From an uncultured Desulfovibrio sp. (lineage in GTDB: Bacteria; Desulfobacterota; Desulfovibrionia; Desulfovibrionales; Desulfovibrionaceae): a DNA stretch of 64,000 bases. Below, in pieces: positions 1 to 64,000 of this stretch (positions within the stretch are counted from its first letter, which is position 1; every line of letters starts with the position of its first letter). The stretch spans positions 35,310 through 99,309 of the forward strand of contig CASEWR010000009.1 in assembly GCA_949291675.1 (NCBI GenBank), written 5' to 3'. The notes under the pieces are model-generated. The model was not told the origin of the DNA, made no database searches, and saw nothing but the letters and a program-made list of their open reading frames with translations. The position numbers and the translations under genes were made by a program.

Positions 1-2014
1 TCCCCCGGAAGTGCACAAGCTGACCTATGACGATCCTCAGGGCCTCCTCTCCCGCTACATCGTCAACGAAACCGCTTCCTTCCGCTCCTCCATCCAGTGG
101 GTGCCGGACTTTGCCAAGATCGTGAACCGCGGCTTCAACTCCATCAAGGCCGAAGCTCAGGAAAAACTGGCTGCTCTGGATCCCCTGTCCTGCAAGGATA
201 TGTGCGAGAAGAAGCCCTTCCTCGATGCCATCGTGATCGTCTCCGACGCCATCGTGCTCTGGGCCCATCGTTACGCTGAGGCTGCCCGCGAAGCTGCTGC
301 CAAGTGCACAGACGAAAACCGCAAGGCCGAGCTGCTGCATATGGCCGCCAATGCTGACCACGTGCCCGGCGAGCCCGCCCGCGACTTCTGGGAAGCCTGC
401 CAGAGCCAGTGGTTCACCCAGATGTTCTCCCGCCTGGAACAGAAGACCGGTACCACCATTTCCAATGGCCGCATGGACCAGTACTTCTATCCTTACTACC
501 AGGCTGACATCGAGGCCGGCAAGCTGACCGAAGAAAAGGCCCTGGAAATCATGGAATGCATGTGGGTCGGCATGGCCGAGTTCATCGACATGTACATCTC
601 CCCCACCGGCGGTGCCTTCAACGAAGGCTACGCTCACTGGGAAGCTGTGACAGTCGGCGGCCAGACCCCCGACGGCAGAGACGCCACCAACGAGCTCACC
701 CACCTCATCCTCCGCTCCAAGCGTGAGTTCCCGCTGCACTACCCGGACCTCGCTGCCCGCGTGCACAGCGGCTGCCCCGAGAGCTACCTGTGGGATGTGG
801 CCGAGACCATCAAGTACGGCTCCGGCTTCCCCAAGCTCATCAATGACGAAGAAGTTGTGCCCCTGTACGTTTCCAAGGGCGCTACCTTCGAAGAGGCCTT
901 CGACTACGCCGTGTCCGGCTGCACCGAAGCCCGTATGCCCAACCGTGACACCTACACCTCCGGCGGTGCCTATGTGAACTTCGCCGCTGCCGTGGAAATG
1001 GTGCTGCGCAACGGCCGCATGAAGAAGTACGGCGACCAGGTTCTCGGCATCGAGACCGGCGACCCCCGCGAATTCACCAGCTGGGATCAGTTCTGGAACG
1101 CCTACGTGCAGCAGCACGAACTCTTCCTGCGCACAGCCTTCATTCAGCAGTACATCATCAACAAGCTGCGTGCCCGCCACTTTGCAGCCCCCATGCTGTC
1201 CGCCATGCACGACCTTGCCATGAAGCACTGCATCGACCTGCATCAGGAACACATTCCTGAAGGCATCGACTTCGGCTACTTCGAGTACATGGGCCTCGGC
1301 ACTGTGGTTGACTCCCTGTGCGCCGTGAAGAAGCTTGTCTTTGAAGACAAGAAGCTCACCATGGATCAGCTCATCAAGGCTCTGGACGCCAACTTCGAAG
1401 GCTATGACGACGTGAAGGCCCTGCTGAAGACCGCTCCCTGCTATGGCAACAATGACGAATACGCCGACTCCATCGGCCGCGCCATTGACCACCTGAGCGT
1501 GGAATACGGCCACAAGTACAGCATGAAGGACCTCGGCATGCACAACGACGTGCGCTACGTGCCCTTCACCTCTCACGTGCCCTTCGGCAAGGTTGTGGGC
1601 GCCACCCCCAACGGCCGCGTTGACTGGTTCCCGCTGTCCGACGGTTCCTCCGCCTCCCACGGCGCTGACGTGAACGGCCCCACCGCAGTTCTTCTGTCCA
1701 ACTACAACACCAAGAACTACGGCATGCGCGACCGTGCAGCCCGTATGCTGAACATCAAGTTCACCCCCAAGTGCCTTGAGGGCGAACAGGGCACCGAAAA
1801 GCTCGTGTCCTTCATCCGCACCTTCATCGACCTGAAGCTGTGGCACGTTCAGTTCAACGTCATCAACGCCGACACCCTGAAGAAGGCCCAGAAGGATCCT
1901 GAAAAGTACCGCAACCTCATCGTCCGCATCGCCGGTTACAGCGCCTACTTCGTGGACCTGTCCCCCGACCTGCAGAACGACCTCATTGCCCGTACTGTGC
2001 ATGAGTCCATCTAA
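1..2014 (+). CDS. glycyl radical enzyme (PFL2 / 1,2-eliminase-like family), 5' end outside window
   Basis: The reading frame is open to the window edge. It carries the C-terminal glycyl-radical motif [10 protein letters not shown] (Gly codon 1934-1936) and a Cys-x-Glu catalytic loop (SGCTEA). An activase gene follows it. Confidence 0.9.
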
Positions 2015-2355
2015 CTCAACTCTTTCTGCAACTCCTTTTGAAAGAATACAGTCCATGTCTGTCTGATGCCCCGGCATCAGACAGACACAAGACAAGATTT
2101 CAGGGACCTGTTCTTCACAGGAGGAACAGGTCCCTGTACTATGTCTGCCACAGGACTCAGAGCCAGAAACAGATCTGCAGCACAGATTCTGATGCAGCAT
2201 ACTGCCGGCTCCAGTCCGCAAGCCCCCGATCAACAGCCCCCGAAAAGCCCGGCAACAGCAGGCAGCACTTTCAAACGCCTGTACAGCATACTATCGGTTC
2301 GGGACGGCCTGTGATCATCATGTGTTCAACAGCTCTTGCCAAGGAGGATGTGCTG

Positions 2356-3302
2356 TGAGCAGAATCGAGGACAAAAGGACGACCGGCTACGTCTTCAACG
2401 TGCAGAAATACTCTGTCCATGACGGTCCCGGCATCAGAACCATTGCCTTTCTCAAAGGCTGTCATCTGCGCTGCAAATGGTGCAGCAATCCCGAGTCCCA
2501 GGAAAAGAAGCCCGAAGTGGCAGTGAACAACAATCGCTGCATCGGCACGGACAAGTGTCACTACTGCATGGACGCGTGTCCTCACGGTGCCCTGTACAGC
2601 ATCGGCACGCAGATAGCCATCAAGCGTGAGCTGTGTGCAGACTGTGAAGACCTGGCCTGTGCCAAAGCCTGTCCTGCCCAGGGCCTGAATATCTACGGCA
2701 AACTGCAGACCGTGGACGAAGTCATGAAAGTGGTTGAGCAGGATGCTCCCTTCTACGCCCGCTCCGGCGGCGGCATGACATTGTCCGGCGGCGAGCCCTT
2801 TGTGCAGAGCAAGTTTGCCCTGGCCCTGCTGCGCGAAGCCAGAGCCCGCTTCATCCGCACGGCAGTGGAAACCTGTGGCATGTGCGATCAGAATGTGCTG
2901 CTCGAAGCCGGCAAACATTTGAACTACGTGCTTTTCGATATCAAGAGCATGAACACGGAAAAGCACAAGGAAATGACAGGTCTTCCCAATACGCACATCA
3001 TCAGCAACCTGAAGGCCCTGTGCGAGGAATATCCTGACAAGCCCATTCTGGTGCGCACGCCCATTATCCCCGGCTTCAATGACACGCCTGAGGATGTGAC
3101 TGCCATTGCCGAGTTCATCGAGCCCTTTGGCGAGCATGTACATTACGAAATGCTGCCCTATCACAGACTGGGCACGCAGAAATACGAATTTCTCAACAGA
3201 GACTACCCCATGGGTGAAGTCTCTCTGGACAATGTCCACTACAAGAAGCTGCTCAAGTACGCGCACCGCGTGCTGAAGGAAAGACATCACATCCCGCACT
3301 AG
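2356..3302 (+). CDS. glycyl-radical enzyme activating enzyme (radical SAM)
   Basis: It has the CHLRCKWC (CX3CX2C) motif near the N-terminus and two ferredoxin-like clusters (CIGTDKCHYCMDACP, CADCEDLACAKACP). AAGGAGG lies about 7 nt before GTG 2356; the ORF is open from 2322. Confidence 0.9.
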
Positions 3303-3332
3303 GCCAGGATCCGGCTGTCTTTGCATCCTTCC

Positions 3333-3422
3333 CTGCAGCTTCTCTGCAGTTTTTTGCAGCGTAGTGCAGTTCTTTGCGGTTTTCTGCAGTTTTTTTGCAG
3401 ATACTTTGCATTGTCTCTGCAA
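3333..3422. repeat. helically phased 10-bp degenerate tandem repeat (TTYTKTGCAG x ~8-9)
   Basis: TGCAG/TGCGG/TGCA occurs at 3334, 3345, 3355, 3365, 3375, 3385, 3396, 3407 and 3418. Each copy is preceded by a T-run. Confidence 0.75.
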
Positions 3423-3693
3423 TGTCCTGTTTGCTGAAGCATCTGCCTGTATCGTCTGCTGCTGACTTTCTTTCAGCACGCACATGCAGTGCAGATGCTT
3501 CTTTGTCTGCGCTGTGTACAGTCGACTGTACACAGGACTGCACAGCAGAACATATGAAATTGCGTCTCATTTGCAGAGCAAGAAAACTCTGGACCTTGAC
3601 AGGAAAGTCAGGCTAGATTTCCAGGATCCAGACAGTGCTCTGACACGACCTGCGACATGCTTTCCCGGGCTGAAGACTGATGATGGTGATGGG

Positions 3694-5118
<1,425 letters not shown>

Positions 5119-5154
5119 CTCCGCTGCCAGGCAGCCGCACTCTGAGGTGACATC

Positions 5155-5817
5155 ATGTACACAAACAGACTGCCGAAGCTTGAGGATGCAGGCCGCATTG
5201 AAGTGCCGGACTATCCCTTGAAGGGTATCCCGGAACTGCGGCTGGCAGACCCGCAGCACATGCGGGGGACAGTCCCTGACGATGAGGGCTGCCGCTGCCT
5301 CTGGGACAAATACGACATGCTGGCCAATATCCGCGCCCACTCCATGGTGGTGGCCAATGTGGCCACCAGGCTGGCAAAGCGGGCAAAGCGGCTGGGGCTC
5401 CCCGTGAACGTGGAGGCAGTGCGTGCCTCGGCCCTGCTGCACGATCTCGCCAAGACCTGGTGTCTGCGTCACGGCGGCTCCCATGCAGAGCTCGGCGCCA
5501 CCTGGGTTGTGCAGGAAACCGGGAATTACGAACTTGCCCGCGGCGTCTTTCACCATGTATACTGGCCCTGGAAGCTGCCCGCAGACAATGCCGTGCTCAT
5601 GTGCTCGCTGCCCTTCTTCATTCTCTATGCAGACAAGAGGGCCAGACATGATGCCTTTGTGTCCCTGGAAGTCAGGTTCGAGGACCTGATTGACCGCTAC
5701 GGCAAGACAGAAGCGCACAGAAAGAGCATCTGCGGCTCCTATCTGCAGGCTAAGGGGATTGAAGAGGCCTTAAGCCGCCACCTCGGTGTCGGCCTTGCCC
5801 ACACCATCCCCGTGTAA
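5155..5817 (+). CDS. HD-domain protein (metal-dependent phosphohydrolase superfamily)
   Basis: HDLAK and downstream His residues (HAELGA, HHVYW) are present. GAGGTGA lies 4 nt upstream of the ATG. Confidence 0.65.
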   Translation: MYTNRLPKLEDAGRIEVPDYPLKGIPELRLADPQHMRGTVPDDEGCRCLWDKYDMLANIRAHSMVVANVATRLAKRAKRLGLPVNVEAVRASALLHDLAKTWCLRHGGSHAELGATWVVQETGNYELARGVFHHVYWPWKLPADNAVLMCSLPFFILYADKRARHDAFVSLEVRFEDLIDRYGKTEAHRKSICGSYLQAKGIEEALSRHLGVGLAHTIPV

Positions 5818-6036
5818 TCCCGGTGTCGGCCCTGCCCGCACCATCCCCGTGCAGGCAGCCGGCCTGGTCAGCGCCGGCGTACAGCCGGGGCCTGGCTGTC
5901 CCAGGCTTGTCCCGGACTGTCCCGAACAGGTGCTGACTGTCCCTGACTGTTTCTTTGCTGCGTCTCTTGTCTTCTTTTTGCACCATCAGCCAGAGGAGGG
6001 GCGACATCTCCCTGCACAGGGAGATGCGCTGTATGT

Positions 6037-6948
6037 ATGAAAGTACTTTTGATAGCCGGAGGCTGGTCCAGTGAGCGCGAGGTCTCTCTTGCCGCTGTGC
6101 CGGGCATTACTGAAGGACTGCAGGAACTTGGTCACACTGTGACCTTTTTTGATCTTTCCGCAGGCTTTGACAGCCTGCTTGCCACGGCAGGGGAGCATGA
6201 CTTTGCCTTCATCCTCCTGCACGGCTCCCCGGGCGAGGACGGGCTTGTGCAGGCCATGCTTGATGTTGCAGGCTGCCCCTACCAGGGCGCAGGCCCTGCC
6301 GGCAGCTTCCTGGCCCTGAACAAGGCCTGTGCCAAGCAGATCTTCCGCGCTGCCGGCATCCCCACTGCAGACTGGGAGTTTCTGCCCGCCATGCCCGATG
6401 CCTCCTGGCAGCCGAAGTTTGCCTATCCCATCTTTGTGAAGGCCAATCTCGGCGGCTCCTCCCTGCATCTTGGTCGAGCTGACACAAGGGAAGAGCTGGA
6501 TGCCCTGTTACAGGACGTGCTCGCCGAGGGCCAGGGTGCCCTGCTTGAGCCTTCCCTGAAAGGGCGCGACGTGACCTGCGCAGTCATTGGCGGCGAGGCC
6601 TTGCCGCCCATCCTCATCCTGCCTCAGAAGGGCGAGTACTTCGACTATGAGAGCAAGTATGCGGATGGTGGTGCCCGGGAAATCTGCCCTGCCCCCATCT
6701 CCGAGGCTGCCACAAAAACGATGCAGGACTACAGCAAAAGGGCTGTGGAGGCCCTTGGGCTGGACGGTGTGGGGCGTGTGGACTTTATCCTCGGCGAGGA
6801 CGACAGCCTGCACATCCTGGAAGTCAACACCATACCCGGCATGACAAAGGCCAGCCTTGTGCCCAAGGCTGCCGCAGCCGCTGGCATGAGCTTTGCGCAG
6901 CTGCTGGCCCGCCTGATGGAAGTGGGCATGGCCCGCAAAGACCGCTAG
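6037..6948 (+). CDS. ddl: D-alanine--D-alanine ligase
   Basis: The product starts MKVLLIAGGWSSEREVSL, shows ATP-grasp motifs (EVNTIPGMT), and has a length of 303 aa. Confidence 0.9.
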   Translation: MKVLLIAGGWSSEREVSLAAVPGITEGLQELGHTVTFFDLSAGFDSLLATAGEHDFAFILLHGSPGEDGLVQAMLDVAGCPYQGAGPAGSFLALNKACAKQIFRAAGIPTADWEFLPAMPDASWQPKFAYPIFVKANLGGSSLHLGRADTREELDALLQDVLAEGQGALLEPSLKGRDVTCAVIGGEALPPILILPQKGEYFDYESKYADGGAREICPAPISEAATKTMQDYSKRAVEALGLDGVGRVDFILGEDDSLHILEVNTIPGMTKASLVPKAAAAAGMSFAQLLARLMEVGMARKDR

Positions 6949-6951
6949 GCT

Positions 6952-7863
6952 ATGCCGGGAAGTGTTCTCTGTGCCCATCTGTGCGCCTTAGGCACCACCA
7001 TGGTGTGGGGCATGACCTTTGTCTCCACCAAGGTATTGCTCAACGAAGGCCTGACACCCCTGGAAGTGCTCTTCTTCCGCTTTGTACTGGCGCTGGCTGT
7101 CATGTTCTGCATGAAGCCGAAGATCTTTCGTCACGGACGGGGCTGGAAGGAGGAGCTGCTCTTCTGTGCTGCAGGGGTGAGCGGTATCACAGCCTATTTT
7201 TGCTGTGAAAACGTTGCCCTGGGACTTACCTATGCCTCCAATGTCAGCCTTATTATCTGCACAGCCCCCTTTCTGACCGGGCTGGCAGCCCATTTTGCCC
7301 TGAAAGAAGAGCTGCATGGCAACTTCTTCACAGGCTTTGTGGTGGCCATCATTGGCATAGCCTGTATCTCCTTCAATGGCGCAGCCTACCTTTCCCTCAA
7401 TCCGGCAGGGGACCTGCTGGCAGTAGGTGCGGCTGCCTGCTGGGCCTGCTATTCCATCTTCACCCGCCGCATCTTTTCCAGAAACTACCCCCTGCTTGAG
7501 GCCACCCGCCGCATTCTGCTCTGGGGCCTTATCACGGCAGGGCTGATTCTGCCCCTGCAGGGCGAGGTGCATCTGCCGGATTTCGGCTCAGGCATTGTGT
7601 GGCTGAACTTCCTCTTCCTGGGCGTTCTGGCCTCGTCCATCTGCTTTGTGACCTGGAACTACGGCCTGCGCGTGCTCGGTGCCGTCAAGGCCACAGCCTA
7701 CGTCTATCTGACCCCTGTGGTCACGGTCATAGGCGCCTTCTTTTTGCTGGATGAGCACATCACCATGCTCTCGGCCACAGGCATGGCCCTCACCATGGCG
7801 GGCCTGATTCTCTCCGAGACCAGGGGCAATATGCTCGGGCGCCTGCGCCGCAAAGGAAGCTGA
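6952..7863 (+). CDS. EamA/DMT-family transporter
   Basis: The product has about 10 hydrophobic helices in a duplicated EamA-like organisation and is 303 aa long. The start is uncertain. Confidence 0.75.
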   Translation: MPGSVLCAHLCALGTTMVWGMTFVSTKVLLNEGLTPLEVLFFRFVLALAVMFCMKPKIFRHGRGWKEELLFCAAGVSGITAYFCCENVALGLTYASNVSLIICTAPFLTGLAAHFALKEELHGNFFTGFVVAIIGIACISFNGAAYLSLNPAGDLLAVGAAACWACYSIFTRRIFSRNYPLLEATRRILLWGLITAGLILPLQGEVHLPDFGSGIVWLNFLFLGVLASSICFVTWNYGLRVLGAVKATAYVYLTPVVTVIGAFFLLDEHITMLSATGMALTMAGLILSETRGNMLGRLRRKGS

Positions 7864-7903
7864 CCTCAGCCTTGCGTCCATCCCCTTGTTTTTTCCATCT
7901 CCA

Positions 7904-7925
7904 GGGCCCGCAACGGGCCCTTTTT
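7904..7925 (+). terminator. Rho-independent terminator
   Basis: GGGCCCG-CAA-CGGGCCC followed by TTTTT. Confidence 0.65.
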
Positions 7926-7955
7926 GCCCTTTCCCCGTACAGTACGGAGGTGTGC

Positions 7956-9404
7956 ATGGGTCGTTTGCTTCACCACTACCTGCACAAGGCCCTTCCTTTG
8001 GGCTGCCATCCGGGCAGTCTGCTCCGCCACGCTGGCCGCTCTTCAGGCAGCCATGCGGTCCTTCCTGCCTTTTTTCCGGCCCGCTGTCTGGCAGGCATCC
8101 TTGTGCTGTGCTGCTGTCTCACGCTCCTTGTGCCAGAAGCAAGTCTGGCCATCTCCGAGGTGCGCAACACCCCTGTGGTGCGGGTGGTCAACCAGGCCTC
8201 AGCGGCAGTTGTCAACATCACCAGCACCAGTGTGCAGGGCAGGTCCCTCTCGCCCCTGGAGCAGTTTTTCGGGGACTTTGGCATGCGCATCCCCCAGCGC
8301 CAGCGCAAGCGTGTGAGCCTTGGCTCTGGTGTCATTGTGGATGGCAGAAAGGGCCTTGTGCTCACCAATTCCCATGTGGTGCAGTCCGGCACGGACATCC
8401 AGGTGCGCCTCAAGGACGGGCGCGAGTTCAAAGCCCGGCTGCGCGGAGCTGACCCTGACTTTGACCTGGCAGTGCTGGAGCTTGAGGGCGCAAAGACATT
8501 GCCGTCGCTGAGCATGGGCGACAGCTCGGATGTCCTGCCTGGCGAGACGGTCATAGCCATCGGCAACCCCTATGGCTTTTCCCATACAGTCACCACAGGC
8601 GTGGTCTCTGCCCTGGGCCGCACCATACGCTCCGAGAGCGGGGTGTTCACAGACCTCATTCAGACTGACGCTGCCATCAACCCCGGCAATTCCGGTGGTC
8701 CCCTCATCAACCTGGACTGCAGCCTCTTCGGCATCTATACGGCCATCTACGGCAAGGGCTGGGGCCTTGGCTTTGCCATTCCCATCAATAAGGCCCGTCA
8801 GGTCATGCAGCGCCTGCTTGAGGGCAGAGCGGCCTCGCCCCTGTGGCTGGGCCTGCAGGCAGAGGACATGGACCAGCGCCTGGCCATGGAGTTCGGTCTG
8901 CCTGCCATGCACGGCATTGTGGTGAGCGGCATTTACAAGAACAGCCCTGCTGCCAGGGCAGGCCTTGAGCCTGGCGACATCCTGCTCGCCATCAATGGCT
9001 CTGAGATCAAGAGCCGGCGCGATTACCTCTACCTGCTGCGCAATCAGCTCGAAGGCACAAAGCTCACCCTGGAGGTGGCAGGCCTGCATGCGCCGGACAA
9101 GGTGCGCAGAATTACCATCACCCCCCAGGTCTTCACGGACAAAATGGCCCTGGACGTGCTTGAGAAGCGCTGGGGCTTTACCGTGAAGGAAAGCCGCAGG
9201 GGCCTTGTGGTGGACACTGTGGAAACCCGCGGACCTGCCAGCTTCCTGCGCAGGGGCGATATGCTGCGCGGTGTCAGCGGTGTCGAGGTCAGTGATGTGC
9301 AGAGCCTTGCTGCGGCCTTCCGTGAAGAGCGCCTCTCGGGCAGCGTGCTCCTGCTCATCGAACGCCAGGGCAGGGGCTATTACGCCCGCCTGCAGGTCTT
9401 TTAG
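7956..9404 (+). CDS. HtrA/DegP/DegQ-family periplasmic serine protease with two PDZ-like regions
   Basis: The catalytic triad context is present (TNSHVV, DLAVLEL, GNSGGPL). GGAGG lies 5 nt before ATG 7956; the ORF is open from 7872. Confidence 0.85.
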   Translation: MGRLLHHYLHKALPLGCHPGSLLRHAGRSSGSHAVLPAFFPARCLAGILVLCCCLTLLVPEASLAISEVRNTPVVRVVNQASAAVVNITSTSVQGRSLSPLEQFFGDFGMRIPQRQRKRVSLGSGVIVDGRKGLVLTNSHVVQSGTDIQVRLKDGREFKARLRGADPDFDLAVLELEGAKTLPSLSMGDSSDVLPGETVIAIGNPYGFSHTVTTGVVSALGRTIRSESGVFTDLIQTDAAINPGNSGGPLINLDCSLFGIYTAIYGKGWGLGFAIPINKARQVMQRLLEGRAASPLWLGLQAEDMDQRLAMEFGLPAMHGIVVSGIYKNSPAARAGLEPGDILLAINGSEIKSRRDYLYLLRNQLEGTKLTLEVAGLHAPDKVRRITITPQVFTDKMALDVLEKRWGFTVKESRRGLVVDTVETRGPASFLRRGDMLRGVSGVEVSDVQSLAAAFREERLSGSVLLLIERQGRGYYARLQVF

Positions 9405-9859
9405 CGGGGCAGCAGGGGCGTGCAGGGGGCCCTGGCACAGGGTTGACGGCACTGCCCTGGCAGACTGTTCTGTCAGGGGACCTTGTCAGGGGGCCCTGGC
9501 AGGGCAGCGAAGGTCAGCTGGGCCTGGCAGACGGCCTTGACAGACGGTCCTGCACGGCAGACGGTCCTGCATGCTCGCTGGTTTTGCATGCACCCATGTC
9601 CTGCATGAGCCCATGTCCTGCATGCTCCCTGGCTTAGCAGGGCAGTCCGGCTGCCCGGTACTGCAGGTGCAAAGCCCTTGCTGGCCGGCAGCCCTGCAGG
9701 CAGACTGGCAGGCAGACTGGCAGCAAGGCTGCAGGCAATGCTGCAAGCGGCGCTGCAAGGGCGGATCCGGGGATTGCAAAAAGAAGCCGGAACAGAAAGA
9801 TTCTCTGGAAAAGAAAAGTATTTTCAGTATCTTGTAAAAAGAAACCTGAAGAAATTCAC

Positions 9860-9888
9860 TTGACAGAGAAGGGGCCTTTGTCAATACT
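9860..9888 (+). promoter_or_regulatory. candidate sigma-70 promoter for ferredoxin gene
   Basis: TTGACA (9860-9865), a 17-nt spacer, then AATACT (9883-9888). TTGACA and TGTCAA also form an inverted repeat. Confidence 0.3.
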
Positions 9889-10002
9889 GTATCCCGACGG
9901 TTTGCAGATTCGAGAGCCGTGTTGATTGCCATGGCGATTGCAGGTTCGAGTGCAGATCCGCAAAATTCTATTCAGGTCACTGACCAAGATTTGGAGGACG
10001 CT

Positions 10003-10191
10003 ATGTCTTACGAAGTTACTGTTGATACCGAGAAGTGCGTGGGTTGCGGCGAGTGCGTGGACGTGTGCCCCGTGGAAGTCTACGAGCTCCAGGACGGCAA
10101 GTCTGCTCCCGTGAACTACGAAGAGTGCCTCGGCTGTGAGTCCTGTGTGGAAGTCTGCTCCACCGACGCCATCGAAGTGAAGGAACTTTAA
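10003..10191 (+). CDS. 2x[4Fe-4S]-type ferredoxin (62 aa)
   Basis: It has two cluster motifs (CVGCGECVDVCP and CLGCESCVEVC). GGAGGA lies 4 nt upstream of ATG 10003. Confidence 0.85.
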   Translation: MSYEVTVDTEKCVGCGECVDVCPVEVYELQDGKSAPVNYEECLGCESCVEVCSTDAIEVKEL

Positions 10192-10218
10192 GAATACGGC
10201 CGCAAGCCTTTTGACAGT

Positions 10219-10258
10219 GCCGCCAGAAGACTTATATGTCCTCTGGCGGCATTCTTTT
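10219..10258 (+). terminator. Rho-independent terminator
   Basis: GCCGCCAGA ... TCTGGCGGC stem followed by ATTCTTTT. Confidence 0.6.
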
Positions 10259-10331
10259 GCCCGCAGATCCTGCAAAAAGCGGGAAACTGCGGGCTGCCGA
10301 CCCCCGAGAGTGACCAAGGAGACTGCAGATC

Positions 10332-11003
10332 ATGGTGCCTGATCTCTCCCCCATATTTGCCCAGTATGAAAAGCTGCGGGGCCTGGTAGACCAGGCCTTT
10401 GCCCAGGTGGCCAGCAGGCATGCGGACTGCATGTCCTGTCACAAGGGCTGCAGCGACTGCTGTCATGCCCTCTTTGACCTGTCCCTGGTTGAGGCCATGT
10501 ATATCAACCGCGCCTTCCAGCAGAAGTTCGGCTACGGGCCGCAGCGCTCAGCCATCCTGGACAGGGCCAATGCCATTGACCGTCAGCTTGCCCGCGTGAA
10601 GAAGAATCTCTACCGCGACTACAAGGAAAGCAGGGATGCCGAAACAGTGCTGCACGAGGCTGCAGAACTGCGCATGCCCTGTCCCTTGCTCGGCTCTGAC
10701 AACAAATGTATCCTGTATGAAGCCCGCCCCATCACCTGCAGGGCCTATGGTGTTCCCACCAGCATCGCAGGCAGCGGCCACGTCTGCGGCCTTGCCGGCT
10801 TTGACCAGGGCGGCCAGTACCCCACTCTGAAGCTCGACAGCGTGCACACGGCCCTCAATAACCTGAGCATTGCCATTGAACAGGCTGTGCACAGCCGCTT
10901 CGACAAGCTTCACGAAGTTTTCATGCCCGTTTCCATGGCGCTGCTCACCTCCTTTGATGACAGCTTCCTTGGCATCGGTCCTGCCAGACCGGAACGGGAC
11001 TAA
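10332..11003 (+). CDS. YkgJ-family Cys-cluster (CxxCxxCC) protein
   Basis: It carries the CHKGCSDCCH motif and later CPLL...C...C cysteines. AAGGAG lies upstream. Confidence 0.65.
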   Translation: MVPDLSPIFAQYEKLRGLVDQAFAQVASRHADCMSCHKGCSDCCHALFDLSLVEAMYINRAFQQKFGYGPQRSAILDRANAIDRQLARVKKNLYRDYKESRDAETVLHEAAELRMPCPLLGSDNKCILYEARPITCRAYGVPTSIAGSGHVCGLAGFDQGGQYPTLKLDSVHTALNNLSIAIEQAVHSRFDKLHEVFMPVSMALLTSFDDSFLGIGPARPERD

Positions 11004-11071
11004 AGCTCTGACGCCGGGACAGAGGTCATGCACTGCTGCCGGCGTTGTGACACACTGACGCGAGGAAAACC

Positions 11072-11497
11072 ATGCCGAGCTTTCTTGCCGATATACATGC
11101 CTTCATGTACCGCGATAACACGCCGCAGGAGCTGACTGAAGATCAGGAAGCCAGCAAGCGCGAGATGTATGAAAAGATGAGTCCGCGCGGCAGGCGTTTC
11201 GTGGACCGCATAGGCTATGAGAACTGGGACCCCTTCCAGAAGCCCAACGATCCCCTGGATATCCGCCAGGACGCCACCAAGAGGACCACGCAGCAGCTGG
11301 TACGTGAATTTCTGCAGGTCATGAGCCACAACGAGTCCTACAGTAATGAGTACGGACGTGGCGCACTGCAGGCTGCGCTCGGCATTGTCAACCGCGATGA
11401 AACCATGCGCGGTACCTTTGACTTCTGTCTGTGGTATGCAGAGCTTTTGCGTCGTGAAGGCCATGTCAGGCCGCAGATCAGCAATCTGCAAAAGTAG
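11072..11497 (+). CDS. hypothetical protein (141 aa)
   Basis: It has a clean ORF, GAGGAAAA upstream of the ATG, and coding-like composition. I recognise no family. Confidence 0.5.
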   Translation: MPSFLADIHAFMYRDNTPQELTEDQEASKREMYEKMSPRGRRFVDRIGYENWDPFQKPNDPLDIRQDATKRTTQQLVREFLQVMSHNESYSNEYGRGALQAALGIVNRDETMRGTFDFCLWYAELLRREGHVRPQISNLQK

Positions 11498-11555
11498 GCC
11501 CCTTTTTCTTCAGCACCACTAACAGGGGACCTGCTCCCCGTAACAGGCGTTTTTC

Positions 11556-12185
11556 ATGAAAGAACAATACACAGATCTTGATGAATACATTGCTGACCTG
11601 CAGGCTTCCATTGCCCAGTCCCAGGGTCAGTGCGCTGCCCATCACTACAATCTCGGCATGGCCCTGCTGAGCAAGCGCGACTTCATGGGCGCTGAAAATG
11701 CCTTCCGCGATGCCCTGCGCGAGTCGCCGCACATGGCTGAAGCCATGGTGCAGCTCGGCGGCATCTGCCTGCAGCGCGGCGACCTTGACGGCTGCCTCAG
11801 CTACAATATGGACGCCAGCGCCTATCGTCCCAAGTTTGCAGTGGCAGAAAGCAATATTGCCTTTGTCTACCTGCAGAAGCGCGACCCCGACAAGGCGCTC
11901 AAGCACCTGGAAAAGGCCCTCAAATGGGATCCCAAGTTCATCCAGGCCCGCAATGACGCAGCCATTGCCTACATCATGAAGGGCAATTACGCTGAAAGCG
12001 AGAAGTACAGCCGCGCCCTGATTGCAGACGAGCCTGCCTTCGCTCCTGCCTGGCAGAACCTCTCCATTGCCCTCTTTGAGCAGGGCAGCTATGCCGAGGC
12101 AAAGGAAGCCATGGACAAGGCAGCAGAGCTCGGTTTTGACGTGCCCGAGGGCTACAGACAGGAAGTGGCAGCAAAGCTTGCCTAG
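11556..12185 (+). CDS. TPR-repeat protein
   Basis: The product contains repeated 34-aa Ala/Tyr/Leu-patterned TPR-like units. Confidence 0.7.
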   Translation: MKEQYTDLDEYIADLQASIAQSQGQCAAHHYNLGMALLSKRDFMGAENAFRDALRESPHMAEAMVQLGGICLQRGDLDGCLSYNMDASAYRPKFAVAESNIAFVYLQKRDPDKALKHLEKALKWDPKFIQARNDAAIAYIMKGNYAESEKYSRALIADEPAFAPAWQNLSIALFEQGSYAEAKEAMDKAAELGFDVPEGYRQEVAAKLA

Positions 12186-12283
12186 GCGCCCTGCGGCTGC
12201 ACGCTGCAGCAGGGCCGCGCTCCTGTGCCCTGGAACAGTGCCCTGATACAGTGCCCTGATACAGTGCTCTGGTACAGAAAGCA

Positions 12284-12316
12284 AAAAGGACATCCTCTGA
12301 CGGATGTCCTTTTTTA
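12284..12316. terminator. bidirectional Rho-independent terminator between convergent genes
   Basis: AAAAAGGACATCC-TCTGAC-GGATGTCCTTTTTT. Confidence 0.7.
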
Positions 12317-12379
12317 TCTCTCTGCCAGGGGACGCTGTGCCGGCAGGGCGTTTGATGCGGCCTTGAGCGGCCGCCCTGC

Positions 12380-13186
12380 CTAAAACTCCAGGGTCAGGCG
12401 CACAGGGCAGTGGTCAGAGCCGAACTGCTCGTTCTCAATCCAGGCATCAGCGATATTGCCTGCCAGATCCTCGGTCACAAAGAAGTAGTCTATACGCCAG
12501 CCGATGTTCTTCTCCCTGGCTCTGGACTTGTAGGACCACCAGGAATAGGCCCCTTCTTCCTCGCCGTGCACATGGCGGAAAGTGTCTATCCAGCCCAGGG
12601 CAACAAAGCGGTCCAGGAAGGCCCGCTCCTCGGGCAGGTAGCCGGTGTTGAGCACATTCTGTCTGGGTCTTGCCAGATCAATGGCCTTGTGGGCGATGTT
12701 GAAGTCACCGCAGACCACCACGGGCTTGCTCTTGCGCAGCTCCTGGGCATAGTTCAGGAAGGCCTCGAAAAAGCCCATCTTGTACTCCAGACGCTTGAAC
12801 TTGCCCTGATGCTTACCGTTCTCGTCCAGAATTTCCGCGCCGCCATTGGGGAAGTAGCCGTTAATGAAGTGGAACTTCTCGTATTCAAGATGGGCAATGC
12901 GGCCCTCGCCCTGCCACTCGGCATCGGGCAGCTCAAGCTGCACCCGCAACGGTTCAGGCTTGCTGAAGACAGCCACCCCGGAATAGCCCTTCTTCACCAC
13001 GCTGGAGGCAAAGCAGGCGTGCCAGCCCTCCGGTTCAGCCAGGCTTTTGTCCAGCTGATCCACTGAGGCCTTGGTTTCCTGCAGGCCTATGATGTCGGCA
13101 GTGTCCTTGTGGAACCAGGACCAGTCGGGCTTGCCGGAGACTGCCCTCAGTCCGTTCACGTTCCAGGAAGCGAGTTTGATCTGCAT
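12380..13186 (-). CDS. xth: exodeoxyribonuclease III
   Basis: The product starts MQIKLASWNVNGLRA, ends with SDHCPV, and is about 268 aa long. The ORF is open up to 13327, but the MQIK start fits the family. Confidence 0.9.
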   Translation of the reverse strand: MQIKLASWNVNGLRAVSGKPDWSWFHKDTADIIGLQETKASVDQLDKSLAEPEGWHACFASSVVKKGYSGVAVFSKPEPLRVQLELPDAEWQGEGRIAHLEYEKFHFINGYFPNGGAEILDENGKHQGKFKRLEYKMGFFEAFLNYAQELRKSKPVVVCGDFNIAHKAIDLARPRQNVLNTGYLPEERAFLDRFVALGWIDTFRHVHGEEEGAYSWWSYKSRAREKNIGWRIDYFFVTEDLAGNIADAWIENEQFGSDHCPVRLTLEF

Positions 13187-13360
13187 GCCATGTCCTCCGC
13201 AAAGGCCGTGCGGACAGCAGGGTCTTTGCCCTGTCCTGCCCGAAAAGTTTCCATGAAATTGAACGTTTAGCCAAATTGCATTTTGACCCATCCTCTGCCA
13301 TACTATCCCCGCTTCTGGCAAGCGCAAAATCCGGGTACCAGGCCCGGGACCCTGCGTGAC

Positions 13361-13400
13361 GGGCCTGTCAGAGCCTGTCAGGGCCTGTCAGAACCCGCCA
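13361..13400. repeat. 10-bp tandem repeat GRGCCTGTCA x3-4
   Basis: The sequence reads gggcctgtca gagcctgtca gggcctgtca gaacccgcca. Confidence 0.7.
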
Positions 13401-13510
13401 GGGGCAGAGGAAAACCAAGAATCCGCAACATCGGAACGACAGATAACTGCATACCGGGAGCTGTGAGACAGTTCATGGCATGATCCCACGTTGCTGCCCA
13501 AGGAGGGCGC

Positions 13511-14743
13511 ATGAGTTCAAATGCTCAGGTACTGAAGAACTGGGACTGGGACAAGCTGCAGGAAAAGCGGGCCAAACAGAAGGGCTTCAACCCCCCGCCC
13601 CGCGACCCCGAGCCTGAAGAACCCAGACCCGAAAAGGACGACAGGGAGCGCCGCGACTTCTTTGGCGGCGGCAATGACAACAGGAACACTGACAATGGTG
13701 GCGGCGGCAACGGCGGTGGTCGCGGTCGCGGCCCGCGCGTGGTCTCCTTCAAGATGCCAAAGCCGGGCTTTGCCTCCGGCAGGGGCATGTGGCTGCTCTT
13801 CGGCATCCTGCTCATCGTCTGGCTGCTCTCGGGCATCTATATTGTGGAGCCGGATGAAGAGGGCGTTGTCCTGCGCTTCGGCAAGTATGTGCGCAGCACA
13901 GGTCCTGGCCCCCACTACGCGCTGCCCATGCCCATTGAAACCGTCTACACCCCCAAGGTCACCCAGGTGCTGCGCAGCGAGATCGGCTACCGCAATGTGG
14001 GTGGTCAGGCAACCACCTTCCAGCAGGGCAGGGTGCGCACCATGCCCCAGGAAGCCTCCAGGCTGACCGGGGACGAGAACGTGGTCAATGTGCAGTTCTC
14101 GGTGCAGTACAAGATCAAGGACGCAGTGCAGTACCTCTTCAATGTGGCTGACCCCACCTCTCTGGTGCACAATGCCGCTGAGGCTGCCATGCGCGAGGTC
14201 ATAGGCAACAACCTTATTGACTCCGCCATCACGGACGGCAAGCTGCAGATCCAGAGTGACGCCACTCAGCTTCTGCAGACCATCCTTGACCGCTACGGCG
14301 CAGGCATCCAGGTCCTGGCAGTGCAGCTGCAGGACGTGCATCCGCCGCAGGAAGTCATCGAGGCCTTCAAGGACGTTGCCTCTGCCCGCGAAGACAAGAG
14401 CCGTATCATCAACGAAGCTGAAGCCTACCGCAACGCCATTCTGCCTGAGGCCCGAGGCGAGGCATCCGCTATCCGCAATGCTGCCGAAGCCTATGCTGCC
14501 ACCCGTGTGCAGAATGCCGAAGGTGCTGCCAGCCGCTTCACAGCCCTGCGCGTGGAGTACGAGAAGGCCCCCGAGGTCACTGGCCAGCGCCTCTATTACG
14601 AAACCATGGAAGAGATTCTGAAAAAGGCAGAGGAAAAGGTCGTGCTTGACGGCCAGGCAGGCGAGCGTGCGCTCCCCTATCTGCCCCTGCCCACCCTGAC
14701 CGGCAAGGCTCCCGCTGCCCCGACGGCTACTGGAGTAAAGTAA
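13511..14743 (+). CDS. hflK: FtsH protease modulator HflK
   Basis: It has an SPFH/band-7 domain, a Gly-rich N-terminus and one TM helix. It is directly followed by hflC, and AAGGAGG lies upstream. Confidence 0.9.
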   Translation: MSSNAQVLKNWDWDKLQEKRAKQKGFNPPPRDPEPEEPRPEKDDRERRDFFGGGNDNRNTDNGGGGNGGGRGRGPRVVSFKMPKPGFASGRGMWLLFGILLIVWLLSGIYIVEPDEEGVVLRFGKYVRSTGPGPHYALPMPIETVYTPKVTQVLRSEIGYRNVGGQATTFQQGRVRTMPQEASRLTGDENVVNVQFSVQYKIKDAVQYLFNVADPTSLVHNAAEAAMREVIGNNLIDSAITDGKLQIQSDATQLLQTILDRYGAGIQVLAVQLQDVHPPQEVIEAFKDVASAREDKSRIINEAEAYRNAILPEARGEASAIRNAAEAYAATRVQNAEGAASRFTALRVEYEKAPEVTGQRLYYETMEEILKKAEEKVVLDGQAGERALPYLPLPTLTGKAPAAPTATGVK

Positions 14744-15592
14744 ATGAACAAGAAGCTTTCCTCTCTGCTGCTCGTCCTCATCGTGGCCGTGGGCCTGCTC
14801 AGCCAGTCCGTCTTCACGGTCAACCAGATGGAAACAGCCATTGTTCTCCAGCTTGGTGAGCCCCTGGACGATGTCTATAAGCCCGGTCTGCACTTCAAGC
14901 TGCCCTTTATCCAGAAGGTCATCTACTTTGATGCCCGCGTGCTCGACTACGAGGCCAGCTCCCGTGAAGCCTTCACTGTGGACAAGAAGGCCATTGTGCT
15001 CGACAACTATGCCCGCTGGCGCATTACGGATCCCCTGCAGTTCTACCGCACCATGAGAACCCTGGTGGGTGCCCAGGCACGTCTTGATGACGTTGTCTAC
15101 TCCCAGCTGCGCGCCATGGTCGGTGCCTATACCCTTTCCGAAGTCGTCTCCACCCAGAGAGCGGCCATCATGACTGAGGTCACCGAGAAGGTGAAGGACA
15201 TCATGCAGCACTTTGGTGTGGAAGTGCTGGACGTGCGCATCAAGCGTACTGACCTTCCCGCTGAAAACCTGCGCGCCATCTTTGACCGCATGCGCGCGGA
15301 ACGCGAACGCCAGGCCAAGCAGTACCGCTCGGAAGGTGAGGAAGAATCGACGCGTATCCGCTCTGATGCTGACAGGCAGAAGGCCATCATTCTGGCAGAC
15401 GCTGCCAGAGACAGCCAGATCATCCGCGGTGACGCTGATGCCCGCGCTGCCCAGATCTATGCCGATGCCTATAATAAGAACAAGGACTTCTATGCCTTCC
15501 AGCGCTGGCTTGAGGCCATGAAGATCTCCTTCAACGAAAACAGCAAAATGGTTCTCTCCTCGCCCGAAGCCCTGCTCAAGCACCTCAAGTAG
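14744..15592 (+). CDS. hflC: FtsH protease modulator HflC
   Basis: It has an SPFH domain. Its start abuts the hflK stop (TAAATG). Confidence 0.9.
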   Translation: MNKKLSSLLLVLIVAVGLLSQSVFTVNQMETAIVLQLGEPLDDVYKPGLHFKLPFIQKVIYFDARVLDYEASSREAFTVDKKAIVLDNYARWRITDPLQFYRTMRTLVGAQARLDDVVYSQLRAMVGAYTLSEVVSTQRAAIMTEVTEKVKDIMQHFGVEVLDVRIKRTDLPAENLRAIFDRMRAERERQAKQYRSEGEEESTRIRSDADRQKAIILADAARDSQIIRGDADARAAQIYADAYNKNKDFYAFQRWLEAMKISFNENSKMVLSSPEALLKHLK

Positions 15593-15664
15593 GAGCCAGG
15601 GCAGACTCACAGGCTGCGAGCAGGCCAAAGAAAGACCGGAATCAGGCCGGTAGCACGCAGACAC

Positions 15665-16795
15665 ATGCAACAACATATGGATTGCATATTGCTTACACTA
15701 CGGGAAGGCGCCACACGCTGCGGTGCCTTCCTGTTTGTCTTCCTTGTCCTCACAAGCCTTTCTGCCTGCGCGGCCCAGGTTTCCCAGGATTCCCGGGACG
15801 GGCTGGACGCAGCCAGAGCGGGCGCTGCCCCGTCCACTGCGCCCCAGGCTGCCCTGGCGTCCGCCAAAGGCACTGCCTATCCCATGCGGCCCACAGTCAC
15901 GGACGCTGCAGCTTCCGTGCCGCCGCAGAACACAGGCGTCATTGCCCCTGCCTGGCAGCATCTGCGCTCGCGCCTTGCTGCTGACGGCCTGGCAGGCCCT
16001 GAGGTGGACAGACTGCTGGCAAGCCTTGGTCCCAGAAGCTCCTCGCCCATGGGCCGCAAGATGCTGGAGCTCTACAAAAAGAACTTCCTGCCAGCCCCGA
16101 AGCCAGCGAAAAAGCCCGGCGGCACAGTCTACAAGGGCGTGGTCACGGCTGCCAATGCCGACAAGTGCCTGGCCTTTATGCAGCTGCATGCAGCAGCCTT
16201 TGCTGCAGCTGAAGAGACCTGGGGTGTACCTCCCTCCATTGCCTGCGCCCTGCTCTTTGTGGAGACCCGCCTTGGCCAGTACCTTGGCGGCACAGGGGAC
16301 AATGCCCTGCAGACCCTGGCCAGCATGGCAGAGAGCACAGAGAAGGCTGACATCACGGACTGGCTTGGCAAAATGCCTGGCCACGAGAGCCATAATGCCT
16401 GGTTTGCCGCCACCATGCCCAGGCGGGCAGAGTGGGCCTACAGGGAGACCAGGGCCCTTGTGCGCTACATGGTGGACAATCACATCGATCCCGAAACCCT
16501 GCCTGGCTCCATCTACGGGGCAGTGGGACTGTGTCAGTTCATGCCCAGCAACATTGTCCCCTATGGTGCAGACGGCAACGGGGACGGTGTCATTGACCTC
16601 TATACCCCGGAAGATGCCGTGGCCAGCCTGGCCAGATTTTTGTCCAGACATGGCTGGAACAAGGCAAACACCAGGGAGCACAGGCACAAGGTCCTCATGC
16701 GCTACAACAAGTCCACCCGCTACGCCAATACCATCCTGGCCCTGGCTGAGCTGACCGAGAAGCGGGCTGGCAGCACAGCCGGTAAGAGAAGCTGA
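15665..16795 (+). CDS. lytic murein transglycosylase (MltB-like)
   Basis: It has a lipoprotein-like signal (LTSLSAC), the GAVGLCQFMPSN motif, and a Ca-binding-like DGNGDG. Confidence 0.8.
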   Translation: MQQHMDCILLTLREGATRCGAFLFVFLVLTSLSACAAQVSQDSRDGLDAARAGAAPSTAPQAALASAKGTAYPMRPTVTDAAASVPPQNTGVIAPAWQHLRSRLAADGLAGPEVDRLLASLGPRSSSPMGRKMLELYKKNFLPAPKPAKKPGGTVYKGVVTAANADKCLAFMQLHAAAFAAAEETWGVPPSIACALLFVETRLGQYLGGTGDNALQTLASMAESTEKADITDWLGKMPGHESHNAWFAATMPRRAEWAYRETRALVRYMVDNHIDPETLPGSIYGAVGLCQFMPSNIVPYGADGNGDGVIDLYTPEDAVASLARFLSRHGWNKANTREHRHKVLMRYNKSTRYANTILALAELTEKRAGSTAGKRS

Positions 16796-17028
16796 CAGGA
16801 CATGTGCCGGTAAGCGTGCCGGGCAGCACGAACGCCGGACATGGCCGTCTGTCATGCCTGCAGCAGGCGGACATGTGCCAGACGCGTCAGGAGTGTCCGG
16901 ACTGTCAGGCCTGCCCCGGGCGTCAGGACAGAGAAACCAACCCATCAGGCCCCAGGCCCGGGCCAGGCCCCGAGACCCCGGGGACTCCGGGCCCCCGGAA
17001 TCAGGAACGGCAGCTGAGAGGAATCACG

Positions 17029-18030
17029 GTGAGCAGAGAACTTCTTCAGGTACGGACAGTGAGCAGATCCTTTCCGGTGCGTTCCAGAGGGGCCAGAGAT
17101 GCCAGGGGTGCTGAGGATGCCGGGGAAGAAACGCTCTTTGTGCGGGCAGTGAACGGGGTTTCCTTCACGCTTGCTGCCGGAGAGTGCGTGGGCCTCGTGG
17201 GCGAGTCCGGCTGCGGCAAGTCCACCTTAGGGCGCCTGGTCTGTGCGCTTGATCGGCCTGATGAGGGCGAGATCTTCTTTGACGGGGCTCCTCTGCCCCC
17301 TGTGTCTCCGGCCTCACCTGCCATTGGCAGGATACAGATGGTCTTTCAGGACCCCTTTTCCTCCCTGGACCCGCGCATGCGTGTGGGCACGTCCGTGGCA
17401 GAAGGCCTTGAGAGCCGCGGCTTTCAAAAGCGCAGGCCCATGAACAGGGCAGCAGTGCGCGAGGCTGTGCACGATATCTTTGCCAGGGTGGGCCTGGCAG
17501 GCATGGAAAAACGCTACCCCCATGAGTTCTCGGGCGGGCAGCGTCAGCGCGTGGCCCTGGCCAGGGCTCTGGTGACCCGCCCTGACCTTGTGGTCTGTGA
17601 TGAGCCTGTCTCTGCCCTGGATGCCTCAGTGCAGGCCCAGGTGCTCAATGTCATGCGCGAACTGCAGGAAGAGTTCGGCCAGGCCCAGCTCTTTATCTCC
17701 CATAATCTGGCAGTTGTCGGCTTCATGTGCTCCAGGGTGCTGGTCATGTACCTGGGCGAGCTTGTGGAAGAGCTTGCCGCCCAGGACCTTGCCCATGCCA
17801 GACACCCCTATACTCAGGCGCTCTATCAGGCCATGCCCTCTGCTGCAGGCAGCGACAAAAAGCTGGTGGTGCTGGAAGGCGAGCTTCCCTCACCCCTGCA
17901 TCTGCCCACAGGTTGCCACTTCCATCCCCGCTGCCCCCGTGCTGACGAGGTCTGCAGACAAAAAGCGCCAGCATGGCGGGAGCTTGCCCCGGGCTGGCGC
18001 GTGCGCTGTCATAAAGCTGACAGAATCTGA
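17029..18030 (+). CDS. ABC transporter ATP-binding protein, oligopeptide/dipeptide (OppF/DppF-like) type
   Basis: It has Walker A (GESGCGKST), the signature FSGGQRQR, Walker B (LVVCDEP), and a C-terminal oligopeptide-type Cys/His tail. The GTG at 17029 was chosen; the ORF is open from 16804. Confidence 0.8.
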
Positions 18031-18181
18031 AGATGGCTGTCTGAGCAGGAAGAAAGAAGCTGCCTTGCCGGGCAAAGCAGGGTAAACAAAGCAAGCGCAC
18101 TGAAGCGGGCTGAACGCTGCCAGGCAGGGGAGCACGTCTGGCGCTGGCCCTGACGCCGGTTTCTGGCTCTGGCCGCTGGCT

Positions 18182-19660
18182 TCAGGCAGAGTAGTGCACA
18201 GGCTTGAGCAGGGCTTTCTCAATGGCGCGCATGAGCGTGTCTAACCCTGTTCCCAGTACAGCCGAGACATGGAGGGCGTCCGGGAAGGCGTCGCCAAGCT
18301 CTGCCTGCGCATAGGGATTCACAAGATCCCACTTGTTGAGCACCAGAATGCGCGGCACGGCAGCAAGGCCGAGCTCTGTGAGAATGCTCTCCACAGACTC
18401 TATCTGCACAAAGAGATCCGTGTGTGCGGCATCTGCCACATGGATGAGCAGGTCCGCACTGTCCAGCTCTTCCAGGGTCGCCTGAAAGGCTTCCATGAGC
18501 TCTGCAGGCAGGTTGCGGATGAAGCCTACCGTATCTGCCAGCACGATTTCCCGCTCTGCCGGAAAGCGCAGACGTCTGGTTGTGGTATCCAGGGTGGCAA
18601 AGAGCTTGTTCTGGGCAAGGACCTCGGATCTGGTCAGGGTATTGAGCAGGGAGGACTTGCCGGCATTGGTGTAGCCGACCAGGGCAGCCAGGGGGATGCC
18701 GTTGCGGCTTCGGTTGCTGCGCACATAGGATCGCTGTCTGCGCAGCGTCTCCAGTTCCCTGCGCAGTCTGCCCATGCGCTCGCGGCTGCGGCGCCTGTCG
18801 ATTTCCAGCTTGGTTTCACCCGGGCCCCTGCCGCCAATGCCGCCCATGAGCCTGTCCATGGCTCTGTTCTTGCCTGTGAGCCTGGGCAGCATGTACTTGA
18901 GCTGGGCCAGCTCCACCTGCAGCTTGCCGGCTCTGGTCACGGCATGCTGGGCAAAGATGTCCAGGATGAGCTGTGTCCTGTCCAGCACCTTGCGCTCGGT
19001 GATGTCTGCCAGATTGTGCAGCTGGGCAGGCAGCAGCTCGCCGTCAAAAACCAGCATGTCTGCCTGGCCTGCCAGGGCCTGCACCTCAAGCTCTGCCATC
19101 TTGCCGCGCCCGAGGATGCTGCGCGGCTGTACGGTGCGGGTGCGCTGTATCATGCGCCCGCACACAGTAATACCTGCTGTCCTGGCCAGCTCTGCCAGCT
19201 CGTCGAGGTTGCGCTCCTGGACAGAGCGCGGCTCTGCCGAGACAGAGACCAGAATGCAGCGGTTTTCTGTCCTGGACTCCCTGCCGTCTGAGGTCACACG
19301 GGCCAGCTCTTCTTCCAGCGCCCTGGCCTGGGCTGTCAGGTCAATGGCCGTGTCGCTCCACACCCGCATGGCCTCCACCCGGTAGGCTGAGCCTGCCGTG
19401 GGCGGCAGAAGGTGCGCTGACTGCCACTGCATGGGCATGCCGTCCCTGGAGACTGTGAGCACCACCATAGCGTCCAGGCGCAGAAAGAGCATGTCCATGA
19501 GGTCTTCCTCGCTCAGGCCCTCAGCATGCAAGTGGGTGTGCACAAGACGCAGGCCGCGCAGCCTGGTGCTGCTTGTGCGCGAGCGGGAAAGTTCAGGGAT
19601 ATAGATGCCGTCGGACTTGCCGACAATGACCATGGTCACGCGCCCCTTGCGATCAAGCAA
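18182..19660 (-). CDS. hflX: GTPase HflX (minimum extent; probably extends to about 19822)
   Basis: It has G1 (GYTNAGKSSLLN), DTVGF and NKWD motifs. Coordinate 19660 is the first TTG. The frame stays open and HflX-like upstream (see the hflX finding). Confidence 0.85.
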   Translation of the reverse strand: MLDRKGRVTMVIVGKSDGIYIPELSRSRTSSTRLRGLRLVHTHLHAEGLSEEDLMDMLFLRLDAMVVLTVSRDGMPMQWQSAHLLPPTAGSAYRVEAMRVWSDTAIDLTAQARALEEELARVTSDGRESRTENRCILVSVSAEPRSVQERNLDELAELARTAGITVCGRMIQRTRTVQPRSILGRGKMAELEVQALAGQADMLVFDGELLPAQLHNLADITERKVLDRTQLILDIFAQHAVTRAGKLQVELAQLKYMLPRLTGKNRAMDRLMGGIGGRGPGETKLEIDRRRSRERMGRLRRELETLRRQRSYVRSNRSRNGIPLAALVGYTNAGKSSLLNTLTRSEVLAQNKLFATLDTTTRRLRFPAEREIVLADTVGFIRNLPAELMEAFQATLEELDSADLLIHVADAAHTDLFVQIESVESILTELGLAAVPRILVLNKWDLVNPYAQAELGDAFPDALHVSAVLGTGLDTLMRAIEKALLKPVHYSA

Positions 19661-19836
19661 AAGCCCCAGCTGTCGTTCCAGGGAACGGGACAGCAGGGCC
19701 AGTTCTTTTGCCTGATCAAGGGTATAGACGTCCCCCTGGGGAAACTTGCGTGTACCAAGGCGTTCCAGGGACTTGAGCTGACCAGGGCTCAGTCCCTGCA
19801 GGTTGCCGTCTACGTTTGAAATGGGAAGCTCCGGAG

Positions 19837-20427
19837 TCAGGGACGGATATAGGAAGTAATGAGCGCGTCGTAACGCGAGGTGGCGTCAAAGGCTCTGGAG
19901 GCCATGCGCTGGCGGAAGAGCAGGGAGGAACACATATTGTTTTCCTTCAGATCGTCCATGGCAGGGCCATACCATTCCGTACCGGGAACAACCAGGACGG
20001 AGTGGAAGTTCTTGGCAGCTGCCCTGATGAGGCAGGGACCGCCGATGTCGATTTCCTCCACGGCCTGCTCAAGGGAGAGATGCTGGGCGATGGCGCCGGC
20101 AAAGTTGTAGAGGTTGACGCAGACCAGATCAAAGGGCTTGATCTGCATTTCCTCAAGGACCTGCATGTGTTCCGGCACGTCCTTGTTGGCAAGGATGCCG
20201 GCATGGATGTGAGGATGCAGCGTCTTGACGCGGCCGTTCAGGATCTCCGGAAAGCCTGTGACGGAACTGACAGAGTGCACGGGAAGGCCTGCATTTTCCA
20301 GAGCCTTCATGGTGCCGCCCGTAGACACGAGCTCCACCCCGTTACTGCTCAGAAAGGAGGCAAATTCCACCAGCCCGCTCTTGTCGGTGACACTGAGGAT
20401 TGCCCGCCGGATGGGAAGAAGTTCCAT
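19837..20427 (-). CDS. stand-alone IMP cyclohydrolase (MGS-like N-terminal domain of PurH)
   Basis: The sequence RAILSVTDKSGLVEFA...STGGT...GRVKTLHP is typical of the PurH IMPCH domain. The product is 196 aa with no AICARFT domain. Confidence 0.8.
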   Translation of the reverse strand: MELLPIRRAILSVTDKSGLVEFASFLSSNGVELVSTGGTMKALENAGLPVHSVSSVTGFPEILNGRVKTLHPHIHAGILANKDVPEHMQVLEEMQIKPFDLVCVNLYNFAGAIAQHLSLEQAVEEIDIGGPCLIRAAAKNFHSVLVVPGTEWYGPAMDDLKENNMCSSLLFRQRMASRAFDATSRYDALITSYIRP

Positions 20428-20882
20428 AGTGTTCTCCTGGCTTGGAACAGTGAAGCATTCCCCGCAAAACCTTGTTTACGAGGTTTCGGAGAGTATTGCA
20501 CAAGTACTGTGAAAAAGCAAAATGCCGGAACACGCGGGAATGCAGGCTGCACAGGGCCCGGACGCGGGGAAGTGCAGACCCTGTGCGGCGCTTGTTCTGT
20601 CTGCCTGAACAGGTGCTTCGCAAAGCGTTCGTGTCCATTCAGTCGTCCCCTCCATGTGTCAGTGCAGCTTTATGACCACACCAGCGGCATTCCTGTGATT
20701 CAGGCAGAAGAGGGCAGCTGGAGGAAGCTGGTTAGCAGGAATGTTCCACGACCTGTAGTGCCCAGTGCATGGGGTCAGGAAGGGAGAGCCCAGCCAGCGA
20801 GCTGGGGGCATGGAAAGGACGTGTTTGCAGAGCACCCTCGCTTGAGGGTGCTTACGGGTACTTGCTGTTTGTAGTGGCAGAC

Positions 20883-21654
20883 TCAGCCCTCTGTCAGGAT
20901 CTTGGTGCATTGGTCCTGCAGGCAGAGTTTGACAGCCTCGAAGGTTGTCATGTTCTGCTTTTTGGCCGTCTGCAGGCAGGTCTTCAGGCAGAGAAACCGC
21001 TCGGCTCCCTCACGAGTGGCAAGCCGGCCACTGATCTTCTCACGGACCTTGATGGCTTTGGCCGCCTGCTCTGCAAGATTGTTCGTGAAGGGCACTTGCA
21101 GGTCACTCATACATCGGAGCATTGCATCCATCAGAGTATCCAGGCGGTCCAGGAGATTGACAACTTTGGGTTGCGCGACCCGTCCCCGTCCTTTTGGGGC
21201 ACAGGCAGCGACTGAATGGACACATCAATTCTTTGATTATCGGTCGAACCTGTTCCGGCTCCTGCGTCCGTTCCAGTCTCAGGAGCTGTGCGACCAGGCC
21301 CTTGCTTTTCTCCAATTCTTCTCCTGGCACTCGGCTTTCGTCCAGAAAAAAATGCCTGTGTTGGGGGCAATACTGCTTCAAACTCTCCGGCACAGTCACG
21401 GCACATGTCTGCCACGCTTTTGACCTTGACTTTTGCGACTTGATTGGGCATGGATGCAGTGGCTTGGAGCTGCATTTTTTTGTGCTGTACAGTCGCTCGC
21501 GCGTGTTTGTTCTGAACCCTGCTTCAAGATCAAATACCGGCAGCTCTTCAGGAGACGTGTCGCTCGCTGGTCCTTCACGAACCAGGGCTGGACACGTTTT
21601 TTTCTGCCTTTGAGGCAGATAGCTGCCTGCAGCCTGCGCGCGTCGGTTCCGCAC
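20883..21654 (-). pseudogene. decayed IS66-family transposase relic (frameshifted, internally deleted)
   Basis: ORF 20883-21131 ends like the IS66 TnpC C-terminus (PFTNNLAEQAAKAIKV...). Upstream pieces sit in two other frames (21131-21475 and 21103-21654). No intact ORF and no terminal IRs were recognised. Confidence 0.55.
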
Positions 21655-21759
21655 GAAGCACTACCGGGCAGTCCTTGCGAGCATCAGTCCAGCACATCAG
21701 TCCCGCACATCAGTACCGGCGGCACAGCCTGCCAAAACCAATGGGGAGAACTAAAGGAA

Positions 21760-23679
21760 TTGAACAACTTCCGTAACTTGCTGCAGCCGTGGCGTGTCGA
21801 GGACAGTGCCGAGGTCTATGGTATCCACTCCTGGGGTGCCGGCTACTTTGATGTGTCCCCCAACGGCGATGTTGTCATTTGTCCCAACGGCCCCCAGGGC
21901 CCCAGGGTGTCCATTCCCGAGATCATCGAAGGTATCAAGGAAAGAGGGTATGACATGCCCTGCCTGCTCAGGGTGGAGAACATCCTGGACTCGCAGATAC
22001 AAAGTCTGCATGAGTCCTTCAGCAGGGCCATCAAAAACCTTGGCTACAAGGGCAGTTACCGGGGTGTGTTCCCGGTCAAGGTCAATCAGCAGCAGCAGGT
22101 CATTGAGGAGATTGCCGATTTCGGTGCCCGCTATCACCATGGGCTGGAAGTGGGCTCCAAGGGCGAACTCATCGCCGCAGTGTCCCTGCTTTCGGACAGG
22201 GAAGCCTGCCTCATCTGCAACGGGTACAAGGACGGCGAGTTCATTGACCTTGGCCTGCAGGCCCAGCGTCTGGGCTTCAATGTCTTCTTTGTCATTGAAA
22301 TGCCCGGCGAACTGGACACCATTCTCCAGCGTGCCCGCATCCACGACATGCGTCCCAAGCTCGGCGTGCGCTGCAAACTCTCCACCAGAGCCAGCGGGCA
22401 CTGGGCCGAATCCGGCGGCGAGCGCTCGGTCTTCGGTCTTTCCCCTGCGGAAATCGTGGACGTCATTGATACCCTCAAGGCACACGACATGCTCGATTGC
22501 CTGAGGCTGTTGCACTATCACTTAGGCTCCCAGGTCTCCAACATCCGCGACATCCGCCTTGGTGTGCAGGAAGGTGCCCGCTTCTACGCAGGTCTTGTGG
22601 AAGAAGGCGCTCCCATGGGCTACATCGACCTTGGCGGCGGTCTGGCTGTGGACTACGACGGCTCGCACACCAACTACGTGTCCTCGCGCAACTACACCCT
22701 GGACGAATACAGCGCGGACATCGTGGAAGCCATCATGGCCACGCTGGACGAAGTTGATGTGCCCCATCCCCATATCGTGACCGAGTCCGGCCGTGCCACT
22801 GTGGCCTACTACTCCATTCTGCTCTTCAACATTCTGGATGTGAGCAGGGTGGAACCCATGCAGCTGCCCGAGGAACTGGATGAGGAGACTCCGGAGCCTG
22901 TGAAGAATCTGCGCGAGGTTCTGCTCAACATCTCGCCCCGCAATCTGCAGGAATGCTATAACGACGCCATTTACTATCGCGGGGAAATGCGCCAGCTCTT
23001 TGCAACCGGCGCTGTGAACCTGCGTCAGCGCTGCCTGTCCGAGCGTTTCTTCTGGGCCATTCTCATGCGCATTGCAGAAGAAACAAAGAAGCTCAAGGTC
23101 ATTCCCAGAGATCTGCAGGACCTCGACTCCTATCTGGCAGACATTTACTACGGCAACTTCAGTATCTTCCAGTCCCTGCCGGACTCCTGGGCCATTGACC
23201 AGCTCTTCCCGGTCATGCCTGTGCACCGTCTGCAGGAATGCCCCACCCGCCGCGGCATCATTGCCGACATCACCTGCGACTCGGACGGGCAGATCAGCCA
23301 CTTCATTGACCAGCAGGGCGACAAGCGCACCCTGGAGCTCCATCCCCTCAAGGAAGGCGAGGAGTACTACCTTGGCGTCTTCCTGGTCGGTGCTTATCAG
23401 GAAACCCTGGGCGATCTGCACAACCTCATGGGCGACAACAACGTCGTCTCCATCAGGATTTCCGAGGACGGCAGCTACGAGATTGTGCGCGAACAGGAAG
23501 GCGATACGGTCGCAGACGTGCTCTCCTACGTAGAGTTCGACCCCAGGCGCATCATGGAGTCCCTGCGCAGCATGGCAGAGCGTGCCGTACGTGAGGGCCG
23601 CATCACCCCGAGTCAGCGCTTTGCCTTCCTGCAGATCTTCGAGGACGGCATCAGAGGCTATACCTACTTCGAGCGCTAG
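21760..23679 (+). CDS. speA: biosynthetic arginine decarboxylase
   Basis: It begins with WRVEDSAEVYGIHSWGAGYFDV, shows PLP-fold decarboxylase motifs (FPVKVNQQ, GGGLAVDY), and is about 640 aa. The start is TTG 21760 or 21778. The ORF runs upstream to 21433 through the IS relic, which is not credible as coding. Confidence 0.85.
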   Translation: MNNFRNLLQPWRVEDSAEVYGIHSWGAGYFDVSPNGDVVICPNGPQGPRVSIPEIIEGIKERGYDMPCLLRVENILDSQIQSLHESFSRAIKNLGYKGSYRGVFPVKVNQQQQVIEEIADFGARYHHGLEVGSKGELIAAVSLLSDREACLICNGYKDGEFIDLGLQAQRLGFNVFFVIEMPGELDTILQRARIHDMRPKLGVRCKLSTRASGHWAESGGERSVFGLSPAEIVDVIDTLKAHDMLDCLRLLHYHLGSQVSNIRDIRLGVQEGARFYAGLVEEGAPMGYIDLGGGLAVDYDGSHTNYVSSRNYTLDEYSADIVEAIMATLDEVDVPHPHIVTESGRATVAYYSILLFNILDVSRVEPMQLPEELDEETPEPVKNLREVLLNISPRNLQECYNDAIYYRGEMRQLFATGAVNLRQRCLSERFFWAILMRIAEETKKLKVIPRDLQDLDSYLADIYYGNFSIFQSLPDSWAIDQLFPVMPVHRLQECPTRRGIIADITCDSDGQISHFIDQQGDKRTLELHPLKEGEEYYLGVFLVGAYQETLGDLHNLMGDNNVVSIRISEDGSYEIVREQEGDTVADVLSYVEFDPRRIMESLRSMAERAVREGRITPSQRFAFLQIFEDGIRGYTYFER

Positions 23680-23752
23680 ACTGCACAGACAGCAAAAGAG
23701 ATTCCAGAGAGACAGCATAGAGACACCATAGAGACACCATAGAGAGAACAAA

Positions 23753-23785
23753 GGGCCGCATCCTCCATGAGGGAGGATGCGGCCC
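23753..23785. terminator. bidirectional terminator hairpin between convergent genes
   Basis: GGGCCGCATCCTCC-ATGA-GGGAGGATGCGGCCC, a 14-bp stem. Confidence 0.6.
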
Positions 23786-23907
23786 TGATTGTTTCAAGGT
23801 TGTTTCAACTGCCCTGCAAGTGCCTGTCAGCTTTGCTGCTGCCCTGAGCCTGGGGCACTGCTGCTTGTGCCGTGCGGCAGGCTGGTGGCAGTCAGCCTCA
23901 AGTCCGG

Positions 23908-24576
23908 CTAGATGGTGCTCTGCTGCGTTGCGTCAGACTGGGCAGGCTTTTGGGGGGCTTTGGGTTCGGCAGGTGCGGCAGGAGCCTGTTGCTGCGGTTC
24001 GGGAGAGAGGATGGGCCTTGTGTTGGTGGCAAACTTCCTGGCCTGTTCCTCAAGCACAGCCTTGCCGACAATGAGCCACTTGTCGCCTTCCTTGCGCAGG
24101 GCAATCCAGCTGGTCATGTTGGCCGGCGTGGTCACTCTGGCCACAGCTGCGGTCTCGCTGATCTCTGTCACCTCGGCCTTCTTCAGAGCCCCGGGCTCCC
24201 AGGGGCAGTCCGGGCTCTGGGACCTGGTGCACTGGGCAATCAGCTCACCGGAGCTCACCATGCGGTTGAAGGTGCGTGTGTACTGATTCTTCAGGTCCAT
24301 GGCGGACTCAAGCCACTGATCCATGCTGTTGCCGAAGCCGAACAGGGCACCGAGATCACCGGCAAAACTGAGCAGGCTGTTGTCCTCCTTCAGGTTGACC
24401 AGCTCATGGCTGGCAAAGGCATCCATGTCGAACTGGGCCATGAAGTTCTGGCTGTTCTTCTCAGTCAGGGCTTTGGCCGTGTCATTGAGGGTCTTCTGCG
24501 GGCCTGAGGACAGGCAGGCGGCAAGCACAAAGGCAAGGCAGAGAACAAGAATCAGAGTGACAAGGTTTTTGCGCAT
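23908..24576 (-). CDS. putative lipoprotein, unknown function
   Basis: It starts MRKNLVTLILVLCLAFVLAAC (lipobox LAAC). GGGAGA lies upstream of ATG 24576. Confidence 0.6.
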   Translation of the reverse strand: MRKNLVTLILVLCLAFVLAACLSSGPQKTLNDTAKALTEKNSQNFMAQFDMDAFASHELVNLKEDNSLLSFAGDLGALFGFGNSMDQWLESAMDLKNQYTRTFNRMVSSGELIAQCTRSQSPDCPWEPGALKKAEVTEISETAAVARVTTPANMTSWIALRKEGDKWLIVGKAVLEEQARKFATNTRPILSPEPQQQAPAAPAEPKAPQKPAQSDATQQSTI

Positions 24577-24801
24577 GGATTTCTCCCTCTGAGCAATGAG
24601 GCCGGATGCAGACATCCGGCAAACTGTATTGATACTATCTTGTTTGTGTGTGGGTATACAGGCAACCAGGTTCCCGCCGGCTCCCTGGCAGGCCCATGGG
24701 CGGCATCGGGGGCGGCATCAGCCGGTCCTGTGTGCGCTACTCTACAAGTGAAGCCGCAGCGGGGCAAGGTGCTCGTCCCTCTGTCCCGGCATGTCTGTGT
24801 C

Positions 24802-25437
24802 TTACAGATCGTCTGTGAGCAGGGTTGCCCTGCCGCAGGTGACATCTGCCAGTGCCAGGGTAAGCTCGTGTACCTTGTCCCTGGGCAGCTCCACAGTGAG
24901 CACCATGCTGGCGTCATACTCTTCCTGCACTATTGTGGCCATATACACAGGCAGCAGTCTGTGCACCCTGTCGCTGTCAGCATAGGGTATTTCCAGCATG
25001 ACCTGGGCCAGTTCCGTCTTCGGGCAGACAGGCAGGCTTTCCAGACACAGGGACACGCTCTGCTGATAGGCCCGTACCAGGCCCCCTGTGCCAAGCTTGA
25101 TGCCGCCGAAGTAGCGGGTGACCACGCAGAAGATTTCGCCAACACCGGAGTGGAGCAGGGTGGTCAGCATGGGTCTTCCTGCCGTGCCGTGGGGCTCGCC
25201 GTCATCGCTGCAGCCAACCTGGGCAGTGGAGCCTGCGGGACAGGCTACAAAGGCCCAGCAGTTATGGGTTGCGTCCGCATAGAGCCTGCGCACGCGCTCT
25301 ATGCCTTCTCGTGCGGCTGCCACATGTGCGCACTGGCCTATATGGGTGATGAAGTTGCTTCTCTTGATGATCAGGGAAGTCTGATGCAGCTCGCCTGGGG
25401 CAAGGGCAGGGATGAGGGGAGCGGGTGTCTGAGACAT
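24802..25437 (-). CDS. YigZ / IMPACT-family protein
   Basis: It has HNCWAF and DDGEPHGTAGRPML motifs and is 211 aa long. Confidence 0.8.
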   Translation of the reverse strand: MSQTPAPLIPALAPGELHQTSLIIKRSNFITHIGQCAHVAAAREGIERVRRLYADATHNCWAFVACPAGSTAQVGCSDDGEPHGTAGRPMLTTLLHSGVGEIFCVVTRYFGGIKLGTGGLVRAYQQSVSLCLESLPVCPKTELAQVMLEIPYADSDRVHRLLPVYMATIVQEEYDASMVLTVELPRDKVHELTLALADVTCGRATLLTDDL

Positions 25438-25554
25438 AGAGAGAAAAAGTCAGGTTCTGCAAGATGGTTAGGAATGTCACAGAAAAAATTTCTGAAAAGC
25501 CCTTCACATGAGAAAAATTCGCATTAGCTTTAATCTGTCTGTCACACGGCAGGC

Positions 25555-25568
25555 GTGCAACTTTGCAC
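25555..25568. promoter_or_regulatory. palindrome GTGCAA-CT-TTGCAC upstream of rubrerythrin (candidate operator)
   Basis: A perfect 6-2-6 inverted repeat lies 50 nt upstream of ATG 25618. Confidence 0.25.
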
Positions 25569-25617
25569 GAACAACATTTGTGAACACAATACCCTTTGTG
25601 AGGAGAGGTTTCCAGTT

Positions 25618-26109
25618 ATGAGCAAGACCGAAAAGAATCTGATGGACGCTTTTGCAGGTGAGAGCCAGGCCAACCGCAAGTACCTTGCCTATGCCAAGGT
25701 CGCAGACAAGGAAGGCAAGGCCCAGATTGCCAAGCTGTTCCGCGCCGCTGCCGAGGCCGAGACCATTCATGCCCATGGCCATCTGCGCAATGCCGGCAAA
25801 ATCGGCGACACCGCTGCCAACCTGCAGGACGCTCTGGCTGGTGAAACCTACGAATTCACCAAGATGTATCCTGACATGATCAAGGACGCCAAGGAAGAAG
25901 GCAACGAGAAGGTGGCCAGGTACTTCGACTTCGTCAACAAGGTCGAAGAAGTGCATGCCAACCTCTACAAGAAGGCCATCGAAGGCGCCAGCGCCTTTGC
26001 CGGCGACTACTACATCTGCCCTGTGTGCGGCTACACCCATGAAGGTCCCCTCGATGGTCCCTGTCCTGTGTGCGGTGCCAAGGGTTCCACCTTCTACACC
26101 GTTGGCTAA
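25618..26109 (+). CDS. rubrerythrin
   Basis: It has an N-terminal di-iron four-helix motif (ESQANRKY, EAETIHAH, E..EF) and a C-terminal rubredoxin-like CPVCG...CPVCG. AGGAGAG lies upstream. Confidence 0.9.
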   Translation: MSKTEKNLMDAFAGESQANRKYLAYAKVADKEGKAQIAKLFRAAAEAETIHAHGHLRNAGKIGDTAANLQDALAGETYEFTKMYPDMIKDAKEEGNEKVARYFDFVNKVEEVHANLYKKAIEGASAFAGDYYICPVCGYTHEGPLDGPCPVCGAKGSTFYTVG

Positions 26110-26229
26110 CAGCCCGATGTCCGGCCGGGCCTGATGGCCCGGACTCATATATCAGGGAGTGTTTCCGGTTTGTCCCGGGAGCGCTCCCTCTTGTTGTCTG
26201 GCGGGGCTGAAGGCTCTGTTGCCATTGTC

Positions 26230-26322
26230 CCTTGTCATTTCCCCGTGTCATTGCCTCTTGTCATTGCCTCGTGTCATTGTTCCCCTGGTATTGCCCATTG
26301 TCATTGCCAGGTGTTTTGCCAG
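26230..26322. repeat. 13-bp tandem repeat KTGTCATTGCCYC x7
   Basis: TGTCAT-like cores occur at 26233, 26246, 26259, 26272, 26286, 26299 and 26312. Confidence 0.8.
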
Positions 26323-26428
26323 TACTTCTGCCTGCTGTCCGCTTCTGCCCTGCCTTTTGTCGTTGCCATTTGCCGGGAAAAGAGGCACGATGCGGCATCA
26401 TTTTTCGGGGTTTTCGGAGGATACGTCC

Positions 26429-27781
26429 ATGCAACACCGCCTTGCAGGGTTTTGTCTGACCCTGCTGCTTGTCAGCTGCTGCGGCTGCAGTATGCCCGTT
26501 CCTGCAGGGGCTCAGCCCGCAGACACAAAGCAGACCGGGAGCGAGGAAAAACAGCAGCCATTGAGCAAGTTCGACGCCCTGCGCCGCTTTGGCCAGGTCC
26601 TCGACATTGTTGAGCGCTCCTATGTGAACGACATCGGCCAGGCAGAGCTTGTCAACGGCGCCATCAAGGGAATGCTGCAGGGACTGGATCCCCATTCCTC
26701 CTTCATGAGTGCCGATGAATACAAGGAGATGCAGGAGACCACATCCGGCGAGTTCTTCGGCATTGGCGTGGAAATCGCCATGGAGAACGGCCAGGTGACC
26801 GTAGTGGCCCCCATTGAGGACACGCCTGCCTTCAATGCCGGCATGAAGACCGGGGACATCATCCTGACCATTGACGGCAAGTCCACCCAGGAAATGACCC
26901 TGCAGGACGTGGTGTCGCGCATTCGCGGTCCCAAGGACACCAAGGTGGAGCTCTCCATCCTGCACACCAATGGCAAGGAGCCTGTGCATCTGAGCATTGT
27001 GCGCGGCGCCATTCCCATCATCAGCGTCAAGAGCAAGAAGCTTGAGGACGGCTACTACTGGGTCCGCCTCACCCGCTTCTCGGAAAAGACCACGGACGAG
27101 CTCATCGAAGCAGTGGCCGAGGCAAAGAAGGACGCCGGCAAGGGCGGCATCAAGGGCATTGTCCTTGATTTGCGCAACAACCCCGGCGGTCTGCTCAGCC
27201 AGGCAGTGAGCGTCTCAGACCTCTTTTTGCAGAAGGGCACCATTGTTTCCATCAAGGGCAGAAGCAATGTGACCGAGCGCGTCTATACAGCCTCCATCCA
27301 GGGCACGGATGTGGAAGCCCCCATGGTGGTGCTGATCAATGCCGGCTCTGCCTCTGCCTCGGAAATCGTGGCCGGTGCCCTGAAGGATCAGCACAGGGCC
27401 CTCATTGTGGGCGAGCGCTCCTTCGGCAAGGGCTCGGTGCAGAACATCATTCCCCTTGCTGACGGCTCGGGTCTCAAGCTGACTGTGGCCCTCTATTACA
27501 CGCCTGACAACAAGTCCATTCAGGCAGAGGGTGTCAGCCCTGATGTGGAGATTCCCTTTGAGAAGCCCTCGGACAACGACAAGGAAAACCGTTTCCTGCT
27601 GCGCGAGGCTGATCTGAACCGCCACCTGGAAAACAGCACCAGCACTGGCGGAGAAAAGAACAGTGCCAGCCAGGCTGAAGACAAACAGGTGAAGGAACAG
27701 CTTGCCAGAGACAATCAGCTGCGCATGGCCCTGCAGCTTGTGAAGGGACTGCCCAGCATGCAGGCCATCAAAAACAGGTAA
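26429..27781 (+). CDS. S41 carboxyl-terminal processing protease (Ctp/Prc-like) with PDZ domain
   Basis: It has a signal/lipobox-like start (MQHRLAGFCLTLLLVSCCGC), PDZ (GDIILTIDG), and S41 motifs (DLRNNPGG, GSASASEI, SFGKGSVQ). GGAGGA lies 7 nt before ATG 26429. Confidence 0.85.
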   Translation: MQHRLAGFCLTLLLVSCCGCSMPVPAGAQPADTKQTGSEEKQQPLSKFDALRRFGQVLDIVERSYVNDIGQAELVNGAIKGMLQGLDPHSSFMSADEYKEMQETTSGEFFGIGVEIAMENGQVTVVAPIEDTPAFNAGMKTGDIILTIDGKSTQEMTLQDVVSRIRGPKDTKVELSILHTNGKEPVHLSIVRGAIPIISVKSKKLEDGYYWVRLTRFSEKTTDELIEAVAEAKKDAGKGGIKGIVLDLRNNPGGLLSQAVSVSDLFLQKGTIVSIKGRSNVTERVYTASIQGTDVEAPMVVLINAGSASASEIVAGALKDQHRALIVGERSFGKGSVQNIIPLADGSGLKLTVALYYTPDNKSIQAEGVSPDVEIPFEKPSDNDKENRFLLREADLNRHLENSTSTGGEKNSASQAEDKQVKEQLARDNQLRMALQLVKGLPSMQAIKNR

Positions 27782-27800
27782 GAACTTTTTCTGAGTGACA

Positions 27801-27831
27801 AGCCTGCCGCACCTGGTGTGGCAGGCTTTTG
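27801..27831 (+). terminator. Rho-independent terminator
   Basis: AGCCTGCC ... GGCAGGCT followed by TTTT. Confidence 0.5.
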
Positions 27832-27896
27832 TCTACCCGAATTTTTTCCGGGACATTTCCGGGACATCCCCGGATTTTTCCCGCAAGGAGGAAACA

Positions 27897-28697
27897 ATGG
27901 CAGAGCTTTCAGTGGGCGTGCTCGGCTGCGGCAATATGGGCGGCGCCATTCTCAAGGGCCTGGCTGCAACAGGCAGGTACCGTCTCTATGGCTGGACCAG
28001 GACCATGTCGCGTCTGGACCCGCTGCTTGCAATGGGTGTGGAAGCTGCCAAAAGCGCCAGTGATCTTGTGGAAAAGAGCGCTGTGCTCATCCTGGGGGTA
28101 AAGCCCTATCAGATTGTGGATGTGCTGCAGAGCCTGGACCAGAAACTTCTGGCAGGCAAAATCCTTGTCTCCATTGCTGCAGGCACAAGCCTCAAGACCC
28201 TGAAGAAGGCTTGTGACGGCCAGTGCACCGTTGTCCGCTGCATGCCCAACACCCCCGCCATGGTGAGCCGCGGCGTCTTTGCCCTCTGCTTTGACAAGAA
28301 GGCAGACGCAGAGGAGAAGGCATGCGTGCAGGCCATCTTCTCCGAGCTCGGCCTGTGCGTTGAGCTTGCCGAGAGTCAGTTCACAGCTTTCTCGGCCCTT
28401 ATCGGCGCAGGGCCTGCCTATGTCTTTGACCTTATGGAAGGTCTGGTCATGGCTGGCGTGACCCTGGGCTTCTCCCATGCCGCAAGCCGCAGCATGGTGG
28501 CAGAGCTCTTTGCCGGCTGCGCCAAGATGGCTGCCGAGAACCCCACAGAGCACCTCATGGCCATGCGTGACAATGTCTGCTCCCCTGCAGGCCTGACCAT
28601 TGCCGGTGTCAATGCCATGAACGAGGAGGGCCTTTCCGCAAAGCTCGGCAGAGCAGTGCTCAAGGCCAATAAACGCGGCAGGGAGATGGAGGACTAA
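27897..28697 (+). CDS. proC: pyrroline-5-carboxylate reductase
   Basis: It has the Rossmann motif VGVLGCGNMGGAI and the C-terminal P5CR signature (SPAGLTIAG). AAGGAGGA lies upstream of ATG 27897. Confidence 0.9.
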   Translation: MAELSVGVLGCGNMGGAILKGLAATGRYRLYGWTRTMSRLDPLLAMGVEAAKSASDLVEKSAVLILGVKPYQIVDVLQSLDQKLLAGKILVSIAAGTSLKTLKKACDGQCTVVRCMPNTPAMVSRGVFALCFDKKADAEEKACVQAIFSELGLCVELAESQFTAFSALIGAGPAYVFDLMEGLVMAGVTLGFSHAASRSMVAELFAGCAKMAAENPTEHLMAMRDNVCSPAGLTIAGVNAMNEEGLSAKLGRAVLKANKRGREMED

Positions 28698-28733
28698 GGA
28701 CGTCTCCTGCCTTTTCCCGGTTTCGTGCACATA

Positions 28734-28772
28734 CAGAACAGCCCCGGAGCAGCGTGCTTCGGGGCTGTTCTG
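28734..28772. terminator. hairpin between convergent proC and EBP genes
   Basis: CAGAACAGCCCCG ... CGGGGCTGTTCTG, a 13-bp stem. Confidence 0.5.
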
Positions 28773-28835
28773 CATTCAGAAATGTGCACAACGCGGGCAT
28801 GACTGTTCAGCACTGAGTCAGGCCCTGGCCAGGTC

Positions 28836-31763
28836 TTACACTGAACCGGGCAGCTGTGCGCCCTGCCTGAGCAGGTAGCGCTGGCTCGGTCCCTTGCCCT
28901 TGCGCTCAAGCAGACCGTCTTCCACAAAGACCTGCAGGTCATACTGGGCAGTGCGCGCCGAGACACCGGCAAGCTCCTGATAGTCCTTGCGGCTGAACTC
29001 GCCTGCTGCCTGCACAGCGGCGAAGATGCGCTCCAGTCTGGCATAGCTGGAGGTCTCTCTGGCACCAGGCGCCTTGCTTCTGGCGGATGTTGCAGGCTCT
29101 GCAGCACGTTGCTCTGCCTGACTGACTGTGTCAGGCAGGGCAGATGCAGCAGGCTCTGACTGTGCCGCAGCCTGGGCAGCGCGGTCGAATCCGCCGGCGG
29201 CAGTGTCGGCAGGAGCTGTGTCTGCAGGCACAGGGAGCATGCCGGCCACAGCGTCAGCCCGGGGTGCGGGAATGGCAGGGGGCATGGCCTGGCTTCCTGT
29301 ACCGGCCTGGCTGGCAGCCCTGGCAGGTTCCCCGGCTGCGGACACTGCTGCATCGGCCTGTGCCGCATTGTTGTTTGTCGCGTCCGGCTGTGTCGCAGCG
29401 GGCTTTGCCGCACCGTTTCGCGGCGCGTCCGGTTTTGCTGCACCAGGTTTTGCTGCACCGGGCTTTGCTGCACCGGACTTTGCTGCACCGGCCCTGGGCG
29501 CATCAGCCACGGGGATGGGCGTGTTCATCCTTCCCTGGTCTCTGGCCTGTTCGCGCAGCAAGGTCTTGGTGTCTGCAGCGCCCTGATCTGCGCCGAGCTG
29601 GAGATGATGGGGCAGGATGATGTCGCCGTCACAGAAGGCTGCTGTTCTGAAGATGGTATTGCTCAGCTCGCGCACATTGCCGGGCCAGTGATAGTGCATG
29701 AGGCGGCTCAGGGCACCCTTGCTCAGGCCCGGAATGGGGCGGGTGGCGTGTGACTGTTCGTGTGCCTGGCGCAGGAAGAAGAGGGCAAGATAGGGAATGT
29801 CCATCTTATGCTCGCGCAGGGGCACAGTATGAATGGTAATTACAGCCAGGCGGAAGTAGAGGTCCTCCCGGAAGGTCCCCTTCTGGATCTCCTCGCGCAG
29901 CTCGGCATTGGTTGCTGCAATGACCCTGGTATTGAAGGGGATGCTGGTATCCGAGCCAAGCGGGGTGATGCGCCGGTCAGAGAGGGCGCGCAGCAGGGCC
30001 TGCTGCACCTTGGGCGAGGCGTTGCCGACCTCGTCCAGCATGAGCGTGCCGCCCTCGGCAGTGAGGAAGGCGCCCTTGCGGCTGTCTCTGGCTTCCGAGA
30101 AGGCCCCCTTCACATGGCCAAAGAGGCTGTCCATGAGCAGACTTTCATCCAGGGCACCGCAGTTGATGGTCATGAAGGGGCCGTCTTTGTGGGCAGAGTG
30201 CATGTGGATGGCCCGGCTCACCAGTTCCTTGCCTGTGCCTGTCTCACCCATGACCAGGACATCGGCCTGCACCATGGCTGCCTGCAGGATATTCTGGCGC
30301 AGCGTGCGTATCTCGCTGCTCACCCCGATGATGCCATCCGGGGGAACGGGAATGTCGCCTGGCAGGTTGTGGGCTTCCTCAACCTCGATGCGTGCCGAGG
30401 TCAGGGTGTTCTCCATGTCGCGCTCATCCTCAAGCATGCGCAACTGTTCCAGGAGCTTGTTGACCTCGGTGCGCACCTCGCACACTTCCTTCGGCGCACT
30501 GCGCTCTGGCAGCGGTTTGGCCAGGGCCGAGGCGCCTGCCTCGGCAATGTCTCTGCGCAGGTAGTGCAGGGTTTTGCGCAGGGCTATGCCTGTGCAGAAC
30601 ATGGCCAGAGCGAGGAAGAAGACGGCTGCAGCACAGGCAATGAGATAGTGTCTGAGCATGAGGGAGCGCTGGTTGGTGGCTGCCAGGGAGGTATCCAGCA
30701 CCACAATGCCGCCCACCACGTCCGTGCGCCCCGCAGCGCCTGATGTATAGAGCACAGGCGCATAGCTGACTGTCTCCACGGGCAGGCCTTCCTTGTTCCA
30801 GGGCGTCTTGCTTGTCTGGAACTGGCCGGCTTCCTTTTTCTGGATATGATTCATCATGGTCCAGTAGGAGTAATAGTCGCCGCCCGGGCGGAAGCCCTGG
30901 GGGTAGCCGGCCCTGCCGAAATCACCCTGGAAGCCCGAGCGCACGCTGTCTATGGCTGCGGGCTGCTCTGCACTGCCCTGCTTCGTGTTGGTCTCGAAGA
31001 TCATCCAGCCGGCACTGTCCACAAAGAAGGCAGGGGGCGGAGCCAGGTCATTGCGCATGGAAATCGCGCAACGGGAGGTGACCTCGCACAGCCAGTCAAG
31101 GTCTATGGAGAGGATCAAATATCCCGCAAAGTCCCCGTTGCCCAGGGTGACAGGCGTTGTAAAGCGCATGAGCTGCACAGTCAGCTGGGTCTGGGAGGTT
31201 GTATTGTCAGGGTCAGTAAAGGAATAGGAGACCTCGGTGGGAATGGAGAGCGAGACTTCGTGCTCTTCGGGCTGGCGCAGGGGCAGATGGAAGGGGGAGG
31301 AGGGCTGCACGTCCGTGAGTTCCGGGGAGATGGAGCGCATTTTGCCCTTGTCCTGTATCCACAGGAAGCGTTTGCCTGCCTGGGCTCCGAGGCCCAGGAA
31401 GGCTGCCTCGCAGAATCGCGCATCGCCCATGGAATTGAGGATCTCCAGCCTGCGCCAGATGCGATGTTCGAATTCCTGGAAGGAGGTGGAGCCTGTGGCA
31501 AGAGTCACAATCTGATTGCGCGTTTCCTGAAGGGTCTGGGAAAGCGCAATACCCATGCTCTGGGAGAGGATATAGGAGTTTTGCGCGATAGCATTTGCCA
31601 GATTCTCCTCGACATTTTTGTGCGTGATCGCGAAAAGCGCAATCATGATAGCGAGGGGAACTGGCAGGCAGAAAAGCATAAGTCTGCGTACCAGGCCGGC
31701 ATTATTCCAGAAATGCGGCCTTGAAACGCGAAACTGCCGGGGGGAAAAGTGCAAATCAGCCAT
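28836..31763 (-). CDS. atypical sigma-54-dependent activator: N-terminal membrane-bounded sensor, AAA+ core, long Ala/Pro-rich linker, C-terminal winged-helix-like domain
   Basis: It has two TM segments flanking a ~330-aa extracytoplasmic region, GETGTGKE, a GAFSEA loop, and WPGNVRELSN. A ~175-aa low-complexity linker follows (29055-29579), and the C-terminus reads SRKDYQELAGVSARTAQYDLQVFVEDGLLERKGKG. Confidence 0.85.
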   Translation of the reverse strand: MADLHFSPRQFRVSRPHFWNNAGLVRRLMLFCLPVPLAIMIALFAITHKNVEENLANAIAQNSYILSQSMGIALSQTLQETRNQIVTLATGSTSFQEFEHRIWRRLEILNSMGDARFCEAAFLGLGAQAGKRFLWIQDKGKMRSISPELTDVQPSSPFHLPLRQPEEHEVSLSIPTEVSYSFTDPDNTTSQTQLTVQLMRFTTPVTLGNGDFAGYLILSIDLDWLCEVTSRCAISMRNDLAPPPAFFVDSAGWMIFETNTKQGSAEQPAAIDSVRSGFQGDFGRAGYPQGFRPGGDYYSYWTMMNHIQKKEAGQFQTSKTPWNKEGLPVETVSYAPVLYTSGAAGRTDVVGGIVVLDTSLAATNQRSLMLRHYLIACAAAVFFLALAMFCTGIALRKTLHYLRRDIAEAGASALAKPLPERSAPKEVCEVRTEVNKLLEQLRMLEDERDMENTLTSARIEVEEAHNLPGDIPVPPDGIIGVSSEIRTLRQNILQAAMVQADVLVMGETGTGKELVSRAIHMHSAHKDGPFMTINCGALDESLLMDSLFGHVKGAFSEARDSRKGAFLTAEGGTLMLDEVGNASPKVQQALLRALSDRRITPLGSDTSIPFNTRVIAATNAELREEIQKGTFREDLYFRLAVITIHTVPLREHKMDIPYLALFFLRQAHEQSHATRPIPGLSKGALSRLMHYHWPGNVRELSNTIFRTAAFCDGDIILPHHLQLGADQGAADTKTLLREQARDQGRMNTPIPVADAPRAGAAKSGAAKPGAAKPGAAKPDAPRNGAAKPAATQPDATNNNAAQADAAVSAAGEPARAASQAGTGSQAMPPAIPAPRADAVAGMLPVPADTAPADTAAGGFDRAAQAAAQSEPAASALPDTVSQAEQRAAEPATSARSKAPGARETSSYARLERIFAAVQAAGEFSRKDYQELAGVSARTAQYDLQVFVEDGLLERKGKGPSQRYLLRQGAQLPGSV
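29401..29490. repeat. 15-bp in-frame tandem repeat x6 encoding GAAKP-type pentapeptides (inside EBP linker)
   Basis: The sequence reads ggctttgccgcaccg / ... / ggttttgctgcacca / ggttttgctgcaccg / ggctttgctgcaccg / gactttgctgcaccg. Confidence 0.8.
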
Positions 31764-31870
31764 GACGCAACGCTCCACAAAGGTCTGTAGCAGTAAAATA
31801 GCACTGGAACAGGGATTTTGCAACTTTTTTCACAAGGTACCGGGGCCCTGGATGAAATCTGTGTGAGAAA

Positions 31871-31900
31871 AATCACGCATTATCGCGCAAAATCGCGCAA
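31871..31900 (+). promoter_or_regulatory. three phased 10-bp direct repeats (AATCACGCAT TATCGCGCAA AATCGCGCAA) abutting the -24 element
   Basis: The repeats are read directly from the sequence. The same ATCGCGCAA motif recurs at 40109-40314. Confidence 0.4.
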
Positions 31901-31915
31901 TGGCACGGAATATGC
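31901..31915 (+). promoter_or_regulatory. sigma-54 (-24/-12) promoter
   Basis: TGGCACGGAATATGC matches the consensus TGGCAC-N5-TTGC at 14/15 positions with correct GG/GC spacing. It lies 98 nt upstream of ATG 32013 and is divergent from an EBP gene. Confidence 0.6.
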
Positions 31916-32012
31916 TTCTTCCGGGGCGTGGCTTTTTTGCGAAATTTGTGCGCACTCACCGAACTTCAGGCATTGCGCCCAAGTCTCAGAACGATTTGAC
32001 AAGGAGAGAGTC

Positions 32013-32327
32013 ATGACGAAGCTGAGAAAACTTTCACTGAGAATTTCAGCGTGGTTTGTTGGCTGTTTCGCAACACTGTTGCTGATAGCCCCCGGTCTGG
32101 CCCTGGCTGCCAAGAAGGAAGCAGCCAACGTGGTCATCGTCGCTGATACCAGACGCCTCGACGGCATCCTGCTGTGGTGGGCCCAGATGTACAACGACAG
32201 CCATCTGTACTTCATGATCCTGACGATCATCATCATTCCGATCACCGGTTGTGTGTTTGGTATGCTGGCTGACCTGGTCATGAATCACATCGGCATCGAC
32301 CTCAAGCACAGAAAAGCTGCCGAATAG
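32013..32327 (+). CDS. small membrane protein (104 aa), unknown function
   Basis: AAGGAGAG lies upstream of the ATG. It has a signal/TM segment (WFVGCFATLLLIAPGLALA) and a second TM (YFMILTIIIIPITGCVFGMLADLV). Confidence 0.7.
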   Translation: MTKLRKLSLRISAWFVGCFATLLLIAPGLALAAKKEAANVVIVADTRRLDGILLWWAQMYNDSHLYFMILTIIIIPITGCVFGMLADLVMNHIGIDLKHRKAAE

Positions 32328-32338
32328 GGAGGTACATT

Positions 32339-33400
32339 ATGGACTGGTTGTATGTATTGATGCCCATTTCCGGCTGCACCGTCTTCTGGCCCGGTCTCAT
32401 CATCCTGGGTCTTGGTGTCGGCATCATCGGCGGTTTCTTCGGTATGGGTGGTGCCTGGATGGTTACCCCCGGTCTGAACATCCTTGGTTTCCCCATGGCC
32501 TTCGCCATCGGTACTGACGTTGCGCACATGGCCGGTAAATCCCTCATCTCCACCATGCGTCACGGCCGTTTCGGTAACGTTGACTACAAGCTCGGTCTGA
32601 CCATGCTTGTCGGTACCGTCGTCGGCGTGGAAATCGGCGCTCAGATCGTCATGCAGCTGGAACGTCTCGGCAGCGTTGACCAGGTTGTCCGCTGGCTGTA
32701 CGTCGTCCTGCTCATCCTCCTTGCCTGGATGGTGTTCCATGACATCGCCCTGCGCAAGAAGAAGGAACGTGAAGCTGCTGCCAAGGGTGAAGCCCTTGAC
32801 GAAAAGGCCACCGGTCTTGACTGGGCCACCAAGCTGCACGCCATCAAGATTCCCCCGATGGTCCACTTCCATCAGGCCGGCATCTACTGCTCCGCATGGC
32901 TCCCCATCGGCGTGTCCTTCCTCACTGGCGTTCTCGCCGGTATCCTCGGCATCGGCGGCGGCCTCATTCGTATGCCCGCCCTGGTCTACCTGGTTGGCTG
33001 CCCGACCCACATCGCAGTCGGTACTGACCTCTTTGAAGTGGCCATCTCCGGCCTGTATGGCGCTGCCACCTACACCCTGAAGGGTCGTACTGAACTCGTG
33101 GCCGCCCTCATCATGCTCGTCGGTGCTGCCGTCGGCGCCCAGATTGGCGCAGTCGCCACCAAGTACATCAAGGGCTACGGCATCCGCACCGCCTTCGGTC
33201 TGGCTGTTATCGGCTGCCTCTGCTCCGTCGTCCTCAAGCTCATCCAGCCCTACTTCCCCAACTACGCCGGTTTCATCAATGGCGTGGCTACCGTGGTCGT
33301 GCTCGGCTTCGTGACCGCCATCTCTGTGTACATCGCTGCCAAGATGGTCCATGGCGCCAAGCAGGAACTTGCTGAAAAGAAGCGCGCTGCCCAGAACTAA
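32339..33400 (+). CDS. TauE/SafE-family (DUF81) permease, long form with inserted cytoplasmic loop
   Basis: It has duplicated 4-TM halves with GGFFGMGG / GILGIGGG motifs and a charged loop (KKKEREAAAKGE). GGGAGG lies upstream. Confidence 0.85.
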   Translation: MDWLYVLMPISGCTVFWPGLIILGLGVGIIGGFFGMGGAWMVTPGLNILGFPMAFAIGTDVAHMAGKSLISTMRHGRFGNVDYKLGLTMLVGTVVGVEIGAQIVMQLERLGSVDQVVRWLYVVLLILLAWMVFHDIALRKKKEREAAAKGEALDEKATGLDWATKLHAIKIPPMVHFHQAGIYCSAWLPIGVSFLTGVLAGILGIGGGLIRMPALVYLVGCPTHIAVGTDLFEVAISGLYGAATYTLKGRTELVAALIMLVGAAVGAQIGAVATKYIKGYGIRTAFGLAVIGCLCSVVLKLIQPYFPNYAGFINGVATVVVLGFVTAISVYIAAKMVHGAKQELAEKKRAAQN

Positions 33401-33414
33401 CTGAGGAGGACACC

Positions 33415-33999
33415 ATGAGAACATACTACAAGATTCTGGCATTGTTCGTCCTCTGCCTCGGACTGGCAGCATGTGGCGACTTCGGACAGGTTGAACAGGG
33501 CCGCTGCGTGGCCTACGACGCCAGCAAACAGACCTTTACCCTGGTCCTGGATGTCAATCACGATGTGAACAATCCCTCCTACACCGGTGGTGTCATTCAG
33601 TACACCATGCCCGCTGACCCCGAAGAAATCGGTCCTGAGCCCACTGCCGGCGGCCGCGTGCAGATCAACACCGAGAAGAGCGAAGTCATCATCTACAGAG
33701 ATGGCAAGCTTGAGACCGTGAAGGTCGAGTTCACCGACATTCAGAAGAACATCAAGCCCTCCAACCCCAAGGTCAAGGGTCAGAAGTTCCCCATTATCGA
33801 CAAGGATAACGGCACCATCACAGAGTACTCCAGACGTCTGAGCGAAATCGTGACCTTCAAGGTTCCCGCCGAGTACCTCGACCTGCCCCCGAGCACCTGG
33901 GAAGCCGGTGACGAATGCCGCATCTACTACAAGGAAAATGCCAAGCATCAGGCTCTGCGTTTCATGAACGTGAGCAAGACCAACATCTTCAAGAAGTAG
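33415..33999 (+). CDS. lipoprotein of unknown function (resembles DUF4881-type proteins from memory; needs an HMM check)
   Basis: It has the lipobox LGLAAC. GAGGAGGA lies upstream of the ATG. The product is 194 aa. Confidence 0.7.
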   Translation: MRTYYKILALFVLCLGLAACGDFGQVEQGRCVAYDASKQTFTLVLDVNHDVNNPSYTGGVIQYTMPADPEEIGPEPTAGGRVQINTEKSEVIIYRDGKLETVKVEFTDIQKNIKPSNPKVKGQKFPIIDKDNGTITEYSRRLSEIVTFKVPAEYLDLPPSTWEAGDECRIYYKENAKHQALRFMNVSKTNIFKK

Positions 34000-34129
34000 T
34001 AAAATCCAGTACGCCTTGAAGCATCCCCTCCGGGGCCCCGCCTGCGGGGCCCCATGGAGAGGGGGGAAGTATGAAAGCAGTGCATGCTTGCGGTGAAGAG
34101 ACAGAGTGTACGGAAGAGGAGAAGAGCAG

Positions 34130-34471
34130 ATGAGACGGAACGACACAGACAATCAGTACAAGAGAACCATCTGGTTGTGCGCCATCAGGGTGGCTGCCAA
34201 TGTGGTTATGCTGGCTGCCGTGTGCCTGGCCATGTATCAGTCCTACTTGAACCCCGCTTCCTCTCTTTCTGTCTTCTGTCAGTACTTCTTTGGCATCAGT
34301 ATCGTCACCTGGATGCTGGCAAAGTTTGCCTGTTCCACTGTTCGTAAAATCTATGCAGACGCAGATGAAGGACTTGTACGCCTGCCGGGTCACAAGAAAG
34401 CAATGCTTGTGCACTGGAAGGTAGCCGAATCATCTCTGTATGTGCAGAGACCTTCGCAGATAGTACTGTAA
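34130..34471 (+). CDS. small membrane protein (113 aa), unknown function
   Basis: GAGGAG lies 8 nt before ATG 34130. It has two hydrophobic helices. The ORF is open from 34106. Confidence 0.5.
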   Translation: MRRNDTDNQYKRTIWLCAIRVAANVVMLAAVCLAMYQSYLNPASSLSVFCQYFFGISIVTWMLAKFACSTVRKIYADADEGLVRLPGHKKAMLVHWKVAESSLYVQRPSQIVL

Positions 34472-34679
34472 CAGGCCTGTCCAGGACCAGTGTACGGCCA
34501 GCTCACAGGCAGCTGCGCTCGTCTTTTACACGAACATATTCCACACGACCATTCCTTGCCTGTCAGCACCTCCTGCCTGCGGGCCGGGAATGCGTCTTTC
34601 GAGGTGCTGCCCAGCCCCCGCCTTTACATCCTGCGCGGTCAGGATTTGCCGGACAGCACCCCGCACAACTCTCCATAGA

Positions 34680-35075
34680 GACACCCTTCCCGATACCGGA
34701 ACCCCTTGCCCGTGTTCAGGGAAGGGTGTCACCCCCAGAGACGGCAGCAGGCGACATCGTCGCAGCGCCAGGGACATATCTCCACAAAGGGCACCCTTCC
34801 CGATACCGGAACCCCTTGCCCGTGTTCAGGGAAGGGTGCCAGACCCCAAGGGCAGCAGGCGAGATAGTCGCAGCGCCAGGGGCACACTTCTCCACAAAGG
34901 CATCCTTTCCGAAACGCGGAACCCCTTGCCCGCCTTTTGGAAAGGATGTCACTTTTCAGGCCAGGACCTGCCACAGGCCCTTCGGCGACACACTGAAGGC
35001 ACGTCCCCCCGCGCATGACACCCGTTGCTTTTCCGGACCCCCTTGCCCGGACTTGTAACGGGTGTCTCCATTTTT
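34680..35075 (+). repeat. tandem array of four ~110-bp structured units (candidate multi-hairpin ncRNA or REP-like element)
   Basis: The hairpin arms are 34680-34691/34719-34730, 34790-34801/34829-34840, 34899-34910/34939-34950 and 35017-35026/35057-35066. The loop core CGGAACCCCTTGCCCG is conserved. A T-run at 35071-35075 follows the last hairpin. Confidence 0.8.
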
Positions 35076-35204
35076 GCTGCCTGTTTGCCTCTTGCCTTTG
35101 GCCGGGCGTGCGCAGTGTCCTTCAGCCAGGCACAGGGCAAGATGCTTGCCCAAGAGGCAGGGAGACACTATTCTTGCAGGACACGATCACAGGAAGGAGT
35201 TGTA

Positions 35205-36311
35205 ATGGAAACAAACGTCCCCAACCATTCCCCGGACACTGCCGGCGGAGAATCCTGTCCCCCGAATCAGCGTCAGGCACAGCGCCTTGACCAGTGTCCC
35301 GAGTGGCTTCTCTACTCCAATGCCCGCGCACGGCAGCGCATGGCCGGTCTTGTTGCCGCAGTGCTCCTGATTCTGGCCATGGCCATCCTGGTGGACGGCC
35401 TCTTTGCCCGCATGCGTGGCGGCGGCTCCTACAGACTGGAGATGCTTGCCGGCACAAGCGAGCCCGTCTCAGGCCCCATGGGTAGTGCTCCGGCTGTGGA
35501 AAGCGACATGCGCGCCTTCCCCATCCCTGTGGATGCGCCCATCTCCTTTGAGTTCCAGGGCTTCTTCACCAGCTACTGGTTCGGAACAGGCATGTGGCGC
35601 GGCCTTGTGCACGTGAGTGAGACTGCTCCCAGCGGCACCTATGCCCTGGCAGTGGGCATTGAGGGACAGCCTTCCTCTTCCTTCCAGACCTATACCATCA
35701 GTGTGGCGCGCAGCGAGCGGGAGCAGTACAGGAATGCCCTCTCCCTGGTGCGGCGCTGGACAGGCTTCAATCCCTTCTGGCTTGCGGCAACCTTCGGCAT
35801 CCTGGGCATAGGTACAGGCCTCACCAGCTTTTTGCTGGGCAGACGGCTCAATGCCCTTCTGCGCGACATGGGCCTTGCGGAAATCGTGAAAGTTGTGCCC
35901 GAGGGCGACCTTGTGCGCGTCTATGCCGTGCAGGGCAAACGCGAGGTGACGGAGCAGAGCTATGTGGCCTATGACAGGGACATGAAGCGCCTTGGCAAGG
36001 TCATCTATGACGGCGAGAAAAACGGCATAGCCAGCTGCCTCTTTGTTCCTGCAGGCCACGGCATGCCCACCCCGGGCTCCTTTATCGCCTTCTGGGAGAG
36101 GGCGGACTTTACAGGTACCCCCATGCGCAGAGGCGTGTTCACGCCGCTGCTTGAAAAAGGCATGCAGGCCGTGCGCGACAAGGGGGCTGCCGAGGCCGGC
36201 GCTGACGCCAGGCCAGACAGCCAGCCAGGCAGCCAGACAGGCAGTGCAGCTGCAAAGGCAGAGCACAACGCCGGGGTGTCCGGCTGCGAAAAGGGGCAGG
36301 ACAAAGCCTGA
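35205..36311 (+). CDS. hypothetical membrane protein (368 aa, two TM segments)
   Basis: AGGAAGGAG lies upstream of ATG 35205. The TM helices are [15 protein letters not shown] and [21 protein letters not shown]. Confidence 0.6.
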
Positions 36312-36430
36312 CAACCTGCTGCACAGCACTCTTGCAGCGCACGCCACACAGCACGTACCTTAAGCACTTTTTTCAGAGCACCAGCTTTCTGAGCAGTCTC
36401 TTGTACAGCACTATTTTTCGGAGCACGTGT

Positions 36431-37039
<609 letters not shown>

Positions 37040-37117
37040 CACGACTGCAGCTGCACTGCATCTGCAGGGCTGTCCTTCGCCAATCCCCTTCTTTCTGAGT
37101 GAGTATGGAGTATACAA

Positions 37118-38464
37118 ATGGCCTATCTTGAATGGTCCAGGGCCTGCACGGCCCGTGTGCGTGAAAGCCATGTCAAAGCCCTTGGCGCCAGAGCACAGGA
37201 ACTTGCAAAGCGCCTTGCCAGGGACCTGGATGCCGGCGAGCTCCCCTTCCTGCGCATGGGCTATGTGGAAACCCTGAAGCGCGATATGCCTGCCATTGTC
37301 GAAAAGACACGGGCATACAAGCACATGCTTGTGCTTGGCATCGGCGGCTCTGCCCTCGGGACCCGCGCCATGCAGAAAGCCTTTGCCAGAGAGGTGGACA
37401 TGCCCGGCCACGGCGGCCATGAGGGCAGGCAGATCTGGATTGCCGACAATGTCTGCCCAGCCACGCTTGGTGACTGGTTCAGACTGCTTGATCCGGCAAA
37501 AACCGTGGTGGTGACCATTTCCAAGTCCGGCGGCACCATTGAGACCATCTCCCAGTACTTCCTGGCCAGAGAATGGCTGCAGAAGGCCCTGGGCGAATCC
37601 TGGAAGGATCACATGATTGTGATCACGGACGAGAACAAGGGCTTTTTGCGTGAAGAGGCAAGGACGTATGGTCTGGACTCCCTGGAAGTGCCGGACAATC
37701 TCGGCGGCCGCTATTCCGCACTGTCTGCTGTGGGCCTTCTGCCTGCTGCCTTCCTTGGCATAGACTGGGAAGCACTGCTTGACGGTGCCGCATCCCTGGC
37801 AAAGCCCCTGGTGGACAACCCCGCCTCCCTGGCAGACCACCCGTCCATGGCCCTGGCAGCCTGGGCAAAGGCCCTGGAAGAGTACGGCTACACAGACCTT
37901 ATTTTCTTCTGCTACGAGCCCCTCTTTGCCACCTACGGCCCCTGGTTTGCCCAGCTGTGGGCAGAGAGCCTGGGCAAGGAAGGCCTGGGCACCATGCCTG
38001 TGCCTGCCACAGGTGTCACGGACCAGCATTCCGTGAACCAGATGTTTCTGGACGGCATCCGCAACAAGGCCTGCCTCTTTGTGACCAGTGCCAGTCATGC
38101 AGACGGCCCCACCTTCCCCGCAACCCTGCCTGAAGGCTGGCAGTTCCTGGCCGGCAAGCCCTTCTCCTGCCTGCTTGAGGCCGAGGCCCTGGGCACCCGC
38201 ATGGCCCTTTCCATGCACGATGTGCCCCTGGTGCAGATCTGCCTTGATGATGCCTCGGAGCGCTCCGGCGGCAAGCTCATGATGCTGCTGGAAATCGCCA
38301 CTGTGCTCACAGGCTGGCTCATGGGCATCAATCCTCTGGACCAGCCTGCGGTGGAGCTTGGCAAGCGTCTTGCCAATGCCCGCCTCGGCAAGCCCGGCTA
38401 TGCCGAGGAAGAGGCCTGCCTTGCAGCCTATCTGCAGACAGCAGAGAACAGACAGGCCTTTTAA
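37118..38464 (+). CDS. pgi: glucose-6-phosphate isomerase
   Basis: It has LGIGGSALG, ISKSGGTIET and DQHS motifs and is 448 aa long. Confidence 0.9.
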   Translation: MAYLEWSRACTARVRESHVKALGARAQELAKRLARDLDAGELPFLRMGYVETLKRDMPAIVEKTRAYKHMLVLGIGGSALGTRAMQKAFAREVDMPGHGGHEGRQIWIADNVCPATLGDWFRLLDPAKTVVVTISKSGGTIETISQYFLAREWLQKALGESWKDHMIVITDENKGFLREEARTYGLDSLEVPDNLGGRYSALSAVGLLPAAFLGIDWEALLDGAASLAKPLVDNPASLADHPSMALAAWAKALEEYGYTDLIFFCYEPLFATYGPWFAQLWAESLGKEGLGTMPVPATGVTDQHSVNQMFLDGIRNKACLFVTSASHADGPTFPATLPEGWQFLAGKPFSCLLEAEALGTRMALSMHDVPLVQICLDDASERSGGKLMMLLEIATVLTGWLMGINPLDQPAVELGKRLANARLGKPGYAEEEACLAAYLQTAENRQAF

Positions 38465-38535
38465 GACCCGGGAACCAGGGGCCGCGCACAGCAGGGCCCG
38501 CAGCAGGACCCGCAGCAGGACGTTGAGGAGGCACT

Positions 38536-40089
38536 ATGCCCACAGGCAAGGCATCAGACGAACAGACAGGGACAAACGGCAAGGCCTCCCAGGCAAGGCC
38601 GCGCTCCCGCTGGCAGTTCGGCGGCGGACATGGCGACGACAAGGAGATCTCCTTAAGCTATGCCCGCACCCTGTCCTGGCTGTCGCTGCTGGTCGTGCTG
38701 CTGGTCAGTCTGGGTCTCTCCTTCTTCATTTCCAATCAGGCCAGACAGACGCTCATGGAGCGCCAGGAGGGCTTTGCCCTCCTGCTGGCCCAGAATCTGA
38801 ACAACCAGATCTTCCAGCGCTTTGCCGTGCCCACCATCCTGGCCTACGGGCACATCGCACTGCGCCAGGAAGAACAGCATGATCGCCTGGACGGGGTGGT
38901 GCGCTCGGTCATCGAGGGCCTGCCCGTGTCCAGGCTGCGCGTCTATGATTTCAACCGCGTGGTGGCCTATTCCACGGATGCTGCGGAAATAGGCCGCAAG
39001 GGCCTGGCGCCCCTGGACATTGGCGGTGCCTTCCAGGGCGAGCTCTTGAAGCCCGAAACCCTCACGGACATCGAGATCTGGCAGGTGCCCCTGCAGTGGC
39101 CCCTGCAGCCAGATACCGTGCGCCTGCGCGTGCTCTATCCTCTGCGCGGCGATGCCTACAGCACAGGCAGGACACCTGTGCTCGGCGTGCTTGAGCTCAC
39201 TCAGGACATTACTGCGGACTATGCACAGGTCCTGCTCTTTCAGGCAGCCATTGTGATCATGTGCCTTTTGTCCTCCATCATCATCTTCATCCTGCTGATT
39301 ATCATCATCCACAGGGCAGAGCGCGTGCTCAGTCTGCGCATGCAGAAGAACATGCAGCTGGAAAAGGAATTGCAGAGCACGGAGCGTCTGGTGAGCATGG
39401 GACGCGTGGTGGCCAGTATTGCCCATGAAATTCGCAATCCCCTGGGCATTATCCGCTCTACGGCAGAGCTTTTGCAGCGCAGGGCCAGCATCAGGTCCGA
39501 CAAGGCAACCAGCATGCTCATGCAGGCTATCTACGATGAGTCCCTGCGTCTTTCCCAGACAGTGAACGACTTTCTCGATTATGCGCGCCCGCGCCAGCCC
39601 AAGCAGGACCCTGTGGACCTGGAGCTGGTGCTGCACCAGATCCTGGCCTTTGTGGAAGGGGACTTTGCCAGGGACAATATCGTGGTGACCACACAGATCG
39701 AAGGGCCGGTGTGGGTGCTTGGTGACAAGGATCTGCTCTACCGCGCATTCTACAATATCCTGGTCAATGGCCGTCAGGCCATGAAGCATGACGGGACCCT
39801 TGCCATTCACACCTTTGTGCGCGAAACATGGGCAGTGGTGGAAGTCACTGACTCTGGTCCGGGCTTTGATCCGGACATGATCGACAAGTTCTTCGAGCCC
39901 TTCTTCACCACCAAGGATGCAGGCACAGGCCTTGGTCTGCCCATTGTGCGCTCCATCATTGAGTCCCATGGCGGCAGCGTGCACCTCTCCAATGCCGAAG
40001 GCGGCGGAGCCAGAGTGGAAGTGCTGCTGCCCCTGGTGTCCATGGATACCCTGGACGCTGCGGGAAGCACAAAGCAGCTGTCAGCCTGA
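38536..40089 (+). CDS. sensor histidine kinase
   Basis: It has two TM segments, the H-box HEIRNPL, and N/G boxes (NILVNGRQAM, DSGPGF, GTGLGL). GAGGAGG lies upstream. Confidence 0.85.
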   Translation: MPTGKASDEQTGTNGKASQARPRSRWQFGGGHGDDKEISLSYARTLSWLSLLVVLLVSLGLSFFISNQARQTLMERQEGFALLLAQNLNNQIFQRFAVPTILAYGHIALRQEEQHDRLDGVVRSVIEGLPVSRLRVYDFNRVVAYSTDAAEIGRKGLAPLDIGGAFQGELLKPETLTDIEIWQVPLQWPLQPDTVRLRVLYPLRGDAYSTGRTPVLGVLELTQDITADYAQVLLFQAAIVIMCLLSSIIIFILLIIIIHRAERVLSLRMQKNMQLEKELQSTERLVSMGRVVASIAHEIRNPLGIIRSTAELLQRRASIRSDKATSMLMQAIYDESLRLSQTVNDFLDYARPRQPKQDPVDLELVLHQILAFVEGDFARDNIVVTTQIEGPVWVLGDKDLLYRAFYNILVNGRQAMKHDGTLAIHTFVRETWAVVEVTDSGPGFDPDMIDKFFEPFFTTKDAGTGLGLPIVRSIIESHGGSVHLSNAEGGGARVEVLLPLVSMDTLDAAGSTKQLSA

Positions 40090-40190
40090 CACTGTGTCTG
40101 AGCTGTAGCGCGCAAACTGCCTCTGTCATCGCGCAACACGCTGTTCAAGTCCCTGTTCTGACTACTGTATCACAAAAACAGGATGCAAGG

Positions 40191-40226
40191 ATATGTCAGT
40201 ATCTGTCTATGCAGATACAGACATAT
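40191..40226. promoter_or_regulatory. AT-rich 15-6-15 inverted repeat
   Basis: ATATGTCAGTATCTG-TCTATG-CAGATACAGACATAT, with 14/15 positions complementary. Confidence 0.45.
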
Positions 40227-40390
40227 AGTTGCCTGCGGGGAGCAGCGGCCGGGCAGAGCAGCATTGCGTCGCATGTGCCGCGAATCGCGCAACGGCCAGC
40301 TCAACATCGCGCAACGCGCCCCCGGCTGCTACGATTGTCCCCGGCAGTCCAGTCTCAAGGTCTTTCATTTCACTCCATATGAGGTCCAAG

Positions 40391-41776
40391 ATGTCCGAAA
40401 ATGCCCATATTCTCGTCATAGACGATGAAAAGAACTACCTCCTGGTGCTGCAGGCCCTGCTTGAAGATGCCGGCTATACAGTCACGGCCATCAACGACCC
40501 GGTGACAGCACTGACCTTTCTGCAGGAAAGTGAAGTGGACGTGGTGGTGACGGACATGAAGATGCCTCAGATTACTGGCAGTGAGGTGCTCATGCAGGTC
40601 AAAAAGCAGCTGCCGCATGTTCCTGTGCTGATCATGACAGCCTTCGGCAGCATTGAGAATGCTGTGGAGACCATGAAGTACGGCGCTTTTGACTATATCA
40701 CCAAGCCCTTCTCCAATGATGAGCTTTTGCTTTCCATTCACAATGCCGTGGAGCTTGCCAATGCCCATCGTCAGTACAGACTGCTGCAGGAAGCCATGCA
40801 GGAGCGCTTTGGTGTGCACACCCTGATTGGCAGGAGCAAAAACATTGTCAGTGTGCGCCAGAAGATTGAGCGCACAGCCCCTGGCAGGACCACGGTGCTC
40901 ATTACCGGCGAGACCGGCACAGGCAAGGAGATGGCAGCCCGTGCCATCCATCTGGCCAGCCCCCGCAAGGACAAGCCCTTTGTGGCTGTGGACTGCACCT
41001 CACTCTCCCCGGAGGCGCTGGAAAAGGAGCTCTTTGGCAGCGAGACCCCGTCGTCTGTGGAAGGCAGCCCTGCCATTCAGCGCGGACGCATTGAGCAGGC
41101 AGAGGGCGGCACGCTCTTTCTGGATGAGCTGGCAGCCCTGTCGCCGGATCTGCAGGTGAAGCTCTTGCGTGTGCTGCAGGACAGAAGTCTGCAGCGTGTG
41201 GGCGGCACACAGCCCATCAGGGTGGACGTGCGCTTCTGCATGGCAACCACCTGCGATCTGCAGAAAAAAGTTGAGGAAGGGGCCTTTCGCGAGGACCTCT
41301 ACTATCGCGTCAATGTGGTGCAGCTGCACATGTCCCCGCTGCGCGAGCGCAGGGAGGACATCCCCTTACTGATAGCCCACTTTGTGGACAAGATCCGTCA
41401 GGACAACAACATGACCGAGGCCAGGAGCTTTTCCACCAGGGCGCTGCACTATCTCACAGGCTATGACTGGCCTGGCAACATCAGGCAGCTGGAAAACATT
41501 GTGGAAAACTGCCTTGTGCTTGTGCCCGGGCAGGTCATTGATGAGGAAGGCCTGCCTGCAGAGATTCGCGGTGAGGAGTCGCAGTTCAAGAGTGCCGTGG
41601 ACCTGCTGCCTGTGCAGCTGGACCTTGTGGATACCCTCAACAAGATTGAGGCTGCCATCATCCGCAGGGCCCTTGTGCGTGCGGACCTTGTCCAGGTGAA
41701 GGCTGCCGAGCTTTTGAACATCTCCAAGAGCCTTTTGCAGTACAAGCTCAAGAAATACGGCATCACCGGCCATTAG
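40391..41776 (+). CDS. sigma-54-dependent response regulator (NtrC family: REC + AAA+ + Fis HTH)
   Basis: It has a REC domain (ILVIDDE, DVVVTDMKMP), GETGTGKE, WPGNIRQLEN, and a C-terminal HTH (AAELLNISKSLLQYKLKKYG). Confidence 0.9.
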   Translation: MSENAHILVIDDEKNYLLVLQALLEDAGYTVTAINDPVTALTFLQESEVDVVVTDMKMPQITGSEVLMQVKKQLPHVPVLIMTAFGSIENAVETMKYGAFDYITKPFSNDELLLSIHNAVELANAHRQYRLLQEAMQERFGVHTLIGRSKNIVSVRQKIERTAPGRTTVLITGETGTGKEMAARAIHLASPRKDKPFVAVDCTSLSPEALEKELFGSETPSSVEGSPAIQRGRIEQAEGGTLFLDELAALSPDLQVKLLRVLQDRSLQRVGGTQPIRVDVRFCMATTCDLQKKVEEGAFREDLYYRVNVVQLHMSPLRERREDIPLLIAHFVDKIRQDNNMTEARSFSTRALHYLTGYDWPGNIRQLENIVENCLVLVPGQVIDEEGLPAEIRGEESQFKSAVDLLPVQLDLVDTLNKIEAAIIRRALVRADLVQVKAAELLNISKSLLQYKLKKYGITGH

Positions 41777-41809
41777 GCCGTCCCTTCCCGCAGTCTCACA
41801 GCTTCTTCC

Positions 41810-43879
41810 ATGGAAAGGCCAGCTCCGCAGAGCATACCCGACTGCCCTGGAGTCTATCTCTACCGGGACAAGGCAGGCGAGGTCATCTATGTCGGCAAGG
41901 CACGCATCCTGCGCAGGCGCGTGCTCTCCTATTTTCGCAACGACATTCCGCCCAAGACTGTGGCCATGCTTGCCCATGCCTGCACACTTGAGTACCTAAC
42001 CACAACCACGGACAAGGAAGCCTTTCTTCTTGAGGCCAGCCTGATCAAGAAGTACAGGCCGCACTACAACATTCTGCTGCGCGACGACAAGCAGTATGCC
42101 CTCTTTCGTCTGGATGTGAAGGCAGACTATCCCCGTCTGGAGATAGTGCGCCATGCCAGGCGCGATCAGGCCCGCTACTTCGGCCCCTTCACCTCTGCCC
42201 TGGCAGCCAGGCAGACCTGGAAGCTGCTCCACCAGGCCTTTCCGCTGCGCAGGTGCACGGACAGGGCCATGCGCAACAGGGTGCGCCCCTGTCTCTACCA
42301 TCACATGGGCCAGTGTCTGGCCCCCTGCATGGGCACGGTGAGCAGGGAGGACTATCACAGCCATGTGACCCATATCTGTCAGGTGCTCTCAGGCAAGGCC
42401 GATGACTTTCTGGCAGAGCTGAAGGAGCGCATGTTCAGGGCTTCCGAGGAGCTGGAGTTCGAGCAGGCTGCCATGTATCGCGATCAGATCCAGGCAGTGG
42501 AGCGCACGGTGGAGCAGCAGGCAGTGGTCCTGCCCAGGGGCGGCGACATGGACGTCATTGGCCTGTATGCCGCTGACGAAGGCCTGGCGCTGGGCATTCT
42601 CTTTGTGCGCTCCGGTGCTGTCATGGATGCGCGCTCCTTCTTCTGGCAGGGCCTGGACTTTGATGATGCCGCAGAACTGCTCACAAGCTTTGTGGGCCAG
42701 TTCTATCTCGATGCCATGCCGCCCGGGCGCATTCTCCTGCCCTGGATTCCCGAAGAGAAGGAAGAGCCTGAGGCTGAAGACGACGCAGCACTGCAGCGCG
42801 AGGCAGCAGAGAAGGCAGCTTGTAAGTCAGAAGGGAAGGCCGAACGCAGGCCGGAGGGCAGGGAAGAGGGCCGGACAGAGGACCGGGCAGCTGCACCTGC
42901 TTCTGATCAGGCTCCTGAGCCTGCACCCGGGGAGAGCGCAGCCGCTGCCACTTGCGCTGCGCCAGGCAGGGCACAAGCTGCACGGGGCTCTTTCACTGTG
43001 CGGGAGGTGCTTGAGCAGACACTAGCCGAGCGCAGGGGCGCAGCTGTCCGGCTGGTGGCACCGCAGAACGCTGCGGACAACAGGCTGGTGGACATAGCCC
43101 AGAGCAATGCCAGGGAAGAGTGTCTGCGCAGAAAGCGCGCTGCCGAGAACAGTCCCCTGAACGGCATAGCCAGGCTGCTGCATCTTGCCAAAGCTCCTTC
43201 CCGCATCGAATGCGTGGACGTCTCCCACACCCAGGGCAGACAGACCAGGGTGGGCATGGTGGTCTATACAGATGGTCAGGCAGACAGACCTGCCTGGCGC
43301 ACCTATACCATGCCGGACAGCAATGACGATTATCAGACCCTGCATGCCTGGATAGCCAGGCGTCTGGAGAGCGGTCCGCCCTGGCCGGATCTCTTACTGG
43401 TGGACGGCGGCAGGGGACAGATTGCCGCTGTCATGCGTGCCCTCACAGAGGCAGGGCAGGCCACCCTCTTTGCTGTGGCAGGCATAGCCAAGGCCAGGGA
43501 TGAGGAGGGCCATGCAGACCGTCGTGCCGGTAATGTGGCTGACCGCATCTTCCTCCCAGGGCGCAGCAACCCGCTGCCCTTCAGGGAAGGCAGCCCGGAG
43601 CTGCTCTTTTTGCAGAGCGTGCGCGACAGTACCCATCACTTTGCCATAACCAGCCACAGAAAGGCCCGCTCCCGCGAAGCCCTGTCCAGCGAGCTCATGC
43701 GCCTGCCTGGCATTGGCACTGCCACGGCCCGCATGCTCTGGGACCACTATGGCTCTCTTTCGGCCATGGCCAGGGCAAGTGAGGCCGAGCTTGCCACCTT
43801 ACCTGGCATAGGCAGGGCCAGGGCAAAAAAGATTGCTGCCTGCCTGGCAGATCTGGCAGGGGAGGGCAGCAAGAGCTGA
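41810..43879 (+). CDS. uvrC: excinuclease ABC subunit C
   Basis: It has a GIY-YIG N-terminus (GVYLYRDKAGEVIYVGKA), a UVR domain, and a C-terminal (HhH)2. The product is 689 aa and includes an acidic insert. Confidence 0.9.
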   Translation: MERPAPQSIPDCPGVYLYRDKAGEVIYVGKARILRRRVLSYFRNDIPPKTVAMLAHACTLEYLTTTTDKEAFLLEASLIKKYRPHYNILLRDDKQYALFRLDVKADYPRLEIVRHARRDQARYFGPFTSALAARQTWKLLHQAFPLRRCTDRAMRNRVRPCLYHHMGQCLAPCMGTVSREDYHSHVTHICQVLSGKADDFLAELKERMFRASEELEFEQAAMYRDQIQAVERTVEQQAVVLPRGGDMDVIGLYAADEGLALGILFVRSGAVMDARSFFWQGLDFDDAAELLTSFVGQFYLDAMPPGRILLPWIPEEKEEPEAEDDAALQREAAEKAACKSEGKAERRPEGREEGRTEDRAAAPASDQAPEPAPGESAAAATCAAPGRAQAARGSFTVREVLEQTLAERRGAAVRLVAPQNAADNRLVDIAQSNAREECLRRKRAAENSPLNGIARLLHLAKAPSRIECVDVSHTQGRQTRVGMVVYTDGQADRPAWRTYTMPDSNDDYQTLHAWIARRLESGPPWPDLLLVDGGRGQIAAVMRALTEAGQATLFAVAGIAKARDEEGHADRRAGNVADRIFLPGRSNPLPFREGSPELLFLQSVRDSTHHFAITSHRKARSREALSSELMRLPGIGTATARMLWDHYGSLSAMARASEAELATLPGIGRARAKKIAACLADLAGEGSKS

Positions 43880-44274
43880 CAGGTCAGGCTGGCAGCAGGG
43901 GCTGCCAGTACGGGCTGCCAGCAGGTGTGCGGCGTTTTGGGGACGGCAGCAGGCCGTGTGCAGACTGCTCCACTGGCCCGGGGGCAGGGATGTCCCGCCT
44001 GCAGGCAGTGTTGTGGCTGTGTTGCAGCTGCCCGTCTGGCCGGGCGGAGGTTGTCATGGGATGTCATGGGATGTCCCGGGCCTGTTCCTGAGCTGCAGTG
44101 CGGCAGCATGCGGCTTTTTCAATTGACAGCGTGGGACGGCAAGGATAGAGGCTTGCCCAGCAAATTTTGTCTGATTCTTGTCTGACCCCTGTCTGCTCAG
44201 AGCAGTGCAAGTGCAACCTGTGCCGGACAGGCCGTTTTTCCCTGGTCCTTTGTCTTTTGTCTGTACCTGTACCC

Positions 44275-45231
44275 ATGCCCTCTTCACACCTGTCGTCCGC
44301 TCCTGTGTGGCGCAATTCCTTTCTTGTTGTCTTGTGCACCCTGTTCTGGGAATGCCTTGTGCTTTCCCAGGCCGCATCCCTGACTGCGGCGCCTCTGCTC
44401 AATCCGGAAAAATATCTCTGGCTGCAGCAGAATGATCAGGGCCATGGTGAGCCAGGTACTCCCGGTCTGTCAGGCCTGCCCGGCATGCCGGATCCGGCCT
44501 CTCCCCTTGCCGCAGGCAGCACGGGTACGCATGCTGAGCCTGCAGCCGCACAAGGCATGCCTGCACCAGCCCTGCAGGGCGGCGCAGGGACCAGCCCCCT
44601 GCGTCTGGCCAGCCTTGAGCGCACAGGGCGCAGGGACAAGCCGGACATCATTGTCCAGTATCCCGTGCTCGGCAGAGCGGACATAGACCGCGACATTGCG
44701 GCCTGGGCCGAGCGCATAGCCCTGACCTTTGAAAACGACTTCTCCCAGCCTGGCTCAGCCTTTGTCAGCGGCCCGCAGGAGGAGTACAATGTGGCCTGGC
44801 TCAATGCCACCTGCAAGGTGTACAGAGCCTCTGCCGTGTGCCTGAGCATTGTCTTTGACGTGTGGATGCACACAGGCTCCAGCTACTTAAGTCAGGACCT
44901 TCTGACACTCAATTACAATCTTCTGAGCGGCCAGCGCCTGCATCTTGTGGACATTTTTGAAAATGTGGACACAGCCTTGCGCATTCTCGCAAAAGAATCG
45001 CGCAAGGTGCTCATGCAGGGCGCAGGAATGCTCATGAGCCAGGACATTGAAAAGGGAACCTTCCCACTGCCGGAAAACTTTTCCAGCATAGCTCTGACCC
45101 CCACAGGGCTGCTGATCTGTTTCCAGCCCTATCAGGTCTCACGCATGCCTGATGCCAGGGAAGTGGAGGTTTCGCTGGATGCACTCATGCCTGCAGGGCC
45201 TCTGCTTGCCCTGTGGGGCAGGGCATCCTGA
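44275..45231 (+). CDS. secreted or anchored protein, possibly DUF3298/DUF4163-like
   Basis: It has a hydrophobic N-terminus, a Pro/Gly/Ala-rich spacer, then a globular C-terminal domain (VQYPVLG...IAAWAE). The start is uncertain; the ORF is open from 44167. Confidence 0.45.
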   Translation: MPSSHLSSAPVWRNSFLVVLCTLFWECLVLSQAASLTAAPLLNPEKYLWLQQNDQGHGEPGTPGLSGLPGMPDPASPLAAGSTGTHAEPAAAQGMPAPALQGGAGTSPLRLASLERTGRRDKPDIIVQYPVLGRADIDRDIAAWAERIALTFENDFSQPGSAFVSGPQEEYNVAWLNATCKVYRASAVCLSIVFDVWMHTGSSYLSQDLLTLNYNLLSGQRLHLVDIFENVDTALRILAKESRKVLMQGAGMLMSQDIEKGTFPLPENFSSIALTPTGLLICFQPYQVSRMPDAREVEVSLDALMPAGPLLALWGRAS

Positions 45232-45408
45232 ACCAGCCGATACCAGTTGCATTCGACCCGGAGCACAGGGCAGACGCGTGTGGCGCGCCCTGGCATGCTG
45301 CGGCACGCCGCACCGGGGATGCTGACAAGGCCTCTGGCAGTGCCGGACTGCAGGCATAACAGGGCATTTGCCAGCCTATCAAGGAGGGGCGCAGGCAGGG
45401 TGCACGCA

Positions 45409-46452
45409 ATGAACGCGGGCACCGTATGCGCAGCATACGCTATGGAGACATTGACACAAAAGGCAGTGGATCTGCTGCAGGGAAAGGGCAGGCTGCTCTT
45501 TCTGACCAGGTTTGGCTCGGATCTCTACGGAACCAGGGTCGAGGGCATTTCGGACACGGACGTGCGCGGCATCTATCTGCCCATGGAAGCACCGGCAAGC
45601 CTGGAAGAGGCCTGCATGCAGCGGGCTGTGCACAGCTCAACCTCCAGCACTGACAAGAAGAACGAGAGCACGGACGAGGACATGGATCTCTTCCCCCTGG
45701 AGCGCTGGCTGTGTCAGCTGCTGCCCCTGGGCAATACCGGTGCGCTGGATCTGCTCTTTGCCCACAGCAATGCCTCGTGCACCCTCTACTGCCACAAGGG
45801 CATGGAGTCTGTGTTTGCCAGAGCACTGAGCTTTTTGAATCTCTCCAATGGCACAGGCTGCATGGCCTACTGCCAGGGCCAGGGCAAGACCTATGGCATG
45901 GCAGGCACGCGTCTTGGCGTGCTCTGGCGCGCGCTTGGCCTGCTTGAGGCAAAGTCCGGCCGCCTGCGCCTTGAGGAGGTCTCGGAAGAGATTGTGCAGA
46001 CCATTGCCACCCCGCAGTACTGCAAGCTTGCCGAGGACAAGGGCCTTGTGCTGGCGGAACAGTGGCACATGGGCCGCACCAGGATTGAGGAAGTCCTGCC
46101 CCGTCTGCAAAAGACGCTGCAGCCGCATATGGAGCGCATTCTCGAGGCCCGCGAGAACAAAGGCATTGACTGGAAGGCCATGTCCCATGCCGTGCGCGCC
46201 ATCCGTCAGCAGGAGGAACTGCTTGCCACAGGCACGCTGCACTATCCCCTGGCCTGCCGCGAGGAGCTGCTGCGCATCAAGCTTGGCCAGTGCACCTTTG
46301 CCGAAGTCGAAGCGCTGATAAGCCGTGGTCTGGCTTCTCTGGAAGAAGAGCGCAAACACTCTGCCTATGTGCGTGAGCCTGACTTTGATGCCATCTTTGC
46401 CAGAACAAAGGCCATTCGCAGGCTGTGTTCCGTCAACAGCAACCAGCAGTAG
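45409..46452 (+). CDS. predicted nucleotidyltransferase (pol-beta superfamily, PF10127-like by motif recall)
   Basis: FGSDLYGTRVEGISDTDVRGIY matches the GS-x-YG...SD-x-D NTase motif. The start is uncertain (45400, 45409 or 45442). Confidence 0.55.
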   Translation: MNAGTVCAAYAMETLTQKAVDLLQGKGRLLFLTRFGSDLYGTRVEGISDTDVRGIYLPMEAPASLEEACMQRAVHSSTSSTDKKNESTDEDMDLFPLERWLCQLLPLGNTGALDLLFAHSNASCTLYCHKGMESVFARALSFLNLSNGTGCMAYCQGQGKTYGMAGTRLGVLWRALGLLEAKSGRLRLEEVSEEIVQTIATPQYCKLAEDKGLVLAEQWHMGRTRIEEVLPRLQKTLQPHMERILEARENKGIDWKAMSHAVRAIRQQEELLATGTLHYPLACREELLRIKLGQCTFAEVEALISRGLASLEEERKHSAYVREPDFDAIFARTKAIRRLCSVNSNQQ

Positions 46453-46943
46453 CGCAAAAGAATGCCTGACTGCAGGTCTCAGGACAGATCTGTGCGCAGA
46501 ATTGCGGGCAGCATCTGCCTGACAGGCAGAAACGGCGTTGCCAGACAGTCGTTCAGGGGCAGGAAACACAGTCCTGCCCTTGTCAGATGTACGGCCTTTT
46601 TCTACACTGCAGGACGCTTTGGAGCCGCTCGTACAGCGCTTGTACAGCTCTCGTACAGTTCTTGCAAAGCGCGTTCACAAGTCTGGCAAACGCTCATCAG
46701 GCGTTCATCAGGCGTTCAGTGGCGCATTTCATACGCCTTTCAGGCGCACCTGGGGCGCAGTGCCAGCACCGCCTCCATGCTCCCATGCTGCATCCTGCAT
46801 GGCAGCACAGGACCACACCCTCTTTGCCCATTCCCTGCAGTGCACGCAGTGTGCGTGTTCCTCTCCAGCTCCCCTTTCACCCCGCTTTTTGCGCCCTCCT
46901 GCGTGCGCTCATGCCAGTGCCCCAGGAACAAGGCAGGATCCTC

Positions 46944-48176
46944 ATGAAGATACAGTGCCCGAACTGCTCCTATACCCGCGACATGGCAGACGACCGTATT
47001 CCGGCAGGTGTGCTCACTGCACGCTGCCCGCAGTGCGGCCAATCCTTCCGTTTTTCACGGGACGAGGCCATACATGCGGACGCTGACCAGCACACCAGCG
47101 ATCGTCCCTCGGCAGTGCGTCTTGCCTCGCTGAGCGACAAGGAAGCTGCTGCCCCTGCAGACCAGCGCAGCAGTGCGGACGGCAGCGCAGGACAGGCCGG
47201 CAGATACCAGGATGTGCCAAAGGGGGCTGTGGTGCACAAACAGATGGAGGACCTCTTTGCCCGACCCCGGAGCAAGTCTGAAGATGACGGCAGGTCTGAC
47301 GCCGGCAGGTTTGACGCCGGCACGTCTGACACGCAGGCTCAGGCGTACGCCCGGACTGAACGTGCGGCAGCCGGAAAGCCTGACACCTCTGACTCGTTCA
47401 GCCGGCAGCGCACTGAGCGCAGCCAGGGCAGGGGCACTGAGGACAGCAGCGCGTCTGTGAATGAGCCTGTGCAAGAACCCTGGCAGGGGGCTGTGAAAGA
47501 GCCTGGGCAGGGGGCTGCGAAAGCGTCTGCACACGAGGCGGAAGAGCATACCGAGGCCGAGGAAGGCTGGAGCTTCAATCCCTGGGAGTGCGCCCGCTCG
47601 CTGCAGGAATTTGTGCCTGCCCTCTATCAGACCTGCCTGCGGGTCATGTTTGCGCCGCAGCGCTTCTTTGCAGGCATTGTCCCCCGCTCGGCCCTGCTTG
47701 CCCTGTGCTTCTTCCTGGCCATCAGTGCCCTGCAGACTGTCATTGAGCATGTCTGGAGCCTGGCCTTCTTCAATATGCTTTTAACCGACACCACGGACCC
47801 TGAGCTCAAACAACTGGGCGAGCTGCTCTCCGGCAGGGGGAACTTCCTCTTCTGGCTTGTGTTGCGCTGCGTCATGCTCTGTCTGCAGCTGTATATCTAC
47901 ACAGCCATCCTCTATCTGTGCTGGCGCTTTGTGGCGCGGGATCACGCGGATTTCTCCGTCATCCTGCAGGTCTTGTGCTATGCCCAGGCCCCCCTCATTC
48001 TCAGCATCATTCCCGGCATAGGGACCATTGTCGGCATGATCTGGAGCTTTGTCTGCACCCTTATCGGCTGCAGGACAGCCCTGCGCCTGACCTGGACACA
48101 GACTGCGCTTGGCGCAGCCCCCTTGTGTCTGCTCATCATTTTTTCCTACATGCAATTCATGTCTGTGCTTGCTTAA
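46944..48176 (+). CDS. zinc-ribbon (MJ0042-type) protein with disordered linker and C-terminal Yip1-like multi-TM domain
   Basis: It starts MKIQCPNC...CPQCG, followed by a ~190-aa acidic/Ser-rich linker and 5 TM helices. Confidence 0.6.
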   Translation: MKIQCPNCSYTRDMADDRIPAGVLTARCPQCGQSFRFSRDEAIHADADQHTSDRPSAVRLASLSDKEAAAPADQRSSADGSAGQAGRYQDVPKGAVVHKQMEDLFARPRSKSEDDGRSDAGRFDAGTSDTQAQAYARTERAAAGKPDTSDSFSRQRTERSQGRGTEDSSASVNEPVQEPWQGAVKEPGQGAAKASAHEAEEHTEAEEGWSFNPWECARSLQEFVPALYQTCLRVMFAPQRFFAGIVPRSALLALCFFLAISALQTVIEHVWSLAFFNMLLTDTTDPELKQLGELLSGRGNFLFWLVLRCVMLCLQLYIYTAILYLCWRFVARDHADFSVILQVLCYAQAPLILSIIPGIGTIVGMIWSFVCTLIGCRTALRLTWTQTALGAAPLCLLIIFSYMQFMSVLA

Positions 48177-48657
48177 CCTTTCAGGCACAAGCTCTTGTCA
48201 GCAGAGCAGTTGCAAATTCCGAGCCATACAGGGATCCTCTGGACAGTCTGTCTTCAGGATCCCTGTTCTTTTTCCGGGCAGGAGCATTTTCCACAGGAAA
48301 ATGCCTGCAGTATGAGCGAGAATTGGGAAATCTGCTCTCTTGCTGCAGGGGAAGTGCAGACACAGTGACAGGGAATGAGAACAGGGCTTGCTGCAATCTT
48401 GTTGTCACAAAAAGGAAATCGTAAAAAAATTTTTTTGTGAAATCGTGCACGAGCATTCATGTCACCCATAATGTAGTGTGTTCACAAGGCTTTTGTCATT
48501 GACTTTTTCGGCAAGTCTACTAAGGTGAAGCAAAGTCGGGTGTTCTGATCCCGGCTTTGGACGCATGGTGTGGCCCAGTGCATGCGGACTGCAGGGAGGC
48601 TGCACCCCATCCCCGGACTATCATGGCAATATCCCCCCGAGGAGGTTCCAAAATCAT

Positions 48658-50085
48658 ATGAAACGTCTCACCCTGTTGTCGGGACTGCTGCTGGCTGTCC
48701 TGACATTTCTGCCCTCCCTGGCTGAGGCAGCAGAGCATGCGCCGCACATTCCCGGCGCAGAGCTGTCCATCATCTGGGCAGTGCCCTTTGCCTGCATGCT
48801 GCTCTCCATCGCACTTGGCCCGCTGTTCTTTGCCCATTTCTGGGAACATCACTTCGGCAAGGTGGCTGTCTTCTGGGGTATGGCCTTCCTGATTCCCTGT
48901 GCCATTGTCTACGGCATGAACACAGCTCTCTATGAAGGCCTGCACTCCATTCTGCTTGAATACATTCCCTTCATTGTGCTGCTCTTTGCCCTCTTTACCG
49001 TGGCCGGCGGTGTGCGCCTGACAGGCACCCTGGTGGGCACCCCTGCAGTGAACACAGGCCTGCTGCTCACCGGTACAGTGCTGGCAAGCTGGATGGGAAC
49101 CACCGGTGCAGCCATGCTGCTCATCCGTCCCCTGCTGCGTGCCAATGCCCACCGCAAATACCGTGTGCATCAGGTGGTGTTCTTCATCTTCCTCGTGGCC
49201 AATATCGGCGGCTCCCTGACGCCTCTCGGTGACCCGCCGCTCTTTTTGGGCTACCTCAAGGGTGTGGACTTCTTCTGGACCTTGCAGAACCTCTTTCTGA
49301 AGACCGTCTTCATGGCTGTCTGCCTGCTTGGTATCTACTTCCTCATTGATACCATTCTCTACAAGAAGGAAGGCTCCCCTGTTCCGCCGCAGGAGCCCGG
49401 TGCAACCCAGGAAAAGCTGGGCCTTGAAGGCAAGATCAACCTTGTCCTGCTGCTCGGCATCATCCTGGCAGTGCTCCTCTCCGGTGGCGCAGACCTTGGT
49501 GTGCTCTTCTCCGTCATGGGCATTGAAGTGACTGTTGCAAGCGCAGCCCGTGACGCCTTCCTGCTCTTCATTGCCTGGCTGTCCTGGAAGCTGACCTCCA
49601 GGGAAAGCCGCGAGCTCAATGGCTTCACCTGGGGCCCCATCCTGGAAGTGGGCAAGCTCTTCTTCGGCATCTTCCTCTCCATGATTCCTGCCATTGCCAT
49701 TCTGCGCGCAGGCACGGACGGCGCCCTGGCAGGCCTCATCAACACGGTCTTCCACGACGGACAGCCCGTCAATGCCGCCTTCTTCTGGCTCACCGGTGCC
49801 CTGTCGAGCTTCCTTGACAACGCTCCGACCTACGTCGTCTTCTTCAATACCGCAGGCGGCGATCCGCAGGCCCTCATGACCACCATGTCAGGCACCCTGG
49901 CCGCCATCTCGGCCGGTGCTGTGTTCATGGGCGCCAATACCTACATCGGCAATGCACCCAACTTCATGGTGCGCTCCATTGCCGAAGACCGCGGCGTGCC
50001 CATGCCCAGCTTCTTCGGCTACATGATGTGGTCGTGCGGCATCCTGGTCCCGCTCTTTGTTGTTATGACCTTTATCTTCTTCTAA
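48658..50085 (+). CDS. ArsB/NhaD-superfamily ion transporter (annotated-type: sodium:proton antiporter)
   Basis: It has a signal-like N-terminus and then about 12 TM helices. GAGGAGG lies upstream of ATG 48658. Confidence 0.7.
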   Translation: MKRLTLLSGLLLAVLTFLPSLAEAAEHAPHIPGAELSIIWAVPFACMLLSIALGPLFFAHFWEHHFGKVAVFWGMAFLIPCAIVYGMNTALYEGLHSILLEYIPFIVLLFALFTVAGGVRLTGTLVGTPAVNTGLLLTGTVLASWMGTTGAAMLLIRPLLRANAHRKYRVHQVVFFIFLVANIGGSLTPLGDPPLFLGYLKGVDFFWTLQNLFLKTVFMAVCLLGIYFLIDTILYKKEGSPVPPQEPGATQEKLGLEGKINLVLLLGIILAVLLSGGADLGVLFSVMGIEVTVASAARDAFLLFIAWLSWKLTSRESRELNGFTWGPILEVGKLFFGIFLSMIPAIAILRAGTDGALAGLINTVFHDGQPVNAAFFWLTGALSSFLDNAPTYVVFFNTAGGDPQALMTTMSGTLAAISAGAVFMGANTYIGNAPNFMVRSIAEDRGVPMPSFFGYMMWSCGILVPLFVVMTFIFF

Positions 50086-50112
50086 ACCATCCCTGACGTT
50101 TTCTCTGTGCTG

Positions 50113-50158
50113 AGCGCGGCCCCCGGACATGCTTTCGGGAGCCGCGCTGCTCTTTTTT
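50113..50158 (+). terminator. Rho-independent terminator
   Basis: AGCGCGGC ... GCCGCGCT stem followed by GCTCTTTTTT. Confidence 0.6.
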
Positions 50159-50393
50159 GGGGGCAGGCCCGGGCCTGTACCGGGCAGCGTGTCAGGGCAT
50201 GTCAGGGCAGCATGTCCGGGCAGTCTCTCAGGGCAGCGTGACAGTCAGGATGATGGCAGGGGCCGGAGGACAGGCCTTGCAGGCAGTCGGGCAGAGAGCC
50301 GGGCGACAGCATGCGCCTGCTGTTGACAGAGCGAATTGACTGCGCTTAGCTTTCCCCGATTTTCCCGCAACCTTTTGTCAACAGGGACAGACC

Positions 50394-50978
50394 ATGCCGA
50401 AGATTCCCACCGAACGCCGTCGCGACAAGATGGCCAGAGTGCTGCAGCACAGGCAGCCTGACCTTACCCTTGTTCTTGCCAACATCCACGATCCGCACAA
50501 TGTCTCAGCCATTTACCGCTCCTGTGACGCCTTTGGCGTGGAGTCCGTGCATCTGTACTATACCAATACAGCCTTTCCCCTGCTTGGCCGCAAGTCCTCT
50601 GCCTCTGCCCGCAAATGGGTGAACACTGTGCGCCACAGGGACGAGAACGAGCTCAAAGAGGCCCTGGCAGGCTGGCAGATCCTGGTCACGGACTGCACCC
50701 CCACTGCCCGTCCCCTGCGCTCCTATGACTTCACCAGGCCCACAGCCATTGTGCTTGGCAATGAGCACAGCGGTGTGGCCCCGGAACTGGCCTCCATTGC
50801 CACAGGCGAGCTCTACATTCCCATGTACGGCATGATTCAGAGCTTCAATGTCTCTGTGGCCGCAGCCATCATCCTGGCAGAGGCCAGCAGACAGCGCGAG
50901 GCAGCAGGCATGTACGAGACCTGTCGCTATGCCGAGGACGTCTACCAGGCAAAACTGGCAGACTGGATCGAGCGCTGA
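50394..50978 (+). CDS. SpoU/TrmH-family RNA 2'-O-methyltransferase
   Basis: It has SpoU motifs (NIHDPHNVSAIYRSCDAFG, LGNEHSGV, IPMYGMIQSFNVSVAAAI). Confidence 0.85.
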   Translation: MPKIPTERRRDKMARVLQHRQPDLTLVLANIHDPHNVSAIYRSCDAFGVESVHLYYTNTAFPLLGRKSSASARKWVNTVRHRDENELKEALAGWQILVTDCTPTARPLRSYDFTRPTAIVLGNEHSGVAPELASIATGELYIPMYGMIQSFNVSVAAAIILAEASRQREAAGMYETCRYAEDVYQAKLADWIER

Positions 50979-51122
50979 GCCTGCCGGCTGCAGCGCCCAA
51001 GGTCCCGCAACGCTGTCCCTGCGTCCGCCCTGCTTCGTTTCCGGTCCGTATCAAGCTCGTATCCAGCCCGTATCCCGCTTGTTTTCAGCCCGTTTTCAGC
51101 CCGTCAGTCTTCAGAGACACCC

Positions 51123-54100
51123 ATGACAGAACACTCTCACAGTACAGGTTCTGCAGGCTCTGCTGCTGCCACAGCAGCAGAGCGCCTGCACAGCATCCAT
51201 ATTGAGCACGCAAAGCAGCACAATCTGCGCGACGTCTCCCTGGACATTCCCCGCGACGAGCTTGTGGTCATCTGCGGCCCGTCGGGCTCCGGCAAGTCCA
51301 CCCTGGCCTTTGACATCATCTATGCCGAGGGCCAGCGGCGCTATGTGGAGAGCCTGTCTGCCTATGCCAGGCAGTTTCTGCCCAAGATGGACAAGCCGGA
51401 TGTGGGCAAGATTGAGGGCCTCACCCCTGCCATCAGCCTGGAGCAGAGCACAACCTCCCACAATCCCCGCTCCACTGTGGGCACTGTCACCGAGATCTAC
51501 GACTTTCTGCGCGTCTTCTTTGCCAGACTGGGCCAGGTCTGCTGCCCTAAATGCGGGCGTCCCATCGAGGCCCGCTCCACAGACGAGATCCTGGAAGATA
51601 TCTTAAGCCTTGCAGCGGGCACAAAGATCATTGTCATGGCCCCGCTGGTGGAGCTGCAGAAGGGCACACAGGCGGACAGGCTGAAGAAGCTCAAGGCCAG
51701 GGGCTTTGCCAGGGTGCGCGTGGACGGCGAGTTCTTCACCATTGACGATGTGCCTGCCCTGGACAAGAAGCGCAAGCACACCCTGGATCTGGTCATAGAC
51801 AGGCTGGTCATCAAGGAGGGCATACGCTCCCGTCTGGCCGAGTCCGTGGAACTGGCCCTGAAAGAGGCCGAGGGCAGGCTCATCCTGCAGACGCTCTGCG
51901 ACGATGGCGGGCATGACAAGCTCTATTCCACCTCTTCTGCCTGCCCTGTGTGCCACATCTCCATGCCTGCCCCGAGCCCGCAGCTCTTCTCCTTCAATAC
52001 CCCCCAGGGTGCCTGCCCGCGCTGTGTGGGCCTTGGCACTGTGGACTACTTTGAGCCCAGACTCATTGCTCCCAACAAGGGCCTGAGCATCAATGCCGGT
52101 GCCCTGCTGCCCTGGGCCGGCAGCAGGGTGCTGGCCCGCTATGCTGATGCGCTGGCTGCCCTTGGCACACGCCATGGCTTTACCCTGGACACCCCCCTGG
52201 CAGACTTTACCAGGGATGCCTGGCTGGCGCTCTTCTATGGTGAGGACGAAGAGGGCAGGGCTGCCAGCACTTCTGCAGGGCTGCGCCGCAACTGGATGGG
52301 CGGCAGTGTGGCACTCTATGCCAGAGGGGACTATCAGTCCGATCACTTTGACTTTGCCCCTGACGTCACAGTCAATCACACCGTGACCACAGAACGCTGG
52401 CCAGGTGTCATCCCCCTGCTTGAGCATGGCATGCAGTATGGCGATGCCTGGCGCGATGAGCTGGCCCGCTACCGGCAGACCACGGACTGCCCGGACTGCA
52501 GGGGTGCCAGACTTAAGCCCGAGGCCCTTGCCGTGCGTGTGCAAAAGACCACTATTGCCGAGTTCTGCGCCCTGTCCGTGGAGCGCGAGCTGGCCTGGCT
52601 GGACGGCCTGGAGTTTGGCGGGCGCTGGGCGCTCATTGCCACGCCGCTTTTGAAGGAGCTGCGGCACAGGCTGGGCTTTTTGAAGAACGTGGGCCTGGAG
52701 TACCTCTCCCTGGCACGCTCCATGGTGACCCTGTCCGGTGGCGAGGCACAGCGCATTCGTCTGGCCTCACAGCTTGGTGCAGGCCTTGTCGGCGTCACCT
52801 ATGTCCTGGACGAGCCCTCCATAGGCCTGCACCCCAGGGACAATGAGCGCCTTATCGAGACGCTGCGCTCCCTGCAGCGGCGCGGCAATACCGTGCTTGT
52901 GGTCGAGCATGACGAGTCCACCATCTGCGAGGCGGACACTGTCATTGAGCTTGGGCCTGGCTCAGGCATACAGGGCGGCACGGTCACCTTCCAGGGCTCA
53001 GTGCCTGAGCTGTTGCACAGCCAGACCCTCACAGCCCGCTATGTGCGCGGCGACATGTGTGTGCCCATGCCCGAGGAGCGGCGGACTGCCAGGGGCGAAC
53101 TTGTGCTGCAGAAGGTGACCACCAACAATCTGCAGGGCATGGATGTCTCCTTCCCCCTTGGCGTGCTCACCTGCGTCACCGGTGTCTCGGGCTCAGGCAA
53201 GTCCTCCCTGGTGGTGGATACCCTCTACAAGCATCTGTGCCTGCGCCAGGGCCTGCGCGTGGACAATCCCGGCACCATAGCCGGCATGCTGGGCGCAGAG
53301 GCCATTGAGCGGGTGGTTGCCATTGACCAGACCCCCATTGGCAGAACCCCGCGCTCCAATCCTGCCACCTATACCAAGGTCTTTGACGAGATTCGCAACA
53401 TCTTTGCCGCCAGCCCTGACGCCAGGCGCAAGGGCTACACCCCCGGCCGCTTCAGCTTCAATGTGGCTGGCGGGCGCTGCGAGACCTGCAAGGGGGACGG
53501 CCAGATCCAGGTGGAAATGCACTTTCTGCCCGATGTCTACGTGACCTGCGATGTCTGCCATGGCAAGCGCTACAATCACGAGACGCTGCAGGTGCGCTAC
53601 AAGGGCCTCACCATTGCCGATGTGCTGGATCTCACGGTGAGCCAGGCACGGACCTTCTTTGCCAGCTATCCTTCCCTGGAGCGCCGCCTTGGCGTGCTGG
53701 AGGACGTGGGCCTGGGCTACATCCAGCTCGGTCAGTCCGCCACCACCCTGTCCGGCGGCGAGGCACAGCGCATCAAGATCAGCCGCGAGCTCGGCAAGCG
53801 CAGCCTGCCGGGCACCCTCTATATCCTGGACGAGCCCACCACGGGCCTGCACATGCACGAAGTGGGCAAGCTCCTCAAGGTGCTCCATGCCCTGGTGGAC
53901 AAGGGCGCCACAGTGGTGGTCATTGAGCACAATACCGACTTCATCCTGGCTGCAGACTGGGTCATAGACATGGGCCCGGGCGGCGGCGAGCGGGGCGGGC
54001 GCATCATTTCCTGCGGCACCCCGGAGGGCATTGTGGCAGACCCTGCCTCTGTGACCGGGCGCTTCCTCATGGAGGAGCGCAAGGCGCGTTTGAAGCGCAG

Positions 54101-54137
54101 AGAAGCTGCAGGCCTGCAGGCTGCATGCACACTCTGA
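51123..54137 (+). CDS. uvrA: excinuclease ABC subunit A
   Basis: It has two ABC modules (GPSGSGKST, GVSGSGKSS; two LSGGEAQR signatures) and zinc-finger Cys pairs. The product is 1004 aa. Confidence 0.95.
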   Translation: MTEHSHSTGSAGSAAATAAERLHSIHIEHAKQHNLRDVSLDIPRDELVVICGPSGSGKSTLAFDIIYAEGQRRYVESLSAYARQFLPKMDKPDVGKIEGLTPAISLEQSTTSHNPRSTVGTVTEIYDFLRVFFARLGQVCCPKCGRPIEARSTDEILEDILSLAAGTKIIVMAPLVELQKGTQADRLKKLKARGFARVRVDGEFFTIDDVPALDKKRKHTLDLVIDRLVIKEGIRSRLAESVELALKEAEGRLILQTLCDDGGHDKLYSTSSACPVCHISMPAPSPQLFSFNTPQGACPRCVGLGTVDYFEPRLIAPNKGLSINAGALLPWAGSRVLARYADALAALGTRHGFTLDTPLADFTRDAWLALFYGEDEEGRAASTSAGLRRNWMGGSVALYARGDYQSDHFDFAPDVTVNHTVTTERWPGVIPLLEHGMQYGDAWRDELARYRQTTDCPDCRGARLKPEALAVRVQKTTIAEFCALSVERELAWLDGLEFGGRWALIATPLLKELRHRLGFLKNVGLEYLSLARSMVTLSGGEAQRIRLASQLGAGLVGVTYVLDEPSIGLHPRDNERLIETLRSLQRRGNTVLVVEHDESTICEADTVIELGPGSGIQGGTVTFQGSVPELLHSQTLTARYVRGDMCVPMPEERRTARGELVLQKVTTNNLQGMDVSFPLGVLTCVTGVSGSGKSSLVVDTLYKHLCLRQGLRVDNPGTIAGMLGAEAIERVVAIDQTPIGRTPRSNPATYTKVFDEIRNIFAASPDARRKGYTPGRFSFNVAGGRCETCKGDGQIQVEMHFLPDVYVTCDVCHGKRYNHETLQVRYKGLTIADVLDLTVSQARTFFASYPSLERRLGVLEDVGLGYIQLGQSATTLSGGEAQRIKISRELGKRSLPGTLYILDEPTTGLHMHEVGKLLKVLHALVDKGATVVVIEHNTDFILAADWVIDMGPGGGERGGRIISCGTPEGIVADPASVTGRFLMEERKARLKRREAAGLQAACTL

Positions 54138-54148
54138 CACATTGTCCG

Positions 54149-54196
54149 GGCAGGCAGAGGGCTCAAGCTGCGTTCTCTGCCTGCCTCTGCGTTTTT
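54149..54196 (+). terminator. probable terminator after uvrA
   Basis: GGCAGGCAGAG ... CTCTGCCTGCC (11-bp stem), with TTTTT 6 nt downstream. Confidence 0.5.
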
Positions 54197-54539
54197 GCCA
54201 ATACGATTTGCCTGCCTGACAGGGCCTGACAGTGTGCGTGTGGCAGCAAATGACTGTGTCGCAGAGCCAGACGTGCAGTATCGGGCCTGTATTCTCAGGC
54301 TTCGGGCTGCCTTGCTGTGACAGAGAAGACATAAAAATGACAATTTTGCAGGGTGCGCACGTGTTTGCCAAAGTCTGGCAATCAGTGTATGTTCCTTTTT
54401 TCACCTCCCGAAAAAGTCACTGCTGAGAAGAACTGTGTGCGACGCACTCCTGACACATTGTTCAGGCGCACAGCTTCTTTCCCCCGGGTAGTGTCTTTGT
54501 GCGGGAGAATGCTTTCTGTCTCCCCGAGGAGTTTTTTCC

Positions 54540-55571
54540 ATGAACAGACTGGCCGGACGGCATTTTCTCAAGGAAATCGACTTCAGCCCGGAAGAGCTGG
54601 AGTACCTCATTGATCTGGCAGCACGTCTCAAGGCTGCCAAGAAGGCACGCAGGGAACCCCAGCTCATGCAGGGCCGCAATATTGCACTGCTCTTTGAAAA
54701 GGACAGCACCAGAACACGCTGTTCCTTTGAAGTGGCTGCCCATGATCAGGGTGCGCATGTCACCTATCTCGGCCCCAGCGGCTCCCAGATGGGCAAGAAG
54801 GAGTCCCTTGCCGACACAGCCCGCGTGCTGAACGGCTTCTTTGACGGCATTGAGTACCGCGGCTTTGAGCAGACAAGAGTGGAAAGGCTGGCAAAGTACA
54901 GTGCTGTGCCGGTGTGGAACGGCCTCACCAACGAGTGGCATCCCACCCAGCTGCTGGCTGACATGCTCACCATGAAGGAGTGCTCAGGCCACCTGAAGGG
55001 GCTGACCATGGCCTACCTCGGCGATGCCCGCTACAACATGGGCAATTCGCTCATGATTGTCTCCGCCATGCTGGGTGTGAACTTCCGCTCTGTGGCCCCG
55101 AAGGCTCTGTGGACCAGCGACGAGGTCTTCGCCATGGCTCAGGACTACGCAAAGGTCTCCGGTGCCGTCATCGAGCGCACTGAAGACGTGCACAGGGGCG
55201 TGGAGGGCTGTGACTACCTCTACACAGATGTGTGGGTCTCCATGGGTGAGCCCGATGAGGTGTGGAAGGAGCGCATCGAGCTGCTCACACCCTACAGGGT
55301 GACCAATGAGGTCATGGCCATGACCGGCAAGCCTGACTGTGCCTTCCTGCACTGTCTGCCTGCCTTCCATAACCGCGAGACCACCATTGGCGAGCAGATC
55401 TACCAGAAGTACGGCGTAGACTGCATGGAAGTGAACGACGACGTCTTCGAGTCTGCGCGCAACAAGGCCTTCCTGGAAGCCGAGAACCGCATGCACACCA
55501 TCAAGGCTGTCATGGTGGCCACCCTGGCTGAGGAAGACATTGACGCAGCGCTGACTGCACGCGGCTTCTAA
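54540..55571 (+). CDS. argF: ornithine carbamoyltransferase
   Basis: It has [13 protein letters not shown] and HCLP motifs. The product is 343 aa, and GAGGAG lies upstream. Confidence 0.9.
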
Positions 55572-55757
55572 AGAAGGGGAGGGCGGTCGCTTCCGCACTC
55601 TTCCGTACTCTTCATTACAGAGCTTTCATCAGAGCTTCGTTCAGCGTTGTGTGCGCATTTGTATTCGCAAAGCCGGCAGGGCCGGTGAGGTGACAGGCAA
55701 GCATATCTCTTTTGTGTACTGTGCGTTTGAAAAGTGAATGTGTCATGGGGGTGACAT

Positions 55758-57470
55758 GTGGCTTTTGAAAGCAAAAACACTGACAGGGAGGGGAGTTCTG
55801 TCCCTTCGTCCGCTGAACATGCATCAGAGTGTGCAGGCAGTGCGTCAGAACATGCAGCAGGCACTGCAGCAGGTACTGCCCGGGCAGATGGTCCAGGCAA
55901 TCTCTTTTCTCCCGAGTATATGTGCGAACTGCCGGATAGTTTTCGGGGTAACACCTATCTCGCACTGCTGCATGAGATAGCGCAGCTTTTGAGCTCCACG
56001 GCCGATGTGAAGGCCTGCCTTGACGGGGTGCTGGACCTGCTGGCCCGGCACCTGCACATGATGCGGGGAACCATTACCCTGGTTTCACCAAAAAGCGGGC
56101 AGATACGCATTGAGGCCAGCTACGGCCTCAAGCCTGCCGAGAAATCCCGCGGCCAATACCATCCCGGTGAGGGCATCATCGGCCATGTGGTCCAGAGCGG
56201 CGAGCCCATGTACATCTCCAGGGTCTCGGAAGAGCCGCGTTTTCTCAACAGAACCAGATCCAGGGATCTGAACAAGAGCGACATCTCCTATATCTGTGTG
56301 CCCATACGCCTCAATCAGCAGGTGGTGGGAGCGCTGTCCGTGGACAGACTGCTGGCAGACGAGGAGCGTCTGGAAGAAGAGGAGCAGCTGCTCTTCATCA
56401 TTGCCATGCTGCTCGGCTATGCTGCCTGGGAAGCCCAGCGCAAGATGGACGAAAGCAATGGCATGCCCGGACGCCCCAAGGGCTTTATCGGCAATTCCGA
56501 GGTCATGCAGCGCGTCTACGCGCAGATTGTGCAGGTCAGTCAGTCCCAGGCAACGGTCTTTATCCAGGGTGAGTCCGGCACAGGCAAGGAGCTTGCTGCC
56601 AGAGCCATTCACAATGCCTCCTCCAGGGCAGACAAGCGCTTTGAGGCCATCAACTGCGCAGCCCTGCCCGAGAACCTCATTGAAAGTGAGCTCTTCGGCT
56701 ATGAGAAGGGGACCTTCACCGGTGCTGTGAGCACCCGCAAGGGCCGCTTTGAGCTGGCAGACGGCGGCACGCTCTTCCTGGACGAAGTGGGGGAACTCTC
56801 CCTGCTTGCCCAGGCAAAGCTGCTGCGCGTCCTGCAGGAGCGCAGCATTGACCGCCTGGGCGGCTCTTCGCCCATTCCTGTGGATGTGCGTCTCATCACT
56901 GCCACCAACAGGAATCTGGAAAAGATGGTGGAAGAAGGCACGTTTCGGCGTGACCTCTACTACCGTCTCTATGTCTTCCCCATCGTGCTGCCGCCCCTGC
57001 GCGAGCGTCAGGACGACATTCTGCCCCTGGCAAGCCACTTCGTGAAGCGTTTTGCCAGGGAGATGGGCAGGGAGGATGTGCGCATCTCCCTGGCAGCCAT
57101 GGACATGCTGCAGCGCTATGCCTGGCCCGGCAATATCCGCGAGCTGGAAAACGCCATGGAGCGTGCCGTGCTCATGCTCGGTACCCAGAACCTTATCCTG
57201 CCCCAGCATCTGCCTGCCTTCATGCATGTCTATGAAGGCACAGTCACAGAAAGCGGGAGCACGCATCAGCGCAGAGCTGCTGCCACACTGCAGGAACACC
57301 TGGACGAGCTGGAAAAGGCCTGCATTATCGACGCCATGGAAGCAAGCCGGGGCCAGATTGCCAAAGCTGCCCAGGCGCTTGGCCTGACCCAGCGCATCCT
57401 GGGCCTGCGTCTGAAAAAGTACGGCATCAGCTACAAGGACTACAGGCACAAGAAGCAGGGCGGAAGCTGA
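55758..57470 (+). CDS. sigma-54-dependent activator with N-terminal GAF domain (NifA-like architecture)
   Basis: It has a GAF-like region (LLHEIAQLL...GIIGHV), [16 protein letters not shown] (GAFTGA-loop variant), [10 protein letters not shown], and a C-terminal HTH ([20 protein letters not shown]). The start is GTG 55758 or ATG 55920. Confidence 0.85.
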
Positions 57471-57678
57471 GCTGCCTGACCTGACCTGACCTGCTGAAGC
57501 TGGCCTTTTGCTGCAGGACGTCTGAGACCGGACCTCTGCGTTGGACCGTCGCGGACAGCAATCCCCATCCCCCGCTCCAGAGCCCGCGTGCCAGCACCGC
57601 CTTGAGCCTGTCCTCGCACCTTTGGACGCACTTTTGCACGTCCCTCACTGCTCTTCCCTCACTGCTCTTTCCTCTCAG

Positions 57679-57917
57679 CCATTCCCCCGCCATTCCCCCT
57701 GCCGCAGGCTCGGCCAGGCATTATTCCCCCGCCATTCGCCCACCAGCTGGCTCAGCCAGGCTCCATTCACCCGCCATTCCCCGGCAGCCGGCATCTGACC
57801 GGCACCATTTCCCCCGCCATTCCCCGGCAGCCGGCATCTGACCGGCACCATTTCCCCGCCATTCCCCCGGCAGCCGGCTCAGCCAGGTACTATTCCCCCG
57901 CCATTCTCCCGCCACTG
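57679..57917. repeat. ~43-bp tandem repeat x5.5
   Basis: Units start at about 57679, 57721, 57763, 57806, 57849 and 57891. Two are near-identical (CCATTTCCCCCGCCATTCCCCGGCAGCCGGCATCTGACCGGCA). Confidence 0.85.
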
Positions 57918-58469
57918 TCTCTCCCCTTCTTTCTGTTTTCTTCCACCCTGCGTGTGGCTTTCTTTCCTGTGCGTTGCAGGCATGTGCCTGGTGCCCCTGT
58001 GTCGTGCCTTCGTCGTGCACCTGTCGCGCGCCTGGGCACAAAAAAGAAGGCAAGGTGCCGAAATTCCCGCAGAGTTTCTGGTTCTGCGTCTACGTGCCGC
58101 CGTCGGACCGCCGGCAGACAGCATTTGGAAAATGACACACAGGTAGCATGGCCCGACGTGTCAGAGGAGGTTTGTTGCCGAAAATAGACAAAAATGTAGA
58201 TTATCTTGCTGTGACAAACTGACACTGTGATTTCAGTGAGTTGCAGAAGAAAAACGAAAATATGACCGTCAGTTTCAGGGTGTGCAGCCGGAAGCTGGCG
58301 GCAAAAAGAGACAAAAATGTCTTTTTTTGCACCTGGCGTTCCCCGGCCACACTTGTTCTGCGCACTGTCAAAAGGCCGTTGACTGAACAGCCAGTCAGTC
58401 CTAACAGCCATGAAACTCCACTCCTTTTTGCGGGTGTGAGAGGTGATGGTGTGCAGGGCTGCTCATGTT

Positions 58470-58484
58470 TGGCACAAGTCTTGC
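58470..58484 (+). promoter_or_regulatory. sigma-54 (-24/-12) promoter for the GS-III gene
   Basis: TGGCACAAGTCTTGC is a perfect TGGCAC-N5-TTGC. It lies 131 nt upstream of ATG 58615. Confidence 0.75.
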
Positions 58485-58614
58485 TATACCCCTTTGCGGA
58501 GTGCGGAGCGCACAATCCTGCAAAGGAGCGCTCCTTCCCCCGCGGAGCCCGAGGCTCCTTTGCAGTACAGTTTATGCAGCCCTGTCCACAATCAGGACTG
58601 TTCGGGAGTAGAGC

Positions 58615-60789
58615 ATGACAACGCCACGAGCACAGGCTGTTTTTGCGGCCGTGAGCGAAGCACCCGTCACGGGCAGCCTCGCCAAAAGCACAGACGAAAT
58701 TTTCGGTGAATACGTCTTCACCCTGGATGAAATGCGCAAGCGCCTGCCCAAGGACGTGTTCAAGAACCTCGAGCGCATTATCCACAGCGGCGGCCGTCTT
58801 GATCCTGCCATGGCAGACAGCGTTGCTGCAGCCATGAAGGAGTGGGCCATCTCCAAAGGCGCCACCCACTATACGCACTGGTTCCAGCCCATGACCGGCA
58901 CCACAGCTGAAAAGCATGATGCCTTCATCTCTCCCATGGGCGACGGCAAGGCCATCTGCGACTTCTCCGGCAAGATGCTCATCAGCGGCGAGCCTGATGC
59001 TTCTTCCTTCCCGTCCGGTGGTATCCGCTCCACCTTCGAGGCCCGCGGCTACACAGCCTGGGACCCGTCCGTTCCGGTCTTCATCATCCCCGGACCCTAT
59101 TCTTCCACGCTGCACGTTCCCACCTTCTTTTACTCCTATTCCGGTGAGGCGCTGGATCGCAAGATTCCTCTGATCCGCTCCATTGCAGCCCTCTCCAAAC
59201 AGGCTTTGCGCATCCTGCGCCTCTTCGGCAATGAGAAGGCCACCAGCGTGCAGGCGTCCGTTGGTCCTGAGCAGGAATACTTCCTGGTCGACAAGAACCT
59301 GGCCATCCTGCGTCCCGACCTCATGCTCTGCGGCAGAACCCTGCTCGGTGCTCCCTCTCCCAAGGGACAGGAACTTGAGGACCACTACTTCGGTGCCATT
59401 CCTGCCAGAGTGCAGAGCTTCATGGAAGACGTGGAAAACGAGCTCATCCGCCTCGGCATCCCTGCCAAGACCCGTCACAATGAAGTGGCTCCCGGACAGT
59501 TCGAGATTGCTCCTGTCTACGAGGACGCCAACATGGCCTGTGACCACAACATGCTCACCATGAACATGATGCGGCACATGGCAGCCCGCCACGGCTTTGT
59601 CTGCCTGCTCCATGAAAAGCCCTTTGCAGGCGTGAACGGCTCGGGCAAGCACAATAACTGGTCCATTTGCGACAACGAAGGCAACAATCTGCTCAATCCC
59701 GGCTCCACACCCAGGGATAATGCCCAGTTCCTTGTCTTCCTGGCAGCAGTGCTCAGGGCAGTGCACAAGCATGCCGTGGCCCTGCGCCTCGGCACCATCG
59801 GTGCCGGCAATGACCATCGTCTCGGCGCCAACGAGGCCCCGCCGGCCATTATCTCCGTCTACCTCGGCGAGCAGCTCAACGAGGTCATCGAGAGCATCAT
59901 CACCGGCGAGCCCATGCACAGCCACAAGGCCGGCTCCATGGAAATCGGTGTCTCCTCACTGCCGCCGCTGCCCGTGGACCTGTCCGACCGCAACCGCACC
60001 AGCCCCTTTGCCTTCACAGGCAACAAGTTCGAGTTCCGCGCCGTGGGCTCCTCGCAGTCCATTGCTCCGGTCAACATTGCCCTGAACGCCGCAGTGGCCT
60101 GCGCCCTTGACGACATCGCCACCCAGCTCGAAGCCGCAGTGGCTGCAGGCGCAAGCCTCAACCAGGCCCTGCAGGAATTCCTGCCCCGCGAATTCAAGGA
60201 ACACATGCCGGTCATCTTCAACGGCAACGGCTACTCTGAAGCCTGGACCGAAGAAGCTGCCCGCCGCGGTCTGCCCAACCTCAACAACACTGTGGACGCA
60301 CTTGAGCGCTACTCTGACCCCGAGGTCATGAACGTCTTTTTGCGCCATGGCATCCTGAGCGAGCGGGAAATGCTCTCCCGTCAGGACATTCTCCTTGATG
60401 CCTACGGCAAGGCCATTGTCCTTGAAGGCCATGTGCTGAGCGACCTCATCCTCTCCCGTGTCCTTCCCGTCTGCAAGGAAGCCGTGAAGCTCGATGCAGA
60501 CCTTGCCGCAAGCCTGCGCGCAGCAGGCCTGGATGCAGCAGGCGAGCTGAAGGCCCTTGCCGTCAAGCGTGACCACACCCTGGCTCTGGACAGCCTGGTT
60601 GCCAGGCTTGACGCAGCCATTGCCAGCGTCACGGCAAAGGACGACGTGCTTGTGCGCGCCCGCGCAGCCAGGGACGAAATCCTGCCTGTCATGGCAGAGA
60701 TCAGGACCCATGCCGACGCCATGGAACGTTTGTGCGACGACGCTGCCTGGCCGCTTCCCAAGTATTCTGAACTGCTCTGGATCCACTAG
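58615..60789 (+). CDS. glnN: type III glutamine synthetase
   Basis: The product is 724 aa. It has a GS-III-type N-terminus (IFGEYVFTLDEMRKRLPKDVFK) and a GS catalytic core (NGSGKHNNWS). Confidence 0.9.
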   Translation: MTTPRAQAVFAAVSEAPVTGSLAKSTDEIFGEYVFTLDEMRKRLPKDVFKNLERIIHSGGRLDPAMADSVAAAMKEWAISKGATHYTHWFQPMTGTTAEKHDAFISPMGDGKAICDFSGKMLISGEPDASSFPSGGIRSTFEARGYTAWDPSVPVFIIPGPYSSTLHVPTFFYSYSGEALDRKIPLIRSIAALSKQALRILRLFGNEKATSVQASVGPEQEYFLVDKNLAILRPDLMLCGRTLLGAPSPKGQELEDHYFGAIPARVQSFMEDVENELIRLGIPAKTRHNEVAPGQFEIAPVYEDANMACDHNMLTMNMMRHMAARHGFVCLLHEKPFAGVNGSGKHNNWSICDNEGNNLLNPGSTPRDNAQFLVFLAAVLRAVHKHAVALRLGTIGAGNDHRLGANEAPPAIISVYLGEQLNEVIESIITGEPMHSHKAGSMEIGVSSLPPLPVDLSDRNRTSPFAFTGNKFEFRAVGSSQSIAPVNIALNAAVACALDDIATQLEAAVAAGASLNQALQEFLPREFKEHMPVIFNGNGYSEAWTEEAARRGLPNLNNTVDALERYSDPEVMNVFLRHGILSEREMLSRQDILLDAYGKAIVLEGHVLSDLILSRVLPVCKEAVKLDADLAASLRAAGLDAAGELKALAVKRDHTLALDSLVARLDAAIASVTAKDDVLVRARAARDEILPVMAEIRTHADAMERLCDDAAWPLPKYSELLWIH

Positions 60790-61087
60790 GGCTCAGTCAG
60801 GGCTCAGTCCTGGATGCAGACAGACGCAGACAACTGCAGCTTGCTTTCATATCAGTCTGCCGCCCCGTCCCCTGTCTGTTTTGGGGGAAAGAGGCAGAGA
60901 CGGGACAGCAGATTTGAGAGCAAAATGTCCTGATGGCAGAGGGGCCTCTCCCACAAGGAGGAGCCACACCACCATCGGGTGCAATGAGGGCTCTTCGAAG
61001 GGTTTCTTTCGGGGGAATGGAGATCTTTTGAAGAGCCCGATTTTCATACCCTGCGCTCAGCAGGCAGTCCTGTCTTCAGGCATCCTT

Positions 61088-61120
61088 CAGGAACCCTCCA
61101 GGAACCCTCCAGGAACCCTC
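61088..61120. repeat. 11-bp perfect tandem repeat CAGGAACCCTC x3
   Basis: The repeats are read directly from the sequence. Confidence 0.85.
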
Positions 61121-61439
61121 TCAGACAAGGACCACTTCCCCCGCACCATTTTGTGCCAACAGTGCCATCCCCCGGCAAGGGCACCTGCACCATCCTCTGC
61201 AACCCTGTCACCTCCTTGAAGGGGACGCACATCGCATCGCTGGCCAGCCGGTTGTTTCTGCTGAAATTGCGAGTACCTGGGGCAGCGCCACACCATGGTG
61301 TTCTTGGCAAGTCCGAGACTTGCATGCTAGAAAATCTGCCCGCAAGACACTTTCATCACTCGCATATTTCCTGACTGCCACAACAGTGTGCGGCCAGTGC
61401 AGGCTCTTCCTGCACTGGCCCTGAAGGAGAACTGACATA

Positions 61440-62309
61440 ATGAAGACCATCAAATTCACCAAGATGCAGGGCTGCGGCAATGACTATGTCTATATCAATG
61501 GCTTTGCCGAACACGTCCAGGATCCCTCCCGCCTTGCCGGCATCGTGTCCGACAGACATTTCGGCATAGGCTCTGACGGCCTGGTGCTCATGCTGCCCTC
61601 CCATGCTGCTGACGTGCGCATGCGCATGTTCAACCCTGACGGCACAGAGGCCCAGATGTGCGGCAACGCCATCCGCTGCGTGGCCCGCTATGTCTACGAG
61701 CACGGCATTGTGCGCGAGAAGGTGATCAAGATTGAGACCGGCGCAGGCATCAAGGTGGCCCGCCTGCTCGTTGACGCAGGGCAGGTCATGGGTGCGACCA
61801 TTGACATGGGCGAGCCCATTCTCGGCATGGCAGACATCCCCCTGAAGGTGGAAGAGGGCCAGGACCCCGCTGCCATGTACGTGAACAAGCCCCTGGAGCT
61901 CCTGGGCCGGACCTGGAATGTGACCTGCGTGTCCATGGGCAACCCCCATTGTGTTGTCTTCCTCGGCGAGGACGATCCTGCGCTTGAGGACATGGATCTG
62001 GCAAAGATCGGACCTGTCTTCGAGCACGACAGCCTCTTCCCCGAGCGTATCAACACCGAATTTGTCCGTGTGCGCTCCGTGTCCGCCGTGGACATGCGCG
62101 TGTGGGAGCGCGGCACAGGCGAGACCATGGCCTGCGGCACAGGTGCCTGCGCCACTGCCGTTGCCTGCTTCCTCAACAAGCTCACGGATCGCACTGTGGA
62201 TGTTCGTCTGCGCGGCGGGACGCTGCGCATCAACTGGAACGAACACGACAATCATATTTACATGACAGGACCTGCAGTGCCGGTCTTTGAAGGCACATTG
62301 TTCCTGTAA
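61440..62309 (+). CDS. dapF: diaminopimelate epimerase
   Basis: It starts [14 protein letters not shown] and has two catalytic Cys contexts ([16 protein letters not shown]). AAGGAG lies upstream. Confidence 0.9.
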
Positions 62310-62440
62310 TCGTCCAGTACAGCACACGTTTCCTGCACTGTTCCTCCTGTATTCTTCCTTTGTCTGTCCCCCTGCAGCATGGCTGCAAGAAACAACAGAA
62401 GAGACGGGAAGAAGCACCAGGCAGGAAGAAGGATTCCCCC

Positions 62441-63670
62441 ATGCCTGAGATCAATCAGAATTACAATCTCCTGCAAAAGAGCTATCTGTTCACGGATATT
62501 GCCCACAAGGTCGCTGCCTACAAGAAGGCCAATCCTGACCACAGGGTCATCAGCCTCGGCATTGGCGACGTGACCAAACCCCTGGTTCCCGCAGTCATTG
62601 AAGCCCTGCATGCCGCAGTGGACGAGATGGGGACAGCCGAACACTTTCATGGCTACGGCCCGGAACAGGGCTACAGCTTCCTGCGCGAAGCAGTGGTCAG
62701 AGAATACATGGCCAGAGGTGTGAGCATCGCCCCTGATGAGGTTTTCATCGGCGATGGCGCCAAGTCCGACATCGGCAACTTCCAGGAACTCTTGTCCGCT
62801 GATGCCGTCGTGGCCATCACTGACCCTGTCTATCCTGTCTACGTGGACAGCAATGTCATGGCAGGCAGAGCCGGTGCACCTCTGGCTGGTGGCGGCTTTG
62901 AACGACTCGTCTACCTGCCCTGCGTGCGCGAGAACAACTTTGTGCCGGACTTTCCCGCCAAGGCTCCGGACATTGTCTACATCTGCTCGCCCAATAATCC
63001 CACCGGCACAGTCCTGGACAGAGATGCCCTGACTGCCTGGGTCCGCTACGCCCGCAAACACAACTGCCTCATCCTCTTTGATGCAGCCTACGAGGCCTTC
63101 ATCACAGACAAGGACATCCCGCACTCCATCTACGAGATCGAGGGCGCCCAGGACGTGGCAGTGGAGTTCCGCAGCTATTCCAAGCTGGCAGGCTTCACCG
63201 GCCTGCGCTGCTCCGCCACCATGGTGCCGCACTCCTTGAAGGTGGGCGACGGCAGAGGTGGTCGCGTTGAGCTCAACGGCCTGTGGAATCGCCGCCAGTG
63301 CACCAAGTACAATGGCTGCCCCTATATTGTGCAGCGCGCAGCCCAGGCAGTGCACTCCAAGGTGGGCAAAAGCCAGGTCATGAAGCAGGTGGCAGGCTAT
63401 CTTGAGAATGCAAAGGCTCTGCGCGAGGGCATGGCTGCCCTGGGCCTGGAGGTCTACGGCGGCGTCAATGCCCCCTATATCTGGGTGCGCACCCCCAATG
63501 GCATGGACAGCTGGGGTCTCTTTGACCATCTGCTCACCAAAGCCCAGCTTGTGTGCACCCCTGGCGCCGGCTTTGGCAAAAGCGGCGAGGGCTATGTGCG
63601 CCTCACTGCCTTTGGTACCCCGGAAGACACGGCTGAAGCCATTGAGCGCCTGAAGGGCCTGAGCCTCTGA
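62441..63670 (+). CDS. dapL: LL-diaminopimelate aminotransferase
   Basis: It starts [17 protein letters not shown]. It is a class I aminotransferase with the [15 protein letters not shown]-Lys context and is adjacent to dapF. Confidence 0.85.
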
Positions 63671-63764
63671 TTTTTTGTTCCTGACCCTCATGTGGCGGGC
63701 CGCAGGGAACCACCCTGCGGCCATGCCCCAGAGCAGAGGGTCTTCTTTGCAGCAGCACTATCTC

Positions 63765-63791
63765 AAAAGGCTACGCGGGTAGCCTTTTTTT
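63765..63791 (+). terminator. Rho-independent terminator
   Basis: AAAAGGCTAC-GCGG-GTAGCCTTTTTTT. Confidence 0.7.
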
Positions 63792-63805
63792 CCCTGGAGA
63801 GTGGC

Positions 63806-64000
63806 ATGTGCAGAATTGGTTCCATTAAAAGTCTTGAGCCAGTCCCCCCTTCCGTGGCCCTCAGACTTATGATCTCCCAGCAGGAAGGGCATGACAATTC
63901 GGGTTTTGCCATGGTGATGAAGGACCTTGACGGTGCCTTTCGTCACTACAAGCACTTTCCCCTTCTTTCCATGGCCTGTACCGGCAGGGGCGTTCAGCTC
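63806..64000 (+). CDS. class-II (Ntn) glutamine amidotransferase domain protein, 3' end outside window
   Basis: It starts MCRIGS..., where Cys2 is the nucleophile typical of GATase-2 and glutamate-synthase-like proteins. GGAGAG lies upstream. The frame is open to the window end, and the ORF is not in the supplied track because no stop is reached. Confidence 0.55.
   Translation, partial: MCRIGSIKSLEPVPPSVALRLMISQQEGHDNSGFAMVMKDLDGAFRHYKHFPLLSMACTGRGVQL

Follow-up and report, generated by a model that had tools for sequence, protein, structure and literature searches.

Textbook sigma-54 activators (EBPs) are soluble, remote-enhancer-bound proteins with a Fis-type HTH. This HTH is typical of EBPs but not obligatory, and FlgR and CtcC are EBPs that have no DNA-binding domain (DBD). 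The closest described system to the gene analysed here is DVU0151, the only one of the 37 EBPs of D. vulgaris without a Fis HTH (Kazakov et al., 2015, PMC4641369). Its orthologs, which the same authors list as DvMF_2340, Dde_0697, Dbac_2039, Ddes_1643 and DESPIG_02989, have a winged-helix match (SSF46785), and DVU0151 itself has a GAFSEA loop, which is among the loop variants compatible with activity, a long N-terminal sensor without an assigned fold, and a predicted target in the divergent sigma-54 operon DVU0150-0146, which encodes a TSUP transporter and lipoproteins (PMC4641369). The D. vulgaris operon, given as DVU0145-0150, is induced in syntrophic growth (PMC4265775), and Ddes_1642/1643 are NO-repressed and have been predicted to belong to the HcpR1 regulon (PMC5701242). 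Literature searches by the locus tags of the regulator and operon (DVU0145-DVU0151, Dde_0697, DvMF_2340, Ddes_1643, DESPIG_02989) found, besides the regulome analysis of 2015, two expression studies, one by single-cell RT-qPCR and one by RNA-seq; none of the three shows DNA binding or activation by a family member. A literature search for general surveys of non-Fis DNA-binding domains of EBPs returned nothing relevant.

The gene that we describe lies at 28836..31763 on the minus strand of the window, by which we mean the whole 64,000-nucleotide stretch of uncultured Desulfovibrio sp. DNA that was analysed. It encodes 975 aa from an ATG at 31763, with the stop codon at 28836-28838. Taking the first TTG as the start gives a longer ORF (28836..31823, minus strand); in the alignment, the ATG at 31763 fits the N-termini of the orthologs (MxxLHFSPR). 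The product is a membrane-anchored sigma-54 activator in which a winged helix replaces the usual Fis-type HTH. Based on the D. piger (DESPIG_02989) and D. desulfuricans-type loci and on shared features, we believe that the gene is an ortholog of DVU0151. The DVU0151 group and the window protein are both one-component EBPs with a long N-terminal sensor, a GAFSEA-type loop, a C-terminal winged helix and no Fis HTH, both face a divergent sigma-54 operon for a small membrane protein, a TSUP transporter and lipoproteins, and both have a TTTTTCGCGCAAAA-like upstream motif, the repeats in the window matching the published TTTTTCGCGCAAAA-type motif (PMC4641369). Identity to the D. piger ortholog is 44% over the sensor and AAA+ domain (723 aa) and 50% over the wHTH. 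In contrast to the group, the window protein has the longest linker seen (181 aa), which includes a GAAKP repeat specific to its lineage, and its proposed operator copies are consolidated as three phased repeats abutting the -24 element. The preliminary description was right to call this architecture unusual; however, it is not novel, since the winged-helix feature and the predicted regulon of the orthologous DVU0151 family have been known since 2015 (PMC4641369). What is new here is that the sensor has a dCache fold and the wHTH a DIP2311-C/MarR-like one, together with a sharper operator motif and the presence of the wHTH on other EBP architectures.

Domain architecture of the activator

From the N-terminus, the protein consists of a TM helix, a dCache-fold periplasmic sensor, a second TM helix, a signalling helix, the AAA+ core, a linker and the winged helix, such that each structural element of the EBP-linker-wHTH architecture proposed in the preliminary description was confirmed by means of Pfam, hydropathy, AF2 and Foldseek. 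TM helices 1 (residues ~28-46; 31626..31682, minus strand, as for all features of this gene) and 2 (residues ~373-395; 30579..30647) are Kyte-Doolittle peaks that are also supported by the AF2 model, and they enclose about 325 aa, where ~330 had been estimated. The sensor between them (residues ~47-372; 30648..31625), which had been presumed to be extracytoplasmic, was modelled by AF2 with a pLDDT of 73 overall and ~90 in the core. Foldseek matched it to the dCache domains of TlpA, TlpC, MkcA and HK1S-Z8 (E 4e-9 to 1e-7, the best being TlpA at 4e-9); the Pfam dCache_1 match is weak and sub-threshold in the window protein and stronger in two orthologs (P0071 and P0079). Judged by the order of secondary structure in the AF2 model, two tandem PAS-like alpha/beta modules are mounted on a long N-terminal helix, with a low-confidence 34-residue insert (261-294) within the membrane-proximal module. 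Chemoreceptor and histidine-kinase dCache domains (TlpA, TlpC, PctD, HK1S-Z8) likewise place a double-Cache fold between two TM helices. However, identity to these is 10-15%, and the output here is an AAA+ transcription activator, whereas theirs is an MCP or kinase module. Cytoplasmic signalling helices run from TM2 to the AAA+ domain (residues ~396-477; 30333..30578) in the AF2 model, which has long helices at 359-412 and 425-462; the segment is HAMP-like in relatives, two of which (P0198 and P0155) have a Pfam HAMP at the equivalent place.

The sigma-54 interaction AAA+ domain and its lid (residues 478-732; 29568..30332) were recognised by Pfam as Sigma54_activat (PF00158, residues 478-645, E 9e-59) and AAA_lid_14 (residues 650-732), in agreement with the core that had been read from the sequence. 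Both Walker motifs are found (Walker A GETGTGKE, and LMLDE), and the sigma-54 contact loop is GAFSEA, a variant of GAFTGA, in the window protein and GA[FY][TS]EA across the family. As had been claimed, no standard Fis/HTH_8 domain is found in the C-terminus: HTH_8 (PF02954) is absent from the window protein even at E<=1 in Pfam, with none in NCBIfam either, and occurs in 0/16 full-length relatives. EBPs of the NtrC/NifA/PspF type share with the window protein the Sigma54_activat core, Walker A/B, a GAFTGA-type loop, a -24/-12 target promoter and a modular layout that runs from sensor through AAA+ to DBD. In contrast, the DBD here is a winged helix and not HTH_8, the linker from AAA+ to DBD is far longer and disordered, and the sensor is a periplasmic dCache on a membrane-anchored protein, whereas NtrC/NifA/PspF-type sensors are cytoplasmic REC, GAF or PAS domains.

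The C-terminal winged helix-turn-helix (residues 908-965; 28869..29042) is identified by conservation, the AF2 model and fold matches. It spans about 65 aa, and in an alignment of 15 sequences these C-terminal 65 aa are conserved and the linker is not; the ~70 terminal residues quoted in the preliminary description are indeed present, and are the best-conserved segment of the C-terminal third in the 15 orthologs. AF2 modelled the domain with a pLDDT of 88.8, with helices at 5-17, 22-29 and 33-45 and strands at 49-52 and 59-62, giving the topology H1-b1-H2-H3-b2-wing-b3, which together with the fold matches bears out a winged-helix-like C-terminus in place of a Fis HTH. The predicted recognition helix carries S-x-RTA-x-YDL, invariant in 15/15 sequences. 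The sole C-terminal Pfam matches (912-966) are weak ones to winged-helix families (DIP2311-like_C, E 0.002; HTH_20, E 0.055) and fall below gathering thresholds, and the last 114 aa, searched by sequence against the PDB, gave an uninformative match to a designed repeat protein (E 0.05) and nothing else. The best structural match in the PDB is the C-terminal wHTH of DIP2311 (3lmm; TM 0.72, rmsd 1.7 A over 60 residues, 23% identity), followed by AspA, MarR and ArsR; ESCRT-II is also among the fold matches. DIP2311 is, we assume, a member of the Schlafen/AlbA_2 class. While DIP2311-C (PF22168, DIP2311-like_C) and the winged helices of the DeoR/MarR/ArsR type have the same fold as the window wHTH, the latter sits on an EBP, that of DIP2311 on the rest of DIP2311 and the others on a ligand-binding repressor core.

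Between the AAA+ domain and the wHTH lies an Ala/Pro-rich low-complexity linker (residues 725-905; 29049..29591; 181 aa, 32% Ala, 12% Pro), matching the segment first placed at 29055-29579. It is conserved in neither length nor sequence: as measured in 78 family members it ranges from 24 to 178 aa, and that of the window is the longest. Within it, TRF found an in-frame tandem repeat of GAAK[SP] units at 29434..29491 (3.9 copies of a 15-bp unit, 93% matches), which translates as GAAKS-GAAKP-GAAKP-GAAKP-DAPRN-GAAKP. The 15-bp repeat reported earlier is therefore real, but not as six clean GAAKP units: four are contiguous, one is separated and one is degenerate.

Reading-frame integrity and spread of the family

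We found 109 genome loci, all in Desulfovibrionales except for a few contigs whose bins carry the label of another taxon. Nearly every untruncated locus has a single ORF of 830-1080 aa with the Walker A motif, the GA[FY][TS]EA loop and the wHTH. An initial word-indexed search with the wHTH profile gave nearly only short fragments and was replaced by an exhaustive profile search with local HMM classification.

Given that the linker is of low complexity and contains a 15-bp tandem repeat, and that the wHTH profile matches many short database proteins (36-250 aa), the long ORF might be suspected of being an assembly or annotation artefact, in which an error in the repetitive linker joined a truncated EBP to a small wHTH regulator encoded separately. 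We regard this as extremely improbable. One continuous ORF runs through AAA+, linker and wHTH in 72/80 Desulfovibrionales loci examined, and of the remaining eight, seven run off the end of a contig, while L041 has a 208-aa ORF only. Among the best 150 profile matches, 35 pair the wHTH with AAA+ but have no N-terminal sensor, and most of these sensor-less proteins are short, with the AAA+ domain starting at the first few residues, so that they resemble contig-end fragments. The variable length of the linker across the family likewise argues against an artefact. Furthermore, positions 28745-29668 are covered with zero gaps by four independent metagenome assemblies from three studies, without an indel in the repeat, and the variants that do occur there are in-frame substitutions. 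No repeat-number polymorphism or frameshift was seen in the 15-bp repeat in these four runs, although, as these are assembled contigs, rare variants would be missed. Finally, an identical 975-aa protein is present in a second source. The stop or frameshift named in the preliminary description as the sign of a fusion was sought across the independent assemblies and none was found; as far as sequence data allow, the artefact is refuted.

The divergent operon and its upstream sites

Divergent to the regulator, on the plus strand, lies an operon whose first gene encodes a small membrane protein of 104 aa (32013..32327; the DVU0150 counterpart, conserved in 68 loci). It is followed by a 353-aa TauE/SafE (TSUP) transporter (32339..33400; the DVU0149 counterpart; PF01925, E 1e-44), with 72-95% identity in 65 loci, a 194-aa DUF4881 lipoprotein (33415..33999; the DVU0148/0147 counterpart; PF16222, E 8e-63) and, last, a conserved 121-aa membrane protein (34106..34471; 40 loci) for which Pfam gave no family match. 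The divergent arrangement of small TM protein, TauE and DUF4881 was found in 64-68 loci.

A sigma-54 promoter, TGGCACGGAATATGCT (-24 GG, -12 GC), lies at 31901..31916 on the plus strand, 113 nt upstream of the operon ATG; its -12 element is TATGC, not TTGC. Since the sigma-54 pattern is not enriched over the whole window (60 found vs 65 expected), this call rests on position and conservation: a -24/-12 promoter occurs on the operon strand, 60-125 nt from the ATG, in 53/68 orthologous loci. A scan of 28600-34700 for sigma-70 promoters and terminators gave nothing above chance.

Abutting the -24 element, at 31870..31900 on the plus strand, are three direct repeats with 10-bp phasing, AAATCACGCA, TTATCGCGCA and AAATCGCGCA+A, which we propose as the wHTH operator; the interval holds ATCGCGCAA twice and one variant. 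In the clade of the window the upstream motif consists of 2-3 direct repeats with a 10-bp period. GCGCAA is present in 31/42 dereplicated upstream regions, vs 1.2 expected, and is strand-biased, and the TCGCGCAA-type motif is the sole strongly enriched word common to all regulator-carrying clades. At the D. piger ATCC 29098 locus (L012), GTTTGCGCAAGCGG is found at exactly -170, which is the DVU0151-regulon site given for DESPIG_02990 by Kazakov et al. (PMC4641369). The intergenic region also contains a CRP/FNR-type palindrome, TTGCAACTTTTTTCACAA (31818..31835, unstranded), found through its enrichment across orthologous regions (10/69 vs 0.4 by shuffle, in one clade only). This is probably the site of an additional regulator, consistent with the HcpR1-regulon prediction for Ddes_1642/1643 (PMC5701242).

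Proposed mode of action

In our view the locus is best explained, with good probability, as a DVU0151-type one-component membrane EBP that drives the divergent sigma-54 operon. In this model the periplasmic dCache domain would sense a small molecule, and the signal would pass through TM2 and the HAMP-like helical segment to switch on the sigma-54-type AAA+ ATPase with its GAFSEA loop. A flexible Ala/Pro-rich tether, free to evolve in length, would join the ATPase to the C-terminal winged helix, which, in place of a Fis-type HTH, would bind the TCGCGCAA-type repeats beside the divergent promoter. ATP hydrolysis would then remodel the sigma-54 holoenzyme to turn on the operon for the small membrane protein, the TSUP/TauE transporter, the DUF4881 lipoprotein and the 121-aa protein. 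What is established here is how the domains are arranged, that the ORF is intact, and that the gene pair, promoter and motif are conserved; binding of the wHTH to the TCGCGCAA-type motif, activation of the operon and the nature of the signal are what we infer.

The proposed operator is atypically near the -24 element and would overlap the expected footprint of the sigma-54 holoenzyme; it could therefore act instead in repression or autoregulation, or be the site of another protein. Its unusual position might also suggest that the winged helix does not bind DNA but is a protein-protein or oligomerisation module, sigma-54 being activated from the membrane without enhancer binding as by FlgR or CtcC, and winged helices can mediate protein interaction, ESCRT-II being among the fold matches; the Pfam matches, moreover, are sub-threshold. 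We nevertheless find this distinctly improbable, given that the recognition helix is the best-conserved stretch, that the nearest structures are DNA-binding wHTHs (DIP2311-C, DNA-bound AspA, MarR and ArsR) and that the gene is accompanied throughout the order by a strongly enriched motif with strand bias. It is also rather unlikely that another regulator binds the repeats, or that they belong to an extended promoter, while the wHTH recognises a different site. The CRP/FNR-type palindrome in the same region, the predicted HcpR1 control noted above and the low information content and inconsistent positions of the sites of Kazakov et al. (PMC4641369) would fit such a reading. However, the palindrome is restricted to one clade, whereas no other word than the TCGCGCAA-type motif is strongly enriched wherever the regulator occurs, and the copy number and phasing of the repeats suit a multimeric activator.

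The DVU0151-type activator departs from the textbook in three respects, namely its membrane anchor, its periplasmic dCache sensor and its winged-helix DBD on a long disordered tether. Knowing which ligand is sensed and which substrate is transported would help to explain how sulfate reducers, gut Desulfovibrio among them, perceive their environment. As the window gene is a further ortholog of a family flagged in 2015, its value lies mainly in offering a well-defined candidate for a first biochemical test.

A more speculative and rather unlikely extension is that the family uses a distinct mode of sigma-54 activation, in which an AAA+ ring kept at the inner membrane by its dCache/TM module would hold the wHTH on a disordered leash at direct repeats touching the -24 element, without DNA looping. 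If true, the activator would reach the holoenzyme from a promoter-adjacent site, unlike canonical EBPs, which loop from a distant enhancer. We considered whether a long linker is paired with a promoter-proximal operator and rejected this (Spearman -0.19, p 0.17 for the nearest motif; 0.12, p 0.39 for the farthest); proteins with 24-25-aa linkers also have a site abutting -24, and the geometry of the site is thus not explained by linker length. The same wHTH was also found to end REC-AAA+, HAMP-AAA+ and AAA+-2xwHTH proteins, a hint that 'wHTH-EBPs' may form a broader class without a name as yet.

The C-terminal domain and its family

The regulator (28836-31763, minus strand) carries a Sigma54_activat domain (residues 478-645; Pfam, E 9e-59) and an AAA+ lid (residues 650-732; Pfam), and its NCBIfam matches are limited to this AAA+ core (NifA, NorR, RtcR and similar models), far under every equivalog cut-off. 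The preliminary description held that a winged-helix-like domain stands in place of the Fis-type HTH, and both parts of this claim are borne out. HTH_8 had no match in the regulator in Pfam even at E<=1, and the C-terminal 70 residues gave only sub-threshold matches to winged-helix families, DIP2311-like_C (E 0.002) and HTH_20 (E 0.055). In an alignment of 15 orthologs the linker is unalignable and the last ~65 residues are conserved, with the consensus RLxRLLPxLRxxGEFSRxxYQxLAGVSMRTAQYDLQELxxxGxxERxGKGPSQRY, in which R, T, A, Y, D and L of the third helix are invariant. AlphaFold2, run on the ortholog alignment, predicts a classic winged helix (pLDDT 88.8; topology H1-b-H2-H3-b-hairpin), and the best Foldseek match in the PDB is the C-terminal wHTH of DIP2311 (3lmm; TM 0.72, rmsd 1.7 A), followed in order by AspA-DNA, MarR, ArsR and CadC. 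A Fis HTH as the C-terminal domain is excluded. The likening to the wHTH of Schlafen/AlbA-type regulators fits if DIP2311 belongs to that class, as we presume it does.

Kazakov et al. 2015 examined the full set of 37 EBPs in D. vulgaris Hildenborough and set DVU0151 apart as the sole one lacking an annotated Fis HTH; it has a GAFSEA loop, a long unknown N-terminal sensor and a C-terminal region conserved across its orthologous group, with a winged-helix match (SSF46785) in orthologs (PMC4641369). Divergently from DVU0151, a sigma-54 promoter drives DVU0150-0146, whose products are a hypothetical membrane protein, a TSUP transporter, two lipoproteins and a hypothetical protein. For the group the paper predicts sites such as TTTTTCGCGCAAAA (D. 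desulfuricans, -166) and GTTTGCGCAAGCGG (D. piger DESPIG_02990, -170) (PMC4641369). The D. piger ATCC 29098 locus (L012) contains the exact 14-mer GTTTGCGCAAGCGG at exactly -170, and a second locus (L013) the D. desulfuricans-type site at -166, which links the window family to the published orthologous group. The window protein matches the D. piger ortholog at 44% identity over the sensor and AAA+ core (723 aa) and at 50% over the wHTH, and its nearest genome relative (L001, an uncultured Desulfovibrio) is 65% identical. The regulator adds one member to a family in which the unusual DNA-binding domain (DBD) has already been reported computationally: the structural interpretation in the preliminary description is supported, but the oddity of the DBD had been noted for DVU0151 (PMC4641369).

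Sensor, linker and reading frame

Hydropathy peaks at about residues 28-46 and 373-395 agree with the two TM helices proposed from the sequence. An AlphaFold2 model of residues 1-471 (pLDDT 73 overall, ~90 in the core) has as its matches double-Cache domains that bind ligands in chemoreceptors and histidine kinases, among them TlpA, TlpC, MkcA and HK1S-Z8 (E 4e-9 to 1e-7; target-normalised TM 0.6-0.68). As the 2015 paper left this N-terminus as an unknown sensing domain (PMC4641369), the predicted dCache assignment is a small addition to that account.

The low-complexity linker is indeed rich in Ala and Pro (residues 725-905, 181 aa; 32% Ala, 12% Pro). Across the family loci linkers span 24-178 aa (median 61), the window's being the longest. 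Tandem Repeats Finder places 3.9 copies of a 15-bp repeat at 29434-29491 (minus strand), with the peptide GAAKS-GAAKP-GAAKP-GAAKP-DAPRN-GAAKP; the repeat is present, but its clean units number four, with a fifth standing apart and a sixth degenerate, not the six in-frame GAAKP units described. It is a lineage-specific expansion, absent from P0002, an 83%-identical relative. The idea that the long linker is an adaptation to a promoter-adjacent operator was rejected, as linker length and motif position are uncorrelated; proteins with 24-aa linkers share the site abutting the -24 element. The linker appears to be a spacer that drifts freely.

The gene lies in a long single ORF (28836..31823, minus strand, counted from the first TTG). 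We take the ATG at 31763, which gives 975 aa, as the start because the MxxLHFSPR N-terminus is conserved in orthologs. Fusion of two ORFs by artefact was the alternative to be weighed. A profile built from the last 72 aa (A2), scanned against one genome per species, gave 109 loci, of which 80 were kept; bar a few contigs in bins labelled otherwise, these belong to Desulfovibrionales (Desulfovibrio, Desulfomicrobium, Humidesulfovibrio and Desulfocurvus). With few exceptions, loci that no contig end cuts short have a single ORF of ~830-1080 aa in which the C-terminal domain follows Walker A and a GA[FY][TS]EA loop. Furthermore, four public runs, drawn from three studies, gave contigs that cover 28745-29668 gap-free, and the repeat variants in these contigs are in-frame substitutions, for example, S763P and A766P. 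For these reasons we reject a fusion artefact and regard the regulator as one genuine ORF; apart from the repeat count, the preliminary description and its coordinates were accurate. Bird, gut and feces metagenomes are among the runs in which the sequence occurs.

The divergent operon and its control region

The operon on the plus strand encodes a 104-aa membrane protein (32013-32327), a TauE/SafE (TSUP) transporter (32339-33400; PF01925, E 1e-44) and a DUF4881 lipoprotein (33415-33999; E 8e-63), followed by a conserved 121-aa ORF. This gene set lies divergently beside the regulator in 64-68 of the 80 loci, with transporter identity of 72-95%. The non-coding stretch just downstream of it contains a 110-bp tandem repeat (34670-34932; 2.4 copies, 86% matches), with spurious ORFs across it on both strands. 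On its downstream side the regulator is followed by ordinary housekeeping genes, which code for rubrerythrin (25555-26109), a PDZ-containing C-terminal processing peptidase of family S41 (26159-27781) and pyrroline-5-carboxylate reductase (proC, 27894-28697); in 12 related loci proC and the regulator converge.

A -24/-12 element, TGGCACGGAATATGCT (31901-31916, plus strand), lies 113 nt upstream of the operon ATG, and in 53 of 68 orthologous intergenic regions there is an equivalent same-strand element at a distance of 60-125 nt from the ATG. Across the window such patterns are no commoner than chance predicts, so the sigma-54 promoter call rests on position and conservation. Directly upstream are three 10-bp-phased direct repeats, AAATCACGCA, TTATCGCGCA and AAATCGCGCA (31870-31899, plus strand), which lead directly into the promoter TGG; in the window's closest relatives (L001, L005 and L009) this position holds two of them. 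The word GCGCAA, with extended form TCGCGCAA(A/T), occurs with a strand bias in 31 of 42 dereplicated upstream regions (shuffle mean 1.2, maximum 5), its copies clustering against the -24 element and 60-115 nt further upstream. The position of this candidate operator, touching the -24 element, is unusual for an enhancer.

Other sites share this region. A CRP/FNR-type palindrome, TTGCAACTTTTTTCACAA, occupies 31818-31835 between regulator and operon; TTGNNA-N6-TNNCAA occurs in 10 of 69 orthologous intergenic regions, where shuffling predicts 0.4, and six (the window, L001, L004, L005, L007 and L009) share the identical 18-mer. The expression data come from relatives only: syntrophic co-culture induces DVU0145-0150 (PMC4265775), and NO represses Ddes_1642/1643, predicted targets of HcpR1 (PMC5701242). 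The palindrome fits the published prediction, which places Ddes_1642/1643 in the NO-responsive HcpR1 regulon. A hairpin with a T-run, TATGCTTCTTCCGGGGCGTG GCTTTTTT (31911-31930, plus strand), overlaps the -12 element and the predicted sigma-54 transcription start, and may be chance, as a scan of 6 kb gave seven such sites against 3.9 expected. The last ~35 nt of the operon leader (GTCTCAGAAC.GATTTGACAAGGAGAGAGTC before the ATG; 31980-32012) are near-identical between the window and L001, L005 and L009, relatives whose regulators are just 50-65% identical to the window's; this conservation exceeds the need of a ribosome-binding site alone.

Elsewhere, the sole perfect TGGCAC-N5-TTGCW in the window is TGGCACAAGTCTTGCT (58470-58485, plus strand). 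About 130 nt 3' of it is an ORF (58615-60789, plus strand, 724 aa) that reads like a putative type III glutamine synthetase, a classic sigma-54 target.

Proposed mechanism and wider distribution

The best-supported model is a one-component transmembrane activator, sensing through dCache and binding through the wHTH. Once a ligand binds the periplasmic dCache domain, the signal would reach the AAA+ ring by way of TM2 and a HAMP-like helical segment. The flexibly tethered wHTH would bind the TCGCGCAA repeats, and the ring would remodel the sigma-54 holoenzyme at 31901-31916, turning the transporter operon on. The analysis shows the domain architecture, an intact ORF and a gene pair, promoter and motif that are conserved, and from these we infer the DNA binding, the operon activation and the signal; literature searched by locus tag held no report that a family member binds DNA or acts as an activator. 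That a membrane-tethered EBP activates from beside the promoter, without looping, is a residual possibility, as is a wider wHTH-EBP class.

An exhaustive search with the wHTH profile gave 2105 representative proteins at E<=0.001 (114 at E<=1e-10). Among the best 150 of these, 36 have the full sensor-AAA+-wHTH architecture, and most others are fragments. The wHTH also closes several complete proteins built on different EBP plans: REC-AAA+-wHTH (P0064 at L083, 509 aa), HAMP-AAA+-wHTH (P0198 at L081/L082, 481 aa) and AAA+ followed by two tandem wHTHs (P0141, P0167, and P0179 at L084). Because these end likewise, replacement of the Fis HTH by a wHTH extends beyond the DVU0151 group, which suggests a broader class of sigma-54 activators with winged-helix DBDs; no survey of such EBPs was found in the literature searched. 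TPR-wHTH proteins occur too, and P0082 and P0099 are also among the proteins in which the wHTH profile ends other architectures.

Follow-up and report, generated by a model that had tools for sequence, protein, structure and literature searches.

The gap that follows a sigma-54 operon in the window (the whole 64-kb stretch of DNA that was analysed) carries five tandem copies of a hairpin module, four intact and one decayed (34536-35075). Judged from its sequence, the module is a real and undescribed structured RNA motif that comparison supports well, specific to one lineage and situated in the presumed 3' untranslated tail of the operon, whose function can be suggested by analogy only. It consists of a conserved single-stranded flank, AUCUCCAC, followed by a two-tier hairpin of 45-54 nt with a 10-nt loop that contains CCCCUUGC, and comparison with relatives indicates that the array was amplified from one 3'UTR hairpin within one clade. 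RNA-based regulation is poorly known in the sulfate reducers of the gut, for which the array provides a clean candidate whose covariation is natural, an evolutionary route that can be followed from a single copy to five in tandem, and a defined inducer, an enhancer-binding protein (EBP) of the DVU0151 type.

The hairpin array and its genomic setting

The features of the region are collected in Table 1. Stem coordinates, periods, the TTTTT at 35071-35075, the palindrome at 35135-35151 and the conservation of the loop, all reported in the first-pass annotation, agreed with the sequence. The units recur at intervals of 110, 109 and 118 bp when measured between stem starts and of 110, 110 and 117 bp when measured between loop motifs, and TRF recognized a period-110 array at 34670-34932 (score 374). 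The loop motif CCCCTTGCCCG is found at 34702, 34812, 34922 and 35039, with no fifth site in the 64 kb when one mismatch is allowed. Each intact unit forms, when folded by itself, a two-tier hairpin (-29 to -31 kcal/mol) whose loop measures 10 nt, and the fold of the whole gap is better than those of shuffled versions (z = -5.2, + strand). The loops are predicted to be single-stranded (P(unpaired) > 0.9, except for values of 0.52-1.0 at the final two loop positions), and base-pair probabilities leave the flanks of units 2 and 3 mostly unpaired. Units 1 and 2 are nearly identical to each other, while the stem of unit 3 comprises 16+4 bp, including two G-U pairs. Unit 0 folds at -27 kcal/mol and aligns to unit 0 of a sister species, its likeness to the other window units being not significant taken alone. 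The earlier description of the inter-hairpin spacers as homologous holds for the U1-U2 and U2-U3 spacers, which are the only ones homologous to each other, and fails for the rest.

Table 1. Coordinates of the array, the flanking genes and the putative promoters in the window
Feature	Coordinates	Strand	Description	Evidence or score
EBP gene, DVU0151-like	28836-31763	-	sigma-54 enhancer-binding protein; called 975-aa product	Pfam Sigma54_activat
Sigma-54-type promoter (putative)	31901-31916	+	TGGCACGgaatATGCT, ahead of the DVU0150-like gene	GG-N10-GC spacing, consensus only
Operon	32013-34471	+	four genes	Pfam matches
DVU0150-family gene	32013-32327	+	operon gene 1	
TauE gene	32339-33400	+	operon gene 2	
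DUF4881 gene	33415-33999	+	operon gene 3	
113-aa membrane protein gene	34130-34471	+	operon gene 4, last	no Pfam domain
Gap	between 34471 (stop) and 35205 (start)		733 bp, between the 113-aa gene and the 368-aa gene	
Unit 0 (decayed)	34536-34596	+	flank AUAUUCCACAC; hairpin 34547-34596; loop region ACCUCCUGCC	
Unit 1	34669-34730	+	flank CUCUCCAUAGA; hairpin 34680-34730; loop AACCCCUUGC at 34700-34709	covariance model R1, 78.2 bits
Spacer 1	34731-34777	+	homologous to spacer 2 (34841-34887); contains a small GCGAC/GUCGC hairpin	TRF consensus, sequence
Unit 2	34778-34840	+	flank AUCUCCACAAAG; hairpin 34790-34840	R1, 75.9 bits
Unit 3	34888-34956	+	flank UUCUCCACAAAG; hairpin 34899-34950, then ACUUUU	R1, 77.2 bits
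Unit 4	35017-35075	+	hairpin 35017-35066; loop ACCCCCUUGC; without the AUCUCCAC flank; then UCCAUUUUU	R1, 61.9 bits
Downstream-gene promoter (putative)	35146-35174	+	-35 TTGCCC 35146-35151; 17-bp spacer; -10 TATTCT 35169-35174	
Downstream gene, 368 aa	35205-36311	+	N-terminal membrane segment	no Pfam domain

No gene was predicted in the gap by any gene caller, including independent calls on identical contigs, and the ORFs that run across the repeats had no Pfam match, in keeping with the earlier judgement that the gap holds no credible ORF. Because a period of 110 bp is not divisible by three, the array cannot encode a peptide repeat.

The genes upstream place the array at the end of a regulated transcription unit. 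The EBP gene, with its called start at 31763, diverges from the operon, whose gene order is identical in all relatives. The window derives from an uncultured member of the Desulfovibrionaceae from the gut, and its DUF4881 protein shares 85% identity with the one in Candidatus Desulfovibrio intestinipullorum. In D. vulgaris, DVU0151 is the regulator of DVU0150-0146 (PMC4641369), and by gene content the window operon is the counterpart of this DVU0151-controlled transport operon. The EBP gene, the TGGCACGgaatATGCT promoter and the DVU0150-0146-type genes together place the array in the tail of a sigma-54 operon, the location that the first-pass annotation had proposed.

A fifth CTTGCCC, previously counted with the repeat, is no fifth unit; on the evidence of conservation it belongs, as the -35 box, to the promoter that serves the 368-aa gene. 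This promoter occurs as TTGCCC/TTGCAA-N17-18-TATTCT/TATTGT in all relatives, whether the hairpins are present or absent, and is 91% identical to that of the sister species. At locus L017, the 11-mer CCCCTTGCCCG serves as the -35 region. The palindrome that contains the fifth heptamer was considered as a sigma-54 promoter, for which its spacing is suitable, but conservation of the GG fails in L233 and L185, and this reading gave way to TTGCCC-N17-TATTCT, which is conserved.

Intrinsic terminators consist of a G+C-rich stem followed immediately by a U-tract. The stem of unit 4 is followed after 4 nt by UCCAUUUUU and that of unit 3 by ACUUUU, while units 1 and 2 have no U-tract. Unit 4 is likely the operon terminator, and it is proposed that units 3 and 4, with their conserved U-tracts, also act as terminators in the species with amplified arrays, in view of the conserved U-runs after units B and C of the sister species. 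A consensus terminator scan, with a loop limit of 8 nt as against the 10-nt loop of the units, found none on the + strand.

Covariation, strand and ancestry of the module

A covariance model was made from nine copies and then used to align ten distinct copies from five sources. Standard pairs occupy 92.2% of the stem cells in this ten-copy alignment, compared with 39-55% after displacement of the 3' partners by 1-3 columns, and five pairs (13 cells) carry compensatory changes on both sides, counts that rest largely on paralogues and close relatives, the carriers belonging to two deep lineages only. None of 500 shuffles attained the observed pairing or covariation. These results bear out the claim, made from the four intact units, of base-pair covariation around a fixed loop. 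A similar claim for the inner stem survives in part: the core CGG/CCG is invariant, and the variation there consists of an extension of the stem by added pairs (G-C, C-G or U-G at the next position).

Stems change in pairs while the loop is kept, and substitutions within stems are compensated or yield G-U pairs. Of 12 copies, 11 retain CCCCUUG and most have AUCUCCAC, while the stems differ completely between lineages; the stem of unit 0 in the sister species, UUCUUCACCUGCCUG/CAGGCGGGUGGAGGA, exemplifies this turnover. Different arms within one genome are still complementary, which argues for base pairing rather than protein recognition of half-sites. Identity between the window and the sister species amounts to 80-89% in the hairpins but to 41-54% in the spacers. 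Unit 3 shares 80% identity with sister-species unit B, compared with 43-54% in the adjoining spacers, and unit 4 is 89% identical to unit C, with the T-run included. The covariation and the sister-species comparison support the view that selection acts on RNA structure with a fixed loop. Furthermore, the exposed 8-nt loop sequence and the single-stranded flank stay fixed although the stem that bears them evolves freely, which indicates that something reads these sequences.

The + strand carries 18 G-U pairs, and RNA from the + strand of the single-copy orthologues folds better than that from the - strand (-25.5 vs -14.5 kcal/mol in L256 and -27.4 vs -20.5 kcal/mol in L234). Both observations point to an RNA made in the direction of the flanking genes.

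Contigs of the same species from four other samples contain an identical array. In the sister species, whose flanking proteins are 88-93% identical, the array is present as unit 0, A, B and C, an order pieced together from short-read contigs that all break inside the array; its unit 0 is a perfect 17-bp hairpin with the loop ACCCCUUG, immediately 3' of the stop codon. Exactly one module is found in each of L185 (GTDB MAG E41__bin132), L234 and L256/L257 (human gut), a group in which the downstream protein is 74-76% identical to that of the window; the sources of L185, L234 and L256 probably represent one lineage. The single module begins approximately 4 nt past the stop codon in L185, L234 and L256, the same arrangement as that of sister-species unit 0 directly after the stop. 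It is followed on its 3' side by a separate terminator, CTGCCCC...GGGCAG-T9, and then by the promoter, and in L234 and L256 the hairpin itself has no U-tract. As L185, L234 and L256 each have this T9 terminator as well, termination at these loci does not require the hairpin, which belongs to the upstream transcript. The window species does not have this separate terminator. More distant relatives (downstream protein 60-69% identical) have a plain terminator only and no module, and no family member was found in relatives at 63-65% identity (L262-L264).

The history that emerges begins with an ancestral state in which one module lay directly 3' of the stop codon that ends the last gene, with an ordinary terminator behind it. 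Tandem duplication of the module in the window species and its sister then led to the arrays, of which four intact copies and one decayed copy are seen here, and the final two copies would have taken over the U-tracts and thus come to double as terminators.

Searches for further copies and for known families

The array had no match among the 4227 families of Rfam, whether at the gathering score for the window, at E<10 for the gap or at E<1 for the relatives, and what appeared below threshold (VA, int-alpA, Hrs13 and similar) was noise, far below threshold. With its filters off, the covariance model recovered only the four units in the 64 kb. A further match at 30770-30838 scored 21 bits and was rejected, as it is antisense to coding sequence and mismatched in the loop. 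In 240 kb of related contigs only the orthologous site matched, so that these searches of the window and its relatives gave no sign of the dispersal that had been envisaged for a mobile element. Plasmid and phage collections contained no match to the element, and the 94 matches of a 15-mer scan of viral contigs were all singletons at chance expectation. A GTDB scan with the 17-mer CCGGAACCCCTTGCCCG returned at least 119 loci; among the matches listed, one was real, at the orthologous locus, and the other 118 of the 119 arose by chance in G+C-rich genomes that have no such hairpin. In a scan of JGI metagenomes, 20 of the 22 matches were conserved soil coding sequence. Together, the GTDB and JGI scans revealed, among the matches listed, only orthologous loci besides chance matches. 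Dispersal elsewhere in the genome of this species is unlikely, the GTDB evidence for this being that of the matches listed.

A search for sigma-70-like sites found none in the gap or within the units. The idea that each unit is a gene of its own was rejected, as there is no -10 element 17 bp past the loop TTGCCC and sigma-54 spacing does not fit the units. CRISPR arrays have identical repeats, unique spacers, and cas genes or a leader, whereas here the spacers are homologous, the repeats differ, and no cas genes are among the called neighbours. In type III toxin-antitoxin systems, a short tandem RNA repeat of the ToxI kind, a terminator and a gene for a ToxN/AbiQ-type endoribonuclease form one transcription unit. 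Here, the 368-aa gene has its own conserved promoter and occurs in the same order in species without the repeat, and its product is membrane-anchored with no Pfam match.

A possible multicopy RNA from the operon tail, and its alternatives

The preferred reading, which is adopted tentatively and falls somewhat short of probable, is by analogy a multicopy RNA derived from the 3'UTR, whose C-rich loops would be offered to an RNA or protein partner. Positional features expected of an sRNA derived from a 3'UTR are present, as the module lies on the sense strand, 3' of the stop codon, and is conserved above the surrounding UTR. In the proposed mechanism, the EBP would turn the operon on and the tail would be transcribed with it; the stable hairpins would either outlast decay of the mRNA or be released by cutting at AU-rich flanks; and the exposed C-rich loops, together with the CUCC flank, would bind a G-rich partner, for which a Shine-Dalgarno-like sequence in an mRNA is the likeliest candidate. 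The dose would rise with the number of copies.

Two known systems inform this reading. The CcsR1-4 ('cuckoo') RNAs, found in Rhodobacter sphaeroides and in further Alphaproteobacteria, are four tandem hairpin RNAs located 3' of a small gene and processed from the 3'UTR, with C-rich conserved loop sequences and with expression governed by the upstream gene's promoter (PMC8034643). The window array is similar in having tandem hairpins downstream of a small gene and a conserved C-rich loop. However, membership in this family was rejected: there is no sequence or Rfam relationship (ar14 included), the window loop contains CCCCUUGC (AACCCCUUGC as a whole in unit 1) whereas CcsR displays the anti-Shine-Dalgarno motif CCUCCUCCC, each window unit has one hairpin rather than two, the upstream gene of the sigma-54 operon encodes a 113-aa membrane protein without a Pfam domain instead of a DUF1127 RNA-binding protein, and the host is a sulfate reducer. 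The LhrC1-5 sRNAs of Listeria monocytogenes are multicopy and mostly tandem, have UCCC motifs in loops and single strands and a functional terminator hairpin, and achieve their dose through copy number (PMC4132741). They share with the window array near-identical tandem copies and C-rich loops, but each LhrC has its own promoter while the window units have none, and the motif and phylum differ. If the multicopy RNA from the 3'UTR were real, the CcsR/LhrC design would extend to the Desulfovibrionaceae, and a sigma-54 transport regulon would be tied to posttranscriptional control. The practical value is modest. Only a few species, all uncultured, have the element.

No convincing target of the loop was found in the window, where the sites complementary to it are in coding regions: the loop complement GCAAGGGG has five sites, and the two that resemble ribosome-binding sites lie inside coding regions. 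Complementarity of the array to local ribosome-binding sites was at background, one species-specific match excepted. In units 2 and 3, the flank CUCCACAAAGG shows exact complementarity to the EBP leader over 11 nt that cover the Shine-Dalgarno sequence (31773-31783). The Qrr1-5 RNAs of Vibrio are multicopy sRNAs under the control of a sigma-54 EBP that feed back on luxO mRNA at its ribosome-binding site (PMC2632942), and the window array resembles them in its EBP-controlled context and in the complementarity of its flank to the EBP leader. Unlike the array, the qrr genes are dispersed and have their own sigma-54 promoters, and the window complementarity is unconserved in the sister species and compatible with chance. 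In the sister species (L005) and in L256, only 4-5 bp form at this position, the arrays of both pair no better with the leader than with shuffled leaders, and chance accounts for approximately 45 11-mer matches of this kind between the array and other parts of the window. That the modules are sigma-54/EBP-dependent small RNAs from the operon tail which feed back on the EBP mRNA, as the first of a new family of sRNAs or protein-binding RNAs in the Desulfovibrionaceae, is accordingly viewed as improbable, and little credence is given to a Qrr/LuxO-style dosage loop that would operate from the 3'UTR in a sulfate reducer of the gut and be tuned by copy number.

The principal alternative to a multicopy RNA acting in trans is an element that acts only in cis at the 3' end, through protection of the operon mRNA against 3' exonucleases together with termination, or through a protein site that sets the stability or location of this one mRNA, with amplification merely strengthening the barrier. 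A role at the mRNA 3' end, which had been raised from the sequence at the outset, is possible, while the claim that the element has this role exclusively is rather doubtful. It would account for the position at the end of the operon, the conserved U-runs after units 3 and 4 and after sister-species units B and C, the absence from the window species of the separate T9 terminator that single-copy relatives have, and the failure to find a trans target in the window; a site for a protein that acts in cis on the mRNA would explain the fixed loop equally well. Nevertheless, a barrier or terminator needs neither a fixed 8-nt loop nor a fixed 5' flank, and these persist despite the turnover of the stems; units 1 and 2 and the hairpins of L234 and L256 have no U-tract, the latter two being followed by a separate terminator; and the terminator scan found none on the + strand. 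A fixed loop on tandem hairpins is also the design of a protein sponge or decoy in the manner of CsrB/RsmZ, in which each unit would bind and titrate one copy of a global RNA-binding protein, CsrA or another, and a fixed 8-nt sequence suits a protein motif as well as a seed; this alternative is nonetheless unlikely. CsrB and RsmX/Y/Z RNAs expose many GGA sequences in loops or linkers. The first-pass annotation had noted a GGA in each loop region as reminiscent of their logic, but both G residues of the GGAs in the array are paired (P(unpaired) 0.00-0.01), save for one at 34964 (0.26-0.34), so that they are not exposed, and the loops themselves are C-rich and contain no GGA. Moreover, no CsrB, RsmX, RsmY or RsmZ model matched even at E<10, the array shares the repeated-hairpin design of these RNAs but is not a free-standing gene, and the ancestral state, with one copy only, speaks against a dedicated sponge.

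Very improbable is a function at the DNA level, as a REP/BIME- or MITE-like element, as protein-binding inverted repeats, or as -35-like decoys for the downstream promoter. REP/BIME elements of Enterobacteria and Pseudomonas occur as tens to hundreds of dispersed copies with a GTAG-type 5' motif, are often arranged in alternation, and are associated with a RAYT transposase. The short conserved 5' motif and imperfect palindrome of the module resemble REP, and REP/BIME sequences likewise lie in gaps at operon ends, can be clustered, and may stabilize upstream mRNA; in addition, the loop has the CTTGCCC heptamer of the downstream -35 region, and L017 uses the 11-mer CCCCTTGCCCG in that capacity. 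Yet all window copies are direct repeats at one orthologous locus, and the earlier suggestion of a REP/MITE family finds no support in the contigs examined, each of which has the element only at the orthologous site. No other copy was present in the 64 kb (the next-best match having 21 bits) or off the orthologous site in the 240 kb, plasmids and phages were empty, and the GTDB and metagenome scans, among the matches listed, gave the orthologous locus only. There is no RAYT gene, transposase or terminal repeat, and the neighbours are syntenic in species with and without the element; a promoter role is further opposed by the absence of a -10 element 17 bp 3' of any loop TTGCCC. The arms, moreover, stay complementary, and the G-U asymmetry points to RNA. 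Finally, the array might be a functionless by-product, in which slippage or unequal recombination duplicated a terminator region whose copies have not yet decayed. The very narrow distribution, with amplification in two sister species only, the near-identity and hence recent origin of units 1 and 2, and the decay of unit 0 in the window are in line with this proposal, which is considered quite unlikely in view of the conservation of orthologous units (80-89%) relative to spacers (41-54%) and the compensated or G-U character of stem substitutions. In addition, a separate lineage, whose stems are different, has the same loop and flank in its single copy.

Loop motif and flanks of the hairpin units at other sites

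In L017, a contig from a relative that lacks the hairpin, the promoter of the downstream gene (the 368-aa gene that follows the array) lies at 11100-11125, where the -35 region, ACCCCCCTTGCCCG, includes an 11-mer identical to that of the hairpin loop and is followed 17 bp further on by TATTCT. In the window itself, the palindrome GGGCAAGATGCTTGCCC (35135-35151) is also compatible with the spacing of a sigma-54 promoter (GG-N10-GC, with TTGC at its end). A sigma-70-type reading is preferred, because the GG is conserved neither in contig L233 nor in the single-copy relative L185.

The flank of array units 2 and 3, CUCCACAAAGG (34780-34790 and 34890-34900), is an exact 11-nt complement to window positions 31773-31783. 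These positions lie in the mRNA leader of the enhancer-binding protein, the sigma-54 activator encoded divergently from the operon, and cover its Shine-Dalgarno sequence. This complementarity is not kept in the sister species or in the single-copy relative L256, and the match is compatible with chance.

Variation within the species and the equivalent position in distant relatives

Two contigs from other samples of the same species differ from the window upstream of the array. Contig L003 (2457-2469) reveals an indel polymorphism relative to window 34488-34522: in the interval from the stop codon to unit 0, the decayed first copy, about 11 bp replace a 35-bp stretch, while the array itself is unchanged. 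From window position 30280 on, contig L002 (1-4265) matches the window with 100% identity, and its upstream part is unrelated. The breakpoint falls within the enhancer-binding protein gene, leaving a product of 665 aa in which no Sigma54_activat match was found, and the truncated gene adjoins different genes (pyruvate kinase and DHquinase_II). Either the activator is disabled by a rearrangement in this strain, or the scaffold is chimeric.

In the Desulfovibrionaceae MAG GCA_030539415.1, the equivalent intergenic position (L264 2895-5000 plus L263 1-2152) spans about 2.1 kb, in which the sole called ORF is 31 aa and tandem repeats, Rfam matches and hairpin copies are all absent. In contig L262 (626-840), from another relative, the 3'UTR after the homologous small gene is a different one with strong structure (z = -3.2). 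It includes a hairpin whose loop, UUUCCCUUGUCCCGG, faintly resembles the CCCCUUGCCCG loop, and the hairpin at this site was not recognized by the covariance model built from copies of the array hairpin.

Other repeats in the window

Another long gap between genes, of 1.1 kb (57470-58615), also contains a tandem array, and a sigma-54 promoter lies about 560 bp downstream of it. These period-42 repeats may serve as enhancer-binding sites or represent another RNA. Short C-rich tandem repeats are unusually abundant across the whole window.

Tandem repeats and a promoter outside the hairpin array
Feature	Window position	Copies	Sequence	Location
Period-42 tandem array	57679-57911	5.5	CCATTCCCCCGCCATTCCCC plus GGCAGCCGGCTCAGCCAGGCA	
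Sigma-54 promoter, near-perfect match	58470-58485		TGGCACaagtcTTGCT	Ahead of 724-aa ORF 58615-60789
Short tandem repeat	26223-26308	6.5	CATTGCCCCGTGT	Close to start of ORF 26159-27781
15-mer tandem repeat	29434-29491	3.9		Within enhancer-binding protein gene
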